A stretch of DNA of 64,000 nt from positions 302,003 to 366,002 of the forward strand of contig CAVUPU010000001.1 in assembly GCA_963743425.1 (NCBI GenBank), given 5' to 3'. Numbering within the stretch: position 1 is the first letter of the stretch; every line of letters starts with the position of its first letter. Positions 1 through 64,000 of this stretch are shown here, piece by piece. The notes beneath the pieces were generated by a model, which ran no database searches, was not told where the DNA came from, and saw nothing but the letters and a program-made list of their open reading frames with translations. Both the position numbers and the translations under genes were made by a program. This stretch comes from an uncultured Acidobacteriota bacterium (lineage in GTDB: Bacteria; Acidobacteriota; Blastocatellia; RBC074).

Positions 1-1187
1 AATTACGACCCGCTGACCGGCACGCTGGCTTCGTTCGGCACATACGCGGTTGGTTTCATCGCGCGCCCCATCGGAGGCGTCGTCTGTGGCCATTTCGGTG
101 ACCGGATCGGGCGCAAGTCCATGCTGATTTTCACGCTGCTGCTGATGGGCGTGGCGACGGCGTTGATCGGACTGCTTCCGACCTATGACCAGATCGGCGC
201 CTGGGCGCCGGCGCTCTTGATCGTGTTGCGGCTCGCCCAGGGCTTCGCGGTCGGCGGGGAATGGGGCGGCGCGGTGCTGATGGCTGTCGAGCATTCACCG
301 AAAGGCCGACGCGGCTTTACGGAAGCTGGCCGCAGGTCGGAGTCCCCGTCGGTCTGCTGCTTTCGACCGGCGTCTTCGCTCTGATCTCGAAACTGCCTGA
401 AGACACTCTCTTCTCGTGGGGATGGCGTGTCGCGTTTCTATTGAGCATTCTGCTTGTCGGCGTGGGTCTGTATATCAGACTGGCGATGACTGAACCGCCC
501 GCGTTCGCTGAAATCAAACAAACTGGCGCCGCATCGAGAGTGCCGATCCTCGATGCAGTGCGCCAGCATCCGAGGAATGTAATTCTGGCGATGGGCGCCA
601 GGGTGGCGGAGAACGGGGCGTTTTATCTCTACACGGTCTTCATCCTGACCTACGCCACGCAACCGCAAATCGGGTTTTCCAAATCGTCAGTCCTCATCGC
701 CATCGCGCTGGCAGCCATCGTTGAAATCTTCGCAATTCCTACTTACGGCTGGCTGTCTGACAGATTGGGCCGCAGGCCGGTCTATCTCTTCGGGGCGATC
801 TTCACCGCAATATTCGCCTTCCCGTTTTTCTGGCTGGTCGAAACATCAAGAGTGAGCCTGATGACGCTGGCCGTCGTGGGCGCGCTCGCGGGCGGACACG
901 CGGCGATGTACGGGCCACAGGCGAGCTTCTTCTCCGAACTCTTCGGGACGCGGGTTCGTTACAGCGGCGCTTCGCTCGGCTACCAGCTCGCTTCGGTCAT
1001 CGCGGGCGGGCTTTCGCCTCTCATCGCCACCGGACTGCTTCAGCGTACCGGCGCCTCCTGGCCGATTGCGCTGTTTATCGTGGGGATGGCGGCTGTGACC
1101 ACGGTTTCGGTTTTTCTGGCGATTGAGACCGCGCACGGAGAGATCACTGCTGAGTCGGGTGTTGGTCAGGCTGAGATGAAGAGGTAG
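1..1187 (+). pseudogene. MFS transporter (metabolite:H+ symporter, ProP/KgtP-like); 5' end lies outside the window and the frame is broken near 316-318
   Basis: Frame 1 reads ...GHFGDRIGRKSMLIFTLLLMG...LAQGFAVGGEWGGAVLMAVEHSPKGRRGF. The protein then continues in frame 3 as YGSWPQVGVPVGLLLSTG..., with further TM segments to the stop at 1187. The break is at a TTT run where TTTT would restore ...RRGFYGSW. Confidence 0.8.
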
Positions 1188-1212
1188 GTGCCGGGGAGAG
1201 ATTACATCAAGG

Positions 1213-1680
1213 CTATTCAAAGGCGGACGGGATGAAGAACTCAGGCGAGACCTGGAAGAATTTCGCCAGATTTTTGATTTGAGTTTTGCTGGGTTTGCGT
1301 TTGCCGCTGATGACCTCAGACGTCACGCCGCTGGATCCGAGAATCGGTTCGAGGTCTTTATTGCGCAAGCCGCGATCCTGCATAAAGCCCTTGATCATCA
1401 CGTGTGGCGGCGCATCCGGAATCGGATGGTGTTCGTCTTCATAGACCTCGATCAGCGTCGAAAGCAGATCCAGCAATCGGCTCTCTTCCAGCGACAGATT
1501 CTTTTTTACCGCCAGCCTGTCCACAATGGCCGTATTCCGTTCCAACTCTTCTTCGTTGGTGATCGCGGCGGGCAAAGTCTCCGTCAGCAGTTCGGCGTAT
1601 TTGCGCCGATTGAATCTTCGTGCGGTCGCTCGCGCTGGTTTGCCGGCTTTTGAGCTCTTTTTAGTAACAGTGGCATTCAT
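1213..1680 (-). CDS. higA: HigA-type antitoxin (XRE-family HTH at the C-terminus)
   Basis: 155-aa ORF that overlaps the upstream small toxin ORF by 20 nt. The C-terminal segment LRNKDLEPILGSSGVTSEVISGKRKPSKTQIKNLAKFF looks like an HTH_3-type helix-turn-helix. Toxin first, antitoxin second is the HigBA gene order. Confidence 0.75.
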   Translation of the reverse strand: MNATVTKKSSKAGKPARATARRFNRRKYAELLTETLPAAITNEEELERNTAIVDRLAVKKNLSLEESRLLDLLSTLIEVYEDEHHPIPDAPPHVMIKGFMQDRGLRNKDLEPILGSSGVTSEVISGKRKPSKTQIKNLAKFFQVSPEFFIPSAFE

Positions 1681-1987
1681 TCTTCCAATCCTCCGTGTCG
1701 TATTGCTTGTGCGTCATGACCTTGAGCACAAAGACGCGCTGCATTTCGTAACGCACTCCGGCAATCAAGCGGTAATGGTTGCCCTTGATATTGAAGACCG
1801 TGCATGCGCCCACCGGATCGGCGTGCCTGAAATCCATCCGCACGTCAGCCAGCGTCTTCCAGGCGGCTTTCTTTGCGACACGATACCAATGCAATAGCGG
1901 GTCTTTCGCCTCCGGGTGCTTTTCCCAGAATTCTCTCAATCTTCGCTTGCTGATGACTCGCAAGGCCGCGTCCGCTCCTTTCATCAA
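1661..1987 (-). CDS. higB: HigB-type toxin (RelE/ParE superfamily mRNA interferase)
   Basis: 108-aa ORF containing LREFWEKHPEAKDPLLHWYRVAKKAAWKTLADVRMDFRHADPVG...VFNIKGNHYRLI, which is typical of the HigB_toxin family. It lies directly upstream of, and overlaps, the HTH antitoxin gene. Confidence 0.8.
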   Translation of the reverse strand: MMKGADAALRVISKRRLREFWEKHPEAKDPLLHWYRVAKKAAWKTLADVRMDFRHADPVGACTVFNIKGNHYRLIAGVRYEMQRVFVLKVMTHKQYDTEDWKNECHCY

Positions 1988-2057
1988 CGCGCATCCATCC
2001 TCTCAAATCTGAGAGGGAGAGTCAACGCGAAGCTCCTAGAGCGCCTGTCAAGTATTG

Positions 2058-2228
2058 TTTTGCGGCTATGCCGCCCGATGTGCGATAGGTCTCCGACCTA
2101 TCGGGAAGAGTGTTTTTTCCTTCCGGGCTATGCCCCTAATGTTTTCGGGCATAGCCCGGTAAGAAAAGAGCCTGATTACGCGGAAGGGCCGCAGCCACTT
2201 CCGCACATCGGGCGGCATAGCCGCAAAA
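2058..2228. repeat. MITE/REP-like element: perfect 27-bp terminal inverted repeats around two internal hairpins
   Basis: ttttgcggctatgccgcccgatgtgcg (2058-2084) is the exact reverse complement of 2202-2228. Internal hairpins are ataggtc-tcc-gacctat and ccgggctatgccc-N11-gggcatagcccgg. A third, solo copy of the arm lies at 8087-8128. Confidence 0.7.
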
Positions 2229-2242
2229 ATTTGTTTTGGCTG

Positions 2243-2527
2243 TCAGGCGGCTTCGTCCCGCAAGTTGAAATACTGATCGATCAGATAGCGATAGTCGTCA
2301 AAAGCCCCGGCCCATTTCAGGAAATCGCGGCTGTCGTCCATCAAGCCTGCTTTGAATCGGGCGAAGAACTCAATCGTCGTCAGGCCGTACTGCTGCTCAA
2401 AAGCGTTGAGTTCGGCAATAACCGCATCAAGGCTCTCCTGCATGTCAAGGGGCTTGCTCAGCGCGTCACGAAGCGCGGGAATTTGCGACGTACCGCCTTT
2501 TTTATAACTGATTTTGATTTTCGCCAT
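2243..2527 (-). CDS. Hypothetical small protein (94 aa)
   Basis: Clean ORF in the island between higBA and the TIR-STAND gene. I recognised no family. Confidence 0.4.
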   Translation of the reverse strand: MAKIKISYKKGGTSQIPALRDALSKPLDMQESLDAVIAELNAFEQQYGLTTIEFFARFKAGLMDDSRDFLKWAGAFDDYRYLIDQYFNLRDEAA

Positions 2528-2652
2528 ACTCGCTATTTCACCTCGCGCGCCAGCATATCGCTTGCCAGCGCTTGCGGCAAAGAAAATGGCGAACGGAATT
2601 CCGTATCATTCATAGCCGAGGTCATCCGCGCTCTCAGCGTGAGCGCCCTGGG

Positions 2653-5600
2653 TCAATCCTCTTCCTCTTCTTCCTCGGCAAACAACCGCGCCAGACTGGG
2701 ATCGCGCTCAATGTGGTACTCGCGGAGGATGGCTGTGTAGGCGGCCAAGCGGTCAGCGGCTCTGGAACATTGATCTGCAATCTCACGTGACTCACGATAT
2801 GAATTCAACCTGGCAAGAAGCGATGCTAGCCGCCCACCTGACATTGATCTGTATATCTCTATGTTGATTTTCCCAATAGCTGTCCGCACTTCATCTATAA
2901 TCTCTTTGGCCTCTCTGACGCAGTTTGAATCAAGCCAAGCGTTTGCTGCTGCGATTTGAGCATTGGTACGTTGATACCAATCCTCAATCCCATGGCTTAT
3001 GTGTAGCGCTTCCTCTGGTTGTCCAGCTTTGGCAAAAGCTTCAGCGATAAATGCCAGAGTGGTTGCACGCTCTTCAGCCTCCCCGACTTTGAGAGCAATA
3101 GAGAGCGATTCGACCATTTTTCCAGATTCGGCGAGCACTTGAGCTATGGTAGAAAGAGCGAGCGAGCGAATTCTGGCGTGGTCAATTTCATTCACGACAT
3201 TCAGCGCTTCATCTACTTGTCCCGCCTTGATCAAAGCCTCGGCGAGGTCTTTCTGTATCGAACCACTATGGAGATTTGACTTCATCTCACGGGCAGCCTG
3301 CAATGCTTGATCTGTCAAACCTAGCCTGACCAGGATTGCGATGATATGAGTCATGCTACTTGAGCGCGTGAAAGAATCTTCAATACCTTGAACGATCCTT
3401 AATGCCTCGTTCGCTACAGACTCAGCCTGGGACTTTTGGTGACTTGTTATAAGAGCATGGGCGATTCTTGATAAAGCGAAAACGCTAGAAGATTTCTCTT
3501 CAATCTTGCTTGTGGCTTTCAACGCTTCGTCAATCACCTGCTGAAATAGCGCGGTCAACTGGCCGTCTACCAATGACCCGGCAAGTATTGAGAGGGCATA
3601 AGCCTGGCCATCAGCCGACTCAATCTCGCAAACAGCATTCAAAGCATCCACTGTGATCCGCTCTGCCTCGTCTATTTGACCAGTTTTAGCCAGAGCCTTG
3701 ATAATGGACGACAGTAGGTTGGCGCGCGCCTCGGCGTCATTGAACCTGCGACTTTCGCGCAAAAGCACTTCAACTTGACCATCTTTGACGAGAGGTTCAA
3801 CAAGGTTTGTTAGTGCTTGAGCGCTCGCATATTCGTCTTCAATCTCGCGGGCCACCTGCATTGCTTCGTTTGCCAACCCAACTTTGGCCGCTACCTTATT
3901 GATAAAAGACAAGCTGCGAACAAGATCATTGGTTTTCTTAACTTCACTGACAGCACCTAGGGCTTCAACCACGGATTGTCGTGCACCATTAACTTGCCTC
4001 CTTTTGATTAATATTTTTGAGATAGCAAGCATCGCACTCGCACGAGCGTTGGCATCTGCAATCTCGCGGGCGGTTTGTAGCGCCTCATCTGCTCCGCGAC
4101 AAAGTGTTAAGGTAAGGAACCAGTTTCTACAACCTTCTTCTCCATTGATTGGGACGAAGGAAACCGAGACTAAGTCAGGACCTTGAGGCAGAATCTTTTC
4201 AATTTGATACTCAGCGCGCTCATCCCAGGTAATAAATTCAATTTCCGCGGCGGTCAGTTCTGCGCCTCTCTCGTTCAACCAGCGTTGCGCGTCGTCGCGC
4301 TCTCCGCCATGCAAAAGCCATTTGTCGTCGCGCTCCTTTTGTTCCCACACCTTCCTTCGAGAATCTAAGCGCCGCCGCCACATCAAAAAATCACGATCGC
4401 TGTCCAATGCTCCTCGCAATTTCTCCCACCGGCGAATCAGCGCTTCGTGCGCTACTTCAATCGTCTCTGCGCCAGTGCCCTCTTCGCACTTAGTAACGAG
4501 CAGGCGTTTACTAATAATCTCTTGCAAAACGGCGCGCTCCGTATCCGGCAATTCGCTCAATGGCAGCCGCAAGCGCGTATCCGCCTCATCCTCTTCGCCC
4601 GCCACGCGCACGAGCCGGGTGAGCGCTCGCAAGGCCAACGCTTGCTCGGCTTCCGGCAACGCGTGCAACACCGCATCGGCGTGTTGGCTGATCGCGCCCT
4701 CCACCTTGCCGACCGCTTCGTACAGCGTGTAGTCGAACACGCGGCTCTGCCGGTTGCGCCACATCTCTTTCAGCGCATATTCCAGCAGCGGCAGACTGTC
4801 GGGTTGCGCGGCGACCTCTTGCAGGATGAGGTTGACCAATCCCTGTTCAAATTCCAATCCGGCGTACCGCGCTGGTCCGGTGATGATGTCTTCCAGATCG
4901 GTGTTTGTGAGCGGGCGGTGGCTGATGATGCCTTCATCCAACAACTGGCTGAAGGTGGGCGAAAAGCTCTGCGCTCGCCCCATAAAATCAGCGCGCAGCG
5001 TGAGCAGGATCGTCACAGGCGCTACGTCTTTCACCGCCAACAACACGTCGAGAAAGGCGCGGCGGTCGCGTTCAGTGCAGAGTGTGAATAGCTCTTCAAA
5101 TTGATCTACGACCAAGAGCAGACGGCCGTTGGGCGCGGCGACTGTGTGGTGAACGGCGTTGACCAGTCGCCGCGCATCTTTGAACTCGGCGGCCAGTTTT
5201 ATCGCCTGATTGACATTGGGGCTTGGGGTGGCTTGCGGTTGCCAGTGCCATACAAATCCAGCGGCTAGGTTCAAAAACGGATTATCGCCGGGCGCGAAGA
5301 GGAGGATCTCCCACGGCTGTGTGGCGCACCGTAAACGTGGGAAGAGACCGGCTTGGACAACAGAGGATTTACCGCTGCCGGATGGGCCAATGACAGCGAC
5401 GAATGACTTGACTTGCACCTTCTGCAAGATAGCTTCGGCAAAGGCATCGCGTCCGAAAAAGAGGTGTTTGTGATTTTCAGTGAAGGCTTCGAGACCGAGG
5501 TAGGGGGAATCGCCTGCAGGTAGCGCGGGCGGAGCTTTTTGCGTTTCGAGTTCCAGCATTAAGGGATTGGGCTGAGATTGCTTAAACAGAGACTCAATTT

Positions 5601-6030
5601 CATCTACCAGTTCGGAAAGGACTCGATCAATATCGTCGCCTTTGTTGTATTGTGCGAGCGGTTTGCCATCGGTAGGACGCACTTGCAACCGGCTGAGCCA
5701 TTCTTCCTTTTTCCAAGAGCACGAGCGAACAATAAGCGGAAAAACCTTCATCCCATCCCTGATGCGGCGTTGCATGATAACTGGCACTTCTTCATCACGG
5801 ATGAAATTGGAGCGGAGGAAATCAACCGAGATGAGCAGGATGGCAGCTTGTGCGGATTCGAGCGCCGTCTTGATTTCTGCGCGCCATTCCGAGCCGACTG
5901 CGATTTGTCTATCTTCCCAGAAGCTTAGATAGCCCCGCATAGCTGATACTTCCAGATGTCTCTGCAAGCGGTTCTTCCACTTCTTTTCGTCAAGGTGGCT
6001 GTAACTAATAAAGACTTTCGGTGTATTCAT
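2653..6030 (-). CDS. TIR domain / STAND P-loop NTPase / HEAT-like repeat protein (about 1125 aa); candidate NLR-like immune sensor
   Basis: N-terminus MNTPKVFISYSHLDEKKWKNRLQRHL...AAILLISVDFLRSNFI is TIR-like. Walker A is [23 protein letters not shown] and Walker B is LLLVVDQFEELF. The C-terminal roughly 600 aa are about 12-14 degenerate repeats of about 38 aa (A..AREI.D...R..AL..IA..L...G). Start set at the ATG at 6030, which has AGGA 9 nt upstream. The longer ORF to 6249 adds no recognisable domain. Confidence 0.8.
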   Translation of the reverse strand: MNTPKVFISYSHLDEKKWKNRLQRHLEVSAMRGYLSFWEDRQIAVGSEWRAEIKTALESAQAAILLISVDFLRSNFIRDEEVPVIMQRRIRDGMKVFPLIVRSCSWKKEEWLSRLQVRPTDGKPLAQYNKGDDIDRVLSELVDEIESLFKQSQPNPLMLELETQKAPPALPAGDSPYLGLEAFTENHKHLFFGRDAFAEAILQKVQVKSFVAVIGPSGSGKSSVVQAGLFPRLRCATQPWEILLFAPGDNPFLNLAAGFVWHWQPQATPSPNVNQAIKLAAEFKDARRLVNAVHHTVAAPNGRLLLVVDQFEELFTLCTERDRRAFLDVLLAVKDVAPVTILLTLRADFMGRAQSFSPTFSQLLDEGIISHRPLTNTDLEDIITGPARYAGLEFEQGLVNLILQEVAAQPDSLPLLEYALKEMWRNRQSRVFDYTLYEAVGKVEGAISQHADAVLHALPEAEQALALRALTRLVRVAGEEDEADTRLRLPLSELPDTERAVLQEIISKRLLVTKCEEGTGAETIEVAHEALIRRWEKLRGALDSDRDFLMWRRRLDSRRKVWEQKERDDKWLLHGGERDDAQRWLNERGAELTAAEIEFITWDERAEYQIEKILPQGPDLVSVSFVPINGEEGCRNWFLTLTLCRGADEALQTAREIADANARASAMLAISKILIKRRQVNGARQSVVEALGAVSEVKKTNDLVRSLSFINKVAAKVGLANEAMQVAREIEDEYASAQALTNLVEPLVKDGQVEVLLRESRRFNDAEARANLLSSIIKALAKTGQIDEAERITVDALNAVCEIESADGQAYALSILAGSLVDGQLTALFQQVIDEALKATSKIEEKSSSVFALSRIAHALITSHQKSQAESVANEALRIVQGIEDSFTRSSSMTHIIAILVRLGLTDQALQAAREMKSNLHSGSIQKDLAEALIKAGQVDEALNVVNEIDHARIRSLALSTIAQVLAESGKMVESLSIALKVGEAEERATTLAFIAEAFAKAGQPEEALHISHGIEDWYQRTNAQIAAANAWLDSNCVREAKEIIDEVRTAIGKINIEIYRSMSGGRLASLLARLNSYRESREIADQCSRAADRLAAYTAILREYHIERDPSLARLFAEEEEEED

Positions 6031-6420
6031 TGCCCAATTCCTGAACTGGCTTGATTGTTGAGCGCGCGATGCAAGCCACGTTATCGGCTGCGATGTTGGC
6101 GCCCACGCCGCGGTTGGTGAAAGGCTTCGGCGCGTAACCCACAGGCTTGGCCTCCTGAAAAAGTGTCTGTTACTTCGCCGCAAAGGATAAGCCTTGATCG
6201 CAAGGGGCGCAATCTTTTGTTGGCTTCTTCTTCGGAGCGTCTCGATCAAGCGACAAGCATTGAGTCACTATCTTCACGATGCCACGACCTTGCGTCGTGT
6301 AGGCTCATGTTTCGAGCTACAGTCAGTATACCGCGAATTCGCGAATGACCAATATCAAATCTCAAATGGACAATGGCAAATGGAACTCTTCGTCCATTTC
6401 GTGATCTACTAACTGTATCT

Positions 6421-6563
6421 ACCGGCTTCTCCTGCCCATTGGGTTATTTGTCGTGGGCATGGCGGACGTGACCACGGTTTCGGTTCTCCTGGCGATCGAG
6501 ACCGCTCACGTGGAGATCACTGCCGAATCAGGTGTTGATCAGGCCGAGAGTGCCAGCGAGTAA
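6421..6563 (+). pseudogene. Orphan relic of an MFS-transporter 3' end, a diverged duplicate of 1037-1187
   Basis: It encodes ...PIGLFVVGMADVTTVSVLLAIETAHVEITAESGVDQAESASE*. The intact gene end reads WPIALFIVGMAAVTTVSVFLAIETAHGEITAESGVGQAEMKR*. Nucleotide identity by eye is about 80-85% over about 145 bp. Confidence 0.75.
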
Positions 6564-6591
6564 ACGTTCATCTGAGAAGGCCAGATCACTC

Positions 6592-8055
6592 CTAAGTTTG
6601 CCTTTTTCTGGTTATAAGTTCTCGGTGTGATTGCATTTCTTCGTAGGGCACATAAGTAGATACCTTTTTTTTGCTAATGTCGGACCTGTCAATAGGCCAG
6701 TCGAGTACAGCAAGTAGCATACGCTCTACGACCAATTGCAAGTGCAGGGTTGCAGTGAACAGCGCCTGATGTTTTTCTCTATCAAACGTTTCTCCATGAA
6801 CAATTCGGTTTCTGATGGAAGATAGCGATAACCCGCCAGCGTTACCAGTGACAGGCCATAGGTCAGCCACATCCACAGAATAATTTTCGCAGAACGCATT
6901 GAACGCAGTAGCAAAGGAGATGCGGTTCAGGTCTCCTAGCTTAGATTGAATTAGCTGATATTTTTCAGGGTTTTGAGCTAGTGATTCGTGACCTTGCAAC
7001 CACTGTCTCAAATCACAACTAAATCGCTTCCATTCCTTTGAAGAAAATACTTGTTCAAGCCCATGCTTTTTGCGATAGGCAAGCACAAGCGTTTCAACGG
7101 CTGCATATAAAGCCATAAACCGCTTCTCTGTAGTTACACTTTCTCTAGGCACTGCAGCGTATATAGCCTGCCTTATACTTTCCTTGCCTTCAAATCCAAT
7201 AAAATTCTTGTACGCTGTGTTGATGAAATCCCGGCAATCAGCGAGGTCGATTAACTCATCTCCTCTTCTCCCCCTTCTTTTCTTTACTTTAGGAATAACT
7301 ATCTCTCTCCGATAGAACTCAAGGCAGATTTTTGAGTTTACAATGTCCCATCCATGGCAGACACACCGCTCTCTCGAAGCAAGGGAAACTAGCAGTAAAA
7401 AGTCATCCAGATCGTGTCTTAGCTCGTTTATCCTCGCAGAATTAACAGCTTCATCGCCAATCTCAAACTCACCTACCAGTTCTGTGAATGTTAAGAACTC
7501 ACTATCTCCAAGCTCTTCGTATAGATAACGATTCTTGAATTCCAGGTGAACGCCATTGCAAAGAGTGAATTCTTGCTGCCAGACAGTTTTCACCTCGACC
7601 GCGCCCGTATACGACCGCATTATTGATCCAGCGGGGGCTAAGAGATTATTCGGCGTAATCCAAAAGCGCCCATGGGACTTGTTTTCTGAATCACGCGGGG
7701 AGAGAAAATTTATAACCTCAAGATTTAGAGGCTTACTGGTTAGAGGAGATACCTCTATAAGTTCAGATCCCCAATATCGCGAAGCAATTCCGGTCGTCGA
7801 CCACACTTCATCTGCCTGAATCTTCGTACTTATGCTGCCTGATAGGTCTTTTATTTCTCCCTGCAAAGAATATATGGGCAAGATGGCCTCATTAATAATA
7901 TCCACTTGGTCATTCGATGGGCAGAATTGTAGAAAAAATGGGTCAGAGAATCTTTTCGGCAAATAAACTTTACAAGAAACCCTCTCAACTACCGCGTCTC
8001 CATTCTTCAAAGTAACGTACAAGTGATAGTTTTCTTTTTTTACTTGTTTTGCCAT
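6592..8055 (-). CDS. Low-GC hypothetical protein with a C-terminal HEPN-type Rx4H motif (ApeA-like architecture suspected)
   Basis: 487 aa from MAKQVKKENYHLYV. The motif LSLSSIRNRIVHGETF (R-N-R-I-V-H) lies in an alpha-helical C-terminal region. The gene is clearly more AT-rich than its neighbours. The longer ORF to 8121 runs into a REP-like repeat. Confidence 0.55.
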   Translation of the reverse strand: MAKQVKKENYHLYVTLKNGDAVVERVSCKVYLPKRFSDPFFLQFCPSNDQVDIINEAILPIYSLQGEIKDLSGSISTKIQADEVWSTTGIASRYWGSELIEVSPLTSKPLNLEVINFLSPRDSENKSHGRFWITPNNLLAPAGSIMRSYTGAVEVKTVWQQEFTLCNGVHLEFKNRYLYEELGDSEFLTFTELVGEFEIGDEAVNSARINELRHDLDDFLLLVSLASRERCVCHGWDIVNSKICLEFYRREIVIPKVKKRRGRRGDELIDLADCRDFINTAYKNFIGFEGKESIRQAIYAAVPRESVTTEKRFMALYAAVETLVLAYRKKHGLEQVFSSKEWKRFSCDLRQWLQGHESLAQNPEKYQLIQSKLGDLNRISFATAFNAFCENYSVDVADLWPVTGNAGGLSLSSIRNRIVHGETFDREKHQALFTATLHLQLVVERMLLAVLDWPIDRSDISKKKVSTYVPYEEMQSHRELITRKRQT

Positions 8056-8086
8056 ATCTGGTGAATCCGACGGAATGGCACAGCCA

Positions 8087-8128
8087 TTTCCGCACATCGG
8101 GCGGCGTAGCCGCAAACACATTTCAAGA
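8087..8128. repeat. Solo copy of the 2058-2228 repeat arm
   Basis: ggcacagccatttccgcacatcgggcggcgtagccgcaaaca matches ggccgcagccacttccgcacatcgggcggcatagccgcaaaaa at about 38 of 42 positions. Confidence 0.6.
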
Positions 8129-9764
8129 ATTCATCTTGCGGTACTGAAACTTGTCGATGCCCAGACTCTTAATGCGAAGGTCGAGCGTCGAAGGCGCAAG
8201 CCCCAGGGATCGCGCCGCGCCGTTCGGGCCGGAGACTCGCCCTCGCGACGCGCGCAGCGCGGTCTCGATCGTTTCGCGCTCCTGCGCTCGGAGTCTCTCA
8301 TCCATACTTCCCGTCAGATTGGCGTGCGGCAGCGCGTCGCGCTCGATGCGGAGGACGCCGTCGCGGGAGAGGATGATCGCTCGCTCGATGACGTTTTCGA
8401 GTTCGCGCACGTTGCCGGGCCAGTGGTGCGATTCGAGCAGCTTCATCGAGCGCCGGTTCGATCCGGTTGATGGCGCGGCCGAAGCGTTCGCCGTGTTTGG
8501 CGGCGAAGTGCGCGGCCAGCAGCGGGATGTCTTCGGGGCGCTCGCGCAGGGAGGGGAGCCGCAGCGGGAAGACGTTCAGCCGGTAATAGAGATCGCTGCG
8601 GAACCGTCCGGCGCGCACGTCTTCCATAAGATCGCGATTGGTGGCGGCGACGATACGAACGTCTACGCGGATAGAATCGCTGCCGCCGAGCCGCTCGAAT
8701 TCGCGCTCCTGCAGCACGCGCAGCAGCATCACCTGCAACTCCGGCGGCAACTCTCCGATCTCGTCCAGAAAGAGCGTGCCGCCGTGCGCCTGCTCGAATC
8801 GCCCCTTGCGCCGCTCGATTGCGCCGGTGAACGCGCCGCGCTCGTGACCGAAGAGTTCCGAAGCCAGCAGCGTTTCGGGAATGGCCGCGCAGTTGAATTT
8901 GACGAGAGGGCCTTTGGCGCGATGAGATCGCTGATGAATCGCCCGCGCGATCAACTCCTTGCCCGTGCCGGTTTCGCCGGAGATGAGCACCGTCGCATCG
9001 GTCGCGGCCACCTGTTCGACCGCTTCCAGCGCGCGGCGAAGCAATGGGGAATCGCCGACCATCTCTTCGAACATCGTGATGCGACTGAGCTGGTCGCGCA
9101 GCGCGACGTTTTCGGCTTCCAGTTGATCGCGCAATCGGGCGATCTCTTCGTTGGCCAGAGCGTTGGCGACGGCCACGGCGATCGCGCGCGAAACATCGGT
9201 CAACACATTCATCTGTTCCGGCGTGAAGGGGTCCGGTTTACGGCGGGAGAAGACAATTACGCCAAGCCCCTTTCCCCTCGTGACGAGCGGGATGGAGGTG
9301 TAAGCGTGAATCCCACCCGCCGCCAGTTTGAATTCCCATGGAAACCACGCTTCTTTTTGCCACAGGTCATTGCAGATGTAAGGCTGCGTGGCGGCCTTCA
9401 GCTCAGCGAACTCAGATCCTTCAATGGACGCCATCTTTTTATTCGGAGGCCAGGGCTTGGGCGGCGTCTCCTCCATGCGCCGCACGAAATCTTCAACGCT
9501 TTCGCCTTGAAGCCGGGGCGCATCTACGACGTGCAATATCCAAGGCAGGCCAACACGCATCTCGGGCACGACCAGCGCCACTCCGACAAACGGCACAACC
9601 AGGACGAGCACATCGGCTACCGCCTCTATTACTCCCTGAAGCTCCCGCTCGGAGTTGATCACTTCCCAGGCCCGAAGCACGAGCGTGCGCCGGCGCCGCT
9701 CGCTGGCCGATTCAACGCTATTCGATGTTTTCGCCTGTTTCTTTGCGAAGTCCTTTGTCGCCAT
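8123..9764 (-). pseudogene. Sigma-54-dependent transcriptional activator (GAF - AAA+ - Fis-type HTH); frame broken near 8455
   Basis: AAA+ core motifs are [25 protein letters not shown] and [13 protein letters not shown]. The C-terminal [15 protein letters not shown] plus HTH (GPNGAARSLGLAPSTLDLRIKSLGI) is read in another frame (8123-8446). One extra base in a CC/GG doublet explains the break. Confidence 0.85.
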
Positions 9765-9891
9765 AATCGTCAGTATAGAAAACCACGCCTTAAATGTGAA
9801 TTCACAGGAACCTGTGAGTATTGAGCCTGATCAGGTATCCACACATAACTTGAAACCCTTTGTTTGCAATGGTCGTAAGGTTGTGCGGCGC

Positions 9892-9906
9892 TGGCATCCA
9901 TCTTGC
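9892..9906 (+). promoter_or_regulatory. Candidate sigma-54 (-24/-12) promoter for the efflux operon
   Basis: TGGCAT-ccatc-TTGC fits TGGCAC-N5-TTGCW. It lies about 185 nt upstream of the ATG at 10090 and is divergent from the sigma-54 activator gene. Palindromes tgtgaattcaca (9795-9806) and cacagg-aa-cctgtg (9803-9816) lie upstream and could be activator sites. Confidence 0.5.
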
Positions 9907-10089
9907 CGAGCAAGCGATGCGCGATCACATTCGTAGGCAATCTATCAACGCTTCGCTGAAGCGTTGAGTCTTGTTGCAGAATTGCAACATTGTCTTGCGA
10001 CTGAAAGGCCGGAATGCTAGTATGCGCCCCGCATTCGGAAATAGGTAAAGTTTTCAAGGGTTCGCTTGTAAGAAGCTGAGGTCAACCGT

Positions 10090-11262
10090 ATGTTTCGCCA
10101 TCTCTCGCTGATCTTCAGGAATTGTCTTCGCAATCGCCGCCGCAGTTTGCTAACCATCGTCAGTATAGCGGCATCGTTGTGTCTGCTGGGATTGCTGTTG
10201 ACGATTTATCACACATTCTTCTTCACGGAGGCCACTCCTGACCAGGCGCTGCGACTCATCACTCGCAATCGCGTCTCGCTCGCTAATCCACTACCTATTT
10301 CCTACCAGCAACAGATCAAACAGGTGGCAGGCGTCAAGGAAGTAATGATCACTCAGTGGTTCGGCGGGGTTTATAAAGACTCGCGCGATCTGAAGAACTT
10401 TTTCGCGCGGTTTGCAGTGGAGGCTGACAAGTTCGCCACAGTCAATCCGGAATACAAGTTGCCTGAAGGCGAATTAAAGGCGTTCATCAGTGATCGCACA
10501 GGCTGCATCATTGGCCGCAAGACTGCTGTGAATCACAATCTGAAACCCGGCGACCGCATGACCATCACTGGAGATATCTTCCCGGTCACGCTCGAACTGG
10601 TCGTCCGCGGAGTCTATGATTGCAAGTTAGATAACGAAAGCCTCTACTTTCACTACAAGTATCTGAATGAAAGTCTGGCGACGACGCCGGGCTTCCGCGA
10701 CTCAGTGGGCGTGTACTCCATTCGCATGGAGCGCGCCGAAGACGCCAACACCATTTCGAAAGCCATTGATGACAAGTTCCGCAACTCGACGGCGCAGACC
10801 AAGACTGAAACCGAGCAGGCGTTCCAACTGAGTTTTCTAGGCTTCCTCGGAAATGTGAAGCTGATTCTGATTTCGATCTGCGCGGCGGTCACTTTCACGA
10901 TTCTTCTCGTTACCGGGAACACCATGGCGATGGCGGTCCGCGAACGCGTGCGCGAAGTCGGCGTGCTGAAGACGCTGGGGTTCACCAATGGAGTCGTGCT
11001 GTGGCTGATGGTCGGCGAGGCGATAGCGATTGGACTGATCGGCGGCGTCATCGGGCTGGGGCTCACTAAAGGATTGCTCCTGTTGCTTAGCCGGCTGCCG
11101 GCCGGCATGACTTTCATTGATTTCAGTGTGGTCACCGTTCAGCCTTCGGTCATAAGCATCTGTCTACTCGTGGCCGGTATGATCGGCCTCGTCAGCTCGA
11201 TCATACCGGCCCTGGGAGCGTCGAGGCGGTCAATAGTCGAGGCTTTGAGGTTTACTGACTGA
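10090..11262 (+). CDS. ABC transporter permease, FtsX/MacB-type
   Basis: 390 aa with an N-terminal TM, a large periplasmic domain and a C-terminal FtsX-like 3-TM bundle (AMAVRERVREVGVLKTLGF). Confidence 0.8.
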   Translation: MFRHLSLIFRNCLRNRRRSLLTIVSIAASLCLLGLLLTIYHTFFFTEATPDQALRLITRNRVSLANPLPISYQQQIKQVAGVKEVMITQWFGGVYKDSRDLKNFFARFAVEADKFATVNPEYKLPEGELKAFISDRTGCIIGRKTAVNHNLKPGDRMTITGDIFPVTLELVVRGVYDCKLDNESLYFHYKYLNESLATTPGFRDSVGVYSIRMERAEDANTISKAIDDKFRNSTAQTKTETEQAFQLSFLGFLGNVKLILISICAAVTFTILLVTGNTMAMAVRERVREVGVLKTLGFTNGVVLWLMVGEAIAIGLIGGVIGLGLTKGLLLLLSRLPAGMTFIDFSVVTVQPSVISICLLVAGMIGLVSSIIPALGASRRSIVEALRFTD

Positions 11263-11263
11263 A

Positions 11264-11343
11264 TCAGCGCCGCGAGCGGTAGCGAGCTGCTCCATTCAAT
11301 AACTGGTTGATGAAGCCGCGCTCGCTACCGCTCGCGGTACTGA
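11264..11343. repeat. REP-like palindromic intergenic element (family A)
   Basis: tcagcgccgcgagcggtagcgag ... ctcgctaccgctcgcggtactga. A second copy of this family lies at 14031-14112. Confidence 0.7.
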
Positions 11344-11359
11344 TCCAATCGGAGTGATT

Positions 11360-12544
11360 ATGAAGATTCCGATTTCCTACAACATCCGCAATATCATCAG
11401 GCGCCGCACAACGACCATTATGACGGCGCTCGGCATCGCGCTGACCGTCGCAGTGCTGCTCAGCGTCTCCGCTATGGTCGAAGGGCTGCGAACGTCGCTC
11501 AGCGCCACCGGCCATCCCCTGCACATTCTGGTGACGCGCAAAGGGTCGAGCGCCGAACTGAACTCCCAAATGACTCAGGAGCAGTTCCAGACGATTAAAA
11601 TCAAACAGGGGATCGCGAGTTCGCCGAACGGCGAGCCGATGGCGTCGCTCGAACTGGTGACGGTCGTCATTCTCGACAGCCCTGAGAATCCGGCCGGCAT
11701 CAACATCAGCCTGCGCGGGCTGACCACGACCGGTTTCGCGATGCGCGAGTATGTGCAAATCGCCGAAGGTCGAATGTTCCAACCCGGACGGCGTGAAGTC
11801 GTCGTAGGGAAGGGGCTGGCCAAGCGTTATCCGAAGGCCCGCATCGGCTCGAAGCTCGATTTCGGTCGAGGCGAATGGGAAGTCGTCGGCGTGATGGACG
11901 GAGGCCGGTCGGCGGCCGACAGCGAGATTTTCGCCGATCTGGCGCAACTCGCCTCCGACCAGAACCGCGAGGCGGCTTTGAGTTCGGTTCTGATTCGCGC
12001 GGTTAACCGGGATCCGAAGCAGGATCGGGATTCGATGCAGGATCTGATGAACGATCTGAAGGATGATCGCCGTCTGAATGTGGACGCCGTCTCCGAAAAG
12101 TCTTATTACGAGGCGCAGACTGTCTCCGCTGCTCCAATTCAATTTCTCGGCATTTTCGTCGCCATCATCATGGCCATCGGTTCGAGTTTCGCCGCGATGA
12201 ACACGATGTACGCGGCTGTCGCTCGGCGTTCGGCCGAGATCGGGACGCTCCGTGTGCTGGGTTTTTCAAAATTCGGGATCATGATCAGCTTTCTGATCGA
12301 ATCGTTGTTGCTGAGTTTGTTGGGAGGCGTCATCGGATGTCTGCTGGTTTTACCGCTCAACAACTTCACCACCGGGATCGGCAGCTTCGTGACTTTCAGC
12401 GAGTTCACTTTCGATTTCCGCATCACGCCGGGAATAATGCTCACGGGCATCCTGTTCGCGCTCGTGATGGGGGCGCTGGGCGGATTGTTTCCCGCCGGGT
12501 CAGCGGCGCGAAAAGAGATTCTGACCGCGCTCCGTGAGATTTGA
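11360..12544 (+). CDS. ABC transporter permease, FtsX/MacB-type (second paralogue)
   Basis: Same architecture as the first permease ([18 protein letters not shown]). The ATG at 11360 is preceded by GGAG. Confidence 0.8.
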
Positions 12545-12546
12545 AC

Positions 12547-12637
12547 GTAGGGGCAGACCTGCGTGTCTGCCCTGGTCCCCTGGACCAATCGCTTCAGCGC
12601 AGATACGCGCAGGGCAGACACGCAGGTCTGCCCCTAC
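12547..12637. repeat. REP-like palindromic intergenic element (family B), perfect 28-bp arms
   Basis: gtaggggcagacctgcgtgtctgccctg (12547-12574) is the exact reverse complement of 12610-12637. Confidence 0.75.
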
Positions 12638-12651
12638 TGAACAAATTACTT

Positions 12652-14028
12652 ATGCCAATCAGCGATCAACAAGACACAATGGACGCGGAGATCAAAAACC
12701 TGCGCATTGATCGTTCCGCGAAACAGAAAAGCAAGTCAGGGCGGGGGTTCTGGCGATGGATTCTGTTCAGCCTCGGCGTGTCGTTTTTGGTGGGGGCCGC
12801 TTTATTCGTTTACGCGAGACTCAACACGGCGGTTGAAGTCGAAACGACGCGTGTGCGCGCCGCTTCGAACGCCTCACACGGCGCCGGCGTGACGATACTC
12901 AATGCCACCGGCTACATCATCGCGGCGCACAAGATCGAGCTGGCTTCCAAAGTCTCCGGCCGCGTCGCCTGGATCGGCGTCGAGAAGGGCGACAAAGTGA
13001 AACAGGGGCAGCCGCTGGTCAGGTTGGAGGATGAAGAGTTTCGCGCGCGGGTGACCGAAGCCCAGGGGCAATTGAATTCGCTCAAAGCGCAACTGGCCGC
13101 GCTCGAAAACGGCTCGCGACCCGAAGAGAAGGCGCGCAGCCAGGCCGATCTGGAACAGGTTCGCGCCGACCTGGAGAACGCCCGCGTGACGCTCAATCGC
13201 ACGCGCGCGCTGGTCGAGCAGGGCATTATGTCCAGGCAGACGCTCGACGACGCGCAGGCCCGTTACGACTCGCAGGTCGCCAGATTCGCGTCGTTCGAGA
13301 AGACCCATGCGCTGATTCGCACAGGCCCGCGCCAGGAAGAGATTGACGCCATGCGCGCGCAGGTCAAACAGGCCGAAGGCTCGCTCGCCTTCGCGCAATC
13401 GCAACTCGACAACACCGTCATCAGCGCGCCGATCTCAGGCGCCATCCTGGAGCGCAATGTCGAACGCGGCGAGTTCGTCACGACGGGTTTTGCCAGCGAT
13501 CGAGGCGCGAAAGGTTATGTCGTCTCGCTGGCCGATCTCAACGACCTTCAGGTCGAGTTGGACATCAATCAAAACGATTTCGCCAAACTCGGGCCGCGCC
13601 AGCCGGGCATCGTCACGACCGACGCCTATCCGGATCGCAAATACCAGGGCGAGATCGCCGAGATTTCTCCCGAAGCGAACCGGTCAAAAGCGACCGTGCA
13701 GGTAAAGCTGCAGGTTCTCAAGCCCGATGAATTCCTGCGCCCGGAGATGAACGCCAGCGTCGCTTTTTATGCGCCGGAAAAGCCTGGAGAAAAATCGCCG
13801 AATCAAGCTTCGGCGGCGAAACCGCTGATCACGATTCCAGCCTCTGCCGTGCGCGATGGCGCGGTCTTCATCGTCGTTGACGGGAGAGCCGTCCGCCGCC
13901 AGGTGCAGGTGTCAGGAACATCGCAGCAGGGCGCGACGATTTCAAACGGACTGATCGGCGGCGAGGATTTGATCGTCAACCCGACCGACGGTTTGAAAGA
14001 CGGGCAGAAAGTGCGCCTGAAGCAATAA
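12652..14028 (+). CDS. HlyD/MacA-family periplasmic adaptor (membrane fusion protein)
   Basis: N-terminal TM ([22 protein letters not shown]), long coiled-coil (...[19 protein letters not shown]...), then barrel and membrane-proximal domains. The start is placed after the REP element; the longer ORF begins inside the repeat. Confidence 0.8.
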
Positions 14029-14030
14029 AG

Positions 14031-14112
14031 TCAGCGCCGCGACCGGTAGGGAGCATGGATCCCGCGGTCAACCGTCGCAGGAAGCAACGCTCCCTACCGG
14101 TCGCGGTACTGA
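14031..14112. repeat. REP-like palindromic intergenic element (family A, second copy)
   Basis: tcagcgccgcgaccggtagggagc ... gctccctaccggtcgcggtactga. Confidence 0.7.
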
Positions 14113-14127
14113 CTCGGAGCCAGAACT

Positions 14128-14842
14128 ATGACCGAAACAGTGATCGAGACCCAACAACTTTCCAAGGAATTCGTCCGCGATGATTTTCACGTCGTCGCGT
14201 TGAAAGAAGTTGATCTGACCGTTCATCGCGGCGAGTTCGTCGCGCTGATGGGGCCGTCCGGCTCGGGCAAATCCACGCTGCTGCATCTGATCGCCGCGAT
14301 GGATCGTCCGACCGATGGCAAGATTCTCGTGCTCGGGCAGGACCTGCGCAGCTTGAGCGACCGCGAAATGGCGCATTGGCGAAATCAGCACATCGGATTC
14401 ATCTTTCAATCATTCAATCTGATCCCGGTGATGACCGCGCTGGAGAATGTCGAGCTGCCGCTGAAGCTGACCAATTTAAAGAAGCGCGAGCGTGTGGAGC
14501 ATGCGACGACGGCGCTTGAACCTGGTCGGGCTGGGTGATCGCTTGAAACATCTACCGCGCCAACTCTCCGGCGGACAGGAGCAGCGCGTCGCCATCGCCC
14601 GCGCCATCGTCACCGACCCCGATCTTATTTTGGCCGATGAGCCGACCGGCAACCTCGACGCGGCTTCGGCGCAGGAGGCCTTGACGCTGCTCGAAAAACT
14701 CAACCGCGATTACAACAAGACCATCATCATGGTCACACACGATCCGAACGCGGCGAGCCATGCGACTAAAGTCCGGCATCTCGATAAGGGGACTTTGCTG
14801 CCCGATGGGCGTGAGTCGTTTCAGACTTCAGCGAAGCGGTGA
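14128..14842 (+). pseudogene. ABC transporter ATP-binding protein (MacB/LolD-like); frame broken near 14521
   Basis: Walker A is GPSGSGKST. After the break come the signature [14 protein letters not shown] and Walker [13 protein letters not shown]. The sequence gaa-CC-tggtc would read ...[11 protein letters not shown] if one C were removed. Confidence 0.85.
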
Positions 14843-15940
14843 TTCCGGCCCCGTCAGGCGCTGACGCTTCTTTTGAAGACTTCGGGCGGTGAGGATGAGG
14901 CCGGCGCGGTCTATCTTCTCGAGGGCTTCTATCTCCCGTTCGTTCAACCCGGCCTTTGTCGCCTCGCCGCGCGGATCGGCCAGGAAACGTTCGCGCGAGT
15001 TTTCGTCAACATAGATTTTGGCCAGGAATGCTTCCAAACGCGCAGCGCTCATGCCGCCTCCTTCCCTACCTGCCCAAATTGGCGCGACCTTCCCGTCGGC
15101 CAGAGCTTCGCGGGCGCGGTCCAATTGCCGAAGCAATATTTCAATCGGTGGATAAGCTCCATCGCGTTCCAGTATCACCGTCAATGGATGGGAAGTGAGC
15201 GCGGCGAGTTCCGAAAGAAGTCGATATACCGCATCGGGGACATCGTGCAGGTGATCATCCAGCAGGCGTCGTTCGCCGAGCGCTTCCACCCATTTTCCTC
15301 CGGCCAGATGGACGGCGACGATTCTTTCCGCAGGGAGACGCTTTAAGAACTCCATCGCGTCGTAGCCGAAGTTCGTCGCGTTCGCGTGAAGGTTGTGCAG
15401 GTCGAGCAGCAAGCCACAGGAAGATGAGTCAATGATCCTGTTGATCCAGTCGATCTCATCATAGTCGCTGCCCGGCGGATCGATCAGAGTGGCGATGTTT
15501 TCGATCAGCGGCGCCGAACCGACCACGGAGCGCGCGCGTTCCAGATTCGCCGCCGCGCCTTCGATCGTCGCGTCTGTTCGCGGAGGCGCTGTCAAATGGC
15601 CTATCTCGACGCCTCCGCATCGCACAAAAGCCAGGTGCTCCGACCAGTATTCTGGCGTCACTTCCCCGCACAACCGGGCGGTCTTTTCCAGAAGCTTTTT
15701 CTCTACAGGAACAGATGAAGCCAGGCCGAGACTGACGCCGTGCAATACAACGGTCGTTTGCGCCGACAATGTGCGCAGCGCGCGGCGTTCGCCTCGCGGC
15801 GCGTCGAAGAGATCGTCGGCGATCACCTCTACGACGTCAATTCGATCAAGATGCGAAAGGATGCCTAACGCAAGTTCGCGCCGCCAGCCCAACCCGACGC
15901 GGTCCTGAATCTGATTCTTCCCGGCGTTCCTGGATTTCAT
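14828..15940 (-). CDS. DUF692-family protein (MbnB-like multinuclear non-haem iron oxidase, MNIO) with a C-terminal helical extension of about 80 aa
   Basis: The TIM-barrel-type sequence GLGWRRELA...VLHGVSLGL...WSEHLAF...PLLIENIA...[12 protein letters not shown]...AVHLAGG is as expected for DUF692. The C-terminal [43 protein letters not shown] resembles a LigA/NHLP-like helical domain. The start ATG overlaps the upstream stop (ATGA at 15937-15940). Confidence 0.75.
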
Positions 15941-16857
15941 GACCCTCCGCAACCCCCACAGCCGCCGCCGCCGCAACTACTACCTCCGTCCGATGAACCG
16001 CCGGAAGAGCCGCAAGATGAAGATGAATCGGATGAACCGCACGATGCTCCGGATGAATCACTTCTATTCCGACGAAAGATATCCTCCGCATATGCGAATG
16101 GGGTCGCCGCAAGCGCCCCGATCCCAAAGACGGCGGCGATCATCGCCAAATCCGCCGTCGCGCTGCTCGGGCTCATTGAACTGACTTGCGTTCTCAACCC
16201 TGCGTAGAGATTCGTGACGTCCGCCAGCGTCACCTTGCCAAGAGAGGTCAAGCGCGGGAAGGAGAAGACGGCTGCGATGACCATTGTGATGATCATCATC
16301 ACGACGAGGAAGCCGACAGGTCTTCCGAGAGAGAGACCGATCTGGATTTTAATTACGCCGACAACACCCAGGGCCATCAACGCCAGCAGCAGCCGCATCC
16401 GGCGGTCGCGGCGAACGGATGCGTCGGGCATCAGCCCCGCGCGTTCCAGTTTGTCCCGGTACGGCTGGAGAGCGGACTTCAGGTCGCTGTCTTTCAAAAC
16501 GGAGGCCGCTTCGAAGGCGGACCCCGCTTTGCCCGGAGCGCCAAACTTTTTCAGGACCTCATTTTCGATCGGATGTTTTGCCATACCGCTGGTCACATGA
16601 TCGGCGCGATGTATGAGATGGCCGTCCATAACCAACATCCCACGGCCGACCAGCGAGATCACCGCTACACGCAAAGCCTCGCTCTCGCCACCGCGCAAAT
16701 AGGCGATCAGGTACGGATCGCTAAGGTCTATCCTCGGCGCATCGCCGGACTCAGCGCGGCGTCTTAAGACGACGATTGCAATGATGACGACCAGGCTGAA
16801 GCAGAGATAGAAGATGAGAAATTCTGGGCCGCGTAGATCGAAAGGGTTCATAAACAC
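15937..16857 (-). CDS. TIGR04222-like membrane protein with a C-terminal Ser/Gly/Cys-rich tail
   Basis: N-terminus MNPFDLRGPEFLIFYLCF...DPYLIAYLRGGESEALRVAVISL, with several TM helices. The tail is [41 protein letters not shown] (6 Cys). The family assignment is from memory. Confidence 0.6.
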   Translation of the reverse strand: MFMNPFDLRGPEFLIFYLCFSLVVIIAIVVLRRRAESGDAPRIDLSDPYLIAYLRGGESEALRVAVISLVGRGMLVMDGHLIHRADHVTSGMAKHPIENEVLKKFGAPGKAGSAFEAASVLKDSDLKSALQPYRDKLERAGLMPDASVRRDRRMRLLLALMALGVVGVIKIQIGLSLGRPVGFLVVMMIITMVIAAVFSFPRLTSLGKVTLADVTNLYAGLRTQVSSMSPSSATADLAMIAAVFGIGALAATPFAYAEDIFRRNRSDSSGASCGSSDSSSSCGSSGGSSDGGSSCGGGGCGGCGGS

Positions 16858-17091
16858 CTCCTGTTTTGTATTCTACGTTCGAGCCACCCCAGGCGCCCGT
16901 TAAATCCAGGTTAGATATTCAAGTATGAACCAATCGCGCTTCGACGCGATAGAGTCAAGTCGATTTTTCGACACGCGCTGGCCGACCTTTGATTGCCAGG
17001 GATGAACGTTCTCGGTTAAATTCGCCCTGTTACAACTCGCAACATTCCAGAACTGTTGTCATCGAAACATTGAAAATAAAAGGATGGTGTG

Positions 17092-18435
17092 ATGATGCGT
17101 CTCAAAGCCTTATTGATCGGCCTTTGTTTGTTACTTGCCTGCGCCGGCCTCGCGGCCTTCGCGATCGACGAGCCTTCGGCGGGGCAATCCATGACTTCCG
17201 CCGGAGTGAAAGCGTTCGTCGGCGCGCGCCTCATTGACGGGGCCGGGAAGCCCGCTATCGAAAACGCCGCGCTGATCGTGCGCAATGGCAGAGTGGAGGC
17301 GGTCGGGCCGGCCTCAGAAGTAAAGCCTCCCGCCGGCGCTCAAACGATCAACCTGGCCGGCAAATTCATCATCCCCGGCCTGATCTCGACGCACGTTCAC
17401 ATCTCCGACGTCCAGGGCTTGCGGCCTCCCGCCTACACCGACGAGAACACGCTGCGCCAACTCGGCGTCTTCGCCCGCTACGGCGTCACGGCGGTCTTGA
17501 GTCTGGGCGGAGAGAAGGAACCGGCCTTCAAGGCGCGCGACGCTCAGAACACGCCGTCGCTGGATCGGGCGCGAATCTACCTGTCGGGAGACGTCATCAC
17601 CGGCAAGACGCCGCAGGAAGCCCGAGAGATGGTGGCGCGAGTCGCCGCCGCGAAACCCGATATCATCAAGATTCGCGTTGACGACAACCTCGGCGCGACG
17701 GCAAAGATGCCGCCCGAAGTCTACCGCGCGATCATCGATGAAGCCCATCAGCGCGGGCTTCGCGTCGCGGCCCACATTTTCTACCTCGAAGACGCGAAGG
17801 ATCTGCTCCGAGCCGGCGCCGATTTCATCGCCCACAGCGTGCGCGACAAGGAGATTGACGACGAGTTCATTTCGCTGATGAAGAAGCGCGACATCCCTTA
17901 CTGTCCTACTCTGACGCGCGAACTCTCGACCTTCGTCTATGAATCTACGCCGTCGTTCTTCTCCGATCCTTTCTTCCTGCGCGAAGCCGACCGCGAGTTG
18001 GTGGCCCAGTTGCAGGAGCCGCAGCGCCAGGAAGCGATGCGGAAATCGGCGACCGCTCAACGCTACAAGGCGGCGCTCACAGTCGCCCTGCGCAATCTAA
18101 AGAGAGCGGTCGATGCCGGACTCCTGGTCGCGATGGGCACTGACGCCGGCCCTTTTGCAAATCGGTTCCAGGGCTATTTCGAACACCTCGAAATGGAGAT
18201 GATGGTCGAAGCCGGACTTACGCCCGCGCAAATTCTGCGCGCCGCCACCGGCGACGCCGCCCGCGCGATGCGGGTTGAGGGGATCGGCGCGATAACGAAG
18301 GGCGCGTGGGCCGATTTCATCGTTCTGGAGCGAGACCCGTTGAAAGACATCCGCAACACCCGCAGCATCGCTTCGGTCTGGATCGCAGGAAACCAAGTGA
18401 GAGGAATCGAGTCACAATCGAGTCAAGCGAAATGA
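17092..18435 (+). CDS. Secreted amidohydrolase-family protein (imidazolonepropionase-like, COG1228 type)
   Basis: Signal peptide MMRLKALLIGLCLLLACAGLAAFA, metal-binding HVH motif (LISTHVHISD), and AMGTDAG near the C-terminus. Confidence 0.7.
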   Translation: MMRLKALLIGLCLLLACAGLAAFAIDEPSAGQSMTSAGVKAFVGARLIDGAGKPAIENAALIVRNGRVEAVGPASEVKPPAGAQTINLAGKFIIPGLISTHVHISDVQGLRPPAYTDENTLRQLGVFARYGVTAVLSLGGEKEPAFKARDAQNTPSLDRARIYLSGDVITGKTPQEAREMVARVAAAKPDIIKIRVDDNLGATAKMPPEVYRAIIDEAHQRGLRVAAHIFYLEDAKDLLRAGADFIAHSVRDKEIDDEFISLMKKRDIPYCPTLTRELSTFVYESTPSFFSDPFFLREADRELVAQLQEPQRQEAMRKSATAQRYKAALTVALRNLKRAVDAGLLVAMGTDAGPFANRFQGYFEHLEMEMMVEAGLTPAQILRAATGDAARAMRVEGIGAITKGAWADFIVLERDPLKDIRNTRSIASVWIAGNQVRGIESQSSQAK

Positions 18436-18514
18436 AAGCGGTACCGTACCGCTTGACGTCTCTCACATTCTCAAAAAATTTCTGGCGTTGTGCGCTTAGC
18501 GATTACGACCAAGC

Positions 18515-19951
18515 ATGAAAACGTTTCTGCTCACCTCCACATTCTTGCTGACCTTGCTCCTGGTTGTCTCGGCGACAAAAGTCTCTCCTCCTTCGCCCAT
18601 TGCTCCGACGCCTTCGCCCGCGCAACTGGCCTGGCAGCAATTGGAATATTACGCCTTCATCCATTTCGGCATGAACACCTTCACCGATCACGAATGGGGC
18701 GAAGGGCGCGCGCATCCCGACAATTTCAATCCGGCGGCGCTCGATTGCCGGCAATGGGCGCGCGTCGTGAAGGCCGCCGGGATGAAGGGCGTCATCATCA
18801 CGGCGAAGCATCACGACGGCTTCTGCCTGTGGCCGTCGAACACGACTGAGTATTCGGTAAAGAATTCGAAATGGCGCGACGGGCGCGGGGACGTGTTGAA
18901 GGAACTGTCGGAGGCCTGCAAAGAATACGGCCTGAAGTTCGGCGTCTACATCTCGCCGTGGGACCGCAATCATCCACTCTATGGCGCGCCAAAATATAAC
19001 CGCGTCTTCAAGGATCAATGGCGCGAGATTCTCACTCAATATGGCGAAGTCTTCGAATCGTGGCTCGACGGCGCGAATGACGGCAAGAAGCGGATGGTTT
19101 ACGATTTCTATGGCTTCTTCGAGACAATCAAGAAACTTCAACCCAACACCCTGATCTTCAGTGATGCGGGTCCCGACATCCGCTGGGTGGGCAACGAGCG
19201 GGGATTCGCAGGCGAGACCAACTGGTCGCCGCGCGACAACGAAGGGACGTTCCCCGGCTTCGCCGACGAAAAGGCTTTGAACGTCGGCGATGAAAACGGC
19301 GCCGTCTGGCTCCCGGCCGAGTGCGATGTCTCGATCCGGCCTGGCTGGTTCTATCACGCCAACGAAGACGGCAAGCTGAAATCGGTCGAGCAGTTGATGA
19401 ACATCTATTACGGCTCGGTCGGACGCAACGCCAACCTGCTGCTCAACATCGGCGTTGACCGTCGAGGTCTGGTCAACGAAAACGACGAGCGGCGGTTGAT
19501 GGAATTCAAACGCGGCCGCGACGAAGCCTTCAGAGAAAATCTTGTGGGCAAAAACAATTTGGCGAAAGGCAAAGTCAAAGCGACCAACGTCCGCGGAAAT
19601 GACGCGCGCTTCAACGCCGAAAAGACGGTTGACGGGAACGCGACCACATACTGGGCGACGGATGACGGCGTGACATCGGCTTCGCTCGAACTCGATTTCG
19701 GGCGCGAGGTCGAGTTCAACACTTTCCTGTCGCAAGAGAACATCGCGCTCGGTCAGCGCGTGAAGAGATTTTCGGTGGAGATCTGGAACGGAGGGGCATG
19801 GGAGACCGTCGCGCGGCAAACAACCATCGGCTACAAGCGCATCCTGCGCTTTCCCGCGGTCAAGGCCATCAAGTTGAAATTCACCATCGAAGCGGCCAAA
19901 GCCTGCCCGACCATCACGAACATCGAAGTCTACAACTCGCCATCGCCATAA
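18515..19951 (+). CDS. Alpha-L-fucosidase (GH29) with a C-terminal discoidin/F5-8 type C-like domain
   Basis: Signal peptide, then YAFIHFGMNTF, ITAKHHDGFCLWPS and YISPWDRN, which are typical GH29 blocks. The C-terminal roughly 140 aa look like a beta-sandwich (NATTYWATDD...). Confidence 0.75.
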   Translation: MKTFLLTSTFLLTLLLVVSATKVSPPSPIAPTPSPAQLAWQQLEYYAFIHFGMNTFTDHEWGEGRAHPDNFNPAALDCRQWARVVKAAGMKGVIITAKHHDGFCLWPSNTTEYSVKNSKWRDGRGDVLKELSEACKEYGLKFGVYISPWDRNHPLYGAPKYNRVFKDQWREILTQYGEVFESWLDGANDGKKRMVYDFYGFFETIKKLQPNTLIFSDAGPDIRWVGNERGFAGETNWSPRDNEGTFPGFADEKALNVGDENGAVWLPAECDVSIRPGWFYHANEDGKLKSVEQLMNIYYGSVGRNANLLLNIGVDRRGLVNENDERRLMEFKRGRDEAFRENLVGKNNLAKGKVKATNVRGNDARFNAEKTVDGNATTYWATDDGVTSASLELDFGREVEFNTFLSQENIALGQRVKRFSVEIWNGGAWETVARQTTIGYKRILRFPAVKAIKLKFTIEAAKACPTITNIEVYNSPSP

Positions 19952-19966
19952 GTATGTCGCAGGTCT

Positions 19967-20608
19967 TCAGGCGGCGAATCGCAATTTCACGAACGCTTCG
20001 GCGATGTGAAAATCGGGCTTTTCGGCGCCGGTAGGGGAGAGCGCGAGGTATTGCCGTTCGCCGCCCGACCGGCTGACGCGGAAAAGATTCGCATGCCATA
20101 GATCGTTTGCTTGAGGCTCGCAGCCGAACGCATCGAATGGAACGGCCATCGCCGCGCGCCAGATTTTTTCGGACTCGATGATTTCACCTGCGGTTCGCAT
20201 GCCGCTCCGCCATTGCCAGTCGGCCAGCATCTTTGAACGATCGACGATCAAATCACACCACTGTCCTGTCGGCGCGACTTCGAATTCGCGGTAGTGTTTT
20301 TCGTGCGGCTCGACTGGCGAACGGACGAAGGCTTCGCACACGTCGCGATCCCACAACGCGTATCGCTCCTCGTTCACGTCGAACTCTTCGTCAACGTCCA
20401 GCTCGGCGTATCCACACTCGAAGCCGAAGAATATCTCCCGCTCGCTCCATAAAACCATGGCGGTGGTTTTCAAATCGAACGGCGCCTCTTCTCCGCGCCA
20501 ATTGCGGTCGATGGCCAGGCGATGGGCGTCGCGCCAGCATCCGGCATGAAAATCCACGGTGAGTTGTGGCGAAGGACAAAAGACGGCGATAATCTCATCA
20601 ACTTTCAT
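19967..20608 (-). CDS. Hypothetical protein, carbohydrate-binding family 9-like
   Basis: 213-aa ORF. The pattern CWRDA...DLKTTAMVLWSEREIFFGFEC...YREFEVAPTG...WHANLFR resembles CBM9/DOMON-like proteins. The call is weak. Confidence 0.4.
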   Translation of the reverse strand: MKVDEIIAVFCPSPQLTVDFHAGCWRDAHRLAIDRNWRGEEAPFDLKTTAMVLWSEREIFFGFECGYAELDVDEEFDVNEERYALWDRDVCEAFVRSPVEPHEKHYREFEVAPTGQWCDLIVDRSKMLADWQWRSGMRTAGEIIESEKIWRAAMAVPFDAFGCEPQANDLWHANLFRVSRSGGERQYLALSPTGAEKPDFHIAEAFVKLRFAA

Positions 20609-20776
20609 ATTTTTCCGCTGGAGTCGTTCAGGTCACGATGAGCGACGCCCAGAAAAGAATGAAAATCACCCCTGGGTACGCATCGCTTCCAGCGTGCGAG
20701 GTTCCATCATCCATACATTGATCGAATGTGAGCACACTGGAAGCGATGCGTACCCAGGGATTTTCCGCAGGAGGAC

Positions 20777-22603
20777 ATGTTTATGAATCGAATACGGATC
20801 GCCCAAGTCATCCGCGCCTGCGTCATCGTTTCGCTGGCGCTCTGTTTCGCTGTTCAACAAACAACCGACGGATCGAACGCAGCCAATCAAACCGGACCCG
20901 ACTCCGCCGACCTGATCCTGCATCACGGCTTCATCTGGACCGTTGACGAGTCTAAGCCGCAAGCCGAAGCCATCGCCGTGCGCGGCGATCGTATCATCAA
21001 AGTCGGCGGGAACGAAGAAGTGTTGGCGCTGAGGGGCGAGCACACGCGATTGATCGATCTGAAGGGGGCGTTCGTCACGCCCGGATTCAACGACAATCAC
21101 GTCCATTTCGCCAGCGCGGCGAGCTTCTTCTGGAACCTGCAATTGATGGACGTTCACACCGATGAGGCTTTCGTCGCGCGCGTCAAAGATTACATCGCCC
21201 TGCGTCCGGGCGAACCGATTCGCGGCGGGGGCTGGGGAGCTTACGAACAATGGGAGTTGGGCGCGAGCCAGGCGGGGACGAAGAAAGAACTCTGGCGTCC
21301 CGACCGCAAGCTGATTGACGCGATCACCGGCTCGACGCCGATGTTCATCGGCAAGTTCGACAACTCGATCCATTTCGCCAACACCGCGGCCTTGAAGCGC
21401 GCCGGCTTCGATGACCGCGCCGCCGACACCGACAACATCACGCACATTCACGATTCGTCGGGGCGCGTCACCGGCGCGATGCGGATCAAGAACGCGCGGG
21501 GCGTCGAAGCGCAATTCCTCGGCGACGTCAGCGCCGATCACGCCAAGCGCGCGAGGATGACCGAGAACGCCCTGCGGCTGGTTCGCGAAGCCGGAGTGAC
21601 TTCGTTCCAGGACATCTCCGATCACGGCCAGTTGCAGCTTTACCACGAATTTCTCGAAGCGGGACGATTGACCGCGCGCGTCAACTTTCGCTACGGCATC
21701 GAGCATTGGGAGCATATGAAAGCTCTCGGCGTCAAACGCGGATCGGGCAACGCTATGATCCGGCTGGGCGCAGTCAAAGGCCACATTGACGGGATTATGG
21801 GCACGTCCGGCGCGCGCTTTTACGAACCCTACAGCAGCGACCCCGAAAAGAAGAATCGCGGCCACTGGCGGCCATTGACCTGGGTTTCGCCCGAACGCAG
21901 AACCGAACTCAATCGCGGCCCGTTCACTGAGATGATGATCAAAGCCGACGCCGCCGACATCCAGGTCACCGTTCACGCCATCGGCGACGAGGCGCTCGGC
22001 GTGATGCTCGACATGATCGAAGCGATGACCAGAGCCAACGGCCCGCGCGACCGCCGCATGCGACTGGTTCACGCGCAGGTCTTCGCGCCGCGCGATTTCG
22101 ACCGGTTGAAGGGCCTGGGCGTAGTAGCCGAAGTTCAGCCTTTCCACCTGAGCGATGACATGCGCTGGATGGAGGATCGAATCGGATACGAGCGGTGCAA
22201 AGGCGCATACGCGTTCAAGACTATTCAATCGAAAGGCGCGACACTGAGCTTCGGCACAGACTGGCCCGGCACGTCGGCCTCGATCTACCCGATCAGCCCG
22301 ATCTACGGGTTGTACGCGGCAGTCACGCGACAAACCGTGCGGCGCACGCCCGCCGAAGGATGGTTCCCCGCCGAGCGATTGACGATCGAAGAAGCGATCA
22401 GGGCTTACACCTGGGGGTCGGCCTACGCCAGTTTCGAGGAGAAGATCAAAGGGACGCTGACCGAAGGCAAACTGGCCGACATCACCGTATTGGACACGAA
22501 CCTGCTGCGCGCGAAGCCCACCGACTGGATTGACGAGCGAGGCGACGTGAAGGTGAAGATGCTTTACACGATCGTCGGCGGGAGGGTCGTTTACCATCGC
22601 TGA
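20777..22603 (+). CDS. Secreted amidohydrolase (Amidohydro_3 / COG1574-type metal-dependent hydrolase)
   Basis: 608 aa with a signal peptide. Motifs are GFNDNHVHF, VTVHAIGDEA and SFGTDWPG. Confidence 0.7.
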   Translation: MFMNRIRIAQVIRACVIVSLALCFAVQQTTDGSNAANQTGPDSADLILHHGFIWTVDESKPQAEAIAVRGDRIIKVGGNEEVLALRGEHTRLIDLKGAFVTPGFNDNHVHFASAASFFWNLQLMDVHTDEAFVARVKDYIALRPGEPIRGGGWGAYEQWELGASQAGTKKELWRPDRKLIDAITGSTPMFIGKFDNSIHFANTAALKRAGFDDRAADTDNITHIHDSSGRVTGAMRIKNARGVEAQFLGDVSADHAKRARMTENALRLVREAGVTSFQDISDHGQLQLYHEFLEAGRLTARVNFRYGIEHWEHMKALGVKRGSGNAMIRLGAVKGHIDGIMGTSGARFYEPYSSDPEKKNRGHWRPLTWVSPERRTELNRGPFTEMMIKADAADIQVTVHAIGDEALGVMLDMIEAMTRANGPRDRRMRLVHAQVFAPRDFDRLKGLGVVAEVQPFHLSDDMRWMEDRIGYERCKGAYAFKTIQSKGATLSFGTDWPGTSASIYPISPIYGLYAAVTRQTVRRTPAEGWFPAERLTIEEAIRAYTWGSAYASFEEKIKGTLTEGKLADITVLDTNLLRAKPTDWIDERGDVKVKMLYTIVGGRVVYHR

Positions 22604-23020
22604 ACACAATATCGAAATTTTCAACTAAAACATCGCTAAATCGAATCAAAGTTGTTGACAGCGCGGCGCCTCTGGGCTATATGTGCCCATGCCTCGGAAG
22701 TAAAGATTGCGGTTATGTCTTTACTGATTGCTGCTGCTGGCGACGTGGTTGTAGCTGTACTCTCTTGTCAAAGCAAATCATTGCATTAGCGGCTGCGGGC
22801 CTCACTAGTCTTCAATGAGCTGGCGGGCTGAAGACAGGTTCAATCAATACTTACTTGAGCCCTGTTTTTGCTTGGGTGTTTCCGCTTAACTGATGTGAAG
22901 TTTGCATGGGCGTCTTGAAAGCCGGCGAACGCGTCACATACAGAAGTGGTTATTGAGTCATCCCAGCAAAATTCACCCCGATGCTTTTTCTCCAACAGAC
23001 ATCGTTCAGGGAGGTGACCT

Positions 23021-23701
23021 ATGTGGGCCCCAGCAACCTATCCAAATCAGATTCGCCCTCTGCCCTTATCAGCGCCCGGCGTTCCGCGGTATGAGAATCG
23101 CGATATTCTCTGTGGCGTGCCGTCCTGCGCCCCGATCCTGCAGCACGAATTATTGAAGGCTGTGCGCGAGCAAATGCCGTCAGTCTACAACCGCGCCGCT
23201 CAGGAGGTCGGTTTGACCGTCTCGCGCACGCAGGAGTTGATCGAACGCAGGGTCGAGATCATCAGCTCCGCGCGGGCCATCCGGCTGGCGCGACTGATCG
23301 CGCTGGAGCCGAATTCCCATGCCGTCTTCGGCGAGGCGGGTCATAACCTGTTCGACGAGATGCGCCGCGATTTCCCGCGTCTCGCCAAGGTTTCGATCCG
23401 CGGTCTGCCTGCATCGCTGCGAATCCGGCTTGCCATGGCCTGGACGCGCAACATCGCTCACGGCTTCGCCGGAAGCGTCAACCGGATTCTGACCGACCAT
23501 CAGGGACATAAGATAACTCTCTCACTGCGCAATGGAGTCTTCGCGGACAGGCTCGATACGCTGGGAGGCGCGCACGAATATTATCGCAACGTTTTCAAGG
23601 TCATGCTCAACGAGCTGGCGCGCGTGGATTGCGAGGTCAAAGAGGTCCGCCGCCCCTCCGTCTATCTCAACCAGTGCAATTTCGAGATCAGGTGGGAGTA
23701 A
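23021..23701 (+). CDS. Hypothetical protein (a V4R/DUF2378-like small-molecule-binding fold is suspected)
   Basis: 226-aa ORF with a strong RBS (GGGAGGTGA N4 ATG). The C-terminal ...CEVKEVRRPSVYLNQCNFEIRWE resembles the Cys...C.F.I.W ending of V4R/TIGR02265-type domains. Confidence in the family is low. Confidence 0.4.
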   Translation: MWAPATYPNQIRPLPLSAPGVPRYENRDILCGVPSCAPILQHELLKAVREQMPSVYNRAAQEVGLTVSRTQELIERRVEIISSARAIRLARLIALEPNSHAVFGEAGHNLFDEMRRDFPRLAKVSIRGLPASLRIRLAMAWTRNIAHGFAGSVNRILTDHQGHKITLSLRNGVFADRLDTLGGAHEYYRNVFKVMLNELARVDCEVKEVRRPSVYLNQCNFEIRWE

Positions 23702-23876
23702 GTTCAAATCATTCACTGACGGGCCGGCGCGCGCTGATACCACACAATGTGATCGCCATCGTCAGGACGATCCGAATAGACCACCGTCAGATAATTGACC
23801 GACTTCATCTGCCAAGGTCAGCGCCGTTTACACCCGCGACTCGAATAAGTGGCATTGATTCAAACCGCATTCTTCC

Positions 23877-24770
23877 GTGCGATACGACGCCAGATCGATG
23901 ACTCTTCGTCCTGACTGTCAGACCGTCTCGCTGGCGGTCTGTCACAAAGACCGCATCACAGGCCAGTTGCAGATGTCCGCCAGGATGCGCAAACAATTTC
24001 AACAGGGCGAACTCGGCTCCGCCGAATTGGTCTATCGCAAGGGGAACTTCTACTTACATATTTCGATCACGATCCCGGCGCCGGAGGTTAAACAACCACA
24101 GGGCAGTCTAGGCGTTGATCTCGGCTTCAACCGCGTGGCTGTGACATCTGACAATAAATCCCACACGGCGAAGAATATCCGCCACAAAAAAGCCTGCTAC
24201 AAAAGGACGAGACGATCTCTCCAGGCCAACGGCGGCAAGAGCGCCAAACGGGCGCTCAAGCGTGTCTCTGGTCGTGAGAGGCGTTTTGTCGCGGACACCA
24301 ATCACTGCGTCAGCAAACAAATCGTGGCTGACGCGAAAGCGAACAATCAACGGATCGTCCTTGAAGACCTCAACGGGATTCGCGAGACCGGCAAGGCGAA
24401 ATGCGTTCACGAATGGAGTTTTGCCCAGCTTCAATGGATGATCCGCTACAAGGCGGCCAGCGCGGGAGTGGAAGTCGTTTATATTGACCCTCGGTACACG
24501 TCTCAGACCTGTTCTAGATGTTTGCATCTTGGTGTCCGTCCGAATCAATCGAAATTCGAATGCCGCGATTGCGGCTATCAGATCAACGCCGATCTGAATG
24601 GAGCGAAATCAGTCGCCGCGAGGCATGACCTTGTAGCGATGGGCCGCTACTACTGCGAATATCCGCGGAAGGAAGTCAACCGGCCCGAAGCGGTTCGTTC
24701 TTCTGAAAAGAAGCGTCAAGTACGAAACCTGAAACCGCAAGCTCCATCTACAGCGCGCCCTCGCGCTTAG
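23877..24770 (+). pseudogene. tnpB: TnpB (IS200/IS605 OrfB-type RNA-guided nuclease) relic lacking about 100 N-terminal aa
   Basis: RuvC-I is LGVDLGFN, RuvC-II is RIVLEDLNGI, the zinc ribbon is CSRCLH...CRDCGY and RuvC-III is INADLNGAKSVA. The conserved (R)YDARSMTL block sits at the very start of the ORF with a stop just upstream (23856). No tnpA is present. Confidence 0.75.
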
Positions 24771-24863
24771 ATGGAGTAGTTGACTTTGCTGATCGGAGGA
24801 AACATTTGGGGGATGAGCCACAGGTCGGCCCATCCCCCAAGCGCGCTTTCTATGCCCTTGCGT

Positions 24864-27800
24864 TTAGAAAGTCAGACGCAGAGCGAGTTGAATATTGCGA
24901 CGCTCTTTACCGCCGCCGGGCGGGAGTCCTTTGTTGGCGGTGACGGGCGAATCCGAGCCAGTGAACAGGTTCGTGTTCGGATTGACGAACAGGTTGGAGT
25001 GATTGAAGAAGTTGAAGAACTCCGAGCGGAACTGCAGGTTCAGGCCCTCGCGCGGGAGCTTGAAGCTCTTGTACAGCCCGAAGTCGAAAGTCCAGAACCC
25101 TGGCGTGCGGAAAAGGTTGCGCGGCGCGAGAAGTTCTGGTTGCAAGTTGGCCGTGCGAGCCGTGCAAGCCGGATTGCCCCCGCAGAAGTCGTTCAGAGTG
25201 AGAAACGTAGTCTGCAGGCCGGAGTAGAGGTTAAATGTGTTCGGAAGATTGATGTCTTCCGTCCCTGTACGATCCGGGACCGCTCCGATGATTACCGGAT
25301 GGCAGAAATTCGTCACGCTTGCGTTGCAACTGGAGTCGCTGCCGTCATAAACAGTGAAAGCGCCGCCCGTCTGCGCCTGGAGGATGCCAGTCATGTTCCA
25401 GCCCTGGAACACCTGGCCGGTGACGCCATTGCGGCCCTTGCCAAAAGGAAGCTCCCAGACGCCGGAGATCGTAGCGCGATGCCGGATGTCGTTGGTCGAA
25501 CTGGCCCGATCCAACGCCGGGTTGTAGGGATTGCGGAAGCCGAAGCCGAAGTTGGCTTCGAGTGGAGAATCGCCAAAGAATGAGCTGGCGTTGTCAATCG
25601 AGCGCGACCAGGTATAGTTGCCCTTAAGCGACAACCCCGTCGCGCCCAATAGCCGCGTGCGAATCTCCGTGGTCATGGCGTGATAACGCGAGAGACCTTC
25701 GTTGCCGCGCCGGTTCATGCCGGTCAGGCCGGTCTGGTTCAAGCGACTGGTACTGTCCGTCGCCGCTGGATCGCATGGGAAGGTGGGATCGATCTGCTGC
25801 AAAAACACGCAGCTTCCCAATTGATTGAGGTCGTTCAGCGAATAGAGCTTGATACCATTCGCGCCCAGGTAGGAAATCGATCCTATAAAGCCCCTGCCGA
25901 TGTCGCGCTCCAGTGTGGCGTTAAACTGCGCGCTATAGGCAGTCCGCAGGTCGTTGTCCAGCATGCGGGCCGAACTCGTGATCGGTGTTGACCCGCCGGC
26001 AGCGATGATCGTATCGAACTGGTTAGGCATGATCGGGAGAGCTGGCGGGGGGGTGAGATTAACCACGGCGTAGTTTGGCGGATTCTGAATCGCGTTGAAG
26101 ACCGCGTTGCCGAAGTTGCGATCGTAGAACAGGCCGTAACCGCCGCGGAAGACCGTCCGCCCGTTGCCGAAGATGTCCCAGGCGAAGCCGATGCGCGGAG
26201 AGAAGTCGTTGTAATCCGGCCTGTAGAATTGATCGGTCTGCCGGAAGCGCGCGTCGCGCACTTGCTCGAAGATGGTCTTATTCGAAGCATCCCCGCCGAC
26301 CTCGTTCAGATAGAGGTTGGCGTCGAGGAACCGCTCGTTCTCCGGGCTGTGGAGCACGCCGAAATACTCCCAACGCAACCCTGCGGTGAGCGTAAAGCGA
26401 GGCGTGAGCTTGATAGAGTCTTCACCATAGAAGGCAAGCTCATTGTACCGGAAGTGGCGCGTGAAGCTGGGGAATCGGAACGGGCCGTCAATCGCCGTGT
26501 TGTAAATGTCGCCCGGTACCTTGTTGTTGGGATCGATGGCCGCGCGGATCAAATCCACACCGCCATTGATCATTCCCTGCATCGTATCTGTCCTGAAGAA
26601 GGCGCTCTGAAAGGCGCCGAACGTGCGGTTGTCACGCAGGTGCAGATACTGGCCACCCGCTTTGATCGTATGCCGCCCCTTCGACAGCGTCACGCCCTCG
26701 TAGAACTGGTAGATGTTCTGCGGTCCGCCAAACGGAATGGCCGCGAAGCCGCAGGAGTCCGGTATATAGCCTGGAAAGGAGATGTCGCCGGTCGGCAGAG
26801 TGTTGAAGAACCTGTATTGCCAGCACGGCGTGGTTGCCGGCGCATCGCCGAGCGGTTGCAGGTTGAAGAGGCGATTGTAGATGACGCGCGACTCGCTGAA
26901 GAACCGCGGCGAGAACGTATGCGTGAGCGTCAGGTTGATGTTTTGGTTGCGGTTGGTCTGTCCGGTATTGAAGCCTGGATAGGGGCTTAAGCTATTTGTG
27001 CCGGCGAATAGATCGTTGTCCTGGAAGGCGTAGCGGCCCAGCAGACTGGTGCTCTCGCTGAAGCGATGATCTATTCGGCCAGTGAACAGCCAGGTGTTTG
27101 ACGGGTCCCCGGCGCCGGCGTCAATCGGCGCGAGGAGGTTGGCGCGCTGGAACAACACAGTGGATGCCGGGATGACATCGCCAGTGACAGCGTTGAGCAG
27201 CGGGTTTGCGGCATATGAGCCGGGACCACCGCCCTCGATGACTTCCACGATCTGCTGCGCGGTTATGAAGACATTGGGATCATTGGCCTGCGGTAGACCG
27301 CCGAAGGCGTTGATGAAGTTTCTGGCGTTTGTGGAAGCGGCGTTAAAGAAGTCTTGTGTGGGAACGAAGAACGACGATGTGGTGGCGCTGCGGATTCGCA
27401 GCCCTTCGAAGGAGCCGAAGAAGAAAGTCTTATCCTTTATGACGGGGCCGCCCACGGAGCCGCCGAACTGGTTGCGCACGAAGTTGCTCTTAGGCAGCCC
27501 ATTGGCGTTGTCGTCGAAAGGCGTCGCGGAGAGCGCCGCGCCGCGATAGAACTCGTAGGCGCTGCCATGGATACTGTTGGTTCCCGATTTGGTGATGACG
27601 TTGGTGACGACGGCGTTGCGGCCGAACTCCGCGGTCATATTGTTTTTCTGTAGGCGGAACTCCTGCACCGCGTCGAGCGGCACCGTCTGGCCGACCCCAG
27701 CCCCGAAGGTCTCGTTGTTTTCACCGCCGTCGAGCATGAAGTTGACCGACGAGGTGCGCTGCCCGGCGACGGCCAGACCCAGCCCGCGCGTATCGCCCGT

Positions 27801-28298
27801 TACTTTGCCGGTGTCGCTGGCGCCGGGCGTGAGCGCGACCAGATCATATGGGTTGCGCGTGAGCAGCGGCAACTGGATGATCTCCTTCTCGGTGACGGTG
27901 TGCGAGACTTCGCCGGTGGTTGTATTGATCGGCGCGCTCTCGTCAGTGATCGTCACCACATCCTGGACGGCGCCGACCTGCATCAGGAAGTCCAGGTTGT
28001 AGCGTTGGGCCACTTCAACCTTGATCTTCTGAACGGTTTTGCGGAAGCCTTGATTCTCGATCGCGATCTCGTAATTGCCGGCGATGATGTTCGCGAATGT
28101 GAATAATCCGTCCGGAGTGGTTTCCGTCTCCTGCTTGACGTTGGTAGCTGTGTTGGTCAGTGTGACTTTCGCCCGCGAAATCAATGCGCTGGTGGTGTCA
28201 GACACGCGGCCTGTGATGGTGCCGAACTGTGTTTGAGCCATAGCGCTGATCCCAAGGCATAAACAGAGCAAAGCTGCTATATGAGCCAGTTTTCTCAT
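24864..28298 (-). CDS. TonB-dependent receptor with an N-terminal CarboxypepD_reg domain (paralogue 1)
   Basis: Signal peptide MRKLAHIAALLCLCLGISAMAQ, then GTITGRVSDTTSALISRAKVTLTN..., a long beta-barrel region and the C-terminal ...IQLALRLTF. GGAGG lies upstream of the ATG at 28298. Confidence 0.85.
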   Translation of the reverse strand: MRKLAHIAALLCLCLGISAMAQTQFGTITGRVSDTTSALISRAKVTLTNTATNVKQETETTPDGLFTFANIIAGNYEIAIENQGFRKTVQKIKVEVAQRYNLDFLMQVGAVQDVVTITDESAPINTTTGEVSHTVTEKEIIQLPLLTRNPYDLVALTPGASDTGKVTGDTRGLGLAVAGQRTSSVNFMLDGGENNETFGAGVGQTVPLDAVQEFRLQKNNMTAEFGRNAVVTNVITKSGTNSIHGSAYEFYRGAALSATPFDDNANGLPKSNFVRNQFGGSVGGPVIKDKTFFFGSFEGLRIRSATTSSFFVPTQDFFNAASTNARNFINAFGGLPQANDPNVFITAQQIVEVIEGGGPGSYAANPLLNAVTGDVIPASTVLFQRANLLAPIDAGAGDPSNTWLFTGRIDHRFSESTSLLGRYAFQDNDLFAGTNSLSPYPGFNTGQTNRNQNINLTLTHTFSPRFFSESRVIYNRLFNLQPLGDAPATTPCWQYRFFNTLPTGDISFPGYIPDSCGFAAIPFGGPQNIYQFYEGVTLSKGRHTIKAGGQYLHLRDNRTFGAFQSAFFRTDTMQGMINGGVDLIRAAIDPNNKVPGDIYNTAIDGPFRFPSFTRHFRYNELAFYGEDSIKLTPRFTLTAGLRWEYFGVLHSPENERFLDANLYLNEVGGDASNKTIFEQVRDARFRQTDQFYRPDYNDFSPRIGFAWDIFGNGRTVFRGGYGLFYDRNFGNAVFNAIQNPPNYAVVNLTPPPALPIMPNQFDTIIAAGGSTPITSSARMLDNDLRTAYSAQFNATLERDIGRGFIGSISYLGANGIKLYSLNDLNQLGSCVFLQQIDPTFPCDPAATDSTSRLNQTGLTGMNRRGNEGLSRYHAMTTEIRTRLLGATGLSLKGNYTWSRSIDNASSFFGDSPLEANFGFGFRNPYNPALDRASSTNDIRHRATISGVWELPFGKGRNGVTGQVFQGWNMTGILQAQTGGAFTVYDGSDSSCNASVTNFCHPVIIGAVPDRTGTEDINLPNTFNLYSGLQTTFLTLNDFCGGNPACTARTANLQPELLAPRNLFRTPGFWTFDFGLYKSFKLPREGLNLQFRSEFFNFFNHSNLFVNPNTNLFTGSDSPVTANKGLPPGGGKERRNIQLALRLTF

Positions 28299-28447
28299 TG
28301 ATACCTCCATAAGGATTGTTTCTTAACGGGACAATTGTGAAGAAAGGGGATGTTGAAAGCCAAAAATGTAAAATGCGGCTTTTGCTTTTCAAGCAATCTT
28401 CATTCCGCCTCGTTTTATAAGATTGAGTTCGCTTAAAGTCAACCAAG

Positions 28448-30998
28448 TCAAATGGAGAGATCTGGCCACGGATGGAAAAAGAGGAATTGATGTCCGAAAA
28501 TTCCAATGCCGTTCAGATTTCTGGATTTCGCGTGTGGTAGAGAACTCATAGTCACGTGACCAATTTTGGGGGCCGCTACATTCTCCGCGCCGCAAATTGC
28601 CCCGGCATCAGTCTGCGGACGCAGCCCCGGATCGATCGGTGTAGGCGCGGAGCCGAGATTGACCGCTCCTATGACCGCCTGCCGGCTCCCCGGTATGGCA
28701 GGGTCTATGTCAGAGATCGCCCTGATGCCAGCCACGATATTCGACCCGTTCGGAGCGCTTAATTGACTCACGTTGAAGTTCTTGTCGGTCTGGCTGTTTT
28801 CGCTGCCTGCGCGCACGTTTATATCAAGTGGGATCGGAGCCTCCAGGTACTTGGCGTAATTGGCGAAGACCTTGCCGCGGCCATTGCCGGTGAAGTCCCA
28901 GATAGCGCCGATACGCGGCTGCATGTTGCGGAAGGTCTGGTTGAGCTTGATGTACCCCGCGCCTTCGTTCCCATACGCTTGTTGATAGTCGAAGCGCAGG
29001 CCGCCATTAAGTTGGATATTGCGTGTCAACTTAAAATCGTTCTGCGCATAGAAACTCTCGACATTCGTGTATGTGTCCGCAATGTTCTTGAAGTCGCGGA
29101 CACGCACACTCGCGAGTACCAGGAAGGGGTTGTTACGGGCCTCATCCGCCGTGATCGCACCTTGAATTGCGCCGACAAAACCGGCCTGTGCGGCGATCAA
29201 TGCGGCGCGCGCAGCGGAGCTGGCGTCCGGGCAAACGATTTGATTGGTCCTGGTGGTGCAGACGCCAAAGCTATTGGTGATTCGGAAACCTGTCACCTGG
29301 TTGTTGCCGGCGCCACCTCTGAAAAACAGGTTATCCGGGTTGCTGAATGTCTGGGCCGGTCTCGCTCGAAACCGTGTTGATGTTATAGATGTTGCGGCTA
29401 TATTCGAAACCGTACTTAAGCGTGTTACGCCCGAGGGTGTTCTGCAACCTGGCCGAGAACTCGAAGCGGTTGCGGTCCTGATTACTCACCAGTCCGAATC
29501 CCTGGCGGATAAAGTTGCGCTGCAACGAACCGCCCGGAGAGTTGACGAAACTGATGAATCCGAGATTTAGATCATCTATAGTGCCTTCATCATTACCATC
29601 ACCATCACCATCCGTATTGATAAAGGAGAAAGGAGTCGTGGTTACCGGAGCGACTGTATTGTTCGCTCGCAAAATCGCAAAGTTATCGGTCACTTGCGCT
29701 ATATCCGACACGCTCTGATTGGGGATAGTGTTGGCGCGTTGGATGTGCGCCCCGAACGCGAACTCGCCGATAAAGTTCGAAGAAAAGGTCGAATTTAAGC
29801 GCACTGCGTAGTTGTGGCCGCCGGTCTCGATCCTGCCCAGGAAGCTGTTCGGGTCGGCCCCGAAGCCGTTTCTGGCGTCTCTGTCTGCCGGAGCGCCGGT
29901 TTGCAGGAAGCCTTCCTGTTTGGTGAAATCGCCGAAGGTCGATACGGTCAGGATGTGCTTCTGGCTGATCCCGTATGTGACCTTGCCTGCGTAGAACGGA
30001 GTGGTGACCTTGTTATTCACTTCCTGCTGGAGCGTCTGCGTCAGGAGATGATTCTCGCGGCGCTGCGGGTTGAAGGCGCCGAAGAACCATAGCTTATCCT
30101 TCTTGATCGGCCCGCCCAGGTCGAATCCCGCGTCGAGTTCCGAAAACCCGTTCGTCGACGCGCCGGTGAAGGAGAAGTTCTTAGTCTCTCTGACGAACTT
30201 CTGCGGGTTTCCGTAAAAGAAGCCGTCGCCGTGAAACTCGTTGCCGCCGCTCTTGGTGATGACGTTGAAGATGCCCCCGGTCGTCTTGCCGTACTCCGCG
30301 CCGTAAGCGCCGGTCTTGATCTCGACCTCTTGAATGAACTCGAAGGGGAGGTTCGCGCCGGAGCCGCCGAAGGCCGGGTCGGTGGTGCTGACGCCGTCCA
30401 GGATGTAGTTGTTCTCAGGGCCGGAGGCGCCGCCGACCGAAGGGTCACGGTCCCGCCCAGAAGCGTCGCGCAGGCCCGAACGCGAAGCGGTCGGCGCGAT
30501 CGTGTAGAGCGATTGCACGGTGCGCTGCGTCGGGAAGTTGGAGAACTGCTCGGTGGTGACGTTCGTTCCCGTCGTATTGTTGCTCAAGTCCACCTCGGCG
30601 GCGCCGGCTGTGATCTCGATGGTGGCGGAAGCTCCTTGAGGCCGCAACCTGATGTCGAGCGTAGACGTCTTCGAGAGGTTCACCTCAACGTCGGCCTGTT
30701 CGAACTTGGCAAAGCCACTGACGGCTTCGACTATAACCGCGTATTTCCCGGGAGGGAGATTCGCGAACCGGTAACGTCCTTGGCTGTCGCTGGTAGCGGT
30801 CTGGGCCCGAATCAGGTTCGGACTCGACACCTTGACGGTCGCTCCGGGCACGACAGCGCCGGCGGTATCAGTCACCGTGCCTTCAATCGTTCCCGTTGTC
30901 GCTGTCTGGGCAAAGACGCCCGTTGCGAGGAGCGACAGTATTACAAAGGCGGCGAGCAGAGATATTGCGCTAGCCTTGAATAGACCTGCTTGTTTCAT
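28448..30998 (-). pseudogene. TonB-dependent receptor paralogue 2; frame broken near 29353-29355 and 3'-truncated
   Basis: The N-terminal part (MKQAGLFK...GTIEGTVTDTAG...) reads to 29331. The continuation TFSNPDNLFFRGGAGNNQVTGFRI... is in another frame, explained by an extra C in a CCC run. Homology ends near 28590, and the typical ...ALRLxF C-terminus and the last roughly 300 aa are missing. Confidence 0.75.
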
Positions 30999-31382
30999 GA
31001 TTAACCCTCCAATCGTCGAAGAGTCACTCGTCATCAGCCGAGCGGCTCGGATATATTTATCTCTTGAGTCGCCGCGTCAGGCGCCTCATCCATAGGATTT
31101 GGTTCGTTAGTGCCGGAAAAACTAAATCTAAGAGAGCAGTGACTTGGAAACTCGAATCAAGAATCAATATGAATCAAATTGTGTTGATATAAAACTACCG
31201 CCTGGATCGCTTTCCAACGCTTAATTAAGACGCAAGTGTTATTCCAGCGCTCCGGGTCAAAGAGAAATTTCAATCGCGCAAGATCATGCATAGCCTCGAA
31301 GTTTCAACCTTCGGGACATATGTCCGAGACTATGAATTACTTTCCAGATTTTTGTAGATCGGGCGCGATCATCTCTCGCTAT

Positions 31383-31858
31383 TATTGAGTTTCAGATAAA
31401 TAAGTTTACAAGGACCACGTAGGAAGCTCGTAAAATCAGGCTCCATTGAAGTTTCTTGTAAACTCTATTGACTATCAGTCAATAGATCAAACGACCCGAT
31501 ATTTGATCCCTGTTCTGCGCTGATCACTTCAGCAAGCACTGTGCCGCGCGGCTCAACCGTCAATTTGTTGAACTTAGCGAGACAGAGGGCGTCCGAATGG
31601 GTGAATTCACGAGATTGAATGAAAAAGCGCCTATTGCGCTGAGTGATTATGCGCAGTTCTGGGTCACGCCCTGCAAGCGCGGCCTGGCCTCACTCTGTAC
31701 GGTCACCAAGCTTGAAACCCGCCCGATGGAAGTAAGTTGGCGACAGGTCAGGCTCTTTAGTAACTTGGCAAAGCCACTGATCCGCTGCTGTCGTATTTCT
31801 GCGATCATGTCTGGAGCGGCGTTACACATTCGTAAACTTATTTATCTGAAACTCAATA
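31383..31858. mobile_element. 476-bp non-coding element bounded by perfect 27-bp inverted repeats (MITE-like)
   Basis: tattgagtttcagataaataagtttac (31383-31409) is the exact reverse complement of 31832-31858. Inside is a perfect palindrome, tctattgact-atc-agtcaataga (31464-31486). There is no convincing ORF. Confidence 0.4.
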
Positions 31859-31982
31859 GAAGGTCGGCAATCCTAAGCCATTGATTGAGGATGGTTTCCC
31901 TGTTCAGGCGGAGAGGAGCGATAGGTTATTTATGGCCTGCATGTCAAAAAATTGCCGTCTGAAAGCCCGTGAAAAGAATAGC

Positions 31983-32079
31983 GTCAGGCCGGTCTGGTTC
32001 AAGCGACTGGTACTGTCCGTCGCCGCTGGATCGCATGGGAAGGTGGGATCGATCTGCTGCAAAAACACGCAGCTTCCCA
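31983..32079 (+). repeat. 97-bp exact duplicate of an internal segment of TonB-receptor paralogue 1 (25723-25819)
   Basis: The two 97-nt strings are identical (gtcaggccggtctggttcaagcgactgg...cacgcagcttccca). The copy lies in the non-coding gap between receptor paralogues 2 and 3. Confidence 0.9.
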
Positions 32080-32368
32080 GGTGTTGCATGCGCGATTGAA
32101 CTCCTCCATGGCGCCCTTGAGTTCTTTGCCGGCGCCGGCGGCTAAGACCAATTTGGCCTTTATCGACAGGTGAACACCCATCTGCGCAATATGCCACAAT
32201 TGTTATACTTGAGAAAGGGGCCGCGCATTCCTCTCCAACCAAAACGAAGCGTTTATGGGTGGAGTATCCTGCGCGAAGAAAGATGAAACAAAAATGAGGC
32301 GGCAAGTAGAACTGCCGCCTCACAACATTGTGTCTTTCATCAAATGGTGATGAATGGTCGCTCAGCAA

Positions 32369-35300
32369 TTAGAAGCGAAGCCGCAGCGCCATTTGAATCA
32401 CGCGCGGGTTGCTGGTGAAGACCTCGTCCGGCGTGTTGAAAGAGCCCCGGCCGACCGTGTTGATATCCGACACGCCCGTCGTATCAGTGGGGATGACGGC
32501 ATTGGGCGAGCCGGGAATATACTGCGGATGGTTGAAGGCGTTGAAGAAGTCCACGCGGAACTGAAACTTCAAGCTTTCGGTCAGCGCGAAGTTCTTGTAG
32601 ACCGAGAAGTCGAGATTCTCGATGCCAGGCAATTGCAGGGTGTTGCGCGCCGAAGTCGTAATAGCCCCACGACCGGCCTGAATGTACTCGGCGTTCGGAT
32701 TGACCGCCAAATAGCCCACGGTTCTCTCCGCCGCAGTTTGAGCGCACGAACCGTCCTCGTTAAATGCAAGGCAGGTCTTCATCAAGGCGGTCACTGTGCT
32801 CGCCGTGCCCCGGACTCCGCTCGAATTCCGGATGGTACGGTCAGCGGCGGCGTCGCCGTTCAGGTTGGAGTCAATCCCGCTGAGCACGGTAGCTCGCTGG
32901 CCCGCCTCGAAGCTCAGTGTGCCGGCAAAGTTGAATCCGCCCAGCAAGGCGCGCGTCAACCTGCCCGATTGTTTGAAGAACGGCAGCTCATAGAGGCCGG
33001 AGAAGACAAAGCGATGACGGCGATCGAGCGCCGAATCGGCCTTCTCCGCCCGCAGATTTTGGAAGTCCTCGACGCGGCGCGGCGAGAGCACAGTAGAAAA
33101 GACCTCGGCCGTCGTGTCGTCAATTAAGTGACTCCACGTATAAGCCGCCGAAGCCTGAATGCCGCTCGCTAAGCGGCGGGTCAACTGCGTCGAGAAGCCG
33201 TGATAACTCGAATTGCCGTTCGACAGGAAGCCGATGACGGCCGCGCCACCGAACCCGCCCGCGCCAAAGCGCGGTACGATGTTCGAGCGGGAGTCGATTT
33301 GCGACAGGGTCAGCGGCATCGCATCTATCTGCGCCTGCGTGGGAGCGGATAGTAAAGTCGGTAGGCCGCCCAACGCTGGCGTTACCTTGGGTTGAATGTT
33401 GATACGGTTTTGGGTGAGCAAGTGGACGCCTCGCGTGCCCAGGTAGCGCATCTCAAGCGACCAGTCCTTCAGGAATTGACGCTGGAGACTGAGGGTGTAT
33501 GTGATGGAATACGGCACTTCCTGATCGGGAATGAAGGCCGACGTAACCGATCGCGCTACCGCCGGGTCGGTGATGCCGCTGACCGGAGTGTTGGGAATAC
33601 CGCCGTTAGACAGAAACTGTGGCGTGAAGTCGTTGACGTCGGTGTCAACCGTCTGATTGGCCTGCGGCGGCAGCGCCAGGATATAGAGGTTGTCGAAGAT
33701 GTAATCGTACCCCATCGAGAAGCCGGCGCGGATCGAGCTTTGGCCGCTCGAACCAAAGACGCGTCCCAACAGGCCGTTGCTGAAATTGGGCGACCAGGCG
33801 ATGCCGAGCTTCGGCGCGAAGTTCGCCTTCTGTTCTCTCGGCTCCCTGAATTCGATCAGGCCCGGAACCGAGGAAAGCGAGTTCAGCGCCTGCAGATTCG
33901 CGCCGGTCGGAACATCCTGGTACGAATAATTCAGTCCCAGGTTGAGGGTCAGGTTCGGGCGAATGCGCCAGTCGTCCTGGATGTACGGGAAGAAGAGCTT
34001 CTGGTTGCCGTAGTAGGGCGAGGCGCCAACGGTGCGCTCGCCCAGGAAGTCCGGACTGAGATCGCGCAGGAAGAAATCCGTCGCGGTGTACTGGTAATCG
34101 CCGCGCTCGCGCTGCACAAATGATTGCGGCGAGATAATGTTGCGGAAATCAACGCCGAACTTCAGCGAATGGTTGCCGATAAAGTAGGTCGTGTTGTTGA
34201 CCAACTGATAGTTGTTCTCGATGCCGAATTGCGGGAAATTGCCGTTAGGCCCGATGTTGAAGCCCAGATCCAACAAGCCAATGTTGGGAAAGGTATCGAG
34301 ACCGGGGAACGAAAGGCCGTCCGGTACCGGGAATCTTTGTACGCTGCGGCGATAAGCCAGCCGCGTCTCGTTGGTCAGCTTTGCCGTAAAAGTATGCAAA
34401 AGCGTGTAGGAGAAGAGCCGGTTCTCGATCGGCGTCTGCACGAAGAAGGCCGGAATGAATGCGCCCGTGTCAATGGCCTTGAAATTGTTGTGGATGAAGC
34501 GGGCGCGGTGTTGCGTCTTCTCGTTCTGCGAGAAGTTGATGTTGATTACGAAGTTTTTGTTGGTGGTGAAATTCGGGGCCGCGAAGTTGAGGTTCCCAAC
34601 CGGGATGCTCACGAAGTTATCATTCGGGCAGACGCCCCCGGTCGGAACCACCGCACAAACATCAATCGTGCCGGCATCCGCCGCCGGCGCCACCGGCACA
34701 AACTGCGTGAATATGCCGATGTTGGTGGTTGAGATACCCGGCAGCGTGCGAATCGTCGCAAGCCCTGCCGCCGTAGGCGCCGTCAAGCCGCCGGCCGAAG
34801 CCGCATCGCCGGTCTGGATTCTTTCGTAAGACGTGAAAAAGAAGAGTTTGTCTTTGAAGATCGGGCCGCCGACATTGCCGCCGAATCGCCCAAAGTCCGA
34901 ACGCGGGATGAAATCATCTTCCCGGCCCGGGATCCGCTCACGAATCACGCCAGCTCTTTTCTGCAAATTGTCGAGGGAGTTGAGGAAGCGGTTCTGGAAA
35001 AACGAGTAGCCCGTGCCGTGAAACTGATTGGTGCCGGTCTTGGTCACGGTGACGAACTGCCCGCCGTTCGAGCGTCCGAACTCGGCGGAGAATTGATTGG
35101 CGAGCAGCGAGAACTCAGAGACGGTTTCAGGTGAGACGTAAAGCTGTGGCCCGGTCACCGACTTATCGTTGTTGTCCACGCCATCCACCACGAAGTTGTT
35201 ATTGCGCGGACGCTGTCCTCCGACCGAACCACCGGTGCCGACGCCGACTCCGCCACTGCTGGAAACGTTCGGCGCGATCAAAGCCAGGTTGTTCACGCCG

Positions 35301-35788
35301 CCTCCGAAGGCGCCGCCGATGTTGGTCTGCGCTAGTTCCACGGCCTGCCGCTCGTTGAAGCCCTTCGAGAGTGTGGTCGTGGTCGTATCCACCAGTTCTG
35401 TTCCTCCGGCGGAAATTTCCACCACCTCATTCGTGCCACCAATTTGCGCTTGCGCTGTAACGTCTGTCGTCTGGTTCAACTCCACTCGGACATCATTGAT
35501 GGTCAACTTTTTGAAGCCCGAGGTTTCCACAGTCAAGATGTATTCACCGGGAAGCAGATCGTTGAATTGATACTCACCCTGTCCGGAAGACTGGGAGGTG
35601 GCTGATACGTTGGTGTTTTTGTTGGTAATGGTCACTTTGGCGCCGGCGATCACGGCGCCAGTCGGGTCTTGCACGATTCCACGAACTTTCCCTGTCGTCA
35701 CCTGAGCCTGTATGGATACCAAACAGGCCAGAACAACTATGCCCAGCCCGATGACTTGCGATAATCGTCGAAAAACAGCTTTTGTCAT
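32369..35788 (-). CDS. TonB-dependent receptor with an N-terminal CarboxypepD_reg domain (paralogue 3)
   Basis: 1139 aa: signal peptide, then GKVRGIVQDPTGAVIAGAKVTITN, and the C-terminal ...VIQMALRLRF. Confidence 0.85.
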   Translation of the reverse strand: MTKAVFRRLSQVIGLGIVVLACLVSIQAQVTTGKVRGIVQDPTGAVIAGAKVTITNKNTNVSATSQSSGQGEYQFNDLLPGEYILTVETSGFKKLTINDVRVELNQTTDVTAQAQIGGTNEVVEISAGGTELVDTTTTTLSKGFNERQAVELAQTNIGGAFGGGVNNLALIAPNVSSSGGVGVGTGGSVGGQRPRNNNFVVDGVDNNDKSVTGPQLYVSPETVSEFSLLANQFSAEFGRSNGGQFVTVTKTGTNQFHGTGYSFFQNRFLNSLDNLQKRAGVIRERIPGREDDFIPRSDFGRFGGNVGGPIFKDKLFFFTSYERIQTGDAASAGGLTAPTAAGLATIRTLPGISTTNIGIFTQFVPVAPAADAGTIDVCAVVPTGGVCPNDNFVSIPVGNLNFAAPNFTTNKNFVININFSQNEKTQHRARFIHNNFKAIDTGAFIPAFFVQTPIENRLFSYTLLHTFTAKLTNETRLAYRRSVQRFPVPDGLSFPGLDTFPNIGLLDLGFNIGPNGNFPQFGIENNYQLVNNTTYFIGNHSLKFGVDFRNIISPQSFVQRERGDYQYTATDFFLRDLSPDFLGERTVGASPYYGNQKLFFPYIQDDWRIRPNLTLNLGLNYSYQDVPTGANLQALNSLSSVPGLIEFREPREQKANFAPKLGIAWSPNFSNGLLGRVFGSSGQSSIRAGFSMGYDYIFDNLYILALPPQANQTVDTDVNDFTPQFLSNGGIPNTPVSGITDPAVARSVTSAFIPDQEVPYSITYTLSLQRQFLKDWSLEMRYLGTRGVHLLTQNRINIQPKVTPALGGLPTLLSAPTQAQIDAMPLTLSQIDSRSNIVPRFGAGGFGGAAVIGFLSNGNSSYHGFSTQLTRRLASGIQASAAYTWSHLIDDTTAEVFSTVLSPRRVEDFQNLRAEKADSALDRRHRFVFSGLYELPFFKQSGRLTRALLGGFNFAGTLSFEAGQRATVLSGIDSNLNGDAAADRTIRNSSGVRGTASTVTALMKTCLAFNEDGSCAQTAAERTVGYLAVNPNAEYIQAGRGAITTSARNTLQLPGIENLDFSVYKNFALTESLKFQFRVDFFNAFNHPQYIPGSPNAVIPTDTTGVSDINTVGRGSFNTPDEVFTSNPRVIQMALRLRF

Positions 35789-36206
35789 TTAAGTTACATC
35801 CTTTCTGATTTTGTCTGATTTTGGCATTCGCGGCTGGTAAACCCACGTCGCCGCATATGGTCTTCCAGCCTAGCTTACTTGTGATATGATTTGTAAAGAC
35901 TGCAAAAAATTGGATTGTGCCCACAGTTTGGAAGTTACTCCAAGACTACAAATTTATGCAATCATTATTCCAGTTTATGGACAATCTTTCTGTGAGGCTG
36001 AACTGTCGGGAAGTAGTATGGTTAGCCTGTGCATTTGGGACAATATATGGGTTGTTGTCGAATGATCGTTCAGAAAACTGCACGAAAATTCAGATTCTCG
36101 GATTCCATTCCATTGCTATGTCGAATATTCGACTCTCACCGGATTCAATCAAGATGGTCTTTTAATGAAAGCGCTCGCGCTCTCTTGGCAGTCGGCGCTT
36201 ATGTCT

Positions 36207-36420
36207 TTTACTGTTTAGCCTCCAAAAGCTGCTTGACGAAATCAGTGTGCCCGGATGAAGCCAGCCCTTGTTGCAGGACGGGCAGGACCTTCACCATATC
36301 GTCCTTCAGCAGCGCCTTGACATCGAGCCTGAGTCCGGGAAAGGTTCGACTGCGAATGACGCCGTCTTCATCGGGGCTCAGTGAAACGTTCTGAAAATTT
36401 CTCTTGGCCTGAAATTGCCC
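36207..36420 (-). pseudogene. C-terminal fragment of a Uma2-family (DUF820) endonuclease
   Basis: The minus-strand frame reads ...SPDEDGVIRSRTFPGLRLDVKALLKDDMVKVLPVLQQGLASSGHTDFVKQLLEAKQ*. It has no start codon and no N-terminal domain. The family call is from memory of Uma2 C-termini. Confidence 0.35.
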
Positions 36421-36666
36421 GTAAGTATAGCGCTTTGGCCCGCGTTTATCGTAGACTTAGCGCGCGATTCGCAGCGGCGCGCGGCGCGGAAGTCGCGGGA
36501 GAACAGGATCGGCGATACCCCCCCCCGTTTTGATCCATCCCCAAATTCATGTATTGTAGCTAATTCTTGAATCTTACGTCATCTTTTGCTATTGGTTGCC
36601 TTCTACAGCAAAGCAATTGTGCTATAAAATCAGCGAAGCGGCGATCAAAGCCCCACAGGAAATCGC

Positions 36667-37773
36667 ATGAAGCGCAGCAAGGACACCATGAAGAGAGCAG
36701 CCCGCGTCTTCCTCAACAATCTCAATCAGGGCAAAGCGGAAGAACTTCGGGCTTTTCTCCACCTCTGCCATGACGTTTTGCAGTTCTTCATCGATCTCTT
36801 TTGGGTGCGCGGCGAAATGACAGCCGGGTTTGCCGACCTGGAAACAGTCCATCTCGCCACGCGTCGCTTCGGGATTACTACGCGACTCGCCCAGGCGCTC
36901 GCCAAACAGGCTATGGAAATAGTCGCTTCTCAAAGAAGGAGGCCTGCAGGAGAGAGAAAGAAGCCTGCTCTTCGACGCCACGTCGTAACGCTCTTTTACC
37001 ACTTTCTGACGCTGGAAGAATTTCAAGGCGAAGAGTTCGACTTTGCCGCCGTGTTTGTCGGCTCTGGCGCGCCACGCCTGACCGCGCCTTTTCGCTCCAC
37101 GCCGCCGATCAACAAATTCCTCTCTGACGGCTGGATGATCTCCAACACTGTCCGGCTGGGCATGAGGCGTGGCAGATTGTGGATCGAACTGATCTTCGAG
37201 AAAGAACGTCCTGAGCCGAAAACAGAAGGCCGGGTAGTAGGGATGGACTCCAACTACCGCAACGGCCTGGTCTTCTCTGACGGCCAACAGGTCGGACAAG
37301 AACTTCACGCAAAGATTCAGAGTTTTGACAAAAGAGAAAAACACACGCGCCGACAGATCAAGGAAGAATTGGCGCGAGAGATCAAAAAGATTGACCTCGC
37401 GGAGGTCAAGACAGTTGTCATCGAAGACCTCAAGAGGGTCAAAGATGGCAAGCGCGGAACGTTTTCGCGCACAATGAACAGACGATTGTCTCATTGGCAG
37501 TACGCTTATGCCATTGATCTGCTCGAACGGCGTTGCGAGATCGAAGGGGTTCGGCTGGAAAGGAAAGACCCCTGGAAGACTTCGCAGCACTGTCCGGCCT
37601 GCGGTAGATGGGACAAGCGAAATCGCAGAGGTGACGAGTTTTGTTGTGTGTTTTGTGGCTATTCCGATCATTCCGACTTCAAAGCCGCGAAAACTCTAGA
37701 GCTTCTGGAATTGGCGGGAGTCTATGGTCTCCGTTCGCTGCCAAGCTTGACTGTTAGCTCGGTGCAAAACTGA
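36667..37773 (+). CDS. Compact TnpB/Cas12-like RuvC nuclease (368 aa), stand-alone
   Basis: Candidate RuvC-I is VVGMDSNY and RuvC-II is VVIEDLKRV. The zinc ribbon is CPACG...CVFCGY, followed by SDHSDFKAAKTL at the RuvC-III position. No tnpA, no CRISPR array and no obvious IS ends are nearby. Confidence 0.6.
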   Translation: MKRSKDTMKRAARVFLNNLNQGKAEELRAFLHLCHDVLQFFIDLFWVRGEMTAGFADLETVHLATRRFGITTRLAQALAKQAMEIVASQRRRPAGERKKPALRRHVVTLFYHFLTLEEFQGEEFDFAAVFVGSGAPRLTAPFRSTPPINKFLSDGWMISNTVRLGMRRGRLWIELIFEKERPEPKTEGRVVGMDSNYRNGLVFSDGQQVGQELHAKIQSFDKREKHTRRQIKEELAREIKKIDLAEVKTVVIEDLKRVKDGKRGTFSRTMNRRLSHWQYAYAIDLLERRCEIEGVRLERKDPWKTSQHCPACGRWDKRNRRGDEFCCVFCGYSDHSDFKAAKTLELLELAGVYGLRSLPSLTVSSVQN

Positions 37774-37855
37774 GCAAAGGTTTTAGCAACCATAATTATC
37801 CGACTCCATACGCTTGAATCGTCCTCTCTCAATACCAATACTGAGGTTTTACGCA

Positions 37856-39022
37856 ATGATGAGACTCATACACCGATCATTCTTTTCGTTGGCGCTTGTT
37901 CTGTTGTTGTTCGGGCTGGCTGGCGCGCAAGGCGTGGTTTATACAGTGCAATTCAAAGCCTCGCCCACCAGAGAAGAGGCCGAAGAGGAGGTCAGACAAC
38001 TCAAGGCCAGGAACATCTCCGCATACATAATCAAAAGCGTCGTCCCTGGCAAAGGCGTGTTTTATCGCGTTCGCGCGGGGGTCTTCTCGAACCAAAGTGA
38101 CGCGAAGAGATTCGGCGCCAACTTGCAACAGCGCGGCGTGGTCTCGGAATTTTTCGTCACGAATTACGAGAAGCCGGCTGATGAGGTCGCGTCCCGCCCC
38201 GCTCCGACAAGCCCGCCCCAGACGAAGGCGCCGGCGAGGACCAGTCAGCCCGCTCTCAGCATCGTTGACGGCGATGCTCCGGGCCCCGCGCGGCCCGCCG
38301 CACAGAAACGGCTCGAAAGCGCGCCTCTCAACCCCGATCCCGCCGCAGCTCCGGACCTCGCTCCCGCCGCGAGCAGATCCATAACCGAAGCGCGAACCAG
38401 CCCTCCGGTCAATTCCACGACGCCCCCTGTGGCGAATGCGCCAACCAGGCCGGCGCCGAATACGGCGAATGATTCCGGATCGAGCGCCCCTGTGAGAGAG
38501 GCTCCGGCCGCTACGCTGCCGAGCGGCTTCTTGCGGTTTCGAGATCCGAAAATCGGCTACTCGTTCGATTATCCCGATTACTGGACCGGGCAGCCGCTGA
38601 GCGACAAGGAGGCCAACGAACAGCGCATGAACGCTGGAGCGATGTTCTCATCCCAGAAGGACTCCGCTTTCCTCAGCGCCATCTGGAACGAACTCGATAA
38701 GGCCAACAACCCGGCGAACGAAAACGATCTGATTGTCAACGTGATCTTGAGGAGCATGTCGGCGAGCGATGGTATCTCCAAATTGGAGGAGACCGCTCGC
38801 CGCGTAGAGGATCGCAACGGCTTGATCAAGACCTATCTGGATTTGAAGGCCGTTTTTCAAACTCAGGAGCAGAGCGCCCCGCTCGATTTTCTGGGCAAGG
38901 CCGTGATCGTCCGCGCCGGCCGGGGCATCCTGCTCGTCGCCACCTTCTACTCGAAAGACGCGGCCCCCAATGTCGCCATCGCCGCCGGTAAGATCATCGC
39001 CAGCGCCCGCGTGCCCGAGTAA
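37856..39022 (+). CDS. SPOR-domain protein with a Pro/Ala-rich linker and an unknown C-terminal domain
   Basis: Signal/TM segment FFSLALVLLLFGLAGAQG, then YTVQFKASPTREEAEEEVRQLKARNISAYIIKS...YRVRAGVFSNQSDAKRF, which is a SPOR-like beta-alpha-beta-beta repeat. Confidence 0.65.
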   Translation: MMRLIHRSFFSLALVLLLFGLAGAQGVVYTVQFKASPTREEAEEEVRQLKARNISAYIIKSVVPGKGVFYRVRAGVFSNQSDAKRFGANLQQRGVVSEFFVTNYEKPADEVASRPAPTSPPQTKAPARTSQPALSIVDGDAPGPARPAAQKRLESAPLNPDPAAAPDLAPAASRSITEARTSPPVNSTTPPVANAPTRPAPNTANDSGSSAPVREAPAATLPSGFLRFRDPKIGYSFDYPDYWTGQPLSDKEANEQRMNAGAMFSSQKDSAFLSAIWNELDKANNPANENDLIVNVILRSMSASDGISKLEETARRVEDRNGLIKTYLDLKAVFQTQEQSAPLDFLGKAVIVRAGRGILLVATFYSKDAAPNVAIAAGKIIASARVPE

Positions 39023-39070
39023 AGAAGACAAGGAAAAGGGGAGCCAGGGAGAAGAGGATAGAAGATCGCG

Positions 39071-39290
39071 CTATCCATTGTCGATCACGAACGTGGCGCG
39101 CGAGCCGAAGCCATGAGCTTCGTTGAAGATGCCATAAAACCTGTGTTTCCCCCTGGTGAATTCGGCGATATCAGCCTGATACGCCCGCATCCCCTTCGTT
39201 CAGCCGCCGGTGAAGGCTAATACAATACATAGAAGGCCAGCACGACGTTCTTCTTGCCGATGGTGTGATGCGACGTCTGTCGAGAGGATT
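39071..39290 (-). pseudogene. Eroded AhpE/Prx-like peroxiredoxin remnant with TGA at the peroxidatic-Cys position
   Basis: One frame reads ...TIGKKNVVLAFY and a second reads LAFTGG[TGA]TKGMRAYQADIAEF...YGIFNEAHGFGSRATFVIDNG*. Compared with the AhpE-type pattern FFPLAFTGxC...AYGVFNE...RGTFVVD, the N-terminus, a middle block and the C-terminus are missing. Confidence 0.5.
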
Positions 39291-39547
39291 AGGATTAATC
39301 CGTCAGCTTTGTTGCGGCGTTTCGTCGCATTGAGCTAATATGCCCGACGTTGTGATACTCCCTCCGCGACCTGTACCGAGAGGTCGGCGGTGGGCAAAAT
39401 TGTTCAAAAAGAGAGCAACCACACTAAATAAAGTGGCATCACAGGCGCCGAAAAGCAGTGCAGAGGTTCTTGAAATCCCGTTGACACTGCGCCGCCCCAC
39501 TCCTCGAATGAAGTCCGTGATGCCCGCTTCAGGAGCAGGCGAACAGC

Positions 39548-40186
39548 GTGACCACAGATGGGACGAACAACGTCGCGCCGAATTCTCTTTCGGATTATGA
39601 ATTGGCGCAGGCGTCCGCGCGCGGAGATATGCAGGCGTTCGAGACGGTTTACGAACGTCATTATCGGCGCGTTTACAGCTTATGTTTGCGGATGGTGGCC
39701 AACGCCACTGAAGCTGAAGACCTGACGCAGGAAGTCTTCATCCAGCTCTTTCGCAAGATCGGCAGTTTTCGAGGCGAATCCGCTTTCACCACGTGGTTGC
39801 ATCGCCTCACGGTCAACCACGTCCTGATGCACTTCCGCAAACGCGGAGTTCGGCTCGAGAAGACGACCGAAGAGGGTGAGATCGGCGAGATCCAGGATTT
39901 CCTCCAAGCCGGCGCAGAGCGTCCGCGCTTTATCGACCGCATCGCGCTGGACAAAGCTATCTCGGAGTTGCCCCCCGGATACCGGACGGTCTTCATCCTC
40001 CACGATGTCGAAGGATTTGAACATGAAGAGGTCGCCGACATGCTGGGAGTCAGCGTCGGCACATCGAAATCTCAGTTGCACAAGGCACGAATGCGGCTGA
40101 GAGAGTTGTTGACCAAAAAAACAGATACGAAGAAAGATACGAAGAAAGATACGAAGAAAGGGACGAAGAAAGGGACGAAAAAATGA
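39548..40186 (+). CDS. ECF-subfamily sigma-70 factor with a Lys-rich repetitive C-terminal tail
   Basis: Region 2 is [36 protein letters not shown] and region 4 is [27 protein letters not shown]. The tail is [27 protein letters not shown] start is assumed. Confidence 0.8.
40124..40183 (+). repeat. 5 x 12-bp tandem repeat encoding (D/G)TKK at the sigma-factor 3' end
   Basis: gatacgaagaaa x3, then gggacgaagaaa and gggacgaaaaaa, immediately before the stop codon. Confidence 0.85.
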
Positions 40187-40211
40187 TGAAAGGGCAAGAG
40201 AGGAAAAAGGT

Positions 40212-40895
40212 ATGGAATGTCGAGCAGTTGTAAGTTCGTTGTCCGACTATCTCGACGGTCGAAATATCTGGGTATCGGATGACGAGATCGAACAAATCGA
40301 AACGCACCTGACCAACTGCCCCACCTGTCGAAATCTCAAACTCGAACTGAGCGAAATCAAAAACGCCGCCCGCGAATTGCCCCTGCACACCCCGCCACCC
40401 GCGCTCTGGACGCGAATTTCGAAAGCGATAGAAGCCGAGATCCCAACCGAGAACAGACCCATCCGTGAGGCTCAAAACGCCTCGGGCTGGTGGGGCTGGC
40501 TGAACTCGCGCAAATTCACTTTCAGCCTGCCTCAGTTGGCGGCGGGCGGCGCGTTCGCTGCGCTTTTAATCGTCGCCGGGATTTCCGTCGTCTTTGACGC
40601 GAATTCCGGACCGGTGGATTTCAGGGGCGCCCAAAATGCGCTGCTGCCCGAAGAAGACGAGATCAAAGCGGACCTGGAGCGCCGGCTGGGCGCGATCAAC
40701 GCGCGCAAGGCTCAATGGGATTCGCAGAGGCGCGACGATTTCGAACAGCGCATGAACAGGATCGATGAATCGTTGAAGCGATGCCGTTATATGTTAGAGG
40801 ACAATCCGAAAGACGCCGCTCATCAAGAGATGGTGCGCGAATTGTACAACGAGAAGCGCCAGCTTATAGAGGATGTCGAAAGACTGAAATGGTGA
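40212..40895 (+). CDS. Anti-sigma factor (zf-HC2 type, single TM)
   Basis: CRAVVSSLSDYLDG...HLTNCPTCRNL is the HxxxCxxC anti-sigma motif. The TM segment is LAAGGAFAALLIVAGISVVF. It lies directly downstream of the ECF sigma gene. Confidence 0.75.
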   Translation: MECRAVVSSLSDYLDGRNIWVSDDEIEQIETHLTNCPTCRNLKLELSEIKNAARELPLHTPPPALWTRISKAIEAEIPTENRPIREAQNASGWWGWLNSRKFTFSLPQLAAGGAFAALLIVAGISVVFDANSGPVDFRGAQNALLPEEDEIKADLERRLGAINARKAQWDSQRRDDFEQRMNRIDESLKRCRYMLEDNPKDAAHQEMVRELYNEKRQLIEDVERLKW

Positions 40896-41641
40896 AAGAG
40901 ATTCCGAACCGCCTTCCATCTTCAAAGTCGGTCGCGCAATCGCTATCAGCGCTGGCAATAGGCTTCGCGGTTTTAACCGCATCAGCCTCTTCGTCCAGCG
41001 CTCAAACTTTCAGCCGGGCCTTCGCCGTGTCGCCCGAAAGGAGCGAACTCGAAGTCGTGAACCAGGCCGGGACGATCAAGGTGACCGCCGGCGCCAACCC
41101 CGCCAGGATCGTGATCAACGCCAGGCAGAGCGACGGCGAGGCGAAGATCGACGTCACGCAAAACTCAGTGGGAAAGATCAAGGTTGAAGTGACAGGACGC
41201 GGAAGGGTCGATTTCGAAATCGCCGTCCCGGCTTCGAGCAGCATCGATCTGCTCTCTTTTCGAGGCGCGATCGTGGTCACGAACCTGGCCGGCGCGGTTC
41301 GCGCCCGCGTCACCGACGGCGACATTCAGATCACCGGATTGCGCAGCGCGAAAGTCGAAGCCCATTGCAGCCAGGGCAATGTCAGTTTCAGCGGAGAGGT
41401 TTTGCCCAGCGGCAGCTATACCCTGAAATCTTTTTCGGGCCGTGTTGACGCCACTTTACCGGCCGACGCCGATTTCAAACTCTCGGCGTCCTCGTTTAGC
41501 GGAGGGATGTACCTCGACGCGTTCCAGATGAAGTTCGATAAACGGTCTCAAAAGTTGGTGGAAGCGTCGCACGGCGCGGGCCGCGCTTCAATAAGTTTAT
41601 GGACTCAGGAAGGAAGCATTCATCTTCACCGCAAACCCTGA
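40889..41641 (+). CDS. DUF4097-like beta-strand-repeat protein (putative adhesin fold)
   Basis: The start ATG overlaps the anti-sigma stop. There is a signal peptide, and GxIxV-type strands recur ([47 protein letters not shown]). Confidence 0.6.
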
Positions 41642-42789
41642 TCGCGGATTGCGGGTTGCGGATTGCGGATTGCGGATTGCGGATTGTCGCTTCCCGCAAC
41701 CGGATTGTTCTTTTGACTGTTCTCTGTTTCGCTCATTACGTCTTCACTTCGAGTTTACAATTCCACAATCCGCACGGCGCACATTACAACTCGCCGCTCA
41801 CAATTCCAAAAAACCGCAAACCGCAAACTGCAAACCGCAAACCGCAATCCGCAATCCAGGACCCGCCGAAGCGCGAAATAATTCTCTCGGAGATCATCAA
41901 GCTGAACACCGATCTGGTCGTGATCGATGCGCAGGCGCTCGACCGGAAGACCGGACAGATCATCAATGGGTTGAAGGCCGCCGATTTTGAATTGTACGAA
42001 GACGGCGTCAGACAGGAGATCGCGCATTTCAGCCAGGACGGCTTTGCGCTTTCGGTGATTCTGCTGATGGATTTGAGCGGCAGCGTCAGCCCCGTTCTCA
42101 AAGAGATTCAATCGGGCGCCCTGCTGGCGTTGGAGAGATTGAAAGAGAACGACGAGGTGGCGGTGATAGCCTTCTCCTCCGACACGCAACTGGTTCAGGA
42201 CTTCACCCTCGACCGGAAGCTGATCGTCGAACGGGTCGGCCATATCGAAAAGACGCCCGTCATAGGGCAGGGAACATCGCTCTTCCAAGGGTTGCGCGAC
42301 GCCGCCATTCACATGAACAAAGCCAGCAATCCATTGAGCCGCCGGGCGATCATCGCCGTCACCGACAACGTCGCCTGGGAATACCATTTCTCCGGCCTCT
42401 CGGAGAAGGAGGTCGCCGATAAGATTTTCGAATCGGGCAGCATGGTCTGCGGCCTTGTGGTCGAAGGCGCGATGACCAGGACCGAAAAGATCTTCAATTG
42501 GCATCGCCCCGTCGCCGACATCTACCGCCGCAGAATGATGGTCGACCCCTTCGCCGCCCAAACCGGAGGCGAGGTGATCAAATCGGATAAGACCGAAGTC
42601 AACGCGCGGCTGGCTCTGCTGATCGATCATTTGAGGACCCGCTACAGCCTCGGCTTCATCTCGAAGAAGGAGCAGGCCGATGGAAGCTTCCGCCGGATCA
42701 GCCTGGCTTTGACGTCCGAAGCCCGGAAGCGCCTGGGCGATGTCGTGATCAGAACCAAACAGGGCTATTACGCGCGCCCGCAGAAATAG
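41599..42789 (+). CDS. VWA-domain protein (TIGR03436-like); start codon uncertain
   Basis: [41 protein letters not shown] followed by [11 protein letters not shown] (a MIDAS-like DxSxS). The 5' region overlaps two heptamer repeat arrays, so the true start may lie between 41599 and about 41713. Confidence 0.7.
41644..41685 (+). repeat. 6 x 7-bp tandem repeat GCGGATT
   Basis: gcggatt gcgggtt gcggatt gcggatt gcggatt gcggatt. Confidence 0.9.
41812..41857 (+). repeat. About 6.5 x 7-bp tandem repeat AACCGCA/ATCCGCA (near-complement of the 41644 array)
   Basis: aaccgca aaccgca aactgca aaccgca aaccgca atccgca atcc. Confidence 0.9.
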
Positions 42790-42890
42790 AGCCCAGCCAC
42801 GCCAGAGTACTCCCTAACCGCACACCGTGCTATATTTGGAATAGCGCTTGCCAGAGATCAAGCGCCGACCAAACTGAAAGGGGACGCGCG

Positions 42891-43151
42891 ATGGACACAC
42901 CGACACTTGATGAAGTTCTCGAACTGGCAAGGCGATTACCGATCGCTGATCAGCAAAGGCTAGTAAGATTGTTGAGCCCGCCGAAGACGATCGAGCAACT
43001 CGCGGAAGAGCAGGGAATTAAGCCGCTGGACTGGGATGCCGCGCGGAAGCGCGCCTCCGGCATCTGGCCCGAGGATGAGAGCATTGATGATTTTCTCGCG
43101 TTCCTGCGAGAGTCACGGAAGGACAGCGCGCCGGAAAGCAGGGTGGGGTAA
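42891..43151 (+). CDS. Putative type II antitoxin (86 aa) paired with a vapC remnant
   Basis: Small acidic protein (MDTPTLDEVLELARRLPIADQQRLVRLL...). The next ATG follows its stop directly and opens a PIN-toxin N-terminus. Confidence 0.55.
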   Translation: MDTPTLDEVLELARRLPIADQQRLVRLLSPPKTIEQLAEEQGIKPLDWDAARKRASGIWPEDESIDDFLAFLRESRKDSAPESRVG

Positions 43152-43319
43152 ATGCGCGTCGTAATCGTCGACACTGACGTCGCATCGTTTCTCTTCAAGG
43201 GGGATACGCGCGGCGATCTCTATACACCGCATCTCGAGGGCGATACGTTGCCGGTAAGATACGAAGTGGTCAGCCGACTTAGAGTGTTTCTTGCTAACTC
43301 GAACTGCCAAAAGTCGTAA
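43152..43319 (+). pseudogene. vapC: VapC (PIN-domain toxin) truncated after about 33 aa by the low-GC insertion
   Basis: MRVVIVDTDVASFLFKGDTRGDLYTPHLEGDTL is a typical PIN N-terminus with the first acidic residue. From about 43250 the reading becomes unrelated and runs into the 3' end of the convergent TIR gene. Confidence 0.65.
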
Positions 43320-44613
43320 CCAAGAGCACAGAATTCGGCAATCTCGTTTGGATTTTTAGACAGGCTAAGATAGCCGCATAATCAATACATTCCTTTACTA
43401 CCCACGTCTCAATTCCAGTGGCCTCTGCAATGTCTTTAAAGTCTATCCACTCATTTTTCCATATCTCTCTAGCCTTTAACCACTCAGAGATTTTAGTGCC
43501 AGCTTCTACTGCTTGCTCTTGCGATAGTTCATTCTGTTGTGCTGATTCGACAACAATTTGTGTACTGCACACAAGTGTTCCAGGTCTTTCGACTTGTTCG
43601 GCACGAGCTTTTAGAGACCGAAGCAACATTCCATATGCATCAGGATTGTCGTAATATCTTAAATAGTGTAGATGGCTAAGCCTCTCAGGTATTTCGCACT
43701 CTTCCAGTAGTATGGGAATAATGAAGATATGGCCTTCCGGCTGTCTGTCTGCCTCATCCAGCACAAGCTTAATCTCTTTATGAACATAACCCCTATTATT
43801 CATAGCGTCTTTTGATAGGCAGACAATAATCGCATCGCTATTGCGTACTGCCTTTTTTATCTCAAGCTCCCAGTTTTGGCCGGGCAGTATATTCTTTTCA
43901 TCAAGCCACGCCTCTATACCATCTGCCGATAAACGATTATAGAGTTCTCTGACTGCCGGCTTGTTTTTGGAAGAATGACATAGAAACACTTTCAGCTTTT
44001 GCACTGGGGCAACGTAATCACTATGAAAACTGCCGGATTGCTGGTCAAGCTGGTTTGCTTGCTCGTCATTCGCCTGAGTCCCCATCCATTCCTCTACCTT
44101 TTCTATACCATTGATGGTAATAGACACCCTATAACCAACAGTCTTTGCCTTAATAAGGTCTTCGTCACTTAAATAATAGAGGAAATCAGAGATGTCGTCT
44201 TCTGATATTCCCTCTTCTGTTGCAATATGTTTAAAGTTGACTGTCTCCTGACTACTACCACCGGTTTTCTCAAATAATTTCTTCAGTAGCGTAAAACGCA
44301 GTTCTCGCCTCTTCTGAATAATAAGAAGTAAATCGAGAGGGGCTTGAGACTTCAAAATACTATCCTCAATCTCTAAAATACCGAGATAGCTTAGGCGTAC
44401 CAATTTATCAACCCTCTTTCTGAAGAAGCCTTTGTCTTGATAATAGGCATAAATATCACTCGCTTCATCTTCTTTGATCCCTAAGCCCTGGGCTATGTCC
44501 CATAAAGGTATCTGTCTTGCTCTCCCCCCATTAGCCGCTCTGTATACTTCCACTATCAGAAGAGTTCGGTTCTTTCGCCTCTCAGCAATATTGACTTCAG
44601 TAGGCTTGTTCAT
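43294..44613 (-). CDS. TIR-domain protein flanked by wHTH-like modules (439 aa), low GC
   Basis: The central block is KVFLCHSSKNKPAVRELYNRLSADGIEAWLDEKNILPGQNWELEIKKAVRNSDAIIVCLSKDAM...GYVHKEIKLVLD. Two N-terminal modules of about 90 aa (and possibly one C-terminal) look like winged helices. Confidence 0.7.
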   Translation of the reverse strand: MNKPTEVNIAERRKNRTLLIVEVYRAANGGRARQIPLWDIAQGLGIKEDEASDIYAYYQDKGFFRKRVDKLVRLSYLGILEIEDSILKSQAPLDLLLIIQKRRELRFTLLKKLFEKTGGSSQETVNFKHIATEEGISEDDISDFLYYLSDEDLIKAKTVGYRVSITINGIEKVEEWMGTQANDEQANQLDQQSGSFHSDYVAPVQKLKVFLCHSSKNKPAVRELYNRLSADGIEAWLDEKNILPGQNWELEIKKAVRNSDAIIVCLSKDAMNNRGYVHKEIKLVLDEADRQPEGHIFIIPILLEECEIPERLSHLHYLRYYDNPDAYGMLLRSLKARAEQVERPGTLVCSTQIVVESAQQNELSQEQAVEAGTKISEWLKAREIWKNEWIDFKDIAEATGIETWVVKECIDYAAILACLKIQTRLPNSVLLVTTFGSSS

Positions 44614-44920
44614 AAGTTTTGCTATTCCCTCTATTCATTTTCAAATAATTTAAAACTCGAATCAGAGTGCGGCAGACGGTATATTTAGGCGATCATTCCA
44701 GCGCCTTGAAGCTGATCACTGGATGCATCTCTATCCCGCTTGGCAAAGACTTGCTCTATTTCCAAAGGAAATCGTTGAGCGAAGCGAATAAGATGTACGC
44801 TTGAGCAATCCTAAAGTCAATATCCGCTTCAATCCTTCTATTCGCTCGTGTTTAAATTATTTAGTTTCTGGCTCTGTGGGCAGGTTGAGATCGCTTCGAT
44901 TCCAGCGAGTCTAATGATTC

Positions 44921-44950
44921 TTGCTGCCGAGATTTCTCCACGAGTATAAT
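44921..44950 (+). promoter_or_regulatory. Sigma-70-like promoter for the second TIR gene
   Basis: TTGCTG, an 18-nt spacer, then TATAAT, about 55 nt upstream of the ATG at 45004. That ATG has a GGTGGGAG RBS. Confidence 0.4.
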
Positions 44951-45003
44951 CCCGCCTGCCTTAGAGTTTTGCCCCAATATTTTCGGTCATATAGAGGTGG
45001 GAG

Positions 45004-45879
45004 ATGAAGATATTCCTTAGCTGGTCTGGCAATAGAAGCAAAGCTGTTGCATTGGCTCTCAGAAGTTGGATTCCCGACATCATACAAACCGTTCAACCCT
45101 GGATGTCGCAAGTGGATATTGACGCTGGTTCGCGGTGGAGTAGAGAAATGAACACCCAAATGGAAGAGACCAGGTTTGGGGTTCTTTGCCTCACAAAAGA
45201 AAATCAGACTGCGCCGTGGATACTCTTTGAGGCAGGCGCACTTGCTAAGACGATCTCAGACACTTTTGTGTGCCCTTACCTCATTGATCTTGAACCAGCC
45301 GAGATACGTCAAGGCCCTCTCACTCAGTTTCAATCAAAGAGGGCAAATGAAAAAGAAACCTGGGAGCTAATACAAGCTATCAATAAAGCCCTAAAAGAAG
45401 GCGCGCTACCAGAAGATAAACTCAAACGCGCTTTCGACAGATGGTTTCCAGACCTCAAAGAGAAGCTCGATGGCCTCCCCAAAGAGCAGCCAGAGAAAAA
45501 GCAAGATAGACCTATGGAAGAAATGGTCGAAGAAATATTAGGTCTGGCGCGTGGGATCACTCGGCGCGGGTCAGACTCCAGACATATCGAGCACCTTAAT
45601 GATAATCTGGAACGGCTTATAGAGTCAGTGAGAAACCTACCGTATGCTGCAGGCAAGATTGAAATGAATGCAGAAACAAAGCACAAATTTACAGTAGCAG
45701 TTGAGCGACTCATCAGACAAGAAGTACTTGCAGTCCTTAGACAGGCGGAAAGAGCGAGTGAAGAACACATCGCCAATCCTGACGCTGGCGCAACTCCATT
45801 AACAGATTACCTGATAGAAGCGGTACAGGAACGTATAAAGCGGGGGGAGATACACGCCAAGCTGGCGCCGGAATTTTAG
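45004..45879 (+). CDS. TIR-like domain protein with a helical/coiled-coil C-terminal half (291 aa), low GC
   Basis: MKIFLSWSGNRSKAVALALRSWIPDIIQTVQPWMSQVDIDAGSRWSREMNTQMEETRFGVLCLTKENQTAPWILFEAGALAK is a bacterial TIR-like pattern. It is divergent from the other TIR gene. Confidence 0.65.
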   Translation: MKIFLSWSGNRSKAVALALRSWIPDIIQTVQPWMSQVDIDAGSRWSREMNTQMEETRFGVLCLTKENQTAPWILFEAGALAKTISDTFVCPYLIDLEPAEIRQGPLTQFQSKRANEKETWELIQAINKALKEGALPEDKLKRAFDRWFPDLKEKLDGLPKEQPEKKQDRPMEEMVEEILGLARGITRRGSDSRHIEHLNDNLERLIESVRNLPYAAGKIEMNAETKHKFTVAVERLIRQEVLAVLRQAERASEEHIANPDAGATPLTDYLIEAVQERIKRGEIHAKLAPEF

Positions 45880-46503
45880 TCAGTCCTAGCCTGTCTACTT
45901 GCCACCCTTAAATCAGCAGGAATATTGTTTTTCTGTGCGGTCTGTATAAATTGTCTTAGGCTTGTTATTAGCCTGCATCTATCCAGCACTGACTGCTAGC
46001 AAGACTGATCCGGCTGTGGCTCTCAGGCACGGATAGGGTTTTGGCTTTTTATCTGAATCCGCGAAAGAATACTCCATCCATAGCGACAGCTTGGATGGAG
46101 ATGAATTTCGCCGCCCTGGAAGGGCTTAACTGTGCTATGCTTCGCGCAGTTCTTTGAAACTCGAATTTGGCGGTTCCGGCAGGAAGTCTGCCGGGTAAAA
46201 GTTTGAACGCTAAAGAAAAGAGTTGCAGTCGGCAAAGCGATAACCAAGCACGCCGGCAATTGCAAACAAATGTAACGGCGACGGCGCCGTGAAAAAACCG
46301 AGATTCGCTTGAATCTCCTACCCGGTCGGGCGCCGGGGAAGTAACGCCTGTGGATATATGCATCCGACACGGGTGCAGCCCAGGAATCTCCACCCATAGC
46401 CGCAAGGCTTGGGTGGAGAGGATGTCAATTGATCCTCTGGCATTGCCATGACTGGCCAAGCCGCCTTCCCGCGAAGTGGTCCCCCGACCTTTGACACTCT
46501 TGA

Positions 46504-47145
46504 TTAAACTGCCCGCGCGATCAGGGAACTGAGCGGACGAGGCGTGGCGCCGCGCAACCGCCTGGCCCAGGAAGTTTGAAGTTGCGGCCATTCGGACGGC
46601 GGCAGCGATCCGTATTCGACTACGTCAAAGCCGGTCGCCCGGTAGCGCGGGATCAAATCCGTCTCCAGGAATTCGAGCGAGAGCGGGCTTAACCTGAGTC
46701 TTTCGATCTCCGCGAGGTCGCGTTCCGGATCGAGAGCGATAACGACCTCCAGCCAGGCGCCTGGCGCGCAGACGCGTCGCAGATTGCGCAACACCACTTC
46801 ATCACCGAGCGCCAATGCGCGCAACAGGCTGCCCCACGGAAAATGCGCGTGGATCTCGTCGGCCACGCCGTCAAGCTCCGGAGGCAGGTCTTCGACCGCC
46901 GCCTGGATGAAGAGAACATTAGGCGCCCCGCCCTTCGCCGGGTTGCGATGAATCTTCTCGGCGACCTTCTCCAGAGCGCTCGACTGCGCGTCTATTCCGA
47001 TGTAGAACCGATCCGGATGTCGCCGGGCGGACTGGTAAACAAAGCTCCCGTCGCCCGTCCCCAGGTCTATGATCACGCCTCCGCCGGTAGGGGGCGATGA
47101 GGTCATGGAATGTTCATCAATCGAGAGTGTAGAATCTTTTGCCAC
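46504..47145 (-). CDS. Class I SAM-dependent methyltransferase, NpmA/KamB-like (16S rRNA m1A1408 family homologue)
   Basis: VIIDLGTGDG...FYIGIDAQ...KIHRNPAKGGAPNVLFIQAAVEDLPPELDGVADEIHAHFPWGSLL...TSWARRLR aligns block by block with my recollection of NpmA (HIDLGTGDG, FYIGID, KKPSKGGLSNVVF, AAAESLPFEL, FPWGTLL, SLWAKRL). Confidence 0.65.
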   Translation of the reverse strand: MAKDSTLSIDEHSMTSSPPTGGGVIIDLGTGDGSFVYQSARRHPDRFYIGIDAQSSALEKVAEKIHRNPAKGGAPNVLFIQAAVEDLPPELDGVADEIHAHFPWGSLLRALALGDEVVLRNLRRVCAPGAWLEVVIALDPERDLAEIERLRLSPLSLEFLETDLIPRYRATGFDVVEYGSLPPSEWPQLQTSWARRLRGATPRPLSSLIARAV

Positions 47146-47220
47146 GAATCACCTTAAGCATAAGACACGTCCTTTCCGGCAGGGAGTATAACGACGATGA
47201 GCGGCGAGCCGCAACAGGGG

Positions 47221-47279
47221 TTTGTAGTTCCGCCTTCAGGCGGCTTTTGTTCCCAGCCGCCTGAAGGCGGAACTACAAA
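47221..47279. repeat. REP-like palindromic element (family C), perfect 24-bp arms
   Basis: tttgtagttccgccttcaggcggc (47221-47244) is the exact reverse complement of 47256-47279. Confidence 0.75.
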
Positions 47280-47313
47280 CGACTCCAAACGACAATGATC
47301 GGATTGAAATCCT

Positions 47314-49974
47314 ATGAACCAGATGATTGCGCTTTCACTTATTGTTATTCAACTTGGAGCGATGATGATGGCAAATGCTGAAGTCAAAAATCAGGAATTG
47401 TGGGGCGAAGGCGTCTCGCGCGAACTGGCGCGCCATCGCGCCGCGAACATCTCCGACCTTCGTTATCGGCTGAGCTTTGATCTCATCCCTGGCGCGACCA
47501 GGATCAAAGGTCGCGAAGAGATCAGTCTGAATCTGAAGAACGCCGCCGATCCGGTGATCCTGGATTTCCGCGACCTCGACGATCAGGGGCGCATCGTCGA
47601 AGGCGCGGTCAGCAACGTGACGGTCAACGGCTCAGCGGTGAACGATCTTCGTCAAACGGGCGGCCACATCATCTTGCCAGCGCGCTATTTCAAAAGCGGC
47701 GAGAACACGATCGCCATGGATTTCGAGACAGGCGTCGCCCCGGCCAATCGTCCGATCATCCGGTACCTGGACCGTGATGACGGCGCCGAATACATCTACA
47801 CGCTGTTCGTGCCGATGGACGCGAGCCTGGCGTTCCCATGCTTCGATCAGCCCGATTTGAAGGCGCGATTCACGCTCACAACCGCCGTCCCAACGTCCTG
47901 GACCGTTGTCACAAACACGCGGCGCCAGATAATCACTCGCAACGGTACGAACTCATTGTGGGGCTTCCGTGAGACACATCCGATCAGCACGTACCTGTTT
48001 GCGTTTGCCGCGGGGCCATTCAAAGAGATTGAAGGCGAGGGTGGTTCGGTTCCGCTGCGGGTGTTCGTCCGCCAATCGAAGCTGCAGCGCGCGAAGGAGG
48101 AGTGGCCTGAAGTCGAACGGCTGACGCGCCAGGGGGTGGAACACATGGTCAAATACTTCGATCAACCGTTTCCATTCACAAAATACGATCAGGTATTGAT
48201 CCCCGGTTTCGCTTACGGCGGGATGGAGCACGCGGGCGCGACCTTCCTGCGCGAAGATTCGATCCTCTTCCGAACCGTCCCGACTAAGAGCGATAAGTTG
48301 AATCGCGCTTCGCTTGTGTTGCACGAGTTGGCGCATCAATGGTTCGGCGATCTGGTCACGATGCGGTGGTTCGACGACCTGTGGCTCAAAGAGGGCTTCG
48401 CCAACTTCATGGCCTCTCACGCGATGGCCGCGATGGAACAGTACCGCGACCTTGAGGGCGCGGCTATCTGGAAACGGTTTTATCAAACGCACAAGCCGCC
48501 GGCCTACGCCATTGACTCGACCAAAGGGACGACGCCGATCTACCAGGAAGTGCGCAATCTCAAAGACGCGAAGTCGGCCTACGGCGCGATCGTTTATCAA
48601 AAAGCGCCGAGCCTGCTGCGCGCGCTCACGTTCGTCATCGGCGAAGAGAATTTCCGCGACGGCGTGCGGTTGTTTTTGAAAGAGCATGCCTATGCGAACG
48701 CCGAATGGAGCGACCTGATCGGGGCGTTCGAGCGAGTATCGGAACAGAAGCTTCAATCGTGGGCCGACGCCTGGGTCAAACGGCGCGGGATGCCGCAGGT
48801 CGATATCGAATGGATATGCGACGCGCGGGGGTTGATCGACAGTTTTGAAATCAGGCAGCGCGACATTCTGGACGAGGGCGGCGTATGGCCGATCAAGACG
48901 CGGCTGTTGCTGGCTTACGACGACGCCGAAGCCCAACGGATCACAACTTCATTCGACGGCGAACGATCGACGATCCGCGACGCCGTCGGCAAGAAATGTC
49001 CGGCCTACGTCTTCGCGAATGACGGCGACTTCGGCTACGGCAGGTTCATGCTCGACGCGAAGAGCCGTGCGGCTGTGATGTCGAGGATCGGCGGAATCGG
49101 CGATCCGTTTCTCCGCGCGATGCTGTGGGGCGCGCTGTGGGACGCCGTGCGCGAGGCTGAAATGAATCCGCGCGATTACATATCGCTGGTTTTGAAGACG
49201 CTGCCGGCAGAGGCCGATCCGGAGCTTTCACAGAGCCTGCTCGACCGCGCGACGCGGGCGTTCGAGCGATACCTCTCAACATCAGAGCAAAGCGCAATCG
49301 CGCCGCAGATCGAGTCGCTCTTTTTCGATCGAATGATGAAGGCGGGCGAGGCCGATTTGCGGATCACCTATTTCAGGGCTTTCCGTTCGGCGGCGACGAC
49401 CGCGGAGGCGCGCAGTCAATTGAAAGACTTGCTGTCGGGCAAAACGTCCGCGCCCGGCGTCGAAATAAAACCGCAGGATCGCTGGCGCATCGTCGCCGCG
49501 CTGCTTGCGCGGCAGGACGCGGAAGCCGAAAGCCTGCTCGACGCCGAACGTAAACGCGACACAAGCGACGACGGGCGCAAACAGGCCTACATCGCTGAAG
49601 CGGCGCGCCGCGAAGCTGCCACGAAACGGCGATATTTCAACGACTATCTGAATAACCGCGCCACGCCAGAAGACTGGGTCGAAGGAAGTCTGGCCGCATT
49701 CAATTCGCCGAACCAATCGTCGTTGACTTTGCTCTACCTTAAGCCTGCTCTGGAGTCGCTTCCGCAAGTGAAGCGCGAGCGGAAGATTTTCTTTACGCTC
49801 GCCTGGCTCAACGCCTTCATCGGCGGCCAGCAGAGCCGACAGGCGCTCGATCAGGTACGCGAGTTTTTACGCGCCAACCGGCTCGACCGCGATCTCGAAT
49901 TGAAGGTCCTGGAAGTGATGGATGAGCTGGAACGGACGGTGAAGATTCGCGCGAAGTTCGCCGGTAATCAGTAA
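47314..49974 (+). CDS. pepN: M1-family zinc aminopeptidase (aminopeptidase N-like)
   Basis: GGMEHAG exopeptidase motif and HELAHQWFGDLVTMRWFDDLWLKEGFA (HExxH-x18-E). 886 aa with a signal-like N-terminus and an ERAP1-like helical C-terminal domain. Confidence 0.85.
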   Translation: MNQMIALSLIVIQLGAMMMANAEVKNQELWGEGVSRELARHRAANISDLRYRLSFDLIPGATRIKGREEISLNLKNAADPVILDFRDLDDQGRIVEGAVSNVTVNGSAVNDLRQTGGHIILPARYFKSGENTIAMDFETGVAPANRPIIRYLDRDDGAEYIYTLFVPMDASLAFPCFDQPDLKARFTLTTAVPTSWTVVTNTRRQIITRNGTNSLWGFRETHPISTYLFAFAAGPFKEIEGEGGSVPLRVFVRQSKLQRAKEEWPEVERLTRQGVEHMVKYFDQPFPFTKYDQVLIPGFAYGGMEHAGATFLREDSILFRTVPTKSDKLNRASLVLHELAHQWFGDLVTMRWFDDLWLKEGFANFMASHAMAAMEQYRDLEGAAIWKRFYQTHKPPAYAIDSTKGTTPIYQEVRNLKDAKSAYGAIVYQKAPSLLRALTFVIGEENFRDGVRLFLKEHAYANAEWSDLIGAFERVSEQKLQSWADAWVKRRGMPQVDIEWICDARGLIDSFEIRQRDILDEGGVWPIKTRLLLAYDDAEAQRITTSFDGERSTIRDAVGKKCPAYVFANDGDFGYGRFMLDAKSRAAVMSRIGGIGDPFLRAMLWGALWDAVREAEMNPRDYISLVLKTLPAEADPELSQSLLDRATRAFERYLSTSEQSAIAPQIESLFFDRMMKAGEADLRITYFRAFRSAATTAEARSQLKDLLSGKTSAPGVEIKPQDRWRIVAALLARQDAEAESLLDAERKRDTSDDGRKQAYIAEAARREAATKRRYFNDYLNNRATPEDWVEGSLAAFNSPNQSSLTLLYLKPALESLPQVKRERKIFFTLAWLNAFIGGQQSRQALDQVREFLRANRLDRDLELKVLEVMDELERTVKIRAKFAGNQ

Positions 49975-50005
49975 ATCACGAATGGATGAAGAGTTTCATT
50001 TTCCA

Positions 50006-50084
50006 TTTTCCATATTACATCTGTCATTTGCCATTGAAGAAGGCCAACTCAGACAATGACAAATGACAGATGTAATATGGAAAA
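50006..50084. terminator. Perfect 25-bp inverted repeat between convergent genes (bidirectional terminator or REP-like element)
   Basis: ttttccatattacatctgtcatttg (50006-30) is the exact reverse complement of 50060-84. It sits between the pepN-like stop (49974) and the STAND gene stop (50100). Confidence 0.5.
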
Positions 50085-50099
50085 TGCTCTTTCTTGCTG

Positions 50100-53061
50100 T
50101 TATCGCGCCCTCCACTCAATCAGCCGCTCCTTGACGACCTGGGCGTAGGGGTGTTCGGCGATCTCGAAGAGTTCGAGAGCGATCTCGGCCTGGGATATGG
50201 CCTGTTTACGGTCGCCGGTCTGATCGAGCGCGAGGCTCAGGTTGAAGAGAGCGTTGGCCTGGGCCTGGATGTCGCCGATCTGGCTGGCGATGTTAAAGGC
50301 GCTGGTCAGCATATCGATCGCGGTCTGGTACTCGCCTGCGGCGACGCAGGCTTCACCGAGGTTGCTGAGCGCGATGGCCTCGCCACGGCGGTCGCCGAGT
50401 TCGGAGGCCAGGCGGAGTTGCTTGTTGAGCAGTTCTATCGAGCGGCTGAGATTGCCGTCGATGGTATTCGGCGATTCCGAGGCCACCCAGGGCGCTGGCT
50501 TCGCCGCGGCGGTCGCCGATCTCGCGCGCGACGAGGAGCGACTGTTCGTGGAAGGCTATCGCCTGCCGATGGCGCTTCAAGGCGGCGTAAGCGGATCCCA
50601 GGTTGCCGAGCGCGCTGGCTTCGCCGCGACGGTCGCCGATTTCCCGCGTAATCGCCAATTGCTGGTTGAAAAGCTCCGCGGCGCGCTCCGCGTCGCCCGT
50701 CGCGTAATGTGTCGTGCCCAGCCCGCCGAGGGCCTGCGATTCGCCGCGGCGGTCGCCGATCTCGCGCGCGGCTTTGAGTTGTTGGTCGAAGAGGATCAGG
50801 GCGTTGCGCAGGTCGCCCGTCGCGAAATAGGCCAGCCCCAGATTGCCGAGCGAATCGGCTTCGCGACGGCGAGGGCCGACCCGGGAGAAGATCTCCAACG
50901 CCTCCCGATGTAAGTCGCAGGCGCGCTTCAGTCCGCCGCCGAGGTAATAGGCCGCGCCCAGTCCGCTCAAAGCTTCGGCTTCGCCCCGCCGGTCACAGGC
51001 TTCGCGGGCGATCTGCAGGGCCTGTTCGTAACATCCCGTGGCGTGATTGACTTCGGCCAGGTCGTTGTAAGAATCGCCGAGCGCGACCAGGTGCCGGACG
51101 GCGGCGTTGCGTTGGTTCAATTTCTGCGCGGCTGTGAGCGCGGCTTCGCTCCAGCGAATGCGTTCGCGCGGGCGCTGGCGCAATTCCAGCACGTACTTGC
51201 CCGCGTCCGGGTAGGAATTGCACAACTCGCGGGCGGCGTGATCGTCATCAACGTGCGTCGCCGCCCAGACCTGCCCATCCTGAATGTTGTTCCATTCCAG
51301 ATCGATCAGACCCAATCCCCGCCTCAGAAACTCTCCGCCCTGTTCGTAGAGAGCGTCGGCCTCGTGCAATACGCTCTGGTAATGCGCCGAAAACCGCTGG
51401 CGCGCGATGGTCATCTCCTGATCGTTCGAACGAGATTCGGCGAATCGCGCCGTCAGGTCATGCAGGCGATAACGTCCGGTGGCCCGATTGCGTTCGATCA
51501 GGCTGTAAGCCATCAAACGGTCGAGCGCGTTGTTCGTACGGACCGGAGTGATCTGCCAGACTGATGCGGCGGCGGAGACATCGAAGGTGTCACGGAAGAC
51601 CGCCAGCATGCGCCACAGCTTCTGCAATCCGGGGACCAGCAGGTCGTAACTCAGACTCAGCACGGCGTCTACCGGATGAACCGGCGAACGCGCAGCAGTA
51701 AGCGAGAGACTTGCGCCTATCGCGGCTCTGTCTGTGAAGGGAGAGCCGGTCCATTGCAATCTCTCCACCCGCTGGACGTAATCCGCAATTTTCAGATCGG
51801 CGCTGATCAGAAGCGCGCTCGCGGCCAGCCGCAGCGCGAGCGGAAGGTGCTCGCAGAGTTCCGCGACCTTGGCTGCCTGACCGTCGATGCGCGGAACGAT
51901 CCGCAACAGGAAGTCGCGCGACTCGGACGGCGACAGACTCCCCAACTCTTTCGAGAACATCGCGGGCATCGCGATCTGATCGCGCGATGTGACGATGGTT
52001 ATGCATCCGTCCGGCGCCACTAGCGGGGCGACCTGCTGCGCGCCCGCCGTGTTGTCGAGCAGGAGCAGAACGCGTTTGCCCATCAGCGCGGAGTGATAGA
52101 GACGATCCAGCTCGACCTCGTTTTCGGGCAGGCGGACGGTCGGTAGATAAGCGTGGATGACCGCCGATTGGGCCTCAACGACCGAAAGCGGCTGCGGGCT
52201 TGCGCCTTTCAGGTCGAGGTAGAACTGCGCGTCCGGATAATGGGATTTGAGTTGATCGGCGAGCTTCAGGGCGAGCGTCGTTTTGCCCGCGCCGCCGGGG
52301 CCTTGAACGCTCAGGATGCGCACGTCGTGGTTGGCGCGCGCGGCGTATAGTTCGACCAGCTCCGCCGACCGCCCGACGAATTCCGGCAAGGGAGGAGGTA
52401 GTTGGTGAAAAGTGGCCATTGGCGAGAAGGGAGATTCGATCAGATGCCGATAGCGCGCAAAAACATCGTCATCTGTCGAAGAAACATTGTCCTTATTTTC
52501 GCTCCTGTAATTGGCGCGATCTTCCGAAAACTCTCGGACGATTCCAGCCGTCACAGGCCGCCTCTCGCCACGCGCCTTCTCCAGGACTGCGCTTGACACG
52601 GCCGCGGCCATTCCCAAACCTTCGCTTTCATATGTGGCGGTAAAGGCAGGCGGTCGCCCTGAACCTCGTCCGTTGGAAAACCCAATGCGCTCGTCAGCCT
52701 GATAATTGACAGACTGTTCGAGGAGACCATCCGTTTTGAGGCTGGGCGGTTCCATGTCGCCGCCAATTGTGAAATCATCGCCCCAGTTTTCAGCCTCTTC
52801 GATCCATCTCTTCGCGAGCTTCGTTTGACGTCTCAGATTGAACCCGATCAGAGTTATTGCCGCCAGGCTGACGGCCAGTAAAACCGGCGTCAGTCTGGCT
52901 AGCGGCTGAATCAATTCTCCCGCGATTCCGCCCAGCCCGATTATAGGCAACAGTCCTCGCGCAAGCATCAACAAGACAGCTCCCAGCAAAACATAAACCA
53001 GAAGTACGTTTATCCACCTACTCATCTTTCGCACCAGGGTCGGCGCCAGGGGAGACGCCAT
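50100..53061 (-). pseudogene. Membrane-anchored NB-ARC (STAND) ATPase with C-terminal TPR repeats; frame broken near 50470
   Basis: N-terminal TM helices (WINVLLVYVLLGAVLLML..., LTPVLLAVSLAAITLIGF). The P-loop is VQGPGGAGKTTLALKLA and Walker B is RVLLLLDN. There are at least 8 TPR units with the recurring GDRRGEA..LG.LG motif. The last 1.5 repeats (128-aa ORF 50100-50486) are in another frame. Confidence 0.8.
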
Positions 53062-53628
53062 TTGTCGTTCGTCGTTTGTCGTTCGTCATCGGTCGGGGCT
53101 TTCGGGCTTGGACCGTAGGGGCGCCGCGGCGCGACTTGTCGCGGAGACTTCACCGTCGGGGCGCTCGTCGCTGGCAAGCGGACGAAGCTCGCGCGTGCGG
53201 AGGAGCGATGATCCGAAACTCCTCCTCGATGTCGAGGGCGAACTCGTCGTCAAATGGCATTGCCAGCTCCATATGAGTGATTCACCAGATTTTTACAGAT
53301 TTTGCGGTTCAAAGCCATACAGCCGTGCCATAGGGCCGTGTCTTTGAACGTGCACGCGCACAGAGAGCAACCGCGCGTATGAAGGCGGCAAAATGGTAAG
53401 GCTTTTGTTTGAATGAGGCAAGGAAAAGCGGGTGTTTCCGGGACGGGGGTCTCGAGAGCGTCTACCGCGCGAAAGACGTTGAGACTCGCGCCGGAGACCC
53501 ACGTCAACGTCACCGTGATACTGTTTTCCGGCGCAGAGTATTACGGGGCGATCAGCAAAATCGAGTCAGACAGTTTCGAAGTAGCCGAAGTCGATCGGTA
53601 CATCGAATGAAATCACAGCCATCGGGGG

Positions 53629-53710
53629 CGAGCGTTCAGAGTACCGGCTTTAGTCGGCGGCGCTTGGATGCCAAGCCCTGCCGACTAAAGCCGGTACTCT
53701 GAACGCTCGC
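53629..53710. repeat. REP-like palindromic element (family D), perfect 31-bp arms
   Basis: gcgagcgttcagagtaccggctttagtcggc (53629-59) is the exact reverse complement of 53680-53710. Confidence 0.75.
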
Positions 53711-53928
53711 CTTCGACGGTTGCAGTTAAACTGAATGCGCTGATGTCAATTATTCCGAAAAGGCTGCGCAAGCAAATGAAGATACTCCCCGCGGGATTTT
53801 TGAAACTATATATTCAAGGGACCTATTCCGACGCCAAGAGCGGTAAAGCAAGATCTGTATTTTTAATAGTTTGCGAGCATCGCCCGGCGCTCTCAATGGC
53901 AAGCCGCTAAGCCCCTTGCTTTCCAGGC

Positions 53929-53950
53929 GTTTCAAAAATCCCGTGGGGAG
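53929..53950 (-). terminator. Short hairpin plus U-run 4 nt after the Cys-rich precursor stop codon
   Basis: The minus-strand RNA reads CUCCCCACGGGAUUUUUGAAAC. A near-identical copy on the plus strand at 53785-53806 faces it. Confidence 0.35.
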
Positions 53951-53953
53951 CGC

Positions 53954-54289
53954 CTAGCAGAAGCTGCCAACCTTTATAGCCCGCGAGCATTTCACATTAT
54001 TACAGCCCGGAGGACAGCAAGGGCTGACGGTATAACACTCCAGACAACTGTAAGTCCCGCAACTGTTGTGAGTCTGGTAAGAGCAAATCCATGACCATGA
54101 ACAGGCGCAGCCGGAGCATGGGCTGGGAGCTACACAGAGATCACAGCAGAAAACCTTGATCGTCGCAGCGGCGGCTCGGCCGTTCCCGAACAGGCTTGAA
54201 ACAAGCGCCGCCAACCCTGCGGAAAGGCCGGCAAGAATACCTCGGCGGCTTACCATCCCGGTTAGTTTCTCAACCATTTTGTCGATCAT
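53954..54289 (-). CDS. Tat-signal, Cys-rich small secreted protein (111 aa; 15 Cys in about 68 mature residues); MauA-like leader
   Basis: The leader is MIDKMVEKLTGMVSRRGILAGLSAGLAALVSSLFGNGRAAAA. The mature part is TIKVFCCDLCVAPSPCSGCACSWSWICSYQTHNSCGTYSCLECYTVSPCCPPGCNNVKCSRAIKVGSFC. It is the last gene of a five-gene minus-strand cluster. Confidence 0.7.
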   Translation of the reverse strand: MIDKMVEKLTGMVSRRGILAGLSAGLAALVSSLFGNGRAAAATIKVFCCDLCVAPSPCSGCACSWSWICSYQTHNSCGTYSCLECYTVSPCCPPGCNNVKCSRAIKVGSFC

Positions 54290-54419
54290 AGCGGCCTCCT
54301 TTTGAGATTCAATGTTGAAATTGGCCCCGCTCCCGACGTTTCCGCCAGTGCGGGCGATGAATGGTCACACAACACTACACAAAACACCGGATTAAAAAGT
54401 CGGGTCAATCCGTTATGTT

Positions 54420-55016
54420 TTAAGTCGAATCGGAAGCAGACTTTGATGATTCCGCCCCATCATTACGCCACGGCCGTAGCAACTCCACTACGTCAGCCGC
54501 ACTTAAAAGCCAACTACCAAAAACCAGTAGAAATATCGCTGACAAAAAAGCCAGACCGAACTCCGACATGTCATTAACCCGATCGAGATTTACTGGATTA
54601 TTCGCCTTCAAGAAGGCGATATCGGCAAGCAGAAACAATTCCCCGGCCATCAATAGGATCAGCCGGGCCAATGTGCGTTTCGAAATCACGTCCCCTTTCG
54701 ACTTACCGAAACAATAACAGGGCAATAATCGCCCCCGTTTTAAATTTAAGGCCACGCCGACCATGAAACACGCCAACACGACAATCCCCAATAACACGCC
54801 GAATGACAACAATCGTCCGGTGAGATGAGTCGCCGCCAGTAAGATCTCGGTTGGGATGAGCAGCAACCCGACCAGGTAGGAAAGGCGGTCAGGCAATACT
54901 CGATATTCCACTACTCCTCGGGCAAAGTCACGGGGGGTCATGAGTTTTCCCGTCACGGACAATATAAAAACCAGGCCAACGGCAAGTTGTACGACGAGCT
55001 CCATCCGACTCTGCAT
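54420..55016 (-). CDS. MauE-family membrane protein (methylamine utilisation protein MauE / DoxX-like)
   Basis: Four TM helices. VTGKLMTPRDFARGVVEYRVLP and the LLPCYCFG motif are as I recall for MauE. The ATG at 55016 is preceded by GAGG. Confidence 0.65.
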   Translation of the reverse strand: MQSRMELVVQLAVGLVFILSVTGKLMTPRDFARGVVEYRVLPDRLSYLVGLLLIPTEILLAATHLTGRLLSFGVLLGIVVLACFMVGVALNLKRGRLLPCYCFGKSKGDVISKRTLARLILLMAGELFLLADIAFLKANNPVNLDRVNDMSEFGLAFLSAIFLLVFGSWLLSAADVVELLRPWRNDGAESSKSASDST

Positions 55017-55026
55017 ATTCCGAACC

Positions 55027-56190
55027 TCAATCCAAAAATTCTTTCTGTCGAGCCGATTCTCGCCTCTCCCATTGGTCGCCAAGAATCGGTTGCAGATCAA
55101 ATCCTTCCCAGCCCAAATTGTGGGAACTCACGGCCCATAATCGGAACTGCGCCGACCAGATCTCGGAACGCTGCAAATCTCTGCGATATGTCGGTCCGAA
55201 GGCGGAGTTGGCGGCGGTGATGTGGGCGCTGACCCGCCCGAAATCAACAATGGCGCAATCATTCATCCACAGCGATAAGGTATAACACGTGCGCAAATCC
55301 TCAATCAGAAAGAGGGCCTGCAATAAACCGGCGATCTTCCGTGATTCGCGCCGAACGCGGCGAAAGGCCAGATAGAAGGGGAGCAACGACCAGGCTGAAC
55401 GCAGCCGGAAGCGAGTCAATACGCAGGAAACTTTGGTATCCACACGCGCAAATGCCGCGCCGGTGAAAGGACGAGAGTCAGGCCAATCACAGGGCTGATC
55501 GCCTTCCTTTACGGTCCGGTTATGCTCGGCGCCGGCCGCTCGACCTTCGTCTTCTCCTTTTACAGCGACATGCGCGCCGTCAGTTGCCGACTCAGACGGG
55601 TTGGATTCGGTTTGCGGCTTATCAACCTCGGGCTCCGCTTCTTCACTCGGGACCGGCTCTCCGTAGCGAACCACTCTAAGATCTTCATCCAATGCTACGG
55701 CTCGAGGAAACTTCTTGATGAGAAAAGATCGAGTAATAACCCCTTCTTCATCCAATACTACCGGCACTTTGTGTTCATTAAAGCCCTCCACCAGATGCTC
55801 GTTTACAAATGTCCGGCATGATTCTTCCCGGCCATTGCAAACAATACAGAGATGCCCGTCCGTATCATGCCACCACGAGTGGATCACAATTGGGAGTTGG
55901 CGATAAAAAAGCGACGGTATGTCAGGATTAACGAACACCAAAATGCTTTCGTGCCCTTTAAAACGCGAGGTATTCATCAACTCGCCCGTCGATAACAAAG
56001 GAGCCGTAAACTCGGGAGCGGCTGCGCCTTTTCGCAACTGGTCAGGCAGAAGTTCTTTCGCCTTATCGAGACGAGAGATATATAGCCGCCGGAGCCTGAG
56101 AGTTTCTCTCAAAATCCGATTAAGGATCAGCGCCAGGAGAATCGCCAGTCCACCCAACAGCGCATAGCTCGCTATGAACAGGCCTTGCAT
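55027..56190 (-). CDS. Membrane-anchored thioredoxin-fold protein (CIVC) fused to a ferredoxin-like/ABM-like C-terminal domain
   Basis: The TM is LFIASYALLGGLAILLALIL. The Trx-like region is PEFTAPLL...ILVFVNPD...HLCIVCNGREESC, followed by an acidic linker. The C-terminal roughly 150 aa (VLTRFRLRSAWSLLPFYLAFRRVRRESRK...TLSLWMNDCAIVDF) look like an alpha+beta barrel. Start is at MQGLF (GGGAGG upstream); an alternative ATG lies at 56271. Confidence 0.55.
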   Translation of the reverse strand: MQGLFIASYALLGGLAILLALILNRILRETLRLRRLYISRLDKAKELLPDQLRKGAAAPEFTAPLLSTGELMNTSRFKGHESILVFVNPDIPSLFYRQLPIVIHSWWHDTDGHLCIVCNGREESCRTFVNEHLVEGFNEHKVPVVLDEEGVITRSFLIKKFPRAVALDEDLRVVRYGEPVPSEEAEPEVDKPQTESNPSESATDGAHVAVKGEDEGRAAGAEHNRTVKEGDQPCDWPDSRPFTGAAFARVDTKVSCVLTRFRLRSAWSLLPFYLAFRRVRRESRKIAGLLQALFLIEDLRTCYTLSLWMNDCAIVDFGRVSAHITAANSAFGPTYRRDLQRSEIWSAQFRLWAVSSHNLGWEGFDLQPILGDQWERRESARQKEFLD

Positions 56191-56231
56191 AAACTTTTTC
56201 GCCTCCCTGATTTCGGATGACTTTCCATCTG

Positions 56232-57008
56232 CTATTGTCGAGCCAGCAATACTGAGATCACGGAGCACCATATCAGGGCGGCTCCCGATATTCGGCGCAG
56301 CGCATCGCGGTGATCCAGGATCGCTTCCGTCAATTCAACGCTCCCCGTCTCGGACCTCAGCAATAACGGCGCGACCCATACCGACAGCGCGCGCCCCAGC
56401 CAGTACGCTGACATCATCGCCGCGCCGAACACCGGATCGCCGAGCGACAGGGCGATCGCCGCCAGCAACCAGAAGCCACCGTAAGTTATTCTGGTGAAGA
56501 AACCCAGGCCGATGTGCAATCCCCAGAGTAATGAAGCTCCGACAAAACCGAATTGATGCGCCCAGAATTTCTCCGTTTGCAGTTTCCGCTCGGGCAGGCC
56601 GAAGCTGAGAATATTCCATTCCCTGGCGGCCAGGATCAGACCGATCGAACCGGTTATGTAACAAGCGATCTCTCTGATGGTTTCACCGATCACATACCGG
56701 CCTGTCACTCCAAGCGCCGCTCCCGCAATAATAGAACTGACCGCGCCCGCCGCCGTGTATGACAGGACCGATTTGAACCAGAGCTTATAGTCGTGCGCCT
56801 CCTTCCCGAGGGGCGTTAGCGCTCCTACGAGCGATACCCCTCAGAGCCCGCCGATCTGGACCCAGCCGAAGATCACAGCGGCGGATAATAACGCGGCGCG
56901 CGGGCTGAAAGCCGCGACCGACAATCCAACGGCTGATCCGATCAACAGTATCAGATAACCGGTTCGAACCAGCGCCTTACGAGGCGATGTGGAAATGTCA
57001 CATGTCAT
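56232..57008 (-). CDS. Polytopic membrane protein (DsbD_2/CcdA-like suspected) with an in-frame TGA at codon 56
   Basis: The frame from the ATG at 57008 to the stop at 56232 is 259 codons, interrupted only by TGA (56841-56843). The context is ...AAVIFGWVQIGGL[TGA]GVSLVGALTPLG..., with about 8 hydrophobic segments. The ORF track reports only the part after the TGA. Confidence 0.5.
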
Positions 57009-57037
57009 TGGGACACCTATGATCTCGATGCGGCCAA

Positions 57038-57637
57038 TCAGGCAGTTGCTTCAACCCCCACCGGATCTTCCTTCAAACTCCGATCTAAAAGGTCGTGGAG
57101 GCTTTGCGCTTCATGCGGATGTCCGTACCCGCGAATAATTCGCGCCGGGCCGATCACGACTGATGTGGGGTAGCTGGAGACGTGATAGAGCTTCGCAATC
57201 TCTTCCGCTTCATCCGAGATGAGAGAAATATCTTCACTCAAGCGCCTGGCGAAGAAGGTAACCGCTTCATTTCCTCCCCGGCAGACGGCGATGATCGGAG
57301 GCAGCCCGCTCAGAGGATATCGCCCGAGGCTTTCCGCCAACCCTCTACATACCCTACATTCCCTGGATAGAAAGAGCAGCGCCCCGCCTCCATCCAGATT
57401 ATGGATTCCCACCCGTTTGCCCGATCGCGCGTCAAAGCCCGCAAAATCGGGAGTTCTACTGCCGGTGGGGAGAAAATCATCATCCTGGAGGTCTTCCTCC
57501 GCACCCTCTCCCCATGTCTGTTTGATCAAGTCACGCAATTCTTCCAGACGACGAAGAAGCGCCAGAACCAACAAGCCTTGAAATAGTACCAGGATCCAAA
57601 CTGCAATGTAGCTGATATAAAACAGATCAGAATTCAT
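57038..57637 (-). CDS. Membrane-anchored thioredoxin-fold protein (CRVC), MauD/TlpA-like
   Basis: The N-terminal TM is FYISYIAVWILVLFQGLLVLALL. It continues TPDFAGFDARSGKRV...ALLFLSRECRVCRGL...YHVSSYPTSVVIG, which has a cis-Pro-like motif. Confidence 0.65.
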   Translation of the reverse strand: MNSDLFYISYIAVWILVLFQGLLVLALLRRLEELRDLIKQTWGEGAEEDLQDDDFLPTGSRTPDFAGFDARSGKRVGIHNLDGGGALLFLSRECRVCRGLAESLGRYPLSGLPPIIAVCRGGNEAVTFFARRLSEDISLISDEAEEIAKLYHVSSYPTSVVIGPARIIRGYGHPHEAQSLHDLLDRSLKEDPVGVEATA

Positions 57638-57987
57638 ACGCTTTGATTCAACCAGCGATGCTCAATTTGTGTTTCAACTAAGTAACAGCGCCTCTTCGAG
57701 TTATGATCATTCGCGTTTGCGTTGCGACGTAGCCGACGGTGAATCGAACGACCGAAGTTATCACGTTTTCAGGCTTCTGGATAAGACAAATATATCATAA
57801 TCATGGCGCAGCGCAAACTCGTATGTCCTGAAGAATTCCTCAAAAAAAGCTGAGCGAGTTACAAGTGAGGTACAAGCGGCGTCTGATTTTGGTAACTTGA
57901 TTTGAGCTCTGCGGAGCTTTTGGCGCAAACAGGATTGGCTCAATAGCTGTTTCTGGGAGCAATAGGCGGCGCGGCTGCGCAAGCAGA

Positions 57988-58017
57988 AAGGCCAGTCATC
58001 GGTTGATGACTGGCCTT
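57988..58017 (-). terminator. Intrinsic terminator downstream of rpoD
   Basis: Perfect 13-bp stem aaggccagtcatc / gatgactggcctt with a 4-nt loop, 28 nt after the rpoD stop. A modest T-rich tract follows on the minus strand. Confidence 0.6.
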
Positions 58018-58044
58018 GAATGGATTAAGTGGGGCCGCAGCTCT

Positions 58045-59757
<1,713 letters not shown>

Positions 59758-60057
59758 CTCTTTTCACTCTCATTTACGTGCGCGGAGCGGACAAAAGTTT
59801 TGGCATCTCCCTCTTTTTTTACTTCTTCAGCCTTTCAATTCTTAGACGCCGTTTTGAAATTCCAACCCCAGCGGGGCGAAATGTTTATAGTTTGCGAGAG
59901 CGTCCATTTCCCAAGCTCCGTGAGGAGCGAAATGTGTCAGATGCCGCTCCTAACGGAGCTAAAGAACAAAAGCGCGCCATAAACTATAAACGTTTCGCTC
60001 CTCACGGAGCTGAAAGCATTATGCTTTGGTCAAACAACCGAATTTCCAAACACAGTC

Positions 60058-61872
60058 TTACTGATTGCTCCACTGCGCCAAACTCTGCCGCTGCCTTGTT
60101 AGCTCAAGCTTGAGCATCGATAGCTCGTCGAGGCGCGTAATTTCGTTATTGCGCTGTGCTTGGTTTATCTCTATTTGCAGCGCCGCGAGTTTTTCGATTA
60201 CGTTCGCTAAACGCAAACCATAGAGACTTTCCACTGCCTCGCGCTCAGCGCGTTCCGGCGAACTATGCTTCGCTAGGCTGGAGGCGGAAGAATTGCTAAT
60301 TATCAAGCCCGGCAGCAAGTCGCGCGCCAAATCCTCATCGTCCAACGCCTGGCTCAGATTGTGATAGTTGGCCTCGACTCCCTTTCGCTCGAAATCAAAG
60401 ATCAGCCGGAAGAGTTGAGCCGTCCTTAGCCCTTCGTAATCTTCTTCACTCATTTGAAACATCATGAGCCGTCGAACAGCGGCCTGGTTGATTAAAATTT
60501 CTAGCAATTTTCGCTCCGCGAACTTGACAACCAGGGTCGCTTTGATAGCTCTTTCACTGACCCGTTCTAAACGGGTGTCAGCAGCCTTCTTGAACTCCTC
60601 TCGGATCAGGCGACTGTCAATTTTCAGACGGTCGGCGATGCGCTCGAAATGCTCGGCCCGTTCGATGCGATCTTTGACCAAACGTAGATACGGGAGAATT
60701 GCGTTAATCGTTTCGACTTTACCGGTAGGACGGCTCTGGTCATTGGATTTGATGGCCTGGTCAACGATGTAATCCAAAAAGGGCTGCGAGCTTTTCAAAA
60801 GCTTTAAGTAGCCTTCCGGCCCGTGCGCTCTGATGTACTCATCGGGGTCCAAGTTGTCTGGCAGAGTCAGCACGTTGACCCTGAAAGCCTCAGTTAAAAG
60901 TAACTCCAGACTGCGTTTGGTCGCGGCCTGACCAGCCGAATCGGGGTCGAAGTTGACCACGATTCGCCGCGCGTAGCGCCCAAGCAGCCGCGCCTGATCC
61001 TCGGTTAGCGCCGTACCGAGACTGGCGACCAGATTCCTGACGCCCGCCTGAAATGGAATAAGAAAGTCCAGGTAACCTTCGACCAGGATCGCATAACTAC
61101 GCTGGCGAATGGCGTCTCGCGCGTGGTTCAGGCCGAACAGATGCATTCCTTTGATGTAGAGCGGAGTTTCAGGCGAATTGAGATATTTCGGCTCCCCGTC
61201 GCCCAGAATTCGCCCGCCGAAGGCGATGATCCGCCCCTGCGTGTCGCAGATCGGGAACATCAGACGATTGCGAAAACGGTCGTAAAATCCGCCTGTTTCT
61301 CTCAATGTCACCAGGCCGCTACGCTCGATCTGGGGTGTTGATGCGCCGCGCGAACGAAGGTAGCCGCTCATCGCGTCATAACTGTTCGGCGCGTAGCCCA
61401 GGCGAAAAGCTTTCCGCGTCTCTTCGTTCACGCCGCGTCGGGTCAGATAATCGAGCGCGCGCCGGCCTTCGGCGGTCTCGATCAGATTCTGCTCAAAAAA
61501 CTCGGTCGCCCATTGGTTGAGCCGCATCAGCTCATCGCGCTGGCTCGCGCGCTCCTCGTATTCGCGCGCATTGTCGGTCTCTACCGGGACCGTTACGCCG
61601 GACTTTTCGGCGACGATGCGAACCGCTTCAGGAAAGGAGCAGCCTTCGATCTCCATAATAAAGTCGAAGACGCCGCCTCCCTTGGAACAGCCGAAGCATT
61701 TGAAAATCTGTTTGCCCTGACTCACGTAAAAACTGGGGGTCTTTTCGTTGTGAAAAGGGCAGCAGGCAGCCCAGTCGCGCCCCTTTTTTTTCAACGAGAC
61801 GTAGTCGGAGATTATCCGCACAATGTCGGCCTGATTGCGTAACTCTTCGCTAAAACCGCGCGGGATTCGCAT
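60058..61872 (-). CDS. dnaG: DNA primase DnaG
   Basis: The zinc finger is [15 protein letters not shown]...[10 protein letters not shown] and the TOPRIM segment is AILVEGYLD. The start is set at MRIPRGF (61872), because the longer ORF reads through a repeat hairpin. Confidence 0.9.
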
Positions 61873-61896
61873 TCCGGGAAGAACCAATTCCTGTTG

Positions 61897-61961
61897 GGAG
61901 TAGGGAGTGGGGAGTAGGGAGTGGAGAAACTCTTTCCCCATTCCCCATTCCCCACTCCCCA
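61897..61961. repeat. Imperfect inverted arrays of GGGAGT(A/G)-type short repeats between mutS2 and dnaG
   Basis: gggagtagggagtggggagtagggagtggag ... ccccattccccattccccactccccac. This could form a hairpin right after the mutS2 stop. Confidence 0.6.

Positions 61962-64000
<2,039 letters not shown>

Follow-up and report, generated by a model that had tools for sequence, protein, structure and literature searches.

A conserved TIGR04222–MNIO gene pair with a candidate Cys-Gly substrate tail and a leader-like helical protein as candidate partner

MNIO enzymes (DUF692) are among the largest families in peptide natural-product biosynthesis. To our knowledge, their action has so far been demonstrated on precursor peptides of small size, in most cases together with a DUF2063-RRE partner. 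In a 64,000-nucleotide stretch of DNA from an uncultured Acidobacteriota bacterium (the window, hereafter), an MNIO gene directly follows the gene of a membrane protein with a Cys/Gly-rich tail. A preliminary description of this DNA proposed the tail as the obvious candidate substrate and an extra helical domain of the enzyme as a replacement for the missing partner. The locus therefore raises two questions, namely what the enzyme modifies and what assists it. The features used below are as follows.

16857..16862, minus strand: Shine-Dalgarno sequence AGGAGG of the TIGR04222 gene, 5 nt upstream of ATG 16851, from sequence reading
15937..16851, minus strand: TIGR04222 membrane protein, 304 aa from ATG 16851 (306 aa if GTG 16857 is used)
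15940..16068, minus strand: C-terminal tail of the TIGR04222 protein, candidate substrate, 43 aa with five Cys, each followed by Gly, ending in CGGCGGS
15937..15940, minus strand: ATGA overlap of the TIGR04222 stop and the MNIO start, with a similarly tight junction in relatives
15086..15940, minus strand: MNIO (DUF692) catalytic TIM-barrel domain, residues 1 to ~285 (PF05114)
15095, minus strand: single extra base, C on this strand, from alignments with relatives
15057..15066, minus strand: retained Shine-Dalgarno sequence GGGAAGGAGG of the small gene, now inside the fused ORF
14828..15052, minus strand: small helical protein of the NHLP/LigA clan, candidate partner, 74 aa from ATG 15052, here the C-terminal domain of the MNIO

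The membrane protein had been described as a multi-TM protein of 306 aa, which is the length of the minus-strand ORF 15937..16857 read from its GTG. This GTG sits inside the Shine-Dalgarno sequence AGGAGG, and the ATG at 16851 gives a protein that begins with MNPFDL. Because this N-terminus is common to all relatives, the ATG start is favoured, and the protein is likely to have 304 aa; its multi-TM character stood. Against the TIGR04222 profile it scored 127.6 bits (cut-off 43), with residues 16-250 aligned to profile positions 1-229 of 229, and Pfam gave a weak match to DUF2207_C. Hydropathy and K/R counts over 69 homologues predicted TM1, a K/R-rich soluble segment of ~118 aa, a TM2-TM3 hairpin, a loop of ~30 aa, a weakly hydrophobic TM4 and the Cys/Gly/Ser tail; insertion of TM4 would leave the tail on the non-cytoplasmic side. 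The N-terminus is a predicted membrane anchor with three more helices behind it, which is not the signature of a bufferin or oxazolin precursor, and no Pfam match to DUF2282 (bufferin-type precursor) was found in the protein. Furthermore, sequence reading confirmed that its stop overlaps the start of the DUF692 gene.

The DUF692-type identity of the enzyme was borne out by PF05114 (MbnB_TglH_ChrH), which matched residues 15-280 over profile positions 2-262 of 263 with 220.6 bits (cut-off 25). The loss of iron-ligand His/Asp/Glu residues, against which the preliminary description had wished its proposal to be checked, was not seen. The residues H67, H102, E147, D180, N183, H211, D228, H230 and E258 align with H54, H90, E133, D163, N166, H192, D208, H210 and E239 of MbnB, for which the ligands of iron sites 1-3 have been listed (PMC9060507), and with 3BWW; all nine were invariant in MNIO alignments of 14 and of 44 sequences. 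An AlphaFold2 model (pLDDT 88.8) gave 3BWW (E 2.6e-18), TglH 8HCI (1.6e-17) and MbnB 7DZ9 (8e-14) as its best Foldseek matches. With MbnB/MbnC and TglH/TglI the system shares the TIM-barrel fold (Foldseek E 1e-12 to 1e-17), the same metal-site residues, a proposed Cys-directed chemistry and an expected need for a partner, whereas the sequence similarity is low (methbact_MbnB 29.7 bits vs 325). The best NCBIfam matches were BufB (NF050167; 180.3 bits, cut-off 310) and HvfB (NF003818; 154.6 bits, cut-off 360). Since both scores lie far below the equivalog cut-offs, the enzyme is placed in a clade related to, and separate from, the BufB/HvfB equivalogs. It carries no export signal. Judged by its sequence, the product of the second gene is a multinuclear non-haem iron oxidase of the bufferin/oxazolin-like branch, predicted to be cytoplasmic.

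We surveyed 80 species-level loci, with neighbourhoods counted by domain-based coordinates. A TIGR04222 gene lay directly upstream of the MNIO gene in 77 of the 77 loci with upstream room, and the pairing spans Acidobacteriota, Chloroflexota, Myxococcota, Verrucomicrobiota, Methylomirabilota, Cupriavidus and others. The co-occurrence of TIGR04222 and DUF692, which the preliminary description had put up for verification, thus holds and has also been published (PMC12452194). In addition, a small helical protein was encoded by a separate gene in 62 loci (51 with an ATGA-type overlap), was fused to the MNIO in 15 and was absent from 3; it is present in 77-78 of the 80 and naturally fused in about a fifth of the species. 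The only other widely conserved gene in the flanks was a nucleotidyltransferase-like one, a frequent fourth gene. As noted before, there is no DUF2063/MbnC-type gene within ~5 kb of the window locus.

The window cassette is flanked by a MacB-type ABC exporter, amidohydrolases and a fucosidase, and the cassette of Cupriavidus (L046) by ankyrin, HU-like and true nitrile hydratase genes; no metal-related function was found among the flanking genes of these two loci. Cupriavidus sp. YAF13 is a cultured carrier of the cassette. No Rfam family was found in the window, and a promoter/terminator scan of 14600-17300 gave sites no more numerous than in shuffles. One predicted protein of 683 aa (P0363) looked like a triple fusion of TIGR04222, MNIO and small protein, which would put the tail in the cytoplasm. 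It was rejected as a frameshifted gene call: the middle of the protein translates the tail region in the wrong frame (AAVAAVA...), and its TIGR04222 match covers only positions 1-191 of 229.

The preliminary description had reported an extra C-terminal helical domain of ~80 aa on the enzyme. Such a domain is present in the window ORF, and its region ~297-360 resembles LigA (19.7-23.4 bits, cut-off 25.3) and NF038399 (28.5-31.5 bits, cut-off 40) below both cut-offs, but the fusion arises from base 15095, and the domain is a separate gene in all close relatives. Their gene order is TIGR04222, MNIO (296 aa, ending in GRSRQFERMEKEAA before the stop) and small protein (~75 aa), the ATG of the last overlapping the MNIO stop; the small gene, usually of 68-100 aa, is a separate 75-aa gene in L001-L003. 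Alignment with L001 and L002 located a single extra base on the minus strand of the window (GCCGA[C]GGGAAGG), which was then checked against four independent relatives of 85-90% identity (L002, L004, L005 and L009). The base is absent from all four and the insertion is uncompensated relative to them. It shifts the MNIO frame 16 codons before the normal stop, and the resulting read-through into the small gene yields a fused ORF of 370 aa. Frame-shifted translation of the window restores GRSRQF...KEAA and a stop as in the relatives, and the ATG of the small gene at 15052 is still present. These alignments indicate that the fusion in the window is the result of a single-base insertion into a three-gene cassette.

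Such an origin brings up the reading that the window cassette is decaying, or its sequence erroneous, and that the fused ORF is an artefact without functional meaning here. Three uncompensated single-base insertions unique to the window lie within 2.6 kb (14515, 15095 and 17073), the one at 14515 splits the neighbouring ABC ATPase gene, and 0 of the 53 listed homologues with at least 79% identity (best local alignment) is fused. Nevertheless, the in-frame fusion is complete, with no catalytic residue lost and the small domain retained in full, AlphaFold2 modelled both parts with confidence, and neither insertion lies in a homopolymer run. Natural fusions of the small domain to an MNIO also exist elsewhere, with linkers of 18-55 aa. 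On balance we regard decay or error as possible, though somewhat improbable. Since its product resembles these natural fusions, the fused cassette in the window may still be working.

The identity of the small protein bears on the second question. NF038399 was matched by 39 of 39 family members at E <= 0.01 (best 7.4e-9) and LigA (PF07746) by 36 of 39, in every case below the cut-off; no LigB-type gene was found among the annotated neighbours. An AlphaFold2 model of the small protein has five helices. Its top three Foldseek matches were chains of 6LK7 (Os1348), with probabilities of 0.94-0.98, a TM of 0.55 and weak E values of 0.1-0.3, and the next were SonA leaders and a proteusin precursor; none reached E <= 0.001, and a small-protein profile gave no match to PDB sequences even at E = 10. 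By sequence and structure together, the nearest relative is Os1348/PosA, at a similarity below the family cut-off, so that the kinship with the Os1348 family (NF038399) appears to be one of clan level only.

Os1348/PosA (6LK7) is an NHLP-type precursor whose cluster contains an MNIO-nitroreductase and no listed PME partner, and Asp hydroxylation by the MNIO domain has been demonstrated on the PosA homologue PflA (PMC12636437). The small protein might then itself be a real RiPP precursor like PflA/PosA, with TIGR04222 as an accessory for export, immunity or anchoring. Its closest relatives are indeed precursor peptides, and it is small and follows the MNIO gene as some precursors do. A GNAT occurs in the pfl/pos cluster as well, and a GNAT domain is fused in L051. 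Unlike PflA/PosA, which have a modified C-terminal core (a Gln run and ARMD), the small protein contains no Cys and no conserved core: its invariant positions all lie in the helical core, none is conserved after position 62, and the C-terminal 8-15 residues are basic and variable without a core motif. The NHLP-type arrangement of a leader followed by a conserved modified core was therefore not found in it. Moreover, it is a C-terminal enzyme domain in 15 of the 80 species and stands between the MNIO and GNAT domains in L051. A precursor role for the small protein is thus very improbable.

A partner of the usual type was also considered for the small protein and was rejected, because no DUF2063 match was found at E <= 0.01 in its 39 members and no PME-like fold was matched; 3DEE (NGO1945), MbnC and TglI were not among its 50 best Foldseek matches. 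Gene linkage and fusion nevertheless make the small protein the best candidate for replacing the missing DUF2063 partner, as the preliminary description had supposed of the helical module, since it is translationally coupled or naturally fused to the MNIO. MovX and an engineered HvfBC fusion are MNIO precedents in which an extra C-terminal domain takes over partner functions; there the extra domains are RRE/winged-helix or DUF2063-RRE, whereas here the domain is an NHLP-like helical bundle. The engineered HvfB-HvfC fusion shows higher activity than the two proteins co-expressed, and the active mixed-valent iron state is not reached without the partner, which makes natural fusions of enzyme and partner plausible.

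As to the substrate, the sequence of the Cys-rich tail is as earlier described. Across the survey the tail makes up the last 30-60 residues of the first gene product and forms an (S/G)n-Cys-Gly repeat. In 78 species-level loci from several phyla, Gly follows 463 of 502 tail Cys (92%; median 7 Cys per tail), and CGGCG lies inside the last 12 residues of 74 tails, with CGGCG(S/G) as the terminal form. A DNA tandem repeat beneath the tail was looked for and none was found. This result, together with a pattern kept across 78 loci, argues against the tail being a low-complexity stretch that arose by chance. The validated MNIO substrate HvfA carries Cys-Gly (EGKCG) motifs; in the tail the EGKCG motif is absent and CG motifs are present. 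No other Cys-containing small ORF or candidate substrate family was found conserved in the 80 loci. The Cys/Gly tail is still the best candidate for the MNIO substrate.

A membrane-tethered MNIO substrate had been called unusual in the preliminary description. It is not a new idea: the link between TIGR04222 and MNIO and the tail as a substrate are already published as a prediction (Antoine et al., 2025; Microb Genom 11:001462; PMC12452194), with TIGR04222 in 11% of MNIO loci. The marks of these clusters are adjoining genes, a Cys-containing Ser/Gly-rich tail and the lack of DUF2063, and the window shows all of them. The two sets are alike in the families and their order, in a Ser/Gly/Cys-rich tail predicted to be periplasmic, in the absence of DUF2063 and in an MNIO near the bufferin/oxazolin enzymes. 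Many of the published clusters seem partnerless and at least 10% have a DUF2063-like "PME-type 2", whereas the present clade has the leader-like mini-protein almost throughout; their members are mostly Actinomycetota, and the present clade is centred on Acidobacteriota. An NHLP/LigA-like protein goes unmentioned by Antoine et al. (2025; PMC12452194). The details that appear to be new are the leader-like third component, the terminal motif conserved in the tails and the frequent nucleotidyltransferase-like fourth gene; the small "adjamnio-V" proteins of Antoine et al. may, however, belong to the family of the first.

Instead of being modified, the tail could act through plain cysteine thiols, for instance in metal binding, disulfide exchange or iron-sulfur chemistry. 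In that case the enzyme and the small protein would have a different substrate, or TIGR04222 would do no more than anchor the enzyme at the membrane or serve it there. Of the complete genomes that encode TIGR04222, one in three has no MNIO at all, and tail Cys are missing from over a quarter of TIGR04222 proteins (PMC12452194), so the family has a role independent of MNIO. A plain-thiol tail would also fit the weak DUF2207_C similarity of TIGR04222 and a predicted outside location that is awkward for a cytoplasmic enzyme. DUF2207 proteins also bear Gly-rich tails. However, the tight junction with the MNIO and the strict Cys-Gly pattern with terminal CGGCG in the MNIO-linked members point to a sequence-specific relationship between enzyme and tail, and the lack of any other conserved Cys-containing ORF or substrate family leaves the enzyme no evident target elsewhere in the loci. 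We therefore consider an unmodified tail unlikely.

Two related systems are bufferin (BufA/BufB/BufC) and oxazolin (HvfA/HvfB/HvfC). Their enzymes are the best NCBIfam matches of the MNIO, Cys-Gly is repeated in the candidate substrate, the product is bound for the far side of the cytoplasmic membrane, and the likely products are copper-binding 5-thiooxazoles. With such a destination, modification would have to precede export. In contrast to a secreted peptide with a Sec signal, the substrate candidate here is the tail of a four-helix membrane protein; the candidate partner is not a DUF2063-RRE protein, and there is no DoxX gene.

The explanation that we favour, with a confidence slightly better than even, is that the locus is a three-gene TIGR04222-MNIO cassette in which the small protein assists the MNIO in oxidising cysteines of the tail, and in which the resulting metal-binding heterocycles are in place before the tail crosses the membrane. 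The first gene would supply a polytopic membrane protein with an (S/G)n-Cys-Gly tail ending in CGGCG(S/G), the second the translationally coupled MNIO, and the third, in most cases joined through a second ATGA, a helical domain of 60 residues that shares homology with the leader regions of NHLP-type RiPPs. This leader-like mini-protein would bind the MNIO as a substitute for the customary DUF2063-RRE partner, activate it and perhaps help to recruit the substrate. By four-electron oxidation the MNIO would then turn the tail cysteines into 5-thiooxazole or oxazolone-thioamide heterocycles, at a stage when neither the tail nor the last helix, which is weakly hydrophobic, has left the cytoplasmic side. 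Because the tail is predicted outside if TM4 inserts and the MNIO has no export signal, modification would precede insertion. Insertion of the last helix would finally put a membrane-anchored tail that binds thiophilic metal, probably copper, outside the membrane.

A bolder version, which we hold to be rather improbable, is a natural split precursor. Here an NHLP-type leader, free-standing or fused to the enzyme, would switch on or guide the MNIO, the core would belong to a different, polytopic membrane protein as its Cys-Gly tail, and the nucleotidyltransferase-like fourth protein would add a step in most species. If true, this would be nature's equivalent of the "leader in trans" and leader-enzyme fusion designs of RiPP engineering, with a membrane-anchored thiooxazole-type metal-binding tail on a true membrane protein.

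Antoine et al. (2025; PMC12452194) left open whether and how TIGR04222 proteins are modified without a visible partner gene. To this question the present analysis brings a minimal, strongly conserved three-part unit with the C-terminal motif CGGCG(S/G), and a candidate MNIO partner of a different kind, a leader-like domain that has been fused to the enzyme several times in nature. If the tail is modified, heterocycles would be formed post-translationally on a bona fide membrane protein, and MNIO enzymes would have a new mode of substrate recognition.

The membrane protein of the window matched the NCBIfam TIGR04222 profile with 127.6 bits (cut-off 43), and its C-terminus reads [41 protein letters not shown]. 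Its gene and the junction with the MNIO (DUF692) gene lie as follows:

15937..16857, minus strand: ORF of the TIGR04222 membrane protein, 306 aa from the listed GTG
15937-15940, minus strand: ATGA overlap of the TIGR04222 TGA and the MNIO ATG

Because the listed GTG falls within an AGGAGG Shine-Dalgarno sequence and an ATG at 16851 yields MNPFDL..., the N-terminus found in relatives, the true protein is probably 304 aa long. Over 78 tails, Gly made up 44% of the residues, Ser 28% and Cys 18%, and the median Cys count was 7; Gly directly followed Cys at 463 of the 502 cysteines, and Cys spacings of 4 (CGSS, CGGG) and 3 were dominant. The motif CGGCG was present inside the last 12 residues in 74/78 tails, mostly as an extreme C-terminal CGGCG(S/G). 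No DNA tandem repeat was found beneath the window tail, so the tail pattern is preserved at the level of the protein.

The product downstream of TIGR04222 scored 220.6 bits against PF05114 (MbnB_TglH_ChrH, formerly DUF692). Among curated families it came closest to the bufferin maturase BufB, at 180 bits, and to HvfB, at 155 bits, with both scores far under the equivalog cut-offs (310 and 360). The AlphaFold2 model of the ORF had a mean pLDDT of 88.8, and its top Foldseek matches were the solved MNIOs 3BWW, TglH and MbnB. The iron ligands of MbnB are H54, H90, E133, D163, N166, H192, D208, H210 and E239 (PMC9060507); loss of such ligands would have spoken against the proposed modification of the tail, and all nine were kept on alignment (in order, H67, H102, E147, D180, N183, H211, D228, H230 and E258), with no substitution at any of them across 14 and across 44 aligned homologues.

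The preliminary description had given this enzyme an extra C-terminal helical domain. Among the closest MNIO homologues listed (n = 53; 79-90% identity), most were 296-309 aa long and query coverage was ~77%; on their contigs, from Blastocatellia MAGs, the gene order was TIGR04222 (305 aa), MNIO (296 aa) and a 75-aa gene that starts with an ATG overlapping the stop codon of the MNIO. DNA alignment with relatives located the difference:

15095, minus strand: single extra base, GCCGA[C]GGGAAGG

With this base the MNIO reading frame switches, 16 codons ahead of its usual stop, to that of the small gene, whose Shine-Dalgarno sequence (15057-15066) and ATG (15052) are intact. What had been observed in the sequence was confirmed, whereas the fused helical domain as such proved to be a third gene joined by one extra base. 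Since natural MNIO-small protein fusions were found in remoter homologues (50-67% identity; linkers of 18-55 aa), such a fusion is not absurd biologically. Towards the 3' end of the small gene, what looks like the loss of one base (14853/14852) marks where similarity to relatives stops, so that the last ~10 residues differ (TGPESPLR in the window versus TGKRIKNPR in relatives); this region is also variable across the family.

A further indel affects one of the neighbouring genes, which include:

14128-14842, plus strand: ABC-transporter ATPase gene, split by the indel at 14515 into ORFs 14128-14538 and 14492-14842
10090-14842: MacB-type exporter operon, including the split ATPase gene
8298-9764, minus strand: sigma-54-dependent transcriptional activator with GAF and AAA+ domains, upstream of the exporter operon

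The insertion at 15095 is uncompensated relative to four independent relatives, as is that at 14515, an extra C (GGCG[C]TTGAAC). The two may be real mutations or sequence errors; decay or sequence error in the window's copy is an explanation that we consider possible, if tentative, and that is compatible with the other readings. A third single-base insertion relative to relatives, at 17073, is intergenic, just upstream of an amidohydrolase gene (17089-18435). In relatives, a RibD_C-domain gene of ~610 bp separates the small gene from the ATPase gene (7091-7701 in the homologous locus L002); it is missing from the window at about 14828-14850, and the two operons, which converge here, therefore overlap at their 3' ends.

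Scanning one genome per GTDB species gave 80 loci, in which ORFs were called and searched with profiles of the three proteins; three loci were cut by contig ends and left out of the junction count. TIGR04222 was upstream of the MNIO in all 77 loci with upstream sequence, which bears out the co-occurrence raised in the preliminary description, and its gene ended at most ~50 nt from the first MNIO-homologous residue in 76 of them (187 nt in L013, the sole exception). Over the 80 loci, the small protein was a separate gene in 62 (51 with an ATGA-type overlap) and fused in 15; the profile did not detect it in three, namely L067, which has a degenerate fused copy, and the Bryobacteraceae loci L064 and L078, which have TIGR04222 and MNIO without it. 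The MNIOs of the latter two share the end ...ERSE.G..SGVAVC, with a C-terminal Cys. In a Dormibacterota MAG, one ORF of 778 aa (L051:4869-7205) runs from the MNIO through the small leader-like domain to a GNAT acetyltransferase. The metagenomic protein P0363 (683 aa), considered as a TIGR04222-MNIO-small protein triple fusion, was rejected as a frameshifted gene call with the tail region out of frame.

Cassette hosts included many Acidobacteriota as well as Chloroflexota, Myxococcota, Verrucomicrobiota, Methylomirabilota, Binatia, Dormibacterota and a cultured Cupriavidus. When the ORFs flanking the 80 loci were clustered all against all, one further widely conserved family only emerged, a ~245-aa protein with weak Pol-beta nucleotidyltransferase similarity and the motif LYGS...SD[IV]N; neither DUF2063 nor DoxX was conserved in these flanks. 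In 53/80 loci the gene for the ~245-aa protein immediately precedes TIGR04222 in the same orientation; it is absent from the window and its nearest relatives. Examples among loci L014-L083 are:

L026:3342-4085, nucleotidyltransferase-like gene
L046:3348-4073, nucleotidyltransferase-like gene
L049:3351-4112, nucleotidyltransferase-like gene

L046 (Cupriavidus sp. YAF13, NZ_JBFRDD010000008.1) holds a four-gene version in a cultured bacterium (3348-6110), with the nucleotidyltransferase-like gene, TIGR04222 and an MNIO that has the small domain as a fusion. About 2.5 kb further downstream, the opposite strand encodes both subunits (alpha and beta) of a genuine nitrile hydratase, probably by coincidence.

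The small protein has a highly conserved core in a 39-member alignment, [28 protein letters not shown]...E..A...IDR.GLEL.A.SL..KR, followed in these members by a short, variable, basic end without Cys. The LigA/NHLP-like character proposed earlier was recovered by profiles, all below curated cut-offs: NF038399 (Os1348 family, NHLP clan) matched 39/39 members (best E 7.4e-9), LigA 36/39 and Frankia_peptide 13/39. Modelled alone, the protein formed a five-helix bundle (pLDDT 79), for which the best Foldseek matches were three Os1348 chains (6LK7; probability up to 0.98, TM 0.55, E 0.1), followed by leader portions of SonA precursors and by a precursor of the proteusin type; DUF2063, MbnC and TglI structures were not among the 50 best matches. 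Os1348 is PosA, an NHLP-type precursor; the listed members of its gene cluster include a GNAT, a HEXXH enzyme and a fusion of MNIO with nitroreductase, but no PME partner (PMC7726476; PMC12636437). In the homologous pfl cluster the PflD MNIO domain hydroxylates an Asp of the precursor PflA. The small protein is thus most closely related to a precursor's leader region, and that precursor comes from a cluster with an MNIO; the pfl/pos clusters encode a GNAT, and a GNAT domain also follows the small domain in L051. Searched with the profile, 1.84 billion cluster representatives gave 817 relatives (E <= 0.001), the 150 best being mostly small stand-alone proteins; of seven longer relatives scanned, three had an MNIO domain and two others matched LigA only. 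That the small protein is itself the real RiPP precursor is very unlikely, given that it has no core and that fusions to the enzyme exist.

A simple, crude Kyte-Doolittle and K/R analysis of 69 full-length TIGR04222 homologues gave a strong first helix and a K/R-rich soluble segment of ~118 aa, after which TM2 and TM3 form a tight hairpin; a loop of ~30-37 aa, again K/R-rich, leads to a fourth helix of weak hydrophobicity (mean hydropathy 1.2-1.9) and a K/R-poor tail. The positive-inside rule predicts from these sequences that both termini face outside, which agrees with the tail location predicted by Antoine et al. (2025). The MNIO has no export signal, so modification would have to be complete before the last helix and tail are inserted; modification before export is accepted for Sec-exported bufferins, and we propose it likewise for the TIGR04222 tail.

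We lean, by a modest degree, towards a three-part unit in which the tail would be the MNIO substrate, the enzyme would carry out four-electron oxidation of Cys in Cys-Gly motifs to 5-thiooxazole or oxazolone-thioamide groups, in line with the closest MNIOs of known activity, and the leader-like mini-protein would replace the DUF2063-RRE partner. This partner role is plausible because the small protein is repeatedly fused to MNIO in nature, and because, in the literature, joining HvfB to HvfC by engineering gives higher activity than the two proteins have when separate, and the partner is required for the active iron state.

This reading, which was reasonable as first put forward, is largely anticipated in print. 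TIGR04222 was reported in 11% of MNIO loci and as accounting for 40% of those Cys-containing proteins that have no signal peptide and whose genes immediately precede an MNIO gene, its Ser/Gly/Cys tail, predicted to be periplasmic, being a likely substrate (Antoine et al., 2025; PMC12452194). DUF2063 genes are missing from these loci; "PME-type 2" proteins, which resemble DUF2063, are encoded in at least 10% of them, and many seem partnerless (PMC12452194). One third of TIGR04222 genomes have no MNIO, and the tail Cys are missing in more than a quarter of the proteins (PMC12452194). It is rather improbable, in our judgement, that the tail stays unmodified and the MNIO acts elsewhere; we found no experimental test of a TIGR04222 tail in the literature. 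The text of Antoine et al. (PMC12452194) does not mention NHLP or LigA, and full-text searches combining MNIO/DUF692 with NHLP returned nothing beyond the pfl/pos work and an unrelated preprint on sponge-microbiome metagenomics. What seems new is a conserved NHLP-clan third component of the cassette, the near-invariant terminal CGGCG(S/G) of the tails and a frequent nucleotidyltransferase-like fourth gene.

Follow-up and report, generated by a model that had tools for sequence, protein, structure and literature searches.

A vapC toxin gene disrupted by foreign DNA with two TIR-domain genes, probably acting independently, in a Blastocatellia chromosome

In a 64-kb stretch (the window) of a chromosome of Blastocatellia (Acidobacteriota), from a soil acidobacterium, positions 42801-46500 (42.8-46.5 kb) belong to a variable site that is flanked by a VWA gene and a 16S rRNA methyltransferase-like gene. 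Two intact, divergent genes for TIR-domain proteins, here termed TIR-A and TIR-B, lie in this site beside the remains of a vapBC toxin-antitoxin locus (Table 1). The explanation that we favor overall, and consider rather likely, is that vapC was replaced by foreign DNA with two independent, stand-alone defense genes of the TIR NADase type.

The DNA with the two TIR genes is foreign, judged by its base composition. GC content was 0.443 across positions 43290-46020 vs. 0.562 in the complete window, and GC at third codon positions was 0.40 and 0.45 in the two TIR genes vs. 0.66-0.74 in the flanking host genes. These values, together with the open reading frames and their Pfam TIR_2 matches, agree with a preliminary description of this DNA, made from the sequence alone, which had reported two divergent TIR genes (439 and 291 aa) in low-GC DNA. 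Homology of the window to related contigs (L011-L013) ended at ~42790-42800 and resumed from 46501-46508; in one of these, from a related Blastocatellia genome (L013), the site is empty and only ~120 bp separates the two flanking genes. vapBC was absent from the corresponding site in the related genomes compared. As the preliminary description had noted of recombinases and ThsA-like effectors, the variable segment has no recombinase, SIR2, Macro, or SLOG gene. No target-site duplication was found, and the 64-kb window has neither tRNA genes nor Rfam matches. On the right, the border of the foreign DNA lies within a spacer that had no relative among any of the fetched loci and whose ORFs showed flat codon-position GC. 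GC climbs within this spacer from 0.485 (45890-46299) to 0.588 (46300-46503), and a terminator-like hairpin occurs at 46300-46317 on the minus strand, downstream of the methyltransferase gene.

Table 1. Features of the variable site (window coordinates) and the basis of each assignment.
Feature	Position	Strand	Basis
vapB-like antitoxin gene, intact, 86 aa, partner toxin lost	42891..43151	+	relatives and conserved position
Truncated PIN ORF, 55 aa	43152..43319	+	ORF list
vapC (PIN toxin) remnant, 34 codons	43152..43254	+	tblastn and L009 homology
Left junction, 14 nt, neither vapC nor TIR-A cassette	43255..43268	.	homology end-points
TIR-A cassette: gene, 25 nt downstream and ~310 nt upstream	43269..44924	-	homology end-points
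TIR-A gene, 439 aa	CDS 43294-44613	-	ORF list
TIR-A C-terminal wHTH-like module, residues 362-439	43297..43530	-	model and L001/L180
TIR-A TIR domain, residues 206-346	43576..43998	-	Pfam TIR_2, Foldseek
TIR-A residues 1-175, two tandem ~80-aa wHTH-like units	44089..44613	-	P0125 homology and model
Divergent intergenic region; cassette seam ~44925-44941	44614..45003	.	L180 match left, L099 match right
TIR-B cassette: gene, ribosome-binding region and 10 nt downstream	44942..45889	+	L099/L098 homology
TIR-B gene, 291 aa	CDS 45004-45879	+	ORF list
TIR-B conserved module, residues 1-190, TIR fold and helical extension	45004..45573	+	PADLOC, phrog, model
TIR-B variable helical tail, residues 191-291	45574..45876	+	model and family comparison
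Non-coding spacer holding right border of foreign DNA	45890..46503	.	no relatives, no Rfam

The vapB-like protein has 81 relatives, the nearest of which is of equal length and 89% identical. Its homologue lies directly 5' of a 135-aa Pfam PIN gene in L006-L008 and L010, and in L009 a PIN gene begins after it and is cut short by the contig end. Since the vapB-like protein itself had no Pfam match, its antitoxin role is assigned from this conserved position. In the window, the stop of the vapB-like gene and the start of the PIN gene abut as TAAATG. An intact 135-aa VapC (L006:4760-5167) aligned by tblastn to codons 1-35 only, with 77% identity, and past codon 34 the remnant's reading frame runs for 21 further codons in foreign DNA. 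The position of the break was set by comparison with L009, which is syntenic (VWA-vapB-vapC, 91% DNA identity): homology stops at 43254, after codon 34, and beyond the break L009 reads on as vapC (..GDTMPAISFMTL). The loss of PIN similarity had previously been placed after ~33 codons, in close agreement with this, and intact vapBC loci in relatives had been proposed as a guide to the insertion borders; such loci were found, and L009 fixes the left border at 43254/43255. The event itself had been described as an insertion into vapC that orphaned the antitoxin. Disruption at the break is borne out, whereas simple insertion is not: the 3' part of vapC, whose presence nearby would have pointed to an artefact, was found neither across the break nor elsewhere in the 64-kb window. 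Since the remaining 100 vapC codons are missing from the window, a replacement is indicated, and ~300 bp of vapC appear to have been lost, either by replacement or by insertion plus deletion. By these comparisons vapC is destroyed, and vapB is left as an intact orphan.

As modeled, TIR-A is a mosaic of a rare kind, with two wHTH units in tandem, then a TIR domain, and a further wHTH at the C-terminus, much as the preliminary description had it. AlphaFold2 models of TIR-A and TIR-B had mean pLDDT values of 80.3 and 81.6, respectively, and the TIR folds in both matched solved TIR domains with a Foldseek probability of 1.00. The TIR domain of TIR-A matched Pfam TIR_2 over residues 209-325 (E=5.9e-27) and, by Foldseek, the Hydra TRR-2 TIR (TM 0.84) as well as SPARTA, MyD88, and AbTir. 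It is 84% identical in protein sequence to P0123, and its dN/dS against L001 was 0.10. Its predicted catalytic Glu, E280 (codon 43774-43776), aligned to that of 7uwg, a bacterial TIR chain of known structure, and is kept in at least 90% of 52 sequences. Residues 1-175 share 59% identity with the C-terminal half of a TIR-less protein, P0125. In the model, the second N-terminal unit has helices at 93-117, 127-133, and 138-150 and strands at 154-157 and 162-165, while the first was modeled at lower confidence; the C-terminal module has helices at 365-381, 392-399, and 403-416 and strands at 388-391, 419-422, and 428-433. Residues 93-165 and 365-433 would thus both form the helix-helix-helix-hairpin unit that is expected of a wHTH. 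Among 108 proteins sharing the unit, weak matches to MarR_2, HTH_Crp_2, NirdL-like HTH, TrmB, and Rrf2 were obtained, and the C-terminal module weakly matched Pfam wHTH-PRTase_assc (E=0.011). The complete wHTH-wHTH-TIR-wHTH order was seen in only one full-length relative (P0122, 62% identity) among 5.8 billion clustered proteins, with an Mrr-type restriction gene and a member of the SieB family as its gene neighbors. Pieces of TIR-A were also found elsewhere in other combinations. In L001 and L180 a separate gene ends in the C-terminal module, and the wHTH unit is fused in other proteins to TIR_2, CAP12-type TIR, DUF4062, CHAT, or KAP NTPase.

For TIR-B, the match to Pfam TIR_2 covered residues 3-105 (E=1.2e-07; 32.6 bits, cut-off 28). 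The preliminary description could not match the architecture to a named system; however, the 291-aa protein matched the PADLOC model PDLC03016 'TIR-TM' over residues 1-247 (E=2.1e-69), which with PDLC02978 '2TM-TIR' and PDLC02977 '1TM-TIR' represents the AC1 system, whose membrane partners are missing here. It also matched phrog_13899 (E=5.9e-69). Many relatives are 55-68% identical to it over the conserved module, and the SWSG motif, W72, and E76 are invariant in 62 sequences; E76 (codon 45229-45231), the predicted catalytic Glu, aligned to the Glu in the WCLDE motif of a plant TIR (3jrn). Most of residues 1-160 were modeled with pLDDT >90, and long helices followed at 171-210, 223-257, and 266-279 (pLDDT 56-75). 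dN/dS was 0.19 for the conserved module and 0.34-0.46 for the tail. Only the three closest relatives have this tail in common, and the rest of the family has HNH, REase/DUF559, sigma70_r4, TPR, or unrelated sequence in its place. As aligned, family members share a 190-aa TIR-plus-helical module that is strongly conserved, whereas the C-terminal tail is exchangeable. Considering the TIR folds, the retention of the catalytic Glu that the preliminary description had proposed to check, and purifying selection (dN/dS 0.10 to 0.30), both TIR proteins look functional.

The TIR-B family is very large and is found mostly on temperate phages, plasmids, and variable islands. Members occur on at least 109 IMG/VR contigs, and at least 10 viral loci have the same two downstream flanking genes; in four of these loci, two membrane-protein ORFs upstream are common as well. 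The corresponding genes of phage mEp390 carry the annotations late-gene regulator Q and putative holins. A Serratia plasmid of 4.7 kb has a TIR-B family gene among its six annotated genes; the remaining five comprise one NadS-family gene and genes for replication and mobilisation. Near family members there are genes for integrases, HepT and BrnT toxins, AbiTii, and restriction enzymes, and no neighbor is recurrent. AC1-type membrane partners were present in 2 of 160 family loci (80 metagenomic and 80 viral, 32-57% identical to TIR-B), so that a solo state is the rule for the family.

The same 160 loci bear on whether the two TIR genes belong together, as the preliminary description had suggested in proposing a two-TIR module. 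None held a clear TIR-A relative, with one weak, separate match (L174, E=0.009), and a TIR domain, of a different type, was encoded by one of 111 immediate neighbors of TIR-B family genes. For each gene, DNA homology to its close relatives extends no further than the ends of the gene itself, and with the pair not recurrent the proposal did not hold up. On the TIR-A side, homology to L001/L002 and L180 ends exactly at 43269, past the equivalent of which L001 and L180 still match each other for 37 nt. Within the intergenic region the homology switches: 44893-44924 matches TIR-A-type L180 (825-856), and from 44942 onwards the match is to TIR-B-type L099. L099 (87% nucleotide identity) matches only 44942-45889, its contig beginning at the point equivalent to 44942; L098 (81%) matches only 44977-45879, the 315 nt upstream and 119 nt downstream of it being unrelated. 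Most likely, these are two single-gene cassettes that move independently of each other and came to lie head to head by chance of insertion, rather than one system. A single two-gene system, expressed from the shared divergent promoter region, in which one protein would make a NAD-derived signal sensed by the other or both would enter a mixed TIR assembly, seems very unlikely to us. The genes are adjacent and divergent within one low-GC segment, share a 390-bp intergenic region, and occur together again on a contig of an independent short-read assembly, probably from the same organism, but similarity between L098 and the window is lost 27 nt before the TIR-B start and L180, the only informative relative of the TIR-A cassette, has an HNH-like gene as its divergent neighbor. 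GC also differs between the TIR-A (0.423) and TIR-B (0.475) cassettes, and neither protein has a recognized nucleotide-sensor domain (SLOG, Macro, SAVED, CARF, STING). The closest TIR-B relatives (71-84% identity) are on short contigs with the upstream neighbor out of reach, only L098 being informative, and only for 342 nt; most close relatives lie on contigs cut at this critical side, where the pair could have gone unseen. On the reading as separate cassettes, the TIR pair is no new two-part immune system, and its members are neighbors by chance of insertion.

In the source lineage, the site would first have held a vapBC pair, and foreign low-GC DNA would later have replaced all of vapC past codon 34, leaving vapB an orphan. 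That the junction is instead an assembly artefact, a chimeric contig joined inside vapC, is highly improbable. GC does change abruptly at the break, with neither target-site duplication nor recombinase; however, in each of three related genomes the same contig is syntenic with both sides of the segment, so that a chimera would call for two mis-joins within only 3.2 kb that compensate each other. The source contig has a length of 1.14 Mb, and an independent assembly contains the same TIR pair. Both genes are probably anti-phage. Each protein alone probably acts as a phage-triggered TIR NAD+ hydrolase, whose non-TIR part (the helical tail of TIR-B, the wHTH modules of TIR-A) would recognize a phage component or nucleic acid; binding would cluster the TIR domains into an active head-to-tail assembly, and NAD+ would be consumed, or an NAD-derived nucleotide made, so that the infected cell no longer supports the phage. 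Given the HNH and REase tails in the TIR-B family, its TIR module might serve for sensing or as a scaffold rather than for killing.

TIR domains can be pure interaction scaffolds, as is established for animal TLR and MyD88, and one or both genes might serve a non-defense role, with TIR-A as a DNA-binding regulator whose TIR mediates self-association, or with an addiction or toxin-like gene that stabilizes mobile DNA. The three HTH-type modules of TIR-A, the Foldseek matches to the scaffold-type TIRs of animal TLR and MyD88, and the adjoining toxin-antitoxin remnant are in line with such a role, which we nonetheless judge unlikely, given the highly conserved catalytic Glu in both proteins, the joining of the wHTH unit elsewhere to death or effector domains, and the restriction and SieB-family neighbors of P0122. 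Moreover, the AC1 locus protects E. coli against lambda, LF82_P8, and P2 (PMC9122126). Since AC1, the only tested TIR-B family member, was cloned with two membrane-protein genes, to whose products its authors proposed that the TIR signals (PMC9122126), a solo TIR-B may lack its effector or use one encoded elsewhere. TIR-B could accordingly be regarded as the remnant of a degraded 2TM-1TM-TIR (AC1-type) system, inactive in defense once its membrane effectors were gone, and the neighboring vapC attests to deletions at the site. We find this quite improbable, because solo genes are the rule in the family and occupy accessory-gene positions in phages as well as the small plasmid, while TIR-B is full length, with end-points common to its three closest relatives, and its conserved module is under purifying selection. 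Stand-alone defense genes thus remain our preferred reading.

Compared with known systems, the left part of the site resembles VapBC type II modules in that an 86-aa gene in the antitoxin position abuts a PIN gene, as in intact relatives; with the toxin cut to 34 of 135 codons, however, the locus is no longer a toxin-antitoxin pair. Thoeris (ThsA plus ThsB) likewise uses a TIR protein as a defense component, and the TIR domain of TIR-A weakly matched ThsB models (best E=2.5e-06), but no ThsA-type effector (SIR2, SLOG, Macro, TM) lies in or beside the segment. The matches are generic TIR cross-matches well short of the family cut-offs (for example NCBIfam ThcB4, 16 bits vs. a cut-off of 220). 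TIR effector fusions have been described in conflict systems of multicellular bacteria (Kaur, Burroughs, Iyer and Aravind, 2020; PMC7159879). The TIR of TIR-A is 50-61% identical to TIRs joined to FGE-sulfatase, WD40, LRR, CHAT, NB-ARC, receiver, or GTPase domains, and its wHTH unit co-occurs with EAD7, TCAD2, CHAT, and KAP NTPase domains; modules are shuffled equally freely among TIR-A relatives, although neither TIR-A itself nor the DNA adjoining its gene includes an NTPase or other regulator. The TIR component of the AC1 2TM-1TM-TIR system of a P2-like phage (Rousset et al., 2022; PMC9122126) is clearly homologous to TIR-B, with 38% identity over 183 aa (E=1e-40). The SWSG motif, W72, E76, and the helical extension are common to both, and TIR-B family members, like the AC1 gene, are typically on temperate phages. 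Differences are that both membrane-protein genes are absent from the window, that the C-terminal tails are unrelated, and that TIR-B resides in a chromosomal variable site of an acidobacterium. SpbK of the Bacillus subtilis element ICEBs1 is a single-gene TIR abortive-infection protein on a mobile element (PMC12847820, PMC11984713), in which a TIR NADase is combined with a small helical sensor domain that binds a phage protein and is switched on when the phage portal clusters SpbK (PMC12847820). No sequence relationship to it was detectable (a PDB profile search was empty), and in the Foldseek search with TIR-B the SpbK TIR filament ranked 47th. TIR-B has its TIR at the N-terminus, the reverse of the SpbK domain order, and TIR-A has wHTH modules where SpbK has a 4-helix bundle; SpbK is our working model for both TIR-A and TIR-B.

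The two TIR genes, encoding TIR-A (439 aa) and TIR-B (291 aa), share a variable segment (42.8-46.5 kb) with vapB and a vapC remnant only, and the segment lies between a gene for a VWA protein and one for an NpmA-like methyltransferase (see the table). Both genes are full length against their relatives and, as a preliminary description of this DNA had reported, they lie in a region of low GC. The GC content drops from ~0.58 to 0.41-0.47 across 43250 to ~46250 and is 0.443 in 43290-46020 vs. 0.562 window-wide, and third-position GC is 0.40 in TIR-A and 0.45 in TIR-B, compared with 0.66-0.74 in the vapB, VWA and methyltransferase genes. The 5' part of the VWA ORF contains two 7-nt tandem arrays, GATTGCG x6.7 (41640-41686) and AAACCGC x6.3 (41811-41854), which encode repeated peptide motifs (IADCGLR... 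and RKPQTAN...) and also occur in L009, a short syntenic metagenome contig; the true start of the VWA gene may lie 3' of both. A 12-nt tandem array (AGATACGAAGAA x5.1, 40123-40183) at the 3' end of an ORF read as ECF-sigma-like (39548-40186) encodes a KKDT/KKGT repeat tail.

Features of the variable segment and its flanks, with the basis on which each was placed
Feature	Position	Strand	Basis
VWA-domain protein	41599-42789	+	ORF list
86-aa vapB-like protein	42891-43151	+	ORF list
55-aa ORF, start MRVVIVDTDVASFLFKGDTRGDLY	43152-43319	+	ORF list
Left junction	43255-43268		homology end-points
TIR-A, 439-aa protein	43294-44613	-	ORF list
Seam between two cassettes	~44925-44941		homology end-points
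TIR-B, 291-aa protein	45004-45879	+	ORF list
No credible ORF	45880-46503		ORF list
TIR-B cassette end	45889	+	homology end-point
Foreign DNA right border	somewhere in 45890-46300		range only
NpmA-like 16S rRNA methyltransferase homologue	46504-47145	-	ORF list
886-aa ORF	47314-49974	+	ORF list

A protein search with the methyltransferase returned four Blastocatellia metagenome-assembled genomes (86-92% identity), and this conservation marks it as a chromosomal gene outside the island. The gene is a homologue of the NpmA/KamB-type 16S rRNA (adenine1408-N1) methyltransferases (Pfam PF24675, E=5.8e-59, 199 bits vs. a cut-off of 60), a family linked with aminoglycoside resistance. In three of the four genomes (L011-L013), 85-90% DNA identity extends up to ~42790-42800 and resumes from 46501-46508, with no alignment to the window between ~42800 and 46501. 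Between the VWA and methyltransferase genes, L013 has only an empty interval of ~120 bp, L011 carries a double-VWA gene of 736 aa and L012 a transporter-like ORF of 451 aa. Since the content differs in every relative, the whole 42.8-46.5 kb, vapB included, is a variable site. The contig L009, which has 91% DNA identity to window 41823-43254, shows the same order of VWA gene, vapB and vapC start, indicating that in a close relative the site was occupied by vapBC prior to the arrival of the TIR DNA.

The vapB product had no match in Pfam, PADLOC or NCBIfam, and its 81 relatives are of the same length. In every readable locus a PIN gene directly follows the vapB homologue; it encodes 135 aa in L006-L008 and L010, and only its start is visible in L009. 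Intact VapC aligned to the window over residues 1-35 only, and L009 runs on '...GDTMPAISFMTL' where the window has '...GDTLPVRYEVVS'. Pfam found no PIN domain in the 55-aa ORF, and six-frame translation of 45880-46520 revealed no 3' remnant of vapC. A nearby continuation, which could have made the truncation an artefact, was likewise not found by tblastn with intact VapC over the 64 kb, where the next-best match (E=0.019) was 39 kb off. Since the alignment stops and no remainder exists in 64 kb, vapC breaks off after codon 34 and has lost its last 100 codons. The earlier proposal of an insertion into vapC thus stands as regards the broken toxin gene but not as a clean insertion, and the sequence points instead to a replacement, or to an insertion followed by deletion. 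Unlike a VapBC module, in which an intact PIN toxin lies 3' of the antitoxin, the locus retains an intact but orphaned 86-aa vapB, as had been proposed, and no longer constitutes such a module. In L006 (2672-5167; also L007 and L008), a 78%-identical vapB and an intact vapC lie among many small ORFs and adjoin a Rad52-family recombinase gene, and this phage-like context suggests that vapBC of this type also travels on mobile elements.

Homology end-points divide the foreign DNA into two cassettes. L099, the relative with 84% protein and 87% DNA identity to TIR-B, matches window 44942-45889 only, ending 10 nt past the TIR-B stop, and L098 (75% protein, 81% DNA identity) matches 44977-45879 only, with flanks unrelated to the window (315 nt upstream, 119 nt downstream). 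On the TIR-A side, L001/L002 match 43576-43999 (TIR domain, 87%) and 43269-43578 (C-terminal module, 79%), the two matches lying 1015 nt apart in two adjacent genes of L001, and L180 matches 44117-44600 (N-terminal units), 43269-43566 (C-terminal module) and also a 32-nt stretch of the region upstream of TIR-A (44893-44924). L001 and L180 both lose homology to the window at exactly 43269; since their mutual match continues for 37 nt more, 43269 is the window's own junction. The GC content is 0.423 in the TIR-A cassette vs. 0.475 in the TIR-B cassette. To the right, the 614-bp spacer (45890-46503) had no match in ~180 fetched loci, no coding signal and no Rfam match; it contains hairpins at 46061-46111 and, terminator-like and on the minus strand, at 46300-46317. 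The right border was also sought through the vapB relative L010, which proved not to be syntenic.

The marks of an integrase-mobilised island or prophage would be an integrase or transposase, and a tRNA or att repeats at the borders. A 17-nt direct repeat (CGAAGTGGTCAGCCGAC / CGAAGTGGTCCCCCGAC, 43262-43278 and 46472-46488, 15/17 matching) occurs at each edge of the variable segment, its left copy straddling the cassette end. This sole border repeat is suggestive in position but probably due to chance, ~0.7 such pairs being expected by our estimate. A 14-nt inverted repeat (43357/45884) was at chance level with one arm within a coding region, and was rejected. The segment differs from an integrase-mobilised element in that no recombinase ORF (integrase/transposase) was present in 42.8-46.5 kb, as the preliminary description had noted, no tRNA, tmRNA or Rfam match was found in scans of the window or in a permissive scan of 43100-46600, and no border repeat exceeds chance.

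TIR-B exceeded the Pfam TIR_2 threshold only just, and matched the PADLOC model PDLC03016 ('TIR-TM') over residues 1-247 (E=2.1e-69, 232.6 bits) and phrog_13899 (E=5.9e-69). The preliminary description could not match the architecture to a named system; TIR-B, however, adds a new member to a family that is already known and named, and has the solo form that is common in it. The family comprises 1574 clusters at E<=0.001 and occurs on at least 109 viral contigs. Its N-terminal module of 190 aa is 55-68% identical across many relatives, with F4, S6, W7, S8, W72, F75, E76, G78, A79, K82 and R183 invariant in 62 family sequences, and past residue 190 it continues into HNH, REase/DUF559, sigma70_r4, TPR or unrelated helical tails. 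In the family members P0006, P0015 and P0046 an HNH or DUF559/REase nuclease replaces the helical tail after the conserved module; in proteins of this kind it may be the nuclease, not the TIR, that kills. The AlphaFold2 model of TIR-B (pLDDT 81.6) has a TIR fold at 1-110, followed by a helical extension modelled with confidence (116-156) and by long helices (171-279), and its Foldseek neighbours include SPARTA TIR-APAZ, the plant RUN1 and Roq1 TIRs, BtpA and SpbK. Since the family profile found no TIR match among solved structures, this comparison holds at fold level only. The 39 codons past the TIR-B stop read as a hydrophobic peptide; a hidden membrane tail was nevertheless rejected, because the three closest relatives share the stop position and the homology to L099 ends just beyond it.

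We then asked whether the two TIR genes belong together, as the preliminary description had suggested in proposing a two-TIR module. Loci of the TIR-B family were fetched from metagenomes (80, of which 39 had >=1.5 kb upstream) and from IMG/VR (80). The co-occurrence set consists of relatives 32-57% identical to TIR-B, and the four closest contigs are short, the upstream side being informative in L098 alone (342 nt). tblastn with TIR-A over the 160 loci detected only the family member's own TIR domain, apart from a weak match in L174 (E=0.009), and all-against-all clustering of 260 neighbour ORFs gave no recurrent family except among near-identical contigs. The 111 immediate neighbours, classified with Pfam and PADLOC, include integrases, HepT and BrnT toxins, AbiTii, a type II restriction enzyme, one CAP12-type TIR and PADLOC candidate families. 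Two genes downstream of the TIR-B-type gene are common to at least 10 of the viral loci, four of which also have a pair of membrane-protein ORFs in common upstream of it; the corresponding genes of phage mEp390 carry the annotations late-gene regulator Q and putative holins. Of the six annotated genes on a 4.7-kb Serratia plasmid, one is of the TIR-B type, one is of the NadS family and the others serve replication and mobilisation. Since no partner recurs across loci, members of the TIR-B family are in the main accessory genes that mobile elements carry singly. As judged from this gene content, a two-TIR system is not supported.

TIR-A contains a Pfam TIR_2 domain (E=5.9e-27, residues 209-325) that is 50-61% identical to TIRs fused to FGE-sulfatase, receiver, WD40, LRR, CHAT, NB-ARC and GTPase domains. 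Its overall architecture is matched by P0122 only (62% identity, 80% coverage), whose gene precedes an Mrr-type restriction gene and one of the SieB family, and no close relative was found in IMG/VR. P0125, a protein that lacks a TIR, resembles TIR-A in its C-terminal half, which has 59% identity to residues 1-175. When residues 1-194 were searched exhaustively, 5 representatives scored below E=1e-10; ~100 weaker matches correspond to an 80-aa unit present in two copies in TIR-A. The 108 proteins sharing this unit match MarR_2, HTH_Crp_2, NirdL-like HTH, TrmB and Rrf2 weakly; TIR_2 occurs in 8 of them, and others carry a CAP12-type TIR, DUF4062, CHAT, KAP NTPase, EAD7, TCAD2 or SLFN-AlbA_2. 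The structural model (pLDDT 80.3) predicts wHTH topology at 93-165 and 365-433 around the TIR domain (208-342), which superimposes on the Hydra TRR-2 TIR with a TM of 0.84; together, model and matches bear out the earlier reading of a TIR flanked by wHTH-like modules.

TIR-A is a rare arrangement of parts of known kinds, and these parts are shuffled among its relatives: L001 encodes a TIR-coil and an X-CwHTH protein in two genes (X, an N-terminal region of ~200 aa; CwHTH, the C-terminal wHTH module), and L180 an X-wHTH-wHTH and an X-CwHTH protein. At L001 862-1752 and L180 1053-3552 the module relatives form multi-gene cassettes that combine a ~200-aa helical domain, the tandem wHTH unit and the C-terminal wHTH in varied order, joined by glycine/glutamine-rich linkers (such as NVGRD.NGP.Q). 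The divergent neighbour in L180 is an HNH-like gene.

The catalytic glutamate that the preliminary description had proposed to check is present in both proteins. E76 of TIR-B (codon 45229-45231, checked by translation), one of the residues invariant in 62 sequences, corresponds in the alignment to the Glu of the WCLDE motif of 3jrn, a plant TIR, and E280 of TIR-A (codon 43774-43776, likewise checked), conserved in at least 90% of 52 sequences, to the Glu of 7uwg, a bacterial TIR chain; we take the aligned glutamates to be the catalytic residues of those reference proteins. AlphaFold2 and Foldseek assigned the TIR fold with probability 1.00 (SPARTA TIR-APAZ, RUN1, BtpA, SpbK, AbTir, TRR-2, MyD88). 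dN/dS, estimated by the Nei-Gojobori method, was 0.10 for the TIR domain of TIR-A against L001, 0.19 for residues 1-190 of TIR-B and 0.34-0.46 for its tail (residues 191-291), so that both genes are under purifying selection, weaker on the TIR-B tail.

Several described systems share a TIR domain with this locus. A scan of the three-gene 2TM-1TM-TIR hotspot of the P2-like phage AC1 identified PDLC03016 as that system's TIR protein (AC1 protein E=2.7e-118), with PDLC02978 ('2TM-TIR') and PDLC02977 ('1TM-TIR') as partner models. Cloned together, the three AC1 genes gave E. coli C protection from lambda, LF82_P8 and P2, and Rousset et al. proposed signalling from the TIR protein to the membrane proteins (PMC9122126). 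However, tblastn over the window gave nothing better than E=2 for the '2TM-TIR' and E=1.7 for the '1TM-TIR' partner, and no ORF in the segment has a predicted membrane helix; because both membrane partners are missing, the locus is not a complete 2TM-1TM-TIR system. A retron origin of the name 'TIR-TM' (retron classification, PMC7736814) was considered and set aside, the AC1 protein scan having settled the name, and the names 'TIR-TM' and '2TM-1TM-TIR' yielded nothing useful in the literature. By the AC1 precedent TIR-B family members may signal to an effector, although none is encoded nearby. As AC1-type partners occur in 2 of the 160 family loci, the named system may be an atypical representative of the family.

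As regards Thoeris, TIR-A has matches to several ThsB models, which are weak (E from 2.5e-06 to 3e-03) and cover the TIR domain only; the Pfam ThsB_TIR match (E=0.02) is below cut-off, and TIR-B matched no PADLOC ThsB model. Since no ThsA effector (SIR2/SLOG, Macro or TM) is encoded in the segment, as previously noted, or in the flanking genes, the locus is not Thoeris. Matches to RT-TIR_XII / NF042941 cover the TIR part only (profile positions 318-459, 49.5 bits vs. a cut-off of 600) and the ORF list contains no reverse transcriptase, so the locus is not a retron of type XII / RT-TIR. Nor is it SPARTA or a short pAgo TIR-APAZ system: the structural likeness is confined to the TIR domain, with no APAZ or pAgo match in Pfam or PADLOC.

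Taken alone, the locus is a small and fairly ordinary case of defence-type genes in a variable chromosomal site destroying a toxin gene. Two leads are of most use, namely the solo state in which the TIR-B family occurs and the portable tandem wHTH unit which, being joined to several death/effector domains (CAP12-type TIR, DUF4062, CHAT and KAP NTPase among them), is a candidate shared infection sensor. Both leads bear on phage detection by bacterial TIR proteins, which to our knowledge is understood for very few of them. A broader reading, to which we give rather low credence, is that TIR-A represents an undescribed single-chain immune class with a portable tandem wHTH sensor, and that the TIR-B family works without membrane partners, its tail serving as sensor. 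The wHTH unit may then recognise nucleic acid or a protein of the phage directly and switch on any fused effector and, in the strongest version, TIR-A and TIR-B may co-assemble.

The reading with the best support is that TIR-A and TIR-B would each act alone, as TIR proteins of the abortive-infection type, and SpbK would be the closest mechanistic model for both. In SpbK, a small non-TIR domain docks on the phage portal, the TIR domains cluster and head-to-tail assembly cleaves NAD+ (PMC12847820). The candidate recognition part would be the exchangeable, less constrained tail in TIR-B and, because they are reused with other effector domains, the wHTH units in TIR-A; as in SpbK, docking would cluster the TIR domains, and their head-to-tail assembly would cleave NAD+.
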